Assembly (NCBI GenBank): GCA_033442325.1
Contig: JAWQFM010000002.1
Span: 799,865 to 863,864, forward strand
Length of the DNA stretch: 64,000 nt
Direction of reading: 5' to 3'
DNA from: Salpingoeca rosetta
Taxonomy: Eukaryota; Protista; Choanoflagellata
The translations under genes and the position numbers were made by a program. A model generated the notes under the pieces. The model ran no database searches, was not told the origin of the DNA, and saw only the letters and a list, made by a program, of their open reading frames with translations. This document shows positions 1-64,000 of the stretch, piece after piece. The first letter of the stretch is position 1. The number at the start of each line of letters is the position of its first letter.

Positions 1-1007
1 TCTTCGACAAGACCCGTCGCCAGCCATCATCACGTCAGCACATGTGCTGTGTGTGTGTGTGTTTGTGTTTGTGTTTGTGTTTGTGTGTGTGTGTGTGTGT
101 GCGTTTGCACATACATGTGTGTATTGTTTGCATGTGTTTTGGTTGCTCGTGCATGGTTGTTGCATGTGCTTGCTCTCTGCTAACGTGTCCACACGAATTG
201 CACCTCGTGCTCACGCTTACATATGTTTGCCGATCCATGGCCAGAGCACAACCGCTTCCACGATGTTGCTGGGGAGTTCTTCTTCCCGCTCATCGCCAAA
301 TACGACCAGCCCATCCGCACAATGCGCATGCTGGTGCGTACTGACGTGAAAACGGCCCTCTCCCCGTGTTGGGGGCTGTCATGACCGTGCTCATATGCCG
401 TGACAGAATGTGTGCACGGTTCTGCGCGCGCGTTTGTTCCCTTGTTCGCCTTTTTACCCGCTCGCTTGCTTGCTTTTCATTCCTCACTCCTGTCCCCGTG
501 ACGGCCTGCACTTTGGCTGTGACAGGAACAAGACATGTTCATGCTCAGCCTGCTGCTTCGGGCGCTGGGGACGTGCATGTACTGTGCGGCGTTTGCTCCC
601 ATTTTCCCGCGCATGGCCATGACATTTTGCGAGTACGTCGAGTGCAGCCTGCGGCTGTTTGGCGGCCCGTAGCCTGGCAATCCAATGCATGATTTTGATA
701 CGCACGCACATGTCCATGCAGGGTTTAACGCACACACGCACACACNNNNNNNNNNNNNNNNNNNNNNNNNNNNNNNNNNNNNNNNNNNNNNNNNNNNNNN
801 NNNNNNNNNNNNNNNNNNNNNNNNNNNNNNNNNNNNNNNNNNNNNTTAGAGAGTCCAGTATACAACGTCTAGAGCTGAGAGAGGATGAGCGTGAGTTTTT
901 ACGTGTCTTGTCTATTGGCATTGTCAACATATCTTATATCTGCGGAGGCTCCACTAAAAAGATTAGATCTATCCTCCAGCCCATTTGGATACAATCCTCA
1001 ATTTTGG

Positions 1008-1058
<51 letters not shown>

Positions 1059-1661
1059 GGCACACACACACACACACAAAGGCACACACACACACGCACA
1101 CACGCACGCACACACACAAAGGCACACACATACGCACAAGCAACATTCACACATTCACACATTCACACATATCTACACCCCATCGTGATGTGACTGTTTG
1201 TGCAGGTTTGCGTTGTCACTGCTGTACATTACAGATGCTGACATGCACCAGGCGCTGCTGAGTGCGCTCCTGATGATGGTCGAGTGTGCACCGGCACATC
1301 TTTTGCTGACAGACTTGCGCCCATTCCTCACGGAACTGCGCTGCTGGATTGAGGTCGCCCATTTTTTGTCTGTGCGCGCACGTGTTGAGATATACTTGTC
1401 TGCCTGCCTGTGTCTGCGTGTGTGTGTGTGTATGCGCGCGCGCGCGTGTGTGTGCATCTGCTTCGCGCAGTGTAACCACTGAATGCATGCTCACACTCGC
1501 TCACTCACTCACAACACACACTCTCACTCGCACACGATGCTGGTGTACAGGAGGTGATGGAGAGCAGCCCTGCGCCAGAGTGCCGCCGTCTCGCCGCCTC
1601 CATCCTCGTCATCTTGCATGAACGCACCACACAACAACGACAAGAGCGCACGCCGATGTAG
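1..1661 (+). CDS. TELO2: Telomere length regulation protein TEL2 homolog, C-terminal part (5'-truncated by window; exons approx. 1-33, 245-333, 526-632, 1207-1353, 1551-1661)
   Basis: Spliced translation HNRFHDVAGEFFFPLIAKYDQPIRTMRML|EQDMFMLSLLLRALGTCMYCAAFAPIFPRMAMTFCE|FALSLLYITDADMHQALLSALL...LTELRCWIE|EVMESSPAPECRRLAASIL resembles the TEL2 C-terminus as recalled (N.F..VAG.FFFPL, E.DP.E.CR); GT-AG introns; TAG at 1659-1661. Confidence 0.8.
746..845. other. Assembly gap (run of about 100 N) inside a TELO2 intron
   Basis: N run in the sequence. Confidence 1.
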
Positions 1662-1766
1662 CATAAACATAACCGAACAGTGCCTGTGACTGTGATGTGA
1701 CATGGCATGAGATACACACACGACGCTGTGACGGGTGCCAAGCAAAGAGAACGTTGTCGGGAACAC

Positions 1767-1892
<126 letters not shown>

Positions 1893-2161
1893 AGCTCAGG
1901 CAGGGAAGGACTGCCTTATTGTTGTTGGTGTTGTTGGCGATTAGTGGATACCTTTAACCAGTTTTCGGCAGCGACAGTGCAGTTGATGGACTCGAGTTAC
2001 AACAACCACTGAGATCTCCCCCTTCCTCTGTTTCTTGTCTCACATTAACCTGGCTGATCATAACAAGACCTGCATTTACAACGAGCTGCACTGCATCAAG
2101 TTGAGGCATTACCACAACATTCGCGTCAACCAGCATCGACCAACCAAGGCCAAGGCCAAGT

Positions 2162-3304
2162 ATGGGAGCGATCCGCTTCTACGGACACACAAAGCCGTTT
2201 GGCTTCATGAGCAACTTCTACCCTGCGAAAGTGGTGATTGATGGCCACACATGGCCAACCACAGAACACTACTTCCAAGCCATGAAGTTCCACGACAAAG
2301 ACTACCAGGCCCAGATCCGCAAATACTCATGTGCGACAAGCTTGGCGGTGACCATGCCCACCTCGTTGGCTGGCTTCCTGGCGGAATGTGCGAGCTACAT
2401 CTTGTTCTGTCGTGCCTGCCTCCCCTTGTCGTGTGGCACGCTTCTCACCCAGCATCAACACACACACACGCGCGCACGCACGCACACACACACACACGCA
2501 CGCATGCAAACATCTTATTTGCTTCCACAGCGCCGTCGACTGCAAAGAAGCTTGGTCAAACACGGGCGGTGAAGCTGAGGAGCGACTGGGAGGACGTCAA
2601 GTATGATGTCATGTACAAGGCGTGCTTGGCCAAGTTCACACAACACGCGTAAGCGAAAACACGCGCAGCCTGATGCTTCATCTTGTGCGGTGTATGTGTG
2701 TGTGCCGTGTGTCGATGTGTGTGTGTGCTGATGAATGTGCGCATGTCTACGTGTGTAAATCTACGACGCACTGTGATTGTTGAATGTTCTCCTCACTTCC
2801 TTATACAACCAACAGGGATCTGCGCAAACAGCTGCTGGACACGGGCGACGCAAAGTTGATCGAGGTATTCACTCGGATGCAAATCGCCCCATGCGCCTGC
2901 CTTCGCTGTTGTGACTGACACGCAGGCGTACACGCTGCCCTGCTGGTGTTCGGGTGTGTTTGAATCACTTTGCAGTCGTGCATGCAAACCCCAACTCAAC
3001 ATCCCCACACAGTTCTCACATGTTGTCTATCTGCCTTTGCTTGTTGTTGTGTGTGCAGCACACGAGAAATGACCGGGTATGGGGCGATGGTGGCGATGGC
3101 ACGGGCCAGAACAAGCTCGGCCAGGTCCTGATGGAGGTACGCCGCGAGTTGAGAGAGAAGGGACCCTCACCCGCGCACGCAGCACATGATGTTGCCAAGG
3201 CGACTGACAACGCCGACGATGATGGTGATGCTGGCGATGACGATGATGATGGCGAGGAGGGCACATCAAGCACAACAACTGCTGGCACTACAGGTTCGGC
3301 ATGA
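2162..3304 (+). CDS. NADAR (YbiA-like) domain module; stand-alone stop TGA 3302-3304 if the donor at 3294 is not used
   Basis: FYGHTKPFGFMSNFY...WPTTEHYFQAMKF...SPSTAKKLGQ..VKLRSDWEDVKYDVM....AKFTQHADLRKQLLDTGDAKLIEHTRNDRVWGDGGDGTGQNKLGQVLMEVR, the characteristic NADAR/YbiA motifs. Confidence 0.93.
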
Positions 3305-4849
3305 GGCAACGTGCAAAACGTGTGTATGTGTTTGTGTTTGTGTCTGTCTATGCGTTTGTGTGTGTGTATGTGTTTGTGTGTTGTGTGTGTGTGTGTGTGG
3401 CTGTGTGTCAGTGCGTGACTGTGAGCATGTGTCTTGTGTGACGGGGGTTTTTTTTTTTTTTTTGGATTGTTTCGTCCCTATAAACGTGTGGCGCGTGGTG
3501 TGCTGTAATCATCGTCATCGTCGTGATGCTTCTCGTTGGAATGTGGGAGACGGACATAGTCGAGAGTTGTTGTAGCCGGTGTGCTGCTATTGTTACCACA
3601 CATCCTCGTCCGCTGATGCTTTGTGCTGCTGGGTGTGTCGGCAGACGGCGTGCCCAAGCGTGCAAAGCGCACCATGCTTGACTTTGTGGCCAAGGACACA
3701 GCACCCAGCACATCCCCAACACGCCGAAGGTACGACCAGCCTAACGCGCAGTGTATGCGAGTGTTCGGGGGAGGGAGAGAAGAGGAATGTGGTGGTGTGT
3801 GAGTGTGCGTGTGCGTGTGCGTGTGCATGTGCATGTGCGTGCGAGAGTGTGGGTGTGTGGGGGGGGGGTGTACGTGTGTGGGTGTGTGCTTGTGTGAATG
3901 CAACCGAGGTCTCATGCACGCGCGTGTGCACATACCGGCACACAGTGGAAGGAACGTTGTGCAGTACAAGACGGGGGATCTTCTCAAAGCAACCGAACAG
4001 TGCATTGCACACCAATGCAACGCCGTCTCAACATACGCGAAAGGTGCGCACGTGTTCGTTTGCATGTTCGTGTGTAGGAACGACGCGGGCTTATTGGTGG
4101 CCGTGTTTCATGTCGCCGATCGTGGCTGCTTCAGTAGCATTTCGCAATCACACTCGCACACACGCACACGTATGCACACATATGCACACATACACACGTA
4201 CGCGCATGCACACATGCACACGTGCACGTAAGTGATCAATGCTCCATCCCCCCCCCCTCCCCAATTTGCAGGCTTGTCAAAGGTGATCTTCAGTCGGTAT
4301 CCACAAGCGGATCTGTACACGAAGCAGCACAAGCAAGCGAGCAAGAAGAGCAAGCCCGGCACAACGCAGTTCCATGCAGGCAAGCCGCATTGCGTGATCA
4401 ACATGGTGGCCCAGCGCTCCCCTGGTCGCCCGCGCGCGTCTGAAACCGCAGAGCAGCGGCTGGAATGGTTCAAGGAGTGTCTTGCCAAGATTGCCGCCAA
4501 CAAGGACATTGAATCCGTCGCCTTCCCCTACATGTGAGCACCGCACGCTCGGGACTTGCTTTGTTCCTGCTGCCCTTGTTGCTCGTGTCGTGGTTGCGCG
4601 CTATTGCGAAAGTGCTGTAATGGCGGTTGCATTTTCGCACACGACGCAAGCACACATGCACACACATGCACACACATGCACACACATGCACACACATGCA
4701 TCCTCACACACTCTCACATACACGCACACGCGCGCAGGATTGGGTGTGGCCTCGCTGGTGGCAAGTGGGAAGATTACAAGGCAGCCATTGCTTCGTTTGC
4801 TGCACGCAATCCTCACATCCAAGTCGCCATCTACAAGCTGCCAGCATAA
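2162..4849 (+). CDS. Predicted NADAR-macrodomain fusion protein, 375 aa (exons 2162-2330, 2531-2648, 2816-2864, 3059-3293, 3645-3729, 3946-4043, 4272-4533, 4738-4849)
   Basis: All seven introns are GT-AG and phase-consistent; total 1128 nt = 376 codons including the stop. The joining intron 3294-3644 (ACAG|GTTCGG...CGGCAG|ACGGCG) is phase 1 at both ends. A two-gene reading remains possible. Confidence 0.6.
3645..4849 (+). CDS. Macrodomain module of the ALC1/TARG1/SCO6735 class (alternative own start ATG at 3674)
   Basis: VQYKTGDLL..IAHQCNAVS..AKGLSKVIFSRYP...VINMVAQRSPG...FKECLAKI...SVAFPYMIGCGLAGGKW; GDL, HQCN and PxxIGCGLAGG are macrodomain motifs. Confidence 0.9.
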
Positions 4850-5028
4850 CTGCACATGGCACTGCTTTCTTCCTTTGATGGCACTTTCTTGTGTTGTTTT
4901 ATGTATGTGTGTGTTGTGTTGTGTTGCGTTGTGTGTGCGTGTGTTGTACGTGTGCGTGTGTGTGTTGTGCCGCTACACTGTGCGATATGCGACTGATGCG
5001 TGTAGAATTGAACCGTTTACAGTGTAAC

Positions 5029-5029
5029 C

Positions 5030-5083
<54 letters not shown>

Positions 5084-5092
5084 GGTGGTGGT
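5029..5092. repeat. (GAT)n(GGT)n compound trinucleotide repeat between convergent 3' ends
   Basis: Direct inspection. Confidence 0.9.
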
Positions 5093-5324
5093 AGTGGAAA
5101 ACCTGCCGTTTGTTCGAAACGACAACATCAAACACAGCACATTAGACAACTAGCAACAAACACAACACATAACACGTGTAGAGAGCAAAAGGAACATGTG
5201 GCATCACACCTTAAACATGATCACTACCGAAACACGCACGTGCACACCCACCCACACACCCACACATGCACACATGCATACACACGTCAAGAAGAGCCAG
5301 GCCAGGAGCAGACACAGCGCGGCA

Positions 5325-5566
5325 TCAATCCCTGTGGAACGGGCGCTGCAACTTGATGGTCTTGCGATCAAACTTGCGGACAACTGCAGCACGGCCCGTC
5401 TTCACCGTTCCTTCTGCACATGGACACGCACGAGAGAGAGGCGGGGGTGGCGGTGGTAGGGAGAAAACAGAGGGTAAGGAGAAAGTAGAATGAGTTAGCG
5501 CACGCATAAAAATCGTGTACACACACAACAACAACAACAACAACAACAACTACAACAACAACAACT

Positions 5567-5629
<63 letters not shown>

Positions 5630-6020
5630 CCTTGCCCATGCGGTATACATGTTCCCCGCAACAGCAACCACACCGCCAACCAGCACAAGCACAAGCAGCA
5701 GCAGCAGCAGCACGACGTACTGTTCTGGTATGCGGCGCGTTCCGCTGCGGAGTTGATGAGCGAAATGCCGGCGTCTTTGTCCGCCTTCGACTTTGCTCTT
5801 TCTTGCAGAAACGCATCCAGCCAACGTTCTTTCTCCTCGTCTGACTTGGCGCATAGGATGTACCTGGTGCAGTGGCCGTGGGTGGGGATGAGTGCAGCAC
5901 AACGAATAACCAGCGTACAACCGCAGCAACAACCACAACACAATACAATACAATCACTCGTATGAACACAACCATGACCACAATCGCAACTCAATACAAT
6001 ACTCGGGCAACCGCACCAAG

Positions 6021-6094
<74 letters not shown>

Positions 6095-7397
6095 ACTTGT
6101 CCTTCTTGTCGTTCTTGATTTTGATGGCGTGGCGCAGGGGTGTTTTCTTAAAGTGATCAGTGTCGTCTGGCATGTTGATGATGGACATGTTGTCGGTGAA
6201 GATCTTCCCCTTCACCACAAGCGCACCCTGCGTAGCAACAACAGTACGGCCGCGCCAGGTGTGAGTGGAGATCACGTGGGCAGATAGATGAAAGAGAGAG
6301 AATGGGTGAGCGAGCATCGGTGAGGAAGCATTTACAAGCAAGTATAAATGCCTTTGTACCAATTCGTGTCTCGAACAACAGCAAAAACAGGGGCAAGTAG
6401 CTCCAAGCAAGCAAGCAAACACCACATGCGTACCTTGAGTGAGCGCTTGCAATAGATCATGAGGTTATCAAACAGGTAGAAGTAGCGCTCCTGTGCACTC
6501 CGCCCCGAAATCTGCACGAGACGTGCGTTGTGAGGACAATGAGCAGGCGTAGCCAGACATGAGAGAACATGGTTAAACTGTGCTCATCACAACGCACTCG
6601 CAAGGACGACGACAACAACAACAACTTAAAAAAACCAACTTAAACAACAACAACAACTTCACCAACAAATAAACAACTTAAACAACAACAACAACAGCCG
6701 GACCTTGACGAGCGGGCCGTCGTGAATGAGCTGCGTGCTCCACGTGGCGATGTCGGGACCCGTCCAGTTCTCGAGACTCCGCTGCAGGCGATCAAGCTCC
6801 TCTTTGTGCCGCCGGTCGTCGTTGATGGTCGCAGCCATCGCCTGAACACATTTGTAAACAATGTCACACACGATGCATCCACGCAGATATGCGCATGCAG
6901 GAAGGGTGGGTGATGGAGGTTGTGAGGACGTTCAAGATACACCAAGTGCTCCGTGACTATCAGTCGTGCACATGTGAAGGCGCACAGAACGACACACACA
7001 CACACACGCACACACACATCCACACACACACACGTGTGTGTGTAAACGCACCTCCATCTGTGTGAGAGCCTGGACAGCGTTTGCGTGATCGGGGTGGTTC
7101 TCCGGGGTGTACTTGACAAGCTGCTTGAGGAGAAGCGGGTAGCGGCACACGCGCTGCACGGGCTCAAGCAGGAAACCGGGCAGCTCAAGTTCATTCTCGC
7201 CCATGATCAGGCGGCAGCCCTCAAGGAACGACTCAATCTGCACACACACGCAGGGAGAGAGAGGTAGACAGACAGAGAGAGAGAGAGAGCACGCAGGTAT
7301 GCATGGAACGAAGTGGCAAAGACATGTGACGTATGAGCAAATGTGCAGAAAATAAAGGCGTAACAACCACACTCACACCGGCAATCTCGGCGTACAC

Positions 7398-7456
<59 letters not shown>

Positions 7457-8936
7457 AACGCACAACACACACACACCAACGCACAACACGCGAATGTACA
7501 CCGCGAGCACACTACATCTTCCACCCCCCCCCATGTGTCTCTGCCACCACTGGAACGGGACCTGGATGTCGCCCTTCTGCACGGCGTCAAGCTCCTGCGT
7601 CGCCTTCTGGTGGTTGTTGCAGTAGATGGAGTACGCCTTGAACCGCTCAGAGTGGTTCGCAAAGCACAGGCCAACAGCTGCAGTGGAAACGCACGCGTGC
7701 ATGCAAAACAGCAGCAGGGCAACGTGCATGCGAAGAAAGCAACGTAATGAGCTCGAACCATTGGCACGCGCGTATGCATACGACACAATCAAGGTCGCTT
7801 CACACCCGACTTCGGACATCACGCGCACAGCACAAGCAGATGCACACAACATTGTTGATGCCGCAGCGGCAATGCACGACCCGTGTGCTCACCGTCGTTT
7901 TCCGCCGCTGGGCGCAGTTCCCGCAGAAACTTCTCGTTGAGCTGGTGGATCTGCTCAATGTTGCCGAAGATGACGTTGATGCTCTGGACACACAGAGAGA
8001 GACAGAGAGTGTGTGTGGGGGGGACGTGTGAGTGAGTGAGCGGATGGGTGTCGTAAGCATTTTGTCAGAGTAGCATGGTGCAACCATGAATCCGAGCAAG
8101 GAATGTATGTATTCCACCCCTTAGCATGTTAACATGTGCGTGTATTCCGGTTGATGATATGATCACCTCTTCGTCGAACAGCTGCCCGATGCGTTGCCGC
8201 ATTGGAATGACATAACCCGTCACAACCTTTGCCAGCTTCGACACATAGTCCTGACATTGAGAAAAGTGAGGGAAGGAGACGGAGACAAACAGACGCGGGC
8301 CACAAATGCGGCGAGCAACGCTTGAAGTGTGAGCACTGAAGAAACAACGGTGGTGTGCTTGTTCCTCCACATGGTGTGGTGTGTGATGCGTGGGTAGCTC
8401 GAGCTCTGTGACCTGAACGACAATCATCGGCAGCAACACGACGGAATCATGCACAGCAGAGCGATACAATGACACAAACCTCTTCTGTCTTGACAATCTC
8501 TGCAACGACATTCTTGCGCTTCTCTGCCATCTTTTCCCTGAAGGAACAAACACAAATGGCGCATGATGGGCATATGAGTTGTTGCGCATGCCAGAGACAG
8601 CTTCAACATCAACCGACACCAACCGACACAGGCAAAGTAATGTTACGGCCAACACCAGCCAGGTAACTGCCAACACCAACCAACACTCGCCATGGGCAAC
8701 GAGGGACGTACACATGCGGGTCGAGGGCGCGCTGCAGCTGCTGCTGTTGCATATCTTCGACTGTCGCGTCGTCGTCTTCCAGCAGCTTCACATACGACGC
8801 AGGGAACCAACCTGGCCACGACACAGCACGCACGTGCATGCAGAGGGAAATGCAATGAGACGTGGGCAAGCAAACACATGCTGTCGTCGACCTCAAGGTG
8901 ATAGCAGAGGGCAACCCCCATGAGATGTCTGTGCCA

Positions 8937-9015
<79 letters not shown>

Positions 9016-12000
9016 ACACACAACACCCAACATGCAAACACATACATACGCACACACAATACACACCTTCGTGTTCGCCAATAGCGCCAGACCACCAGGG
9101 ATCGTCCTCTTCGCAGCTGAGAATCTCGATGGTGTCGCCCGCATGGAACGACAGCTCAGAGTCGGACGTCGCTGCAAAGTCGTACAGCGCACGCGCATAC
9201 AGCGGCTGTTGCGCACGTACGCGTGATGTGTGGAGAAGTGTAAGTGCACAAACAGGGAGAGCAGTGCAACGCATGCATGCGGACTGTTAAGGGCCCACCA
9301 CCAACAACGCCAACAAAGGGGGCAGGTCACACCAAATTGCGCTACAGCAGCTCACCTCCTCCTCATCAAACTCGTCGTCGTAGTCTGCTGCCGCCTCCTG
9401 ACTGTCGACCATCATCGCTTCCTCCTCATCATCATCTGTGTTGCCTTCCTCACCCACATCACCCGTATGCACGTGCTCATCCGCTGGCTCGCCCTTGCTC
9501 TCCCCTTCTTGCTGCGGTTCTTGTTGGTGCTGTTGCTGCTCTTCCTCTTGTTGCTCCTCCTCTTGTTGCTGCTCTTGCTGTTGCTGCTGCTGTTGCGGTT
9601 GGGTGTGTGAACTGCTGTCATCTCCTTGAGCAGCAAACGGATTCATGGCCGAAAAACCATCCCCCCTGCACGCACACCACACACATATGCACATACACAC
9701 GTACGGGTATGAGCATGCGACAGGAAGACAAACAGTGTCAGACACATCAGAGAGTGCCTTGGCAACAAGGTGTAGCGACTGACATTGCAACTGAGATGGG
9801 TCGGCTGCGCGGTTTCGACTGGCGATTCCATGATGGCGCTGTTGTTTCCGCCTGTTGTACACACACAAACGTACAGAGAGGTGGGGAGAAGACGTGAGGA
9901 GTGCGAGGATCATCGAACACTCACGACACACACACGCACACATATGCACACACACGCACACAAGCTTGCTACCTGCTGTTCGCTGGGCTGCTGCTGCTGT
10001 TGCTGCTGTTGCTGCTGCTGCTCAGCAGGTGTTGAAACTGTGTCTTCATCGGTGGATGTCTCCGCCGTGTGTGCACGGACGTAATCGCACGGGAAGAACC
10101 CACATCGTCCTGGCAAGGAACAGTCACGGCGAGTCACAGACGTACACGAGCCAACACGTAAGCTGCATGCACGTGTACTCACGTGCACACATGCAAAGAT
10201 GTACGCATGCACACATGCTTACAATCGCGCGCGCACACGCATGCACACACGCACAAACAAACGCATGCACTCACCCGTGCATTCCCCAAACCACCATGGG
10301 CAGGATGGATTGTTATCAATGACATTCACGAGATCTCCGGTGCGCAGTGCAAGCTCGTCCGCCTCCTGCCATCACGCATACAACAAGACGCGTGAGCAAC
10401 TTGGAATGCACGCAGGGAATACACACGTGCACACGTGCAGGTACGCACACGTGCAGGTACGCACACCTGCACACACACACACACACTCACGAACACACGA
10501 ACACACGAACACGCACGCACACACACACGCACACACACACACGTAGGGATTTGGTGACTTACGGTGCCATCAAAGTCGTGACATGCCACTGCTTGGAATT
10601 TGACAGCGTATGTCTGTCCAGACACCTAACACACAGAGAACAAGTCACCATGGAATGCCATGCAATCAGCATATATTGCGCCAGGTTCAGTCATGAGTGC
10701 AGTCATGCTCAGACTTTTACACATGCAGCACACATGCACACACACACACACACGTGCGCACACACGCACACGTGCGCACACCTGGACGTTCTTGGGTGGC
10801 TCGCCCAATTGCAGCAGCTTCTGTTCAACAGATGCCGCTGTTGTTTCTGCTGCCGTTGTGTGCTCTTGCTGCTGCTCAGCGTGGCCACCGGCTGTTGTCT
10901 CGGCATCTGCGTTCGCCTCAGCCTCCACAGGTGCGTTCTGCTCAGGCCCAGACTGCTCATGTTGTATGCTTAGTTCGTGTGCTGCCGCTGCTTCCTCCTG
11001 TGCTGTCTCCGCCTGGGTCTTTACCTCCGCGCCCTCAACCTGGCTCTGTTCGCCAGACTGTTCTGCTTTCTCCCTTTCCTCCTCCCCCTCTCGTCGTTCT
11101 CTCTTTTGCTCTTGGTCTTCGTCGTGTTCTTCTCTCGTGTCAACGGCTGCTGCCTCCTCATCGGCCTGCTGCTGCTGCTGCTGCTGCTGCTGCGCCTGCT
11201 GCTGCGCGATGTCGGCCTCGTCCTGCGCTGGCTGCACAGCTTCATCGAGCTGCTCGGGTTGGAGTTCCTCCTGTGCATGGTCGGTGTTTGCAACAGCTAC
11301 CTCTTCACTCGGCTCAAGCTGCTGCTGCTGCTGCTGCGGCCGCTCTTCCTTTTGTTGTTCTTCTTCTTGCTGCTGTTGTTCCTCCTCTTGCTGCTGCTGC
11401 TGCTGCTGTTGCGTGTGTGGTTCATCTGCAGGGGGCTGTGCTGCGTCTTGTGTACGTGCTCTCGGCTTTGGCAGCCCAACCATTGACAAGGGTCTCGACG
11501 AAGGCCCACGTCGCTGCTGCTGCTGCTGCTGTTGTTGTTGTTGCTGCTGCTGTTGCTGCTGCTGTTGCTGCTGTTGATTGATGAGCGCTTCAAAGGGGTT
11601 GGCAATCCTGCCTGGCGTCCGCCTTGGCGGCTCAGCCTTCTTGCTGGCCTGTGCAGCTTGCCCTGTGAACACAGACGGGATTTTCAGTCGAGACTCCGAC
11701 TTGCGCTTTGAAGGCAAAGGGGCCGTTGTCTCCTGAGATGCGGGTGATGATGCGGGGGAAGATGAAGGTGGCAGTGGCGGTGTCCTCACAGGTCTCGCCG
11801 TGGCGCTGCTCTGTGACGGCGGCTGGGGTTGTTGATCTTGCAGCTGCCTCTGTTGCTGCTGATGCTGCTTGACCTCGAGCAAGGCTGTTCGCAACGCAGT
11901 CTCGTCCCCTTCTGCCAGCGCCTTTGACAGGCGCTTGAGCTTGTCTGGTTTGCTTGGCGGCGCGGGTCGCGGTCGTGCTGTAGGTTTCATGGGCGACGAC

Positions 12001-12341
12001 AATGATGATGACGATGACGACGAGGATTGCTCCTGCGGTGTGGGCGTCATGGCGGCGGCAGCAAATGGGTTTGTTGATCGCGGTGCACTGTGCTGCGTGC
12101 TGCTTGTTGCTGCTGTTGCTGCCGTGGATGCTGCCGTGGATGGTGTTGTGGATGGTGTTGTGGATGCCGTTGTGGTCGAGGATGACGTTGGATGAGCACT
12201 GGATGTTGCCAGATGCGCTGGCTTGACTGGCAATCGCGGCTTCTTGGCCTGCAGGCTGGAAGGTTTGTGTGGCAGTGGGGGTTTCTGGGTCCCGTGCCCA
12301 GCTGGCCGGGTGCCAGACGACCTTGGTGGAGGCAGTGGCAT
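5325..12341 (-). CDS. Dbl-family Rho GEF: Pro/Gln-rich N-terminus, two SH3 domains, DH and PH (ARHGEF4/Asef-collybistin-like), multi-exon
   Basis: SH3 #1 AVACHDFDGT|EADELALRTGD..WWFGECTGRCGFFPCDYV; SH3 #2 ARALYDFAATSDSELSFHAGD..WWSG..GWFPASYV; DH RKNVVAEIVKTEEDYV...LPGFLLEPVQRVCRYPLLLKQL; PH QERYFYLFDNLMIYCK...AKSDEEKERWL; stop at 5325-5327. Confidence 0.9.
5525..5628. repeat. (AAC)n trinucleotide microsatellite, intronic
   Basis: Direct inspection. Confidence 0.9.
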
Positions 12342-12662
12342 CCTCCCCCTTCTCTTTCCTCTATCTCTCCTGTGCCTCGTTCCTTATCCTGCGAGCCGCC
12401 ACCAAACCAAACCAATCAACGTACACCCTCAAAGCCAACAACAACAACAGACTCTCGCGCAGCAGTGTCAGTCTCTCCGTTGCTTGTCTCGGCTCTGCGC
12501 CAGTTCACCGCCGCGCAAACAACAACAACAAAACCCGGACGGTGGATAGGGACGATTGCCGTGTTTCGCACAAACCTCACAGGAAATGCGCGACTAATGC
12601 GCACTCATCTTCCCCACCACTGCACCACCAAACCAAACGAACACACACAGCAACCAGCCAAG

Positions 12663-16534
<3,872 letters not shown>

Positions 16535-16949
16535 ATGCCAGCAGAAACGCGCGCTCCATGCGCCTGCATTGTCTTGTTGTTGGGCCGTGTGTCTGGGTCT
16601 GTGTGTGCGTATGTGAGTGAGACAAAGGAGGTTATGAGAATGTGTGTGTGTGTGTGTGCTTGTGGCTTGTGTGTGGATGTGCGCATGTTGTGAAAGCAAT
16701 GCCTGTGGCTTTCCTGGTGTGACTTTGGTTGTGTGGTGAGGGCTGCTGCTGGTGCCTCCACAAATACAACCACAGCGACACAAAGGAGAGACGCATGCGT
16801 GAAAGGAAGCCACCCCCCTTTGCCTGTCCCACACACGCGTACACGCACATGCATTCATTCACCTCTCGAGAGGTTCACATGTCACACACCAGCAGCGCAA
16901 GGTGGCACCAACACAAACAACACAAACTCGACAGCACAAAATCGCTCTG

Positions 16950-16964
16950 GTTGCCAAGGCCAAC
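16950..16964 (+). promoter_or_regulatory. Candidate RFX X-box (GTTGCCAAGGCCAAC) about 100 bp upstream of the kinesin ATG
   Basis: Perfect GTTGCC half-site in an imperfect palindrome resembling GTTGCCATGGCAAC. Confidence 0.5.
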
Positions 16965-17066
16965 AACAACTCCTCGCTCCTCCCGAGACTGACAAGTACC
17001 ACTCTCATTCCTCCTCACTTGACTTCCTACTTCAAGACAGCCGTTCGATCCCCCGCTACAACCGCC

Positions 17067-20000
17067 ATGTCCGAGAACGTGAAAGTCGCGGTGCGCGTGC
17101 GCCCGTTCAACAAGCGCGAGAAAGAGCGGCAGGCGCAGCTGTGCATCCAAATGTCTGGGCAAACCACGACCATCACCAACCCGCACTCGAAGGAAGAGAA
17201 ACGATTCACCTTCGACTTCTCCTACTGGAGCCATGACGGCTTTGAGGAGCAGAGCGATGGGCTTCTCGTCCCCACTGGCGCCCAGTACGCCGATCAGCAG
17301 CGCGTCTTCGAGGATCTGGGCCGTGGCGTGCTTGCCAACGCCTTCAACGGCTTCAACACCTCCCTCTTTGCCTACGGCCAGACGGGTTCCGGCAAATCTT
17401 ACAGCATGGTCAGTCACACTGCTGATAGCGGTGCCTGTCTGTGTGCGTGTGTGTGTGCGTGTGTGTGTGTGCGTGCGTGTGTGCGTGCGTGTGTGCGTGC
17501 GTGTGTGCGTGTGTGTGTATGTGTGCGTGTGTGTGTATGTGTGCGTGTGTGTGTATGTGCGCGTTTGTGTATCGCTCTGGCTGTCTCCCCGATCGCTAGG
17601 TCTGTCCGCCTCCTCTCTCTATCCCCCTTTCCAAACCTCCCTGCCCCGCTCTCCCGCCTTTTCGCTCGCACTCTTCTCTTATCACCTCCACCCTGCTCTC
17701 TTCCCTGCCTCCCCGTTTCTTTTCATGTCCCATGCAGGTCGGCTACTCTGTGAACAAGGGCATCGTGCCCATTACATGTGAGGAGCTGTTTAAGAAGATG
17801 AACGAGAACTCCGAGAACTCTAGCACCCGCTACCAAGTCAAGTTCAGCATGCTGGAGATCTACAACGAGAAAGTGCGCGATCTGCTGCAGCCGCCACAAC
17901 AGCAGCAGAAGGGCGGCCTCCGCGTGCGCGAGAACCCAAAGTCGAAGAAGTTTGAGGTCGTCGGCCTGAAGCTGGTCGACGTCAAGTCGTACAACGAGAT
18001 TGAGACGCAGATGGAGCTTGGCACAAAGCACCGCACCGTCGCCGCAACCAAGATGAACAACACATCCAGTCGCGCCCACACCATCGTCACCGTCCTCTTT
18101 GAGCAAATCACAAAGGACGAGAGTGGTGTCGAGACAACCAAGCGCTCAGAGATGAACCTTGTATGTGATGGGTGCAAATCTGTGTGTCTAAATCTCTCTG
18201 TCTGTATGCTTTTTATGTCTGTATGTCTGTGTGTCTTCGTATCTGTGTGTTTGCGAAGCCGATGCAGCGCCCCTCAGCCCCTCAAACGCGCACACACACA
18301 TACGCACAAAAGCGCGCACTCACACATGCACACACTCACACATGCACACACAAACGCGCGAATATCAGGTCGATCTTGCTGGTTCGGAGCGCGCAAACAG
18401 CACCGGTGCGACTGGCGAGCGCCTGAAGGAAGGATCCAACATCAACAAGTCCCTGAGTACGCTGGGAAAAGTCATCCAGGCCCTGGCAAAGGGCAAAAAC
18501 TCGTTTGTGCCGTACCGTGAGTCTGTGCTGACGATGCTGCTACGCAATGCGCTTGGCGGCAACTCCAAGACCATTATGATCGCCGCGCTGTCGCCGGCCG
18601 ACATCAACTATGACGAGACACTCTCCACGCTGCGCTACGCAGACCAGGCCAAGCAGATCAAGAACAAGGCCGTGGTGAACGAGAGCCCGACGGAGAAGCT
18701 GATTCGCGAGCTGAAGGAGCAGATTGAGGAGCTCAAGTCCCAACTCGGCGGAAAACCGATGCAGCCGTCGTCCTCACAGGGCGCCGGCGCCGCTGACGCC
18801 GACCAAGCCCTCCTGTACGTCGAGCGCGTTTGTGTGTGTTGTGTGTGTTGTGTGCGTGTGTATGTGTGTGTGCGTGTGCGTGTGCGTGTGTGTGTGTGTG
18901 CGCGCGCGTGTGTGTGTATATCTGTGTCTGTGCCTGCCTGTATGTTTCTATGTGTGTGATGGTAGTTGGCCTTGGCCACTGCGTTCCTCATATCTAGGAT
19001 ACACAACTCACTTGCGTGGCTGCGATGCTCACACTCTCTTCATGCACATTTGCCATCCTTTCCCCCACTCCCTGCCCCATCGCCCTATTCCTTGGCCTCC
19101 TGTGCTGTGTTCAACGGCAGGGCGCGTATGCAAGAGTTTGAGCGGCAGATGGCGTTCCAGGCAAACGTGGACCAGGGCGGGCAGCCCGAGGCACAGCAGT
19201 CCACGGAGCCATCGATGCACGAGAAGGAGAAGCAGAAGAAGGCAACAACGGCCCACTTCACCAACCTCAACGAAGACCCTGCCCTCTCCCACATCATCTG
19301 CCACTTTGTGGACCAGCCAGAGATGGTTGTGGGCCAGGATGAGGATAGCGCTGCCGCCAGCGAGGAGGGCGGTGGCGAGGGTGGTAACTACATCCACCTC
19401 ACCGGATTCGGGATCCGCAAACGCCACGCAGTCATCACCATGGACGGTAGCGATGTCTTTATCGAGCCAGGATCTGCCGCGTCCAACACACGAGTCAGTG
19501 TGCACGTGTGCATGCGTTTGTGCGTTTGTGCGTTGGTGTGCATGCGTTTGTGTGCGTGCGTGTTTGTGCATGCGTTTGTGTGCGTGTGTATTTTTGTTTG
19601 TATGCAAGCTTGTCAGTTTCATTGCCTGGTCTTCGTTGTTCCCGTTTAGCCACAGCCTGGCAAGCTTCTTTCAACTCCCAGCGCACACCTCACTGCGTAT
19701 TGCATGGACACCACATTGACGTGTCCCACAGGTGAACGGCACCCAGCTGACGGAGAAGGTGCCACTGAAGCACAACGACCGCCTGTTGTTTGGCACCAAC
19801 TCCATTTTCCTGTTTGTCAACCCCGCCAACCAAGATCCGAGCGCGGGCACGCCAGAGAAGGTGGACTACGAGTTTGCCCAGGAGGAGATTGCAAAGGCGA
19901 GCGGGCTGCTTGTTGAGGGCGGTGATGCAGAGGAGAAGGAGCGAATGTCACAGATCCTTGAGCTCTTTCCCATGGTCGCCGAAGTCAACGCTATCAGGTG

Positions 20001-22164
20001 CTGTACACGCTGCGGTCGTGGAAATTGTTCCTCAGTGGGATCGATGCGCGGTGTATTATGGATGTGTGATATCGGGAGATGGATTCAGGCTGCGGCTGTG
20101 GCTGTGTGTGTGTGTGTGGCTGTGTTTGGCTGTGTGTGGCTGTGTGTGTGTGTGTGTACATGTGCATGTGTGCACTTGTGGACGCATGTGCATTTGCGAG
20201 TATGCGAAGCACAGGCAGACAAATGTGCGCCTTGTTTTGCTCATTGACTCTACGTGCATGTCCCCCCTCGACACTCATCATGTGTGTGTGCTTGAAACAG
20301 CGATGAAATGGACAAGAAGATGAAGTTTTCTGTTGCACTCGTCAACGACATGATGTTGCCGAACGCAAGCACCGTACGTGATTCTCCCACACATGCTTGC
20401 ATGAGATAGGTGGTGGTGTTGTGGAATGAGATGCTTGTGTCGCGTACTCATCCATGCGTCTGCAGCCTTCATCACACATCGGTGCCTTTATCGCTGCGCA
20501 AACACACACACACACTCACTCACACATACACATACACACACACAATTACACTCACACACACTTACACTCATACACACTCACACACTCTCTCTCTCACACT
20601 CACACACGTCTCGTACGCGTACGCTTATCGCACCCTGCCTACAGTCTGACCGATCGCAGGTGATGGTGAAGGCGGTGAACACGCGAAACGAGAACGAGTG
20701 GCTGATTGACCGCGCAGAGTTTGTTGATCGCCGCTACCGCATTCAGGAGATGTTTGGCGACTGGGCATACGACCAGGACAAGGACGCCTCTGTCTACGGC
20801 CCGCCGCGCAGCGACGTACGATGCGATTGTGGTGGTGCTGCTGATTGGAGGATGGACGTGTGCTAGTTGATCGGCGGTTGGAGTCAGAGCTGCATGCACT
20901 GTGTGTGTGTGTGTGCGTGCGTGTGTGCGTGCGTGCGTGTGTGCGTGCGTGCGTGTGTGTGTGTTGCGATGTGTGCTTGTTTTTGGCTGCATTCCATGGA
21001 CACCATGACGCGCCGTGCTCGCTGTGTGCACGCAGTTCAGTTCTCACACCACGATTAATCATACCAACGCCACGATTACCACCACCACCACCACCACCAC
21101 CACCACCACTTTGTCACCAGGCTGACCCGTTCTTTATTGAGCCGAGCTCGGTCGTGGTTGGCTTTGCCGGCATCTTTGTCGTGCCCCTCTCCCTGCGTAT
21201 GGACTCCGAAGACACATACGTGCGTACCATGCAGCCCAAATGCATGTCTGTATGATCGTGTGTGTGTCTGTATGATCGTTTGTGTGTCTGTGTGTGTCTG
21301 TGTGTGTCTGTGTGTCTGTTTGTCTGTCTGTGTGTGCCTGTGTGTCTGTGTGTGTGTGTGTGTCTGTGTGTCTGTGTGTGTCTGTGTGTCTGTGTGTGTG
21401 ATCGTGTGACGACATGCAGCCATGATCGAGCTCTTCGTAGTCTTTATTTATCCCTCATCACTGCTCATACGCACATCATCACCACACACCACCACCACCA
21501 TCGACCTGTCCCCCTCCCTTCCGTTCCACGACGTGTAGGAGGCGCTTGACTACGCGGCCCAGCGGCAGGGCAGCGTCTGTGTTGCGCTCGAGCCGTGCCA
21601 GGAGGACGGCACGCCGCTGACGGAGGAGGACTTTCTGGACGATCCATCCGCCCTGATGCAACTCAACGAACCATACCACATCAAGGTTTGTTCGCAGCGG
21701 TGCGCGGCCCTTTTCCGTGCCGCTGGTGACAACTTTTTGATCATATTCATCCCTGCGTGTGCTTGCGATTTGACACCCTGGCAATCACGATCACACGCAA
21801 ACGCGCACACGTGCATACATTGATTTACACTCATACACGCGCAAACACACACAATCACACACAATCACAGGTGATGATCCGGTGGGCGGAAGTGACACAC
21901 GCGCGGTTCTCAACAGCGCTGCGGTGCGTGCTGTATTTCGGAGACCTCGATGTCATTCAGACGCCGTGGATGTATGGAAAGACAAAAGCGGACTTCAACT
22001 ACGAGAAGATTGTGACCATCAACAAGGTCACGCCGGCGCTGATTGAGTGGATGGAGAATGGCATGGCAAAGGTCATCATCGAAAGCAAGCACAAGGACGA
22101 CGAGAGCGTACGTTTGCGCCTGTGTGATGCTGTGTACGTGTCTGTGTCTGTGTGTGTGTGTGCA

Positions 22165-22203
<39 letters not shown>

Positions 22204-23339
22204 GTGTATAAGTCCTGTGTCGAATGTGTGCAAGTTGCGACGATAATGTGTATTCCATTCCCTCCCTCCACCTCACACGCCAATGCCCATCCATCCACCC
22301 GCTCCCTCACACGCCATCTATTTACACACCCTGCTGATTGAACCCTGTAGACGTCGTCGATCACACGGCTGACGTCGATGGCGGATATGGCGATGGAGTT
22401 GCAGGCTGCAAAGGACCGCATCAAGCAGCTGGAGGGCGGTGGTGATGGTGATGATGGTGGTGATGGTGGAAAGAAGAACTCGAAGAAGGATCGAAAGGCG
22501 TCTGCCAAGGCGGCGAAGGAGCTGGAGAAGGCGAAGAGCGAGCTGGTGGAGATGAAGAAGAAGGCGGAGGCGCTTGAGAAGGAGCTGTCTACAGCAAAGA
22601 AAGCAGCAAAGGGCGAGGGCGACCAGGAGAAGGAGCTGAAGAAGGAGCTGAAGGAGCGCGACAAGACCATCTCCAAGCTGGAGAGCGAGGTGAAGAAGCT
22701 GTCCAAGAAGGACAGCAAGAAGGACAGCGGAAAGGCAGGCGCCAACAATGCTGACGTGGACGCCGCCATCAAGGAGCGTGACGAGACGATTGCACGCCTG
22801 CAACGCGAGATGGAGGAGCTGAACAAGAAGGTGTCTGCTGCCCCAACTGGCGAAACGGTCGCTGTCGCCAACGTCGCCGCCGACGACCTTAAGGAATCAA
22901 TCAAGACCGTTCTCAACGTGAGTTGGCGTTGTGTGTGTCTGTGTCTGTATGTGTGTGTGTGTGCGTGTGCGTGACTGTGTGTGAGCGTGTGTCTCTCTCT
23001 GTGTGTGTGTGTGTGTCTGTCTGTGTCTGTGTGTCTGTGACTGTGTGCGCCTGTGTGTGCATGTGTGCGTGTGCGTGCATCGATGCTTGCCTCTTCTTGC
23101 TGATGCCCATGCAACCACGTGCTGTCGTGCTGCAACCCTTCTCGTCTGCCCCTTACCCCCTCCTCGTCCCATTTTCATCATCTCATCGCTCACCACATCC
23201 TCCGCCCTGTCAACAGCAACACCGCAACGATGCTGACGCGCGCGCGCTGTGGACGGACGTCGCAACCAAAGTTGGCGCATCCACAGACGGCCCGCTTCCC
23301 CCCGCCAACAAACCGTCCTCCGTGTGCTCCATCATGTGA
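17067..23339 (+). CDS. Kinesin-3, KIF28/KLP-6-like: motor, FHA, coiled coil, C-terminal CaaX (CSIM)
   Basis: [27 protein letters not shown]-loop [33 protein letters not shown] plus FHA ([17 protein letters not shown]); last exon ends KPSSVCSIM*. Confidence 0.92.
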
Positions 23340-24181
23340 TTTGTCGCACGTGCGTTGTCATGTGCATTCGCATTGCACTTGTTGTGCGTGCTCATATGGC
23401 TCTGTGCTGTGTCGTATGGGCCTTGTCTCGTTTTCCCCCCATTTAACACACGCACGCACAATTGTGGGTGTCTGTGCCGTGTTGTTCGTGCTTCCTCCTT
23501 GTTGTGGGTTCATGACCCTCCCTGTCTGTCTTGACTTCCTTGCCCCAGCTTCTCCTTCCCTTCAATCAACGCACTGGCTGCCTCCCCCCCCCCCTTGTCT
23601 TCTCCGCTCAACCACTCTTCTACACACCCGCTCCGCCCTTCCCTTCGTGCTGCTTCCACGCGTGAAAATAACACCAGTGACGAGCGCATATCATCATCGT
23701 CTGTTTACTGCTTGACGGAAGATTGTGGCTTCCCCTCAGGCATACATGTATCACAAAGAAACTGCTTCTCAACCTAATGGCAAACACTCCAAGCATCCTC
23801 CCTTCCCTTGCGTACACACACACTTCGCACACGCGCACACAATAACGCATGTACTGCCTGCAAACAAGTCTCGCTTACGCGGCCAATACAACCATGCACT
23901 ACACGCACAAACGACAAGCACGAGCTGGGGATGGTGGTGCTGCTGCTGCTGCTCATCATCTCAGGTGGTCGTCGTCCTCTCTCCTAGCCGCACATGTCTG
24001 CTTGCTCGCCAAGGCAAAAGGGCTCGCAACCTTGCACCTGACACTCTCCCCGCCCTGTCATAGATCCAACGCCAACCAATCCCGTCATCCCCTTTGTTCT
24101 CCACCTTTTCTCTCTCTCTCTCTCTCCCTGTCTCTCGCACACACGCACGTACGCGGCAGTCACATCAAGTGCTGGCGATGG

Positions 24182-24366
24182 CTACTTCTTGAGGGACGCC
24201 CAGACGGACTTCATCTTCTTGAGCCACTTGCGGTGCTTGTGTTTCTTCATCTTCCTTCGTCGCTTCTTCAAGGTGGAGCTCATGAGCGCTGCCGCGTGCA
24301 AGGAGCCGATGGCATGTGTTTGTTCAAGGAGGCGGTGGTCCAGGCGGCACAGCCCTTCATCCTCTG

Positions 24367-24417
<51 letters not shown>

Positions 24418-25043
24418 AGACACAAGGGGGGGGATGGCGTGAGCTGGTCGCCATGTGTACATCATTCAGGTACGGGGCAATGTATGTGTGCACGCATTCG
24501 CAACAACAAGTGCTTCCTGATGCTTCGTTTTACGCACCCACGCACGCACACACACACACACACGCGCACACACACAACACAACACAACACAACACACACA
24601 CAACACAACGCACACATACCTTGGAGGATGGCGCTGAAGGTAGAGGGAGGGACGGGTGCAGGGGAGGCGGATTCGAGGGTCTGGTCGACCGGAGGCGCTT
24701 GCGTGCGGTATTGCTCGGCCTGCCATGCCAGCAGATCGAAGCGCAAGGACGAGGACGGTGTTGTGTGCACGATGTTTGTGGATGCAAAGGACAGCCCTCG
24801 CTTCCCCGAGGACGACGCTGCGTCGATGACGTCGCCGCCGACGTGGGGGTGGCTGTCACTGTTGTCGCTGCTATCGCTGCTGCTCCTGTAATGCAGCATG
24901 GTGGAGCACGAGAACGCTCGTGCACTTGCCACCGCCGCCGCCGTAGCAGCGAGGCAACCCGGTGTCCTCCTCGTCATCGCCGCTGCTGTTGTAGCGGGGC
25001 GCAGCAGCGTCATCCCCCCGCGCATCGCACGCACAAACGCCAT
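24182..25043 (-). CDS. Mitochondrial ribosomal protein mS38 / AURKAIP1 / COX24-like (2 exons)
   Basis: Arg/Ala-rich presequence-like N-terminus MAFVRAMRGG; C-terminal SSTLKKRRRKMKKHKHRKWLKK motif. Confidence 0.8.
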
Positions 25044-25334
25044 CGTGCTTTGCCTTGCTTGCCTTCCGCTCGCTCTGTGTGTGTGTCTCTCTCTCTCTTG
25101 CGTCGAGTCGTCGTGCTTTGGTTGCTGTCTGTGCTTGGCTTTTCTCGTCAGTGTTGGTATTGGTGTATGTTTCGTGTGAGCGTTTTGTGCACGAATGCAA
25201 ATGCGCTTTTCGTATCCACCGCACACCACCATCAAAGACAGACAGCCAGGAAGGAAGGAACTGTGGATGAGTTGGCGACGTGAGCAGCAGCCGCAGCAGC
25301 AATAGCCATCCACACCCACACACACCCACACCCA

Positions 25335-25373
<39 letters not shown>

Positions 25374-25391
25374 AACAGAGAGACAGAGAGG

Positions 25392-27644
25392 ATGGAGGAG
25401 TTGAGGGAGTTGCAGCGATCCCATGAGCGCAAGAGCATGCGCATCGTGGCCATTGCCAGGCAGAACTGGAGCGCAGTCATGGGCAGCGGCGACGAGAGTG
25501 AGTGTTGGGCTTGCCAGTGCCTGCTCCTGTCGATGATGCGCCTCGATCCCAGCTGCATCGACAACACGCAGTCACGCGCACACACACACACACACATACA
25601 GCCATGCTCACAAGCATTCTCCCACGCCACTACGTGCGACACGTGCAGAGTGGGGCTTCTTGGAGCAGATCTTCACTGCGAGCTTGGACATGCCGAATGC
25701 AGAAGACGTGCGCAAGGTGCGTTCTGTCTCGTAGCTTGTCCTTTCCACTGCGCTTGCGTCGATTGCTCTTTCTGCTGGAGAAAAGCTCGCCCATCAAGAA
25801 TGAACGGATAACGAAGGGGGTTTCCACAATGTTCACATGCCTGCAAGCTCACAGCTCTGCCGCATGTACACACACTCACACACACGCATGCACGCACACA
25901 TGTGTGTAGAGATGCCTACAGGCGCTGGAGAAGCGGTTCCCCAACAGCCAGCGTGTGCAGCGACTTCAGGCGATGGGCTTTGAGGCCGACGGACAGTACG
26001 TCGTGGCCGTCTGGCTTTCTCTGTTGGCAGTGCGCGTGTCACTTGGTGCGTTGCAGGCTGCGTGCATATCTCATGGCTTGTTGTCGCGCGCGCGCGCGCG
26101 TGTGTGTGTGTCACTGTGTAGGTTTCAGAAAGCGCTTGATATCTACAACGAGATGCTGGAGGCTGATCCTCTCAACCCGGTGCGTTGTCTCAGCGAGTGC
26201 TGTGAGGAATGAGCGGTGGTGGCCGGCGGTGGTGTTGGTAACGGTGATGGTGGCAACGGTAGGGCTGCTTTAGTAGAGTACACACACATGCACACACACA
26301 CATGCACACACACACACGAACACACACACACACACGCACACACGAACACACACACAAACACAAACACAGATATTCCCTGACCTGGCAAGTGCATGCCATT
26401 TGTTCACTCTCTTTTCCCACCTTGCCGCCTTGCTTCGTGCTTGATACAGGCGATCTTGAAGCGGAAGATTGCTGTTCATATCGGCAAGGACGACATTCCC
26501 CTCGCCATCACCGCCCTCAACAAATACCTGGAGCTGTAAGCGAGTGCCTGCACTTTTGCGCGCGTGCGTGTGTGTGTGTGTGCGTGTGTGTGTGGCCTCG
26601 TACAACTGCTGTTATTGTGTCCATTGTGCACTTCTGCTCACCACGCACTGTTGGTTGGTCGTGTTTGTTAGGTACTCGAGCGACTTTGAAGCCTGGCAGC
26701 AGCTGACTGACTTGTACATCGACACACAGGAGTGAGTTGTGACAGCCTGCTGCAGACACGACACGACACGCACACACATACACACACACACACGCATCTC
26801 TGATGCACTAACGCATTTTGTTCTGATCATTGACCTCACGCACGCATGCACACACACATGCACAGCTTGCAGAATGCGGCGTTTTGCCTGGAGGAGGTCA
26901 TGCTGTCAAACCCACACAACCACGTCTACTACTGCACATACGCCGAGGTCAGCGTGTATCATGTGCGCGCAGCATGTCTGTATGTGCTTTGTGTGTCTGT
27001 ATATGTCTGTGTATGTGTGGTGTGTGCGTGTGTGTGTGTGTGTGTTGGTAGTTCCGCGAGCTCGCTCAATGTGCGGTGGCCCATCCGTGGTGTTTGTTGT
27101 TTGTGTGTGCGGTGCAGGTGTTGTTTGCGCGTGGAGGAAGCGAGCGCATGACACAGGCCCGGCGCTACTTTGCAAAGGCCCTCGAGCTCAACCCAACAAG
27201 TGCACGCGCCCTCTACGGCCTTCACCTCGTAAGCACATGTGTCTGTGTCTGCGTGTGCGTGTGTGTGTATGTAGCGTGCCTGTGGTGTGTGTATGTGGCG
27301 TGCCTGTGGTGTGTGCGTGTGTGTGTGAGGAGCCTGGCTATCCATCTCAAAGTACGGCTCTCAGCCCACGCTCCTGTCTTGTTCTCGTTTTGCTTCTCCG
27401 CGCGCGTCCCCATCTGCCCTTGTGTGTGATCGTGCTTGACTTCAGGCCTCGGCGCGCACTATGACCAAAGGTGCGCCTGTCTGAAGCTTTGTGCACATTG
27501 TAGACATTGATATGCTATGAAACTTTGTGTGGCCATCTACGGTCACAACACACACATGCAATCACACAGGACACATGAAACATGACACATGACACACATG
27601 CACTCACACATGACACATGACACATGACACATGACACATGCCAT

Positions 27645-27682
<38 letters not shown>

Positions 27683-27922
27683 TCTCTCCCATACACACGT
27701 ACACACGTACATACACGCACACGCTCTCTCGCTTACACTCACGACACACACACTCTCACTTTCGGACTGTCAGGCTCAAAGGCGTCCGAGGATGTGGCGA
27801 CGGTGGCAGACCTGCGTGACGGCAGCAAGGAACAGCTGCTTGCGTTGTATGAAGAGCAGGGTGCAAACCCAACCCACCAAGCCCTCCTCCCCTCCGTCTT
27901 GGTTGGCAGCGGCAAGCAGTGA
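25392..27922 (+). CDS. EMC2: ER membrane complex subunit 2 (TTC35), TPR protein, multi-exon
   Basis: KWGFLEQIFTASLD, LEKRFPNSQRVQRLQAM, ILKRKIA, LNKYLELYSSDFEAWQQL, AAFCLEEVMLSNPHNH, ARRYFAKALELNP.SARALYGL. Confidence 0.93.
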
Positions 27923-28250
27923 TGTGATGTGATGTGACACGACTTGAGATGGGCATTGGGTGGTTCGAGTGAGCGGGTGGTGGTCGCTTGCCTGTAGAAG
28001 ATTCGATAAAGACTTTCGCATATTTTCCACAACCATTGTTGGCCAACAACGACGACGACAACAACGCGAGCGAGCGAGCGAACGACTTTGAGCGACCATC
28101 CACACCATCCTTCCTTCTCCTTCCGCAACATTCATCTGTTGCATCTGCCCATCCACGTCGGCGCCTCCATCCATCGAACCGGGAACGGTTGGACACCAGA
28201 CAGACAGAGCGGGAAATCGGCTTAAAGACCACCATCTTCAAGGGAAGACA

Positions 28251-29120
28251 ATGCGCGTGGTGACAGCAGTGCTGATCGCGGCCATGGCCGCCCTCACCGT
28301 GGCCATCGTGTCCGTGCCTGTGGCTGAAGCGGAAGACACCGGCAATCCTGCAACTCCTAGTACAAGCACAAACGCAACCACAACCACAACCACGACAACC
28401 ACAACCACAACCACAACCACAACCACAACCACAACCACAACTACAACCACAATTACAACCACAACTACAACCACAACTGCATCAAACCCTTCACCAGACG
28501 ATGGTCCGGACACAACCACGCGCGCTCCAACCACAACCACAACTCCAACCACCACCACCACTACAACCACGCGCGCTCCAACCACCACCACACGTGCTCC
28601 AACCACCACCACACGTGCTCCAACCACCACCACAACGACACGCCCTCAACCTACAACCACGCGCGCTCCAACCACCACCACACCACGTCCTGCGACCACC
28701 ACCACACGTGCTCCAACCACCACCACAACCACACGTGCTGCATCATCGACCACAACCACACGTGCTGCATCATCGACCACAACCACACGCGCTCCATCGT
28801 CGACCACAGCCACACGTGCTCAACCCACCACCACACCACGTCCTGCGACCACAACGCGGGGATCTGCCCCAGCAGCCACGACGACACGCGCTGCCGACGC
28901 TGCGACGACAACCACCACGCTTGGCGAGTGGCAGCTGCTGAAGATCAAGGCGGAGGATGGGCTGAGCCACTCTGCAGCAACCTTCCTTGTCGCCTGCGCC
29001 GTCGTCGTCACAATCCTGGCCGTGGTGTTCCGCAAGAACATCTCTGAGAGCGTCAAGGGCCTGTTCTCCGACAAGCGCGGGCGGTACGACCGGCTCAAGG
29101 CGCAGAACATGTCCGTCTAA
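28251..29120 (+). CDS. Intronless Thr-rich mucin-like type I membrane protein, 289 aa (TGN38-like architecture)
   Basis: Signal peptide MRVVTAVLIAAMAALTVAIVSVPVAEA; poly-Thr and TTTTRAP repeats; TM FLVACAVVVTILAVVF; tail containing YDRL. Confidence 0.85.
   Translation: MRVVTAVLIAAMAALTVAIVSVPVAEAEDTGNPATPSTSTNATTTTTTTTTTTTTTTTTTTTTTTTTITTTTTTTTASNPSPDDGPDTTTRAPTTTTTPTTTTTTTTRAPTTTTRAPTTTTRAPTTTTTTRPQPTTTRAPTTTTPRPATTTTRAPTTTTTTRAASSTTTTRAASSTTTTRAPSSTTATRAQPTTTPRPATTTRGSAPAATTTRAADAATTTTTLGEWQLLKIKAEDGLSHSAATFLVACAVVVTILAVVFRKNISESVKGLFSDKRGRYDRLKAQNMSV
28376..28860 (+). repeat. Coding tandem repeats: (ACCACA)n followed by approx. 21-27 bp ACCACCACCACACGTGCTCCA-like units (TTTTRAP)
   Basis: Direct inspection. 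Confidence 0.85.
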
Positions 29121-29938
29121 CGCGGCCACCGGCTCAACTCCGCATACTGGAAGGCTGCTCATTTATACCATCCCCTCTTCACTTCCATCATCATCGTCAT
29201 CGTCATCATCATCATCACAATGCCACCAGCCGACACGTTGCCCGTTGATCACCGTCAGCTTCGTTTTCCACATCCTCTGTGTGTGGCGTGACCACCTTTG
29301 CGTCGGCTTTGCCACCCGTGTGCTCAGCATATACACCAACCTTCATACACACGTGTGCACCACACAAACACATGCACACACAACAAGTTCGCTTCCTTGC
29401 TTGCCTTTCTCCCGTTACCTTCTCCATCGGCAACTAGGGAAGTTGCTGTCCGCCCATGGCCGTTTTGTGTCGCTGTGCTCAGGGATTGCACTGCTTTGTG
29501 GCATCATGCTCGAGTTGTTCTTGCCCGCTGCTCTTGTATCTGTTGTCTGTGCACGTTTATCTCTTCTTGGCTGACGACTACATAGTGACACCCGCACACA
29601 TCATCGTTGAATGCACATGCGCAATAAACTTACAAGCCCTCTTTCCAACTGAACCAGGCACTCCGCCACCGACTCACTCGCACGCACATACATACACACT
29701 CCTCAACACACATGTACACACGCACGCGTACTCACGTACACACACACACACACACACATACACACTCCTCGACACACATGTACACAAGCACGCGTACTCA
29801 CGTACACTCACTCACACGCACGCGCACACACACACACTCTCTCTCTCGCTTCAAACGAACAATCTGGTCGCAACCTTACCCCTTGCTTCCCTGACAACCC
29901 CTTTCCCCCCGCCTCTCCTCCTCCGCCTATCTCTGCCA

Positions 29939-32900
29939 TCAGTCCATGAAGCTGTATCGTTTGGGCCGTGGCAGGTCCGCCATCTTGATGCTCTGCATCT
30001 GACTGCACTCCAGGCTGCGGTACCCAAGGTCGCTCTGCTGCTGCAGCTTCTCCATCGTCCCGAGCCGTCGCTGGTGGATGGTCACCCGGTGCGCCAGCCG
30101 CTCTGTTGTTGACTTGCGCCGCCTGTGCGCCGCAGCCGCCAGCAGCGATGACGTGTCTGAATGCGCCGTTGACTGCACGCTCGTCGCGGTTGAGAGCAGT
30201 GCCGATGCTGACGGTGTCGCTCCCTCTTGCCGTTCTTGCTGCTGCTGCTGCTGCTGTTGTTGTTGTTGCTGGTGGTGGTGGTGGTGGGAATATCCTGCCT
30301 CCGCCTCGCCCTCGCCCTCCTCGGCGATCCTGGGCGGGATGCGGCCTGCCTGGTGCAGGGAGCGGAAGAGGAACGAGCTCGTCTGCTGGGCCAGCTCCCG
30401 GTCAATCTCCATCGACGCTCGCGACCGCCGGCGCATCGTCTCCTGCAGCTGCTGCTGCTTCTGCCGGTGTAGCAGCTCGGCCTGATCGAATGAGGACGGG
30501 TGTTGGTGTGTTGAGGGAGTGGTGGGTTGCAATGGGTGGTGGGTGTGGATGACACGGTTGGTGTGAGACGTGTATTTGTGGGCGTGACTGCATTTGACCA
30601 CACACGCATACTTGCGCGTTTACACACACACACACACACATACACACACATGTACACACATGCACACACACATGCAAACATACACACGCGCGCATACATT
30701 CACATGCTTCTTTCCCCCCCCCCCCAGACCCCATTCAACTCGTAGCACTACTGCCATGAGCTGCTGCAAGTACGTACCACGTCTGCTGGTTTCTGCTGCC
30801 TGTATGTTGAAGGGTCGTGAACGTTCCACTTGCGCGCCTGTCCGAGCGTCCCGATGTATTCGCCATGGATTGTCCACACACGGCATGTGCAGTCCTCGCT
30901 GGCCGTCAACACAACACGCGTCATGCCGTCGGTGTCGTTCCCTTCCGTGGCGGGCGACTCCGCCTTTGTGGTTGCGAGGCTGATGCGTGTGATGGCCTGC
31001 ACGTGCGCCATCCACTTTGTTTGCAATATCGGTTCACCAGCGCTGCTGCCGGCGTCCACATCCTCGCGCCACGCCGCGCACGACCACACCTTTACCGTGC
31101 CAGCAGCATCCGCCGTCACCATGCGCTCGCCACTGCCGCACACCTCCACGTCGTTCACCGTGTACCTGCTCACGTGCAGCTCGCACAGCATGCGGCCCGT
31201 GTTGGTGTTGAACAGCCACACGCACCCAGCGCCCCCGCCAGAGCCCCACAGCACAACGTGCTGCGCTCCTGTGACCATGCATTGCCAGCGTGATGCGTGT
31301 TGTGTCATGCATGTATGTGGATGTGTGTGGGTTGTGGGCAGTGCTGTGAGCGTTGTGTGTGCGATAACAATGGCAGCGATGATCGTTGTGTGTGCGTGTG
31401 TGTGTGATGTCAATCGCAATGACCCCGCAGCCTTGAGCCATCGCACCCATCTATTTCACCTTGTGCGCCTGGTGTCTGGAGCGCGTGCCTCCACGCCACC
31501 ATGCCGAGCACCGAGCAGCGCGGTACTTGCCCTGGGTGGGGTCGAGTTTGGAGGGAGGGGGTGAAAGACAGAAGAATCAAGTGTGGGTGTGGACGTGAAG
31601 GTTGGTGACAGTCGCAGTGTGGTGACCACGCACAGCATACAACACACACCCACACACCCACACACACACCACACGGACATAAACACACCAAAGCAGCCTT
31701 CCCTCAACAAGCCTATCCTCAACACCTTCTTGCGCCCCAGCCCCCTCTTCAGCAACACGTACGTCTGAGAGAGTGCTGTCGCGTGGCGAGGACGCGGTCG
31801 AGGACTTTCCAGGTGAAGATCTCGCCGTTGATGGAGCATGATGCAATGTACATGGGCCGCAGCTCCACAATGCTGGTCACGTCCGCCGTGTGTCCCCTCC
31901 CAATGGCGCTCTGGTCCGCGTGCACGTAATAGTCGGAGCCGTCACACTGCGAGAAGATGTTGATGGTGCGGTCCCACCCTCCAGACACGACGCGCCCGTC
32001 CTGCATCTCCAACATGGTTTGCACCTCCACCCGCAGGTCGGTCTGCAGCTTCATGAGCGCGAGCCCGACGTTGAAGTTCCACAGCTTGATGGTGCCGTCA
32101 GACGCCGCTGTTAGCAGCCGCCGCTGCGAGTGGTCAAAGTTGAGCTTGGTCACCTCCGCGCTCGCGTGCGCGGGCCCAAACTTGAGCAGCCGCTCGCCCG
32201 TGTTGAGGTTCCACACGTTGATCATGGACTCGCGGCACGCCGTCACCACCTGGCTGAAGAGCGGGTTGTACCCGACATCTGTCAGCGGCTGGCTATGCGT
32301 CTGCGTCTCGCCAGAGGTGGACAGGAGCTCGCGCCCGAGGTACGCCGTGTGCAGCTGGTCTGACGCATACACGACACTCGAGGTGCCGCTGTCGTACAGG
32401 CACGCTGTGATTGGGTGGCCACCCGGGTTGACATGCGACGCGGACAGGCTGAGAATGCAAGCGTGCGTGTACAGCGACCACAGCTTGACGACGGCGTCCG
32501 CAGAGAGGGAGATGAGGAACTGGTGGGCAGGCCGGCCTGTGGTGCCATCCCCATCGCCATGTTCCTGCTGCTGGTGTTGCTGGTGCTGGTGGTGTGAATG
32601 GGACGGCCGTGGTATGTTGTGGTGACTACTGTGCGTGTCGATGCTGCTCTTTGTCTGGATGGCCAGTGTGAGGATGCTTGCCTTGTGCCCTTCGAGGATG
32701 GCGTTGGCGCGGTGGTTGACGTGCGGGTTCCACAGCCGCAGCTTGCCGTCCACGCCCCCAGATACCAGCACGTTGGACTGTTTGGAGAAGTCAAACGCGC
32801 GCACGCCCTTTGGGATGTTGAACTTGCGTGCATCCGAGTCAAACACCACCATGGCATCTGGTGCAACAGGGGACGGGCACGTGTGTGCGAGCGTGCGTGT

Positions 32901-34100
32901 GCGTGTGTGCAGTGCGAATGAATATGGATGCGAGGGTGATTGTATTTGTGTGTGCGCAGGATGTGCGAGTGTGTGTGTGTGTGCATGTGTGTTGTGCGCT
33001 TGCTTTGGGGTCACACGCTGCACTGTATTTGCACAGAGAGACATCTGCAGGACGCAGCATGTCACGTGCCAGATGTCTCTCTTCACCAGCTTCAAACAGG
33101 TTGCGCATGCACACACACACGCGCGCCTACCTGGTGTTGTTGCGCTGCAGGAGATGAAGGTGCCTGGCGCAGAGTAGCCCGAGATGCCCTCCACCCAGTC
33201 CGAGTGCACCTGTTCGGACCAGTAGTAGTCTGGGGACAGCCGGCTGAGCGGAATGTCGTGTCGAAAGTCGCGCGCATCCGTTGCACTCAGAAGGTGGAAG
33301 CGGTGCTCGCGGAACTGCAGCACGTGCACGCGCCCGCCCATGTCGCCCATGAGCAGCGTGTCCGTTGTCTCGCTCTCGTGGAAGGCCATGCACATGATGG
33401 TGTGGCTGAACCCCGTGATCTGGCACAGCTCCTCAGAGACCGTGCAGGGGAGGTCGTAGAACCTGAGTGTGCGGTCGGAGAAGGAGACGGCAACCTTGCC
33501 AAATGGCGTGAGCACGACGGCGCTCACGGCCTGCACCTTGCGCTGGGGCAGACTGAGGTGTGTGGTCTTGATGGGCTTGAGATCGGACCGGTGCATGGAG
33601 ATGACGCCGTCCTCCGTGATGGAGATGAAGCGGTACGAGCTGTGGGCGTTGCGTTGGGTCGGCATGTGGTGGGTGACGCAGGCAATGGGAATGCGCGCGG
33701 GAAGGTTTACTCTGGTGATGGGCACCGTCTCGTGGATGTGCAAGCGCTGCGCCTCTGACGCCGGGTCGTCGTCCTTCTCCTCGTACGCCACCAGCATGTA
33801 GGTGCATAGCTCGTCCCAGTCAACGTTGCCGTCGCAGCTGGTATCGATCTTCATGAAGAGCAGGGCCAGCTGCTCCCTTGAGATGACGTCCTTGCTGATG
33901 TACTTGTGCATCACGTTGCAGAACGAGTCCATGTCCAAGCCCATGTCTTTGAACTTTGGGTTCTGGAACTCGTCCATGAGCTTCTCCAGGTGGTCCCTGC
34001 GCAGGTAATCCTCCACCCTGCCCTCATGGTCAAACGTCTCGATTGACACCGGTGGCGACACCGACCTGTCGTGGTTGCTGGCCTGAACAATCGACGTCAT
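29939..34100 (-). CDS. EF-hand plus WD40 protein of the WDR49/EFCAB8/WDR64 family, with few long exons; start uncertain
   Basis: LFMKIDTSCDGNVDWDELCTYM EF-hand typical of the family; many WD repeats (LVSGGVDGKLRLWNPH, LLTAASDGTIKLWNFNVG, VLTASEDCTCRVWT..GEYIGTLGQ); the ORF-track start at 34112 is TTG and the first ATG is at 34100. Confidence 0.85.
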
Positions 34101-34524
34101 TTCTCGGCTCAACGGGCGAGGGTAAGAGGCGCAAAGCGAGGGGCAACTGAAGGGGCGCTGAGACGTATATGTGTGTGTGTGTGTGCGTGTGTATGCGTGC
34201 GCGCGTGCAGCGTGTAGAATGCACCCTTTGATCCGTCGCTGGTCCCTTCAGATGTCGCTAATGCCACTCGCTGGTGCTTGAATGTTGCCTTTGCTGCTGC
34301 TGTAGTCGTTGTTGTCGTCGCTGTTGCTGGGGACGACGACAGAACGTTGGGCCAACGCGCCGCGCCAGGCTGCCCGTGCTGTGCGTTTGTTTACGGCCGT
34401 GCGAAGCGCCTTGGAGATGTTGACGACTGCCGAGTAGGCGGGCGTATGCATGAGGAAAGAACAATGGAGCAGAAGAGAGGCGGTGCAGGCTGTCACGACA
34501 CAATCGCGCACACCACACCGGGCG

Positions 34525-34538
34525 GTAGCCAAGGGAAG
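34525..34538. promoter_or_regulatory. Weak X-box-like element (GTAGCCAAGGGAAG) upstream of the WDR49-like gene
   Basis: GTNRCC half-site; second half imperfect. Confidence 0.3.
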
Positions 34539-34976
34539 ACACGGGCACACGGCTTGCCCGCTCAAATTCCGATCCTGCAAAAAGTTTCTTAATGACGGTC
34601 AGTCTTCAAGGCGCACGGCGCAAGCAGAGACTTGAGAGCTGATGCAAGTAGAGTGAGACAGGAGTTGCAGTTGGAGAGATGAGACAAACAGCGGAGCACG
34701 TTGGCAGCCCTTCTTGCTTGCTTGCAATGGCTCTCGCCAGCCAGGGGCACTGTACAGCTTTGCAACGTACCTCACACGAGCTTCTATGTCGAAGGGGAGA
34801 GAAAGAGAGAAAGGCTGGAATGCACGCCAGAGCTTTGATGTCGTGTTGCCGCCAAAAAAGAACGCTGAAGGGCTGGAAGGGGCAAAGCAGCCAGGGTCAA
34901 TTAATTCCGCATCAAACCAAGAACACAAAAGAAAAAACAGAAGAAGGAAGGACGAGCACGTTGTTGCGCGAAGACG

Positions 34977-37116
34977 ATGATGAACATGCTGGCGATGCAC
35001 AGGTTTGCGGCAGTGGGTCGGATGCCAGTGACAGCGGCGGCGGCAGCGATGCGACTCGCCACAGCAACCGCGCAGCGAACCGGTGTGCGCGCAGCAACAA
35101 CAGCGGCAAAGAGGATGCAGTGCGCTCAGCAGCTGCGCCATGCTGCAGGCATTCAACGCGCTTTTCAGGGGCCAGCGTCCTGCAAGAACAACTCCCTAGT
35201 GTGCCGGCGGCCACTGCACACCACGGCGTGCACACACATGTCGTCGTCCACGGCCACTGATGCCCCAAAGGAGCAGCAAGAACGGGTGTTGCTGTACGAG
35301 GCACCCATTGCCAGGCCTGTGCGTACGTTGAAGGTCGTCTCCGTCACCAGTGCCACCCTCACCCTGCTGTTTCTTCCAGCGGTACGTGCTTGCGCGTGTG
35401 CGTGTGTGTGTGCGTGTGCGTGTGTGTGCTTGCGCGCGTGTGTGCTTGCGCGCGTGTGTGTATGTGTGTGTGTGTGCGTGTTTTTGTGTGAATGTGTGTG
35501 TATGTGTGCGTGTGTGCGTTTGCGTGCTTTACCTTTTCCCAGTCACAAGATGTAACCTCTACAACGCACCAAACCACACGCACACACACACGCACACACA
35601 CACACACACACCCTCTCCCCCCTCTCTTGTGCCCTCCGCCAGTCCATCTTCATTGGCAATCCAGACATGTCCGCCATGGCCAAGGTGGCACTTTCCACCA
35701 CCGTTTGCTGCTTTGCAGGCGCAACAACAGGTGGGGTCACCTGCCATCACCTCCATCATGTCATGGGCAAGTGGTTGTTTGCGTGGTGTGCAGGTGTCGT
35801 CACGACCTGCACTCTGTGCTCACCGCAACGCCCATGTACACACCGTGTCTGCCGATGCCACTCATGATGCCTTCTACCTCTTGCACTTGACGCTGGGAGC
35901 AGGTGCGCTGCACTGGGCAACAAAGTCGTATGTCTGCAACATCACCGTGTCGCACGAGGATGCCGAGAAGGTACCGCGATGTCACTGTTCCCTGCGCTTG
36001 TGATTGTGTCTCTCTACTCATGGGCTTCGCCACAGTGGCACTGTGCGCGTGTGTGTATGTGTGTATGTGTGTACGCATGTGTGTGTGTGCGTGTGTGTGC
36101 GTGCGTGGGCGTGCGTGGGCGTGTGTGTGTGCGTGGGCGTGCGTAGGCGTGCGTGTGCGTGTGTGTGCGTGTGTGTGTGCGTGCGTGGGCGTGTGTGTGT
36201 GCGTGCGTGGGCGGGTGTATGCCCTCCCCCACATACACACACACACATACATACATACATACATACATACATACATACATACATACATACATACATACAT
36301 ACATACATACATACATACATACATACATACATACATACATACATACATACATACATACATACATACATACACACATACACACACACATACACACATACAT
36401 ACATACACGTGTACGCTCGCCTCCCCAACTCGACGGCTCACGCTGGCTGCTTGCACTGGTGCTGACATCACAGCTGAAGCGCGGGGAGGACTGCAGCGAC
36501 ATCTCGCTGACAGCAGAGACAGTCTCCTTCTTTGGAGGCGTGAAGCAGACAACCTTCTCGGCAGCAGACGTGGTGAGCATATGTGTCGTGTTTGCTGATG
36601 TACCCGAGCTCTCGCCTCAACACAGGCTGTTTGTGCAGGCTGCTTACGTGCACACGTTGTCCACTCCCACACTGACCCTCTTCACTCGCCATGGTGCATA
36701 CTTGGTCATGGCAGACATATCCCACAGATGACCCGGCCTTTAAATCCTTCTTCGTCGGGAACCAGTACGTACAGCTGGCGAGCGTGCATGCGCATGCGTG
36801 GTTGCGTGTGCTTGTGCGTGCATGTGCTGGCGAGCGTGCATGTGCGTGTGTATGTATGTGTGCGTATGTGTATGTGCGTCTGCGTGCTTGTCTGCTTGTG
36901 CATGTGTACGTGTGCGCTTGTAGTCATCGACAGCACACCTCTTTGAGCGTGTTCATCTCTGCACGAGCGACTTGCAGTGCTCACATGGACGGACAACTCA
37001 CATGTGCGCGCGTGTGTGTGCGTGTGTGGATGCGCAGGAGCTTCTTCGTGCATGGGGAGGTGGTTGGCCCCAACAGCCCGCTGCGCAAAGTCCTCAAGCA
37101 GCTGAAGACCGGCTGA
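34977..37116 (+). CDS. TMEM70-like mitochondrial inner-membrane assembly factor, multi-exon
   Basis: Presequence-like N-terminus; [21 protein letters not shown], two hydrophobic segments, [17 protein letters not shown]. Confidence 0.8.
36247..36372. repeat. (CATA)n tetranucleotide microsatellite, intronic
   Basis: Direct inspection. Confidence 0.95.
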
Positions 37117-37131
37117 CACCCAAAGGCGCCG

Positions 37132-37206
37132 AAGGAAGGAAGGAAGGAAGGAGGAGGAGGAGGAGGAGGAGGAGGAGGAGGAGGAGGAGGAGGAGGAGGA
37201 GGAGGA
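37132..37206. repeat. (GGAA)n(GGA)n purine repeat
   Basis: Direct inspection. Confidence 0.9.
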
Positions 37207-37417
37207 TTTGCTCACACTGGTGTTGTACACAGACAGGCAGACGTGCATTAGACAGATGCACACAGCTGACTGACGTGAATGAATGCATGAATGAAACGAA
37301 ACGAGGCGAGGTGCAAAACAAGAACACAAATCGCAACAGCGCACACAAACACAAACACAAGTCCAAACACAAACACAGGCAAACACACAAACACGACAAA
37401 ACACAACACGAGCAGCC

Positions 37418-39289
37418 ATGCCGTACACTGGGCCCGTGGTTGACACGCACCACCACTTCTGGGACCTGGAGCGGTTCGGGGACCACTACAAATGGATCAA
37501 CAACATCCCTGCAGGTCGAACGAGATGGCCACACACCCATTGACACGGTTCAAGAAAACGCACACCCCCGTGCTCACGCGCTCACGAACAACTTGGTGCT
37601 GTTGACTGATGCGCTTTGGTGACAGATGCCAAGGACGCGGGCCTGAAGCGGTCATATCTGCTGCCAGACTTTGAGCGGGACATTCAGGACTTGAATGTCA
37701 CCAAGTCCGTCCATGTGCAGGTGCGTGTGCGTGTGTCTGTATGCGTGCGTTTATACGTGCGTGCGTGCGTGTGCGTGCGTGCGTGCGTGCGTGTTTGTAC
37801 GTGCGTGCGTGCGTGTGCGTGCGTGCGTGCGTGCGTGTGTGTGTGTGTGCGTGTGTATGTGTGCGTGTGTATGTGTGCGTGTGTGCATGTGTGTGTGTGT
37901 ATGTGTGTGTGTATGTGTGTGTGTGTGTGTGTGGAGACACCGTCTGATGCTGTACCACGTGTATCAATTCTCACACCACACGCCCATGCGCACGTGTGTG
38001 TTGCGGCAGGGCGAGTGGCGTGGAGACGAGGTGGAGGAGACAAGATGGCTTGATGGCATTGCAGAGGTGAGGAACAGCACACCACTATGCCAAGTGCCGG
38101 CGTGCGAACGTCTGGGCGATATTGGAACTGTGTTTGTGGTGGTCCATGTGCTCATGTGTGCATTATGTCGTCTGCAGTCACACCGCTCTTCCCCCTCCGG
38201 TTCACCGCAACGACTCCAATCACCACTGTGTGACCACCCCTTCTTTTGCACCTCGCCACCGTGTCCCTTGTCACGCAGGACGTTGATAACAGTGCCGGGT
38301 TTCCGCATGCCATTGTGGGCTACGCCAACTTTGACAGCCCAGACGTCGAGAATCAGCTGCAAGAGCATGCAAAGGTCTGCAAGGGGAGAGTGTGTGCGTG
38401 CGTGCATGTGCGTGCGTGTGCGTGCGTGTGCGTGTGTGCGTGTGTGTGTGCGTGTGTGCGTGTGTGTGTGTCACCGTTCCACGCTTGCTGTGCTTTGCTT
38501 TGCGTTGCATGTCGTTCACATGCCTCGTTTGTTCAACATTGTCCATCTATCCCTCCAAACCCTCATCCAATGCGACCAACTTCCCCCTGTACCCCCCTCC
38601 TCCGTCCTCCGGCCAAACCTACTTTGTCCCGACGCGGACACAGAGCCCGCGGTTCAGAGGGGTTAGGCAGTTGTTGAACTGGCACGAGGACGAGTCGAAG
38701 AGAGCAGCAGAGCGCGACTACCTCAGCGATCCAGAGTGAGGTTCCCTTGCCCGCACCTGTGCGTTGATTGTCGTGTTCTGCATGAGCGCACCAGTTGTGC
38801 ACAGGTGTGATGCATTCCTGGCTGTGCACAGCTGTACACGCGCGCACTGCAAGCTGCCTCCCACCCCACCCCCATCGTTTTGTTTCTCTGAGTGTTGGTT
38901 GGTTGCTTCATCTGAAGCCTCACTCGGGGTGTGCGCATGTGTCTGTGCCGCAGGTGGCGGGAGCGTATCGGGCTGCTCGCCAAGTACAACCTCTTGTTCG
39001 AGCTGCACCTGTATCCGCACCAGGTCTTTGAATAACATGCACATGCGCTTATTTTGCTTCGCAACTCGTGCGTGTCTATGTGTGTGGGCGTCCATGCGCT
39101 CGTGTGTCTGCCCGTGTATTTGCCAGCTCCCTTGACTCCAAACGTCTCCACCTGTCCCCCACTTGACTCGATCCGTCTCTGTCTGTCTTCATCTGTCTCT
39201 GTCTGTCTCTGTCTCCCCCGTCCTTTCCCCTTACTTACCATCACCCTGCTTTGTTGTCCCCATTTTACCGCACACGCACACGCACACGC

Positions 39290-39320
<31 letters not shown>

Positions 39321-40289
39321 AATCAAACACCAGATGGCACAGGCGTCGGCGCTGTGCAAACAGCACCCTACGATCCCGTTTGTGCTTGATCACATTGGTT
39401 GCCCCATTGAGCGGGATGGTCCTGGCTACGATTCCTGGCTCCACAGCATGAAGGTGCGACAGTGCCATGTGCACGTGTGTGTATGCATGTGTGAATATGT
39501 GTGTGTGCACACGTTTACATTCGTGCCACTGCGCGCCTTTACATTCGCCCCTGTGCGTATGGCGAAACCTGTGGCTACGTTTGTCGTTGAGCGACAGACA
39601 ACCAACGCCCCTCACTCTCTCTGCTGCTATCACACTGTCTTACTGTGCTGTGTGCTATATTGTGCAGGACCTTGCTTCCAATGCCAACGCATACTGCAAG
39701 ATCTCGGGCCTCATTCACCCAATGCACACAAGCAAAGGTATCATGTGGCGCGTGAGGGCAGTGTAGGGTTTTCCATGCATGCGTACATGTTGTTGACCTG
39801 CGACTGTCACTGTTGCTGTGCTCTTGTTCACACACACATGCGCGTGCGCTGTGCGCGTGTGGGTGCCGCTCGATAGGGGGTTGGAGTGCCGAGACGTTGC
39901 GTCCTTGGATCAAGGGGACCTTGGAGGCCTTTGGAACAGACCGTTGCTTGTTTGGCTCCAATTTCCCTGTGGACGGCGTGTGTGGATCCTACAAGCAAGT
40001 GCTTGATGCCGTGAAGGTGAGCGACCTGCCAGTGAAACTCCTCTTCCACTTGCTGAGTAGTGCTCATGCTGCTGCGTTGCTTGATTGTCGCGCTGTCTCT
40101 GAGTACAAGACTTACACTCACACACGCTCTCACACGCACAACACACGCACAACACATACACACACACGCTCTCACACGCACAACACACGCACAACACATA
40201 CACACACACACTCCCACACACACACACACTCCCACACACGCACAACACATACACACACACACTCCCACACACACACACACTCCCACACT

Positions 40290-40365
<76 letters not shown>

Positions 40366-40489
40366 CACACACGCACAACACAAATCACACATGCAACAGG
40401 CCTGCTTGGATGAGCTTGGTGTGAGCGCAAGCGACCAGCACAGCATCTTTTATGCCAACGCTGTGCGCATTTACCAACTCTCTGATTGA
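37418..40489 (+). CDS. Amidohydrolase_2 family TIM-barrel hydrolase (sugar-lactonase-like), about 10 exons
   Basis: [83 protein letters not shown]. Confidence 0.92.
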
Positions 40490-40952
40490 TTTTGCCACGG
40501 TGGCAAAATGTGGTGCAAAGGAAAAAATAAAAAATTGTTGTGGTCTGTTTTGGGTGGTGAGTGCCCGGTTTTTTTGCTTTTGAGGTAGATAGCAGATGGC
40601 CGTGTGCGCACTCGTGTGCCTTTTTCCACTCGAATCAGAGATCCACACACAGACGCACCGCAGAGGTGAGGGAGCATGGGATATGGCGAGCGCAAAGTTG
40701 GGAGGGAAGGATGGCGAGGCGACGGCCAAAGCGCCCTGCCATGGATGTGGAGACTGGTCCATGACAGACTGCCTGTGTGTGTGTGTGTGTACGCGTACGT
40801 TTGTTTGTGTGTGTGTGTGTACGTCTGTCAAGCAGTTGGCACCACAGCAAAAACTGCACCAACTACACAACCATCACATGCCACACGTCGCACTCATTGT
40901 CGCAACCTGTGAAACCCTTTGTGCTTTTGCGCTTGTGTGCTTGTGTGAGTAG

Positions 40953-41090
40953 ATGGCTGACGTTCAGAAGAGGAAGCGCGCTTTCCGCAAGTTCACCTTC
41001 CGTGGTATTGAGGTCGAGCAGCTCCTTGACCTCAGCCATGACCAGGTGTGTAAGCGTGCACGCGTGTTTGGCCATGTTTGCGCACGTGGC

Positions 41091-41129
<39 letters not shown>

Positions 41130-42525
41130 GTAGCGTCTGCCCGAACCCAAGTGCCGATGCAGCGAGTGAGATGAACGGCACACGCGGACTGGCCTTGTGG
41201 CGCTCGCGAAGCGATGGGAGAATCGATTGATGTACAGCAACAAGGCAGCGCGAGAGCCGATGCCGAGATGCGACCCACAGAGACCACCACCGCCACCACC
41301 ACAGCACGCGACTGAAAGCACCTAAAACCGGCCCCGCTTGCTGCAACACACCATGGAGAATGCTGATGATGACCGCGACAGAAGCGCAGAGCAGCTTGAG
41401 TGTGCTCACATGAGCGGGGAGCAATGTCACAGCACTAACGATTGGCAGCGACAACCACAGCGTTGATGGTGTTGACATTTGAAGCGTTGCGCTTCAGAGC
41501 CAGCAACGGCACGCTGTTGCTGCTGACCATGTGTGCACCCACGTACAAAGTGCAATGTCACTGATATCTTTGAAGACCCGCGTTTCTCACCCTCTGCGGC
41601 TCTGCTTCTTCGCTGTTGGTCTTGCCTCTACACTGTTCTTGGCCTGTGTTTGGTCGTAACAGCTCCTGGACCTCCTCAACTGCCGTGCCCGCCGCAAGCT
41701 GAAGCGCGGTCTCAAGCGCAAGCCCCTCAGCCTTCTCAAGAAGCTCAGGAAGGTCAAGAAGGAGACCCCCGAGGGCGTAAGTTGGTGTTGGACTCGATGT
41801 GTGTGCTTGCTGGCTGCACTGCACACGTGTGCTTTTGCACCTGTCTTCTCTTTCGTGCACCCCTTTGTCCGGCACGCGCGCCAAGCATACACCTGTGTGT
41901 TTGCAACTGCCGGTCATAATGCGCACCTGCAGAGACAGTTGATTCCCAGTGCTGGCTCATTCGCTCCTTGTGAGACTCAACTCACCCATGGTTTCTGTTC
42001 TTGCTTCTTCCATACGTGCGCCCTATCTGTGTGCTGCTTGTACCCGACAGGAGAAGCCCGCTCCCGTCAAGACACACCTGCGTAACATGATCATCCTCCC
42101 CGAGATGATTGGCAGCATTGTTGGCGTGTACAACGGCAAGACCTTCAACCAAGTCGAGATCCGGGTACGTTGTTGGTCTTGGCGTTGTGTGTTCTTTCTG
42201 TGCACATGATGTTGTCGCGGAGTGAGACGTGTTGTGTGTCCTGTTTGGTGCTGCTGGGCATCGCATCTGTCTTGCGTGTATGGCTGGCCTCCGGTGCTTT
42301 GCGCGTGCCACACTCAATGTACGCTCGCTACTGGCTCACCTTGTCGTGTGTTGGTTTTCCTCTTGGTTTTGTTGCTCTCTTCTCTGTGTCGTTTCCCTTT
42401 CTTCGTTGCAGACTGACATGGTTGGCCACTACCTTGGCGAGTTCTCCATCTCCTACAAGCCTGTGCGCCACGGTCGCCCCGGTATCGGTGCCACTAACTC
42501 CTCCCGCTTCATCCCTCTCAAGTGA
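40953..42525 (+). CDS. RPS15: 40S ribosomal protein S15 (uS19), 4 exons
   Basis: [72 protein letters not shown]. Confidence 0.98.
41345..41535 (+). ncRNA. Candidate intronic structured RNA (box C/D snoRNA-like) in RPS15 intron 1
   Basis: ATGATGA at 41366-41372, CTGA at 41523-41526, terminal CATGG/CCATG complementarity and several internal hairpins; no rRNA guide identified. Confidence 0.3.
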
Positions 42526-42883
42526 ACATGGTCCTGGAGTGCGTGCGCGGTGTTATTGTGGTCGATGTGTTGCGGGAGACAAGCTGTGCGTGCGAACGTG
42601 TGTCGTCCTTTGTTTAGTTTGTGCACACAGCATCATGTGCCTGTCGCCCAGGTGTTTTGATCATACTTGAACGGCTTGTGCTGCCTCGTTGTGTTTGCAC
42701 AATCTAACAATCAAACAAGGCAACAGAAGTGTGAACCGCTGATAAGACAAAACTCTGTGTGTGAGAGAGAATGAGAAAGAGAGAGCGTGTGTGTGAAGTG
42801 CGAAGGTGGACTGAAGGGGAACAATGAACCTTGAGGGAGTGCTGGTTTCTATCGCTTTTATTGTTGTTCAGATCAAGCACGTG

Positions 42884-43392
42884 CTAGCTCGAGAGAGGCT
42901 CGGTTGAGTTGCGGGTGACAGGGTTGTGCCACACAATCTCCTCCAGGGCGTCTGTGTTTGCTGTGTCGCAACTGTTGGGGCACGTGTACACGGCGAGCAC
43001 GCCAAAGTCGGCAGCCGTGGTCGAGACCTTGGTGGAGAAAGGTGTGGGGAAAGAATAACATGGGAAGATGAAATGTATGTGAGAGCATGCATGTGCAGAC
43101 GCACACACAGACACAGGCAGACAGACAGACAGAGAGACAGACAGACACACCTCGACGGTGGGGAGGATCTGGGGCAAGAGCTCAAACTCAAACTCGCGCA
43201 TGGCGCCACATGTTGGGCAGGGGGAGATGTCGTGTTCTTCCGGCACGCGACTGCCAATCCACAGCGGCTTGCCGCCCTGTTGTTGTGACATGGTGAGGAG
43301 AGAGGGAGAGGCGGGGAGTTGTGGGCTGGAGACGGGACACGGAAGAAGGAGAAGGAAGGTGTGTTGTTCCAACATAGCGGCACAGACAGGCA

Positions 43393-43472
<80 letters not shown>

Positions 43473-46277
43473 GCAGCAGACAAGTTCGAGAAGCTGACAT
43501 GCACAATCAAGGAGAAGTTTGAGGGTAGCAGCACGCCGTGCATGTGCGCACCTGTTGGTAGCGTAGGACTTGGTCTGGCTCGTCGGCGAGGGCCTTGCGA
43601 AACTTCTTGATCATCTTGTCAAACTCTGTGGATGTGTTGGCGGCAACCGGTGCCAAGTTTGGATTCTCCTTGGCAATTTGTTGCAGCTCAGAGTGCATAT
43701 CATCATCATCGTCATCATCGTCGTCATCGTCGTCGTGTTTCTTCTTCGTCGTTGTGTCGTCATCATCGTCCAGTCCGTCAAGCGTTTCATCATCATCGTC
43801 ATCATCGTCATCATCACTGTCGCCTGTGTTGGTCTGTCAGGCACGCAACGGGTGAAGCACAACGGAAAGCAAGGGACATTGTATGAGTGTGAACGTGACA
43901 AGTGTGTTAACGTGACGGAGTGTGCAAGCTCATAGTGGCCATGAATAGGCAGACGTTATGGGGTGGGGCTCAAACGAGGCTGCACGCAGATACAAGCAGA
44001 CACGCAGACACACAGACACAAGCAGACATGCAGACAGACACACAGACAGGCAGGCAGACACACACACACACACATGCAGACACGCAGACACGCACGCACA
44101 CAACCACAAACACACACGCACACACACACATGCACAAACACGCGCGCACCTTGATTGGCTCCAAGACGAGGAGGCGTTCTGGGAAGAGAAACTCGGCGGG
44201 CTCAACGGACACAAGGTCCGCATATCCCGTGCAGTCTGCCGTGCACTCGTCCTTGTGCCCGTGCAGCCAGTGCCAGCGCTGGTGGTCGCGGCTGCAGTAG
44301 TGGCGCTTGTGGCACCGCGAGCACGACTTGCTTGCCGGCATGCCGCACGCGTAGCACAGCCGCACTGGTTGGTCGACCGTGGCGTCATGGTGGTGGTGGT
44401 GGTGGTGGTGGTGGTGGTGGTGGTGGTGGTGGTGGTGGTGTAAGTGTATGCAAGTGGAAAGCCATGCTGGGTATGATGGAACAAGACTGGCAAACGAAAC
44501 ACGAACAAGTGAATAAGGACACTTCATATTTGGAAGTGTGGGCTAAAGCATGATCACACGCACACACACACACACATGCACAAGGCATGGCCATTTTCAA
44601 GATGACAGGCGCAAGCGAACCCGCACGTGTCTACGTTTCGAATGCAGATAGGGCCATGTCTCTCACCATCTGGAAGTTGCTTGAAGGTGCCTGATGCGTC
44701 ATCGGTGGCGTCTGACACTTCATGGAAGTACTGTGGCGTCAAAGGGGAGAAACGAGCACATGAGGTGAGTGATAGCTTTAGAATTGGTGCTGATGTGTGA
44801 TGTGCGACAAGAAAGAATCACAGGCCACGCCCATTGCAGTGTACACACAAACACAGTGTGCACACAAACACAGTGTACGCACACACACACACACACAAAC
44901 ACACACAGACCTTGTTCTGTCTGGGAAGTGTCTGACGGAATGCGCGAAACCTGGTTGCAGTTCAACCAGTGACAAATACTTGGCGTGAGGAGAGCAAACC
45001 ATTGAGGGCAGAGCAGTGGCCCAGTCGATAACACACACACACATACACACACATACACACAGACGCCATGACATGGATATAGTGGCCGACTACAGCTTAC
45101 CCGCCCTGTCTGCCGGGGTTGTTGCATGTGGAGGCGTTGGGGCACACAAAGACAAATACACATCGGTGATAGTTCTGGTCTCCCTTGTACAACCCGCCGC
45201 TGTACACCTGCACAAAGTTAGAACGAAACACACGCACACATGACCAGCAGCGACGTACACGGGGTGGTGGGTGAAGAGCGAGAGAAGTGTGTGAGTGAGC
45301 GAGGGAGAACGGAGCACGCGGGCGATCGAGTTGAAGAAGCAGGCAAGGAAGTGTGCTCGTGTGTAATAACTCCAAGGTTAGCCACCATGACTTGAGGTGG
45401 GAAGCTAATGGCACGAGTGAACAAACAGTGCGTGATATGACAACTGTTGTGTCTCGGTGTGGCATGAGGGGTGCGCTCCTCGCGCTCGCGGGTTAGGAGT
45501 GGAGGAGGGGAGCGAGGGCCGAGCACGGGGCTCAAGGCGCCTCTTGCTCAACCTTGCCCTCACATGCGTGCGCAGGTGGGGTGGGGGAGGGAGAAGGAAG
45601 AGGGGAGGAAGGGGGAGGAAGGGGGAGGAAGGGGGGAGGAAGAGGACAGGAGGACGGGAAGAAGAGGACAAGGGTGGGGATGGAGAGGAAGCGAAAAGAG
45701 AAGACGGGAGAAGGGAGAAAGAAGAGCGAGGAGCGAGAGATGGGTACACGTCACATTTGTGCCATACCTGAAAGAGGAAGCGAAGGGTTGCGCCACATGT
45801 GCAGGTCAACTGCTCCTTTGTTGGCAGCTGCTCAAAGTTGAGCCAAGCCTAGGGTGTGTGTGGTTCACATGGAAGAGCGCGTTACAGTTGAGACAAGACG
45901 ATTTGTTTCTTCCACACGCTCCAGCCAACACACAGTTGTACACGACACACAACAAAGACACACACGCACACACACGCAGACTCACAGACACACACGCACA
46001 TACACGCACACGCACACACACACACACGCACACGCACACGCACACACACACACACACGCGCATGCACGCACATGCACACGCACACGCACATGCACACACA
46101 CGCACACGCACACACACACACACACACACGCACACGTACACACACACGCCCACGCGCATGCACGCACACACCATATCGCCAACGTACTGGTCTGCCTCCA
46201 AACTTTGTGGGCAAGTTGGGCGCCGTGAGCAGCGCAGGAGCGCAATCCTCGACAAAGCCAACCTCGAGTTCCGCCAT
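42884..46277 (-). CDS. PDCD2: Programmed cell death protein 2 (MYND zinc finger; Tsr4-like uS5 chaperone), multi-exon
   Basis: [110 protein letters not shown]. Confidence 0.93.
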
Positions 46278-46350
46278 GACGGCCCGTTCCAAACACGACA
46301 AAATGAAATGCACCACTTGTGGACGATTCGCCATATCTTCCATTGTCGGT

Positions 46351-46383
46351 TTTGGCGCGCCGATTCGAACGCGACTTCCCGCC
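46351..46383. promoter_or_regulatory. E2F-like sites (TTTGGCGC 46351-46358; TTCCCGCC 46376-46383) in the PDCD2/WDHD1 divergent promoter
   Basis: Exact TTTSSCGC consensus plus a second core, upstream of a replisome gene. Confidence 0.55.
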
Positions 46384-46571
46384 GAAACACACCAGCACCA
46401 AACACACACACGCACGAGCAGCTGTTGTTCACAACTGCCACCATCCCGCCAGTAGTGTCTGTTGTGTCTGCCTGTCTCTCATATCAGTTGTTGTCATCTC
46501 TCTCCATCTCTGTGTGCATTGGTGTGCTCCACGTCCACAACGCGTCACCACCCCCCCCACCTCCTTCTGCC

Positions 46572-56141
<9,570 letters not shown>

Positions 56142-56687
56142 TGATGAGTCATCGGTTTCTTCTTTCCTTATAGTTGCATCAAATCAAATCAAATGCATAA
56201 AAGTTACACATTCCATCCCGCACACATTTCGAAGGTGGTGTGCGTCAGTGCCTTTTTTTCCTCTGCCACCCTGACTTCACTGTCTGACTCACACGCTCTG
56301 ACTCACGCTTGGTCTTCCCACAAGCAAGGTGTGTTGTGTGTGTGTGGTGGGAGAGGGCCTTACGATGGATAAGAAGGGTTCACATCACATGATGACGGGC
56401 GATGGTGGCCTTGTTCTCTTGGTCTCTTCTTCACCGCTTAAACCGGACTGTGCTTTGTTCCACCATTCACAACTTCACTTGCATGCACACGCCAAATTGG
56501 ACACACACCCATTGTGCTCACGCCAACCTGTTGATCAATCATCATAGTCGTGAAGACAGAGCACGCCAACATCAAAAGCCAAGACGACAAGGACACGAAG
56601 AACAAACAACACCTCTTCTTCCTTCCAAGGCGCTCCAACTTCATCCGCAAGCTGTGACACAGAACCCTGTTCTTCTCCGGCATCACC

Positions 56688-59007
<2,320 letters not shown>

Positions 59008-59746
59008 TCGTGCATGTGCTGCCCTTGTTGCACTGCAGCTCTTCTTCTCGCTGTTTCTTGTGTTGGTGATTGAGTCATCACACGCACACACGCACACACA
59101 CACAAACACACAAACACACAAACACACACACACTCTCTCTCTGACACTGTTCTGACTCTTTGCCCTTTCTTCCATCTCCTCTCTGTCCCCACCCCTCCTC
59201 CTTCTTCTTCTTCTTCTTCTCCTGTCCCTTCTTGCTGTCCTTTCCTTTGGTGCTTTCTGTAATGGACTATCTATTCGGTCTTTCCATTTATTGACAGACA
59301 GACTGACAGACTGATTGATTGATTTATCTGATTTGAGTGCCCTTCCTGCCTGCATGCGTGCATGCCCTTTTTTGCCCCCTGTATGTAATGTAACATGATG
59401 TGACATGACATGATGATGCTTCCCCTTTGCTCTCCCTGCTTGCTTCTCTGTTTTATCTTTCTTTCTCTCTCTCTCTCTCTTGCCTGTCCATCCTGCTCTC
59501 TGCCTTTCTTTTGCCCATGCCTGGTTTTATGCCGTGTGCATGTGTGTGCTCGCCCCTGTCACATGTCACACATCACACAGCCACAATCGTCCAATCCAAT
59601 CCAACAGTACCCAACACCATAAACCAACACCGACGACAATTTGTGAACATGTTCCATCACCTTTCCCCTTTCCTGTGCCTTTTTCCTCTCATCTTCGTCG
59701 TCCTCGTGCTTCTCTCTGTGAACAAGCCAAGACAAGACAACCAACC

Positions 59747-61080
59747 ATGGGTCGCATGCACGCACCTGGCAAGGGTATCTCCCGCTCTTCCCGCCCCTTT
59801 GTCCGCACAGCCCCTTCCGTACGTTTCTTCAAGACCAGACTCCCACTGCTCCTGTGAACATGACATGCTGTCCAATATTCTTGGTGGTGATTTGTTGTCA
59901 CATCACGTTGTACTCGTCACCGTCGTGCTGTTTTGTGGTTTGTGGTGGTGGTTTGTGGTGATGGTTTGTGGTGCTCTTCCATCCACATCATATCGCTTCC
60001 TCTGTTTCCATTCTTGCCTTCCACCAAGCCTTGCCTTCTCTTCCTCTCCTCCCTTTCCTTCTCCCACTACATTTTACTTTCCTATTCACACTCACTCACT
60101 CATTCTTCTCACCCACGCACTCACTCACTCACACCAACTGACACCGCTCCTGGCGTTGCCCACACAACAGTGGCTGAAGAACCTGTACTCTGCTGACGAT
60201 GTCAAGGAGAGCATTGTGAAGCTTGCGCGCAAGGGTCACACCCCCTCCAAGATTGGTAATGACGCCGTGCCTTTGGGCTTGAGTTTCTCGGGTTGATCAT
60301 GCAGCACCAATACCATGTGCATGCTATGCTGTTGGACTTTGTCCTCAGCTGGGTGGCGGTGCTGTTGATCTGTACATGCCTGGCTCTTGCCGACCTCCTG
60401 GCCTGTCATGGCCGTTGGTGTGCGTGCCTGCATAGCAGCACCGCATCAAACGTGAGGCTCTTTCTCTTTCTCTTTGAGGCCTTTTGTTGTTGTTGTTTAA
60501 GTTATTGTTGTTGTGTCTTGTTGTGTGTCTGTTGTGTGTGTGTGTGTGTGTGTCATTGTTTGTGGCTGTGTGTTTGCACCTAACATGCTTGCTGTGTGCT
60601 GTGGGATGGCTTAACATGATGCTGAACACTGGCGCTCGCCACACTGCATCTCCTTCCCCTATCTCTCCTCTTTCCATTTTCTTCCCCTCTCTTCCCCCTC
60701 TTCTCTCCTCCCCCGCCCCCTTGCCTAACCTTCACAACCCCCCCCCCCCCAAAAAAAAATCTGTTTTGTTTCCAGGTGTGATTCTTCGTGATAGCCGCGG
60801 CATCTCGTCCACCAAGGCCATCACGGGCACCAAGGTGCTCCGCATCCTCAAGGCCGCCGGCCTTGCCCCCGAGATCCCGGAGGACCTGTACTGCCTCATC
60901 AAGAAGGCCGTCGCCATGCGCAAGCACCTGCAGGAGAACCGCAACGACAAGGACTGCAAGTTCCGCCTCATTCTCGTTGAGAGCCGTATCCACCGCCTCA
61001 GCCGCTACTACCGCACCAAGGGCGTCGTTGCCCCCAACTTCAAGTACGAGAGCGCCACCGCCAGCGCCCTCGTCGCGTAA
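59747..61080 (+). CDS. RPS13: 40S ribosomal protein S13 (uS15), 3 exons
   Basis: [59 protein letters not shown]. Confidence 0.98.
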
Positions 61081-61626
61081 ACGCACCCATCTCCCTTTGC
61101 CGCGTGGACAGCATGATGTGCGCGCAGGCGGGGGCACTGGCATTTTGTAGGGGGACGCAAGGTTGTTGTGGTGGTGACACATAATCATGTCACGTGGTCC
61201 CTGTCACCCCTGTCTTTGCACCCCCTCCCTCTACATTTTGTCTTTGTGCTCTCGCTCTTGTGTCATTTCATCATCATCTGCTGCTGCTCTGTGTGTTGTT
61301 GTTGATTTTGGTTGGCTGGCTGGCTGGCTGTGTTGAACGAGCCACGACGTTGGGTTGTTCGTGTGTCTGCCTTGCTTGTTTTATTACATGGCATGGGCGG
61401 GCGCCGCAGTTGAGGTCATCAATTAAATAAAACACACACACACACACGCAGTGCATGAATGGCTCAAGTCGAACATCATGCTTGTGAGGGAGATGGGATG
61501 GGTGACGTGATGTGACATACGAAGAAGAAGAAAGAAGAAGAGGCAACAAGGAAGGGAGTTGTTCTCGAGGATGTGACAGCAATAACAACTCAACACTGGG
61601 TGGACACCCTCCTTATGTGTCATGTG

Positions 61627-61974
61627 TCACGAGCTTGCTGCGCCTGTGCCGTGCTTTGGCTGCTTTGGCGGCGGCCCTGCGTCGTCTCCATCGTCGGCGA
61701 AGAGGTCAGACGGGTCTGGCAGGGCCTCGGAGGTCAAGACAGACGGCGCATGCACATCCGGCAGGTTCTCAACGTGCTCCTTCAGCTTCTTGCGCACCGC
61801 AGTCACCCGCCTCGCTTGCTCCTTGCACTCCTGTGCAGAGGCGTCGTGCAAAGGCGCGGAGGGCAGCCGGGAGCCGGGCAGGGCAGAAGAACGTCGGTGC
61901 AACGTGAGCCGGGGGGTTGGGAAAGAGGGCGGAAAAAGATGACATTCAAACAGAGAGAGAGAGAGAAAGGGAGC

Positions 61975-62055
<81 letters not shown>

Positions 62056-62356
62056 AGACGGACAGACAGACACACACACACACACACACACAGACACAGA
62101 CACACAGGCACACAGACACACCTCGACTTTGAGCTGTGCGCGGGCAATTGCCTGCTTCTCTTGCAAGATGCAGCGTTCTGCCGTCTGCAAGAGGATGTTT
62201 CCCTCTGCCACAAACGCCCGCAGGCTCTGCAGGAGGGCAGTCACGTCCTGCTGCGCTTGCTTCACGGGCGCCTCTGCCGCCGCCAGGTCGCCCACGCCTG
62301 AGGTGCACACACGCAGATACGCACGTGTGCACATTGTCAGAGCACGCGACACTTGG

Positions 62357-62391
<35 letters not shown>

Positions 62392-63882
62392 AGTGTGTGC
62401 GTGTGTGTGTGTGTGTACAGTGTGTGTGTGTGTGTGTGTGACATGTGCATGCATGCAAGCAGTGATTGGTCATGTCACGGGCCAATGTGACTCACTGGTA
62501 ATGTCCTTGATTGGCCTGTCGTCAAACACGGCTGGTGGGAGGGATCGAATCTTGGCCATGGCCGCGGCGAGCGAAGGAAACTGCTCCTCGTGGGCATCCA
62601 CTTTCCCAAACAATTCGCGCTTCTGCAGCGGGGGCGTGGGTGGCGCGCATCGCGAAAGTGAATCAACAATACGTAAAGGGGCGAGACTTTAAAGCCACAC
62701 CATCCACCCGCGTGCGTGCAGCAAGTGTTGTTACATTATTGATGCGCTGAAATGACACGCAGAAGTGTGCTGGCGGACATATGCAGTGACACGCAGAAGT
62801 TTGCTGAGGTGATATGCAAACACACGTACACCCACAAACACACCACATACACACTCACACACACATCACATACACACATACACACGCTCACACTCACATC
62901 ATACACACATGCACGCACATTGATTGGCTGGCCAAGGTCGACATCTTGCAAAGCGTCTGTGCTGACAGCAGGGCCGCTGCTGTTGGCGCTGGCCACGGGC
63001 TGTGATGAGCGGAGGCGCTTGCGCAGTTCATTCAGGAACTCAACAGGATACGCTGCACGGTCTTGCCAGATGGAAATGACCCGAATCAGCTGCTGTTGGC
63101 CCTTTGCATCAAGCACCCTGTGCAGGAGGCAAACGCACCGCGGGCGTGTGAGCGGCTGCAATGCAATTGGAAGGTTTGTGCTTGCCATGTTTTGGCCACC
63201 AACCGCAGCTCCAGCACACAGGCAGACAGGCAGACACAGAGGCACAGTCACAGACACTCAGACACACAGGCAGACTGACACACAGACACACACACACACA
63301 CACAGACTGATAGACAGACAGACAGACACACGCGCACGCACGCACATGCAGACAAACACGTGCGTGGAACTTACTTGTACACTTCGGGGAGCACGGTTGG
63401 AAGCACTGGCTGGAAGGCAGTGATGTAGGCCATGCCTTTCTTCCTGCCTTGGAGAATCACGTCATTGGCCAAGAAGATGAACTTGAGCTTCTGCTTTGTC
63501 GGCGCTGTTCACGGGCCAGCGCAGGCAGAAGGGAGAGAGACAGGGGCGACAGGGGAAGAGAGAGAGAGAGAGAGAGAGAGAAATGAGTCAGAGAGAGAAA
63601 TGAGAGAGAAATGAGTCAGAGAGAGAGAGAGGAAGGGAGTGTCAACAACTCGAGAAACAACTCGAGCGAACAACAACTCCACAAACAGCTTGAGCAACCA
63701 TTAAATCCCCCACCGCACACACACACACACTCACCTTGTTTGAGTTCTTGCTGCCACACTTTGACAATGTCGTCTGCGTGCTTGGAAAAGTGGAACAGCC
63801 AGAGCGAGAGCGATTGGATGCTGTCCTGGCTGGTCGACAGCGTCGACAGCTTGCGTATCAACGATGCCTTGTTTAATGACAT
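61627..63882 (-). CDS. RPRD1/CREPT-like RNA Pol II CTD-interacting (CID) protein, multi-exon
   Basis: [32 protein letters not shown]; [12 protein letters not shown]; [12 protein letters not shown]; C-terminal LPD...LPDPSDLF. Confidence 0.88.
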
Positions 63883-64000
63883 GTCGCGTGTCCGTGTATT
63901 TTAAGTGTATGTGTGTGTGTGCGCGCTTATGTGTCTGTGTACAGTGAACAACAGGCGATGCTGTGTTAGTGGTGCAGCAGCAGCAGCAGCAGTTGATGGC

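What the first reader, a model, noticed from the sequence alone, without database searches (positions are those of the whole stretch)
2162..4849. Eukaryotic NADAR plus macrodomain fusion: a candidate two-domain DNA/nucleotide de-ADP-ribosylase ('dual DarG')
Seen: a spliced NADAR ORF is followed 350 bp later on the same strand by a spliced macrodomain. A phase-1 donor (3294) and phase-1 acceptor (3644) join them in frame into a 375-aa protein. Established: NADAR is the antitoxin of DarT1 (guanine ADP-ribosylation) and macrodomains (DarG2, TARG1, SCO6735) reverse DarT2 thymidine ADP-ribosylation; phages carry orphan versions of such erasers. Inference: a bacterivorous protist may have joined both eraser folds into one enzyme against ADP-ribosylating toxins from prey or viruses, or for its own DNA-ADP-ribose repair. 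No DarT/ART toxin gene is present in the window, so this is an orphan eraser. Caveat: the NADAR looks closest to E. coli YbiA-type proteins, which are described as riboflavin-intermediate N-glycosidases, so DNA activity is not guaranteed.
Basis: partly seen in the sequence, partly recalled or inferred. Interest (0 to 1): 0.85.

Follow-up and report, generated by a model that had tools for sequence, protein, structure and literature searches.

The report
Choanoflagellate two-domain ADP-ribose eraser
This choanoflagellate gene is transcribed as one spliced mRNA encoding a protein that joins two unrelated domains predicted to strip ADP-ribose from different DNA/RNA bases and from proteins; similar pairings occur in viruses and bacteria, and here it may stand in for an eraser enzyme that these closest relatives of animals are reported to lack.

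Summary
The fusion is real. Eight exons give a 375-aa protein, and the NADAR–macrodomain junction is spliced in 31, 3 and 52 reads of three RNA runs (one study) and in a contig from a second study. It equals a Salpingoeca rosetta record. The same domain order occurs in three other named choanoflagellates.

The NADAR is YbiA-type with its catalytic residues. The macrodomain belongs to the TARG1/DarG/ALC1 class but has glutamine, as in SCO6735, where DarG and TARG1 have lysine. It sits in a separate, virus-rich subfamily, fused to uracil-DNA glycosylase in some relatives.

'Dual DarG' overstates it: neither half is a DarG, and E. coli YbiA does not rescue DarT1 in cells. Tandem NADAR+Macro proteins are already in print for viruses, and reverse-order fusions occur in Planctomycetota.

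Best reading (0.55, untested): a two-site eraser of mono-ADP-ribose on G/C bases, T bases and acidic residues, possibly replacing TARG1/MacroD, which a 2014 survey found missing in choanoflagellates. The scan had not noted this before.

The parts
2162..4849 (+). Eight-exon gene for a 375-aa NADAR-linker-macrodomain protein
2162..2330 (+). Exon 1 (aa 1-56), NADAR; holds E35 (2264-2266) and K42 (2285-2287)
2531..2648 (+). Exon 2, NADAR; holds K62, G65, W76, K80
2816..2864 (+). Exon 3, NADAR; ends in E112, the YbiA-family glutamate
3059..3293 (+). Exon 4: end of NADAR (to about 3160; D117, W120) and the acidic first half of the linker
3294..3644 (+). Intron 4 (351 nt, phase 1, GT..AG) whose removal joins the two domains
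   Evidence: 31, 3, 52 reads and one contig
3645..3729 (+). Exon 5: second half of the disordered linker, with a basic NLS-like and PIP-box-like stretch (3656-3688, aa 195-205; patterns recalled, not conserved)
3946..4043 (+). Exon 6: start of macrodomain (D230, H241, Q242, N244, K251)
4272..4533 (+). Exon 7: macrodomain core; Q299 (4412-4414) and a long basic loop after it
4738..4849 (+). Exon 8: glycine-rich phosphate-binding loop (G343), end of macrodomain, stop codon
   Evidence: loose ends

Best explanation
One spliced gene encodes a YbiA-type NADAR and a glutamine-type TARG1/DarG-class macrodomain on a flexible linker, and the protein likely works as a two-site eraser: the NADAR is predicted to remove ADP-ribose from guanine and cytosine in single-stranded DNA or RNA, and the macrodomain from thymine and from acidic protein residues. 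Shown: one transcript, both folds, conserved active-site residues, a disordered linker. Inferred from characterised relatives: the substrates. Inferred more weakly: that it serves as a general mono-ADP-ribose clean-up enzyme, filling the place of TARG1/MacroD in choanoflagellates, whatever writes the mark (the cell's own PARPs, viruses or bacterial toxins).
For: NADAR: E35, K42, E112, D117, W120 align with E43, K50, E125, D130, W133 of Phytophthora NADAR (alignment counted by hand; roles from PMC11543638). E112, D117, W120 are in 11 of 11 aligned fusions, E35 and K42 in 10 of 11 (one gap). All NADAR subtypes tested, YbiA included, hydrolyse G-ADPr, and YbiA types also C-ADPr. Macrodomain: H241, N244, K251, Q299, G343 align with SCO6735 H24, N27, K34, Q85, G128. 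Q85A abolishes SCO6735 activity on DNA and protein, N27S nearly abolishes it on DNA (PMC9411070). Q299 is in 78 of 78 macrodomains scoring over 60 bits on my profile. Model: domains well predicted, residues 151-220 under pLDDT 50, pTM 0.46. Best structural matches: YbiA Z 20.7 (150 aligned, rmsd 2.0), BT1257 Z 18.3 (148, 2.6), DarG 16.8, TARG1 16.6, SCO6735 16.0. Context: this macrodomain type is fused to uracil-DNA glycosylase in P0002, L142, L143, L168 and to RNase H in L198, and lies in a PARP-macro-NADAR gene cluster in one virus lineage. The macrodomain here is basic (net +12; median +2 in 44 viral ones). Choanoflagellates have eight PARP types but were reported to lack MacroD and TARG1 (PMC4245714).
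Against: No activity measured for this protein, and I found no characterised member of its macrodomain subfamily. That subfamily is split from SCO6735 orthologues by a 98/97 branch. Val25, called SCO6735-specific and mechanistically important, is Gln242 here. The glutamine is shared with ALC1, a reader by my recall. Yeast Poa1p, a small-molecule enzyme, matches as well (Z 16.4). Phosphate-binding R79 of Phytophthora NADAR is Q66 here and varies among the fusions. NCBIfam files the NADAR over cut-off as a riboflavin-intermediate N-glycosidase. The PARP link is one clade, which does not contain the choanoflagellate sequences; PARP was near 1 of 80 metagenome loci. NLS-like motifs occur in 5 of 11 fusions and PIP-like in 2 of 11, with patterns written after seeing the sequences. 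The lack of TARG1/MacroD comes from a 2014 survey that I could not recheck (no genome held).
Confidence: 0.55

Rival explanations
1. Small-molecule clean-up: the macrodomain hydrolyses ADP-ribose-1''-phosphate or O-acetyl-ADP-ribose, as Poa1p and TARG1 do, and the NADAR cleaves soluble N-glycosidic ADP-ribose derivatives or riboflavin intermediates.
For: Poa1p ties with DarG/TARG1 in structure (Z 16.0-16.4) and ranks third in the profile search. TIGR02464 at 148.7 bits against 73.7. Iyer et al. propose that DNA-virus Macro/NADAR pairs mostly target soluble ADPr derivatives. One relative is fused to DUF4326, which that paper ties to the same pathway.
Against: No riboflavin gene among the window ORFs scanned (genome-wide presence not tested). 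UDG and RNase H fusions and the basic surface point to nucleic acid. Not exclusive of the best explanation: TARG1 does both.
Confidence: 0.2
2. One reading: a dedicated antidote to DarT1- and DarT2-like toxins from bacterial prey or viruses.
For: Orphan erasers with this role exist in phages (AdfN, bioRxiv 10.1101/2024.07.11.602962; AdfM, PMC13309987). SCO6735 rescues DarT in E. coli and TARG1 protects human cells from DarT. A ladybird NADAR acquired from bacteria is reported to aid immunity (second-hand).
Against: E. coli YbiA does not rescue DarT1. AdfM has the lysine (K78), not glutamine. DarT found in 0 of 29 virus records carrying this macrodomain type (its own control was silent, though the same profile rang in 2 of 45 bacterial genomes). 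No route for a prey toxin into the nucleus was tested.
Confidence: 0.12
3. One reading: the macrodomain only binds ADP-ribose or PAR, like ALC1, and brings the NADAR to modified chromatin or RNA.
For: Gln85 is shared by SCO6735 and ALC1 homologues; Val25 is not kept; ALC1 matches at Z 14.8.
Against: Most relatives are stand-alone proteins of about 150-190 aa, which fits an enzyme better than a tether; N244 and Q299 are near-invariant.
Confidence: 0.1
4. Two neighbouring genes wrongly joined by the reader.
For: An in-frame ATG at 3674 could start a free macrodomain; the junction was thin in one run (3 reads).
Against: Junction reads in all three runs, a spliced contig from another study, almost no depth in intron 4, and fused homologues in three other choanoflagellates.
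Confidence: 0.01

Closest known systems
Streptomyces coelicolor SCO6735 (PDB 5E3B) and BT1257 (2FG1)
   Same: TARG1/DarG/ALC1 macrodomain class; His, Asn, Lys, Gln and Gly at the tested positions; long loop after the Gln.
   Different: About 26% identity; Gln for Val25; separate branch from SCO6735 orthologues; fused to NADAR.
E. coli YbiA (PDB 2B3W) and YbiA-type NADARs
   Same: E 8e-46, about 50% identity, catalytic Glu/Lys/Glu kept, no N-terminal extension.
   Different: Eukaryotic, intron-bearing, fused to a macrodomain; physiological substrate unknown in both.
DarG1 (NADAR) and DarG2 (macrodomain) antitoxins of DarTG
   Same: Same two fold families, and likely overlapping chemistry on G-ADPr and T-ADPr.
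   Different: No DarT partner found; Glu not Asp subfamily; Gln not Lys; no DarT-binding domain; far below the NCBIfam DarG cut-off.
Viral tandem NADAR+Macro proteins and PARP-macro-NADAR clusters (Iyer et al. 2022, PMC9503650)
   Same: Same pairing of domains; the macrodomain's nearest relatives are in large phage-like and giant-virus records.
   Different: In the viral loci I fetched the two are separate genes in macro-then-NADAR order (0 fused of 61 and 0 of 37, overlapping sets).
Macro-NADAR fusions of Planctomycetota (from my searches; unnamed Atlas clusters also carry both domains)
   Same: Gln-type macrodomain plus YbiA-type NADAR, mostly without DarT.
   Different: Reverse order and a different macrodomain branch: an independent fusion.
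Human TARG1
   Same: Same macrodomain class (Z 16.6); acts on T-ADPr and acidic residues.
   Different: Lys84/Asp125 chemistry, 17% identity, no NADAR; reported absent from choanoflagellates.

Membership tests
NADAR superfamily, YbiA subfamily | NADAR/YbiA fold and profile | tested here: met
   PF08719 147.7 bits; Z 20.7 to 2B3W, 150 aligned, rmsd 2.0
NADAR superfamily, YbiA subfamily | Glutamate in the last strand (Asp in DarG1, His in phage gp30.3) plus Glu and Lys of helix 1 | tested here: met
   E112, E35, K42 against E125, E43, K50
NADAR superfamily, YbiA subfamily | Hydrolysis of G-ADPr or riboflavin intermediates | not testable with these tools
   needs an assay
DarG1 (DarT1-associated NADAR) | Catalytic Asp and N-terminal extension | tested here: not met
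   Glu112; alignment to YbiA starts at residue 4, so no extension
DarG1 / DarG2 antitoxins | Encoded beside a darT toxin gene | tested here: inconclusive
   None among 146 of 610 window ORFs; short exons can be missed and no genome is held
DarG2 / TARG1 | Catalytic lysine (K80 / K84) | tested here: not met
   Q299 aligns with SCO6735 Q85, the stated equivalent of that lysine
DarG2 | C-terminal DarT-binding domain | tested here: not met
   Match covers profile positions 1-147 of 338 and the protein ends there; 30.6 bits against 250
TARG1/DarG/ALC1-like macrodomain class | Fold closer to this class than to MacroD or viral nsP3 types | tested here: met
   Z 16.0-18.3 to BT1257, DarG, TARG1, Poa1p, SCO6735 against 14.4 or less to alphavirus and YmdB types
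SCO6735 subclass | Gln85, Asn27, Gly128 and long mobile loop | tested here: met
   Q299, N244, G343, 15-residue basic loop
SCO6735 subclass | Val/Ile25 and grouping with SCO6735 orthologues | tested here: not met
   Q242 (71 of 78); separated by a 98/97 branch (P0323 confirmed as SCO6735-like)
SCO6735 subclass | T-ADPr and Glu-ADPr hydrolysis | not testable with these tools
   needs an assay

The most novel reading that the evidence does not exclude
Choanoflagellates replaced the TARG1/MacroD erasers with a virus-type macrodomain welded to a bacterial-type NADAR, giving one enzyme that clears ADP-ribose from G, C and T bases and from acidic residues; this would imply routine DNA or RNA base ADP-ribosylation in the closest relatives of animals and give the first activity for a large uncharacterised macrodomain subfamily.
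Probability: 0.25. Interest if true: 0.7.

Novelty: new variant of a known kind. Interest (0 to 1): 0.42.

Why it matters
The physiological job of eukaryotic NADARs, and whether eukaryotes carry base ADP-ribosylation of their own on G, C or T, are stated as open in the papers read. This gene is expressed, kept in four choanoflagellates, and sits in a species where knockouts are feasible (my knowledge), so one set of assays and one knockout would address both. It also offers a candidate for the missing mono-ADP-ribose eraser in choanoflagellates, and a handle on a macrodomain subfamily that Pfam mostly misses (over cut-off in 2 of 11 fusions). The architecture itself is not a surprise.

Tried and rejected
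No whole genome is held, so paralogues, DarT-like writers, riboflavin genes, TARG1 and MacroD could not be checked genome-wide. No listed holder run was on record as RNA; evidence comes from the lay. The NADAR tree was unresolved (70 rows, 3 starred branches), so no donor is claimed. A single origin of the eukaryotic fusions is not shown: a quick tree grouped ten of them at SH-aLRT 89, but the careful tree of 61 rows gave only 82/57 for the four choanoflagellates plus four others, with three more fusions apart; no AU test was run. Transfer from a virus is therefore a lead, not a result. A PARP partnership as the general rule was rejected: the clustered viruses are one clade. A DarT gene next to locus L075 was rejected: the hit is on another contig number and the same coordinates in L075 gave no family. 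PIP-box and NLS readings are weak. Phage genomes: 811 records match, none covers 80% of the protein. Literature: ten searches listed no paper describing this protein or a choanoflagellate NADAR-macro fusion. De Souza and Aravind 2012, which defined NADAR and its architectures, is not held and may show it. The one held supplement of PMC9503650 did not contain the word NADAR, so its architecture tables were not seen. No complex prediction was run.

Full report
Observation. The region holds an eight-exon gene on the + strand: 2162-2330, 2531-2648, 2816-2864, 3059-3293, 3645-3729, 3946-4043, 4272-4533 and 4738-4849. It gives 1128 nt and 375 aa, with GT..AG at all seven introns. Three stranded raw-read RNA runs of one study and one contig set of another were laid on 1950-4560. 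Introns 1-6 appear as joints. The joint that fuses the domains is in 31, 3 and 52 reads. One 1256-nt contig carries exons 1-7 and continues into exon 8 sequence. Depth inside intron 4 is near zero. The last join rests on loose ends only. The raw reads differ from the window at 15 listed places, so they come from another strain or allele. A search with exon 7 returned P0001, named swarming motility protein YbiA of Salpingoeca rosetta, with the same sequence as my model.

Anatomy. Residues 1-146 are a NADAR (Pfam 147.7 bits), about 147-220 an acidic linker, and 221-375 a macrodomain (24.8 bits, cut-off 22). AlphaFold on an 11-row alignment gives two confident domains, pLDDT under 50 for 151-220 and pTM 0.46, so no fixed interface is predicted. 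The NADAR is closest to E. coli YbiA (E 8e-46; Z 20.7, 150 aligned, rmsd 2.0). Counting along the alignment to Phytophthora NADAR, E35, K42, E112, D117 and W120 match E43, K50, E125, D130 and W133 of PMC11543638 (passages); R79 is Q66 here. E112 makes it YbiA-type, not DarG1. The macrodomain's best solved matches are SCO6735 by sequence (E 4e-10), and BT1257, DarG, TARG1, Poa1p and SCO6735 by structure (Z 18.3 to 16.0). H241, N244, K251, Q299 and G343 align with SCO6735 H24, N27, K34, Q85 and G128. In PMC9411070 (passages) Q85 is the equivalent of the DarG/TARG1 lysine and is needed for activity on thymidine-ADPr DNA and on protein. The same paper calls Val25 specific to SCO6735, and it is Gln242 here; it also notes that ALC1 shares the glutamine.

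Relatives. Among 266 stored proteins, which are only the top hits (120 of 708; 150 of 25,965; plus cluster members), 16 rows have NADAR then macrodomain and 46 the reverse. Named same-order homologues are from Hartaetosiga balthica, Salpingoeca urceolata and Barroeca monosierra; the others are unnamed. Two (P0151, L178) have almost no linker, and L178 is an uninterrupted ORF in a metagenome contig. The reverse order sits in Planctomycetota: 7 of 45 genome loci are fused (six flagged, plus L100 by its full-length match). DarT was found in 2 of those 45 genomes, one of them a fused carrier with two short pieces (completeness not given). The macrodomain's nearest stand-alone relatives are in virus records. 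Of 48 such loci, 29 records were searchable: 6 have a giant-virus capsid, 1 a T4-like capsid, 14 a NADAR, 12 a PARP and 0 a DarT (many are fragments). A careful tree of 61 macrodomains separates this subfamily from SCO6735 orthologues and the planctomycete type (98/97). It groups the four choanoflagellates with four unnamed rows only weakly (82/57). So the pairing arose more than once, and neither one eukaryotic origin nor a viral donor is shown.

Context clues. In 9 of 61 viral loci a WGR-PARP gene with an apparent H-Y-E triad lies within 4 kb of the macrodomain, and 5 of 61 have a NADAR gene beside it. A second, partly overlapping set gave 10 and 10 of 37. None is fused. The ten clustered loci placed in the tree form one clade without the choanoflagellates, and only 1 of 80 metagenome loci had a PARP, so this counts as one event. 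The same macrodomain type is fused to uracil-DNA glycosylase in four records and to RNase H in one, which favours a nucleic-acid substrate. In the window, the neighbours found are ordinary eukaryotic genes (RhoGEF, TIP49, kinesin, WD40, ribosomal proteins); no transferase was found among 146 of 610 ORFs.

Mechanism. Shown: one transcript, two folds, kept active sites. Inferred from PMC11125620 (abstract, introduction, results and discussion read), PMC11833690 and PMC12945103 (passages): YbiA-type NADARs remove ADP-ribose from G and C in DNA and RNA but not from T. Inferred from SCO6735: the macrodomain would remove it from T and from acidic residues. The two specificities are complementary, which is the likely reason the pair recurs. 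For the role in the cell, PMC4245714 (passages and section 3.2) reports eight PARP types in choanoflagellates but no MacroD or TARG1, and no ARH3 in Monosiga. The fusion could fill that gap. I could not recheck those absences. I give the dual macromolecule eraser 0.55, small-molecule clean-up 0.2, a dedicated anti-DarT antidote 0.12 and reader-plus-eraser 0.1. Against the antidote reading, E. coli YbiA does not rescue DarT1 in cells, and the phage anti-DarT2 macrodomain AdfM has the lysine (PMC13309987, passages).

Prior art. [quoted passage not shown] The Atlas holds bacterial clusters with both domains. Ten literature searches listed nothing on this protein or on a choanoflagellate fusion, but the 2012 paper that defined NADAR architectures is not held and may show it. 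Other papers seen: bioRxiv 10.1101/2024.07.11.602962, PMC8883491 and PMC13720257 (passages).

Verdict. A real, expressed and conserved gene; a new eukaryotic variant of a known recurrent pairing, with an uncharacterised macrodomain subtype. It is not a DarG by the defining features tested, though it likely overlaps DarG1 and DarG2 in chemistry. Interest 0.42.

Noticed in passing
L005:2012-4883, L008:537-5134, L009:578-5183, L021:480-5257 and further loci: A lineage of large viruses (records up to about 430 kb, no giant-virus capsid found in those searched) carries a gene cluster WGR-PARP_reg-PARP, macrodomain, NADAR, often with a metallophosphoesterase: a possible self-contained writer-and-two-erasers module. 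One clade (98/89).
   Followed up: partly
P0002, L142:2983-4629, L143:2731-4563, L168:2399-4084: This macrodomain type fused in front of uracil-DNA glycosylase; two are from giant-virus bins, and a Marseillevirus UDG also matches the model.
   Followed up: partly
L062-L067, L100: Planctomycetota Macro-NADAR fusions; L062 has ARPP-1 and ADP-ribosylglycohydrolase genes next door, and in L067 the open frame continues into a DUF488 domain.
   Followed up: partly
window 3162-3191: Loose ends in all three raw-read runs fit an in-frame 30-nt deletion in the linker in that strain; of eight coding differences, two in NADAR are synonymous and one in the macrodomain changes S259.
   Followed up: partly
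window 1977-2161: Several molecules end at 1977 in two runs, a likely transcription start; the 5' leader holds one upstream ATG at 1986 with a short frame.
   Followed up: no
P0177: An unnamed NADAR-macro fusion has an N-terminal part with a weak GIY-YIG match (17.3 bits, under cut-off).
   Followed up: no
window 5371-9290 (- strand): Convergent neighbour with RhoGEF and PH matches and an SH3-like exon by eye.
   Followed up: no
window 50472-56138: Mcl1_mid and HMG-box matches suggest a WDHD1/Ctf4-like replication gene.
   Followed up: no
L080:3563-4978: A PARP-like gene directly upstream of a planctomycete-type macrodomain in an Armatimonadetes genome.
   Followed up: no
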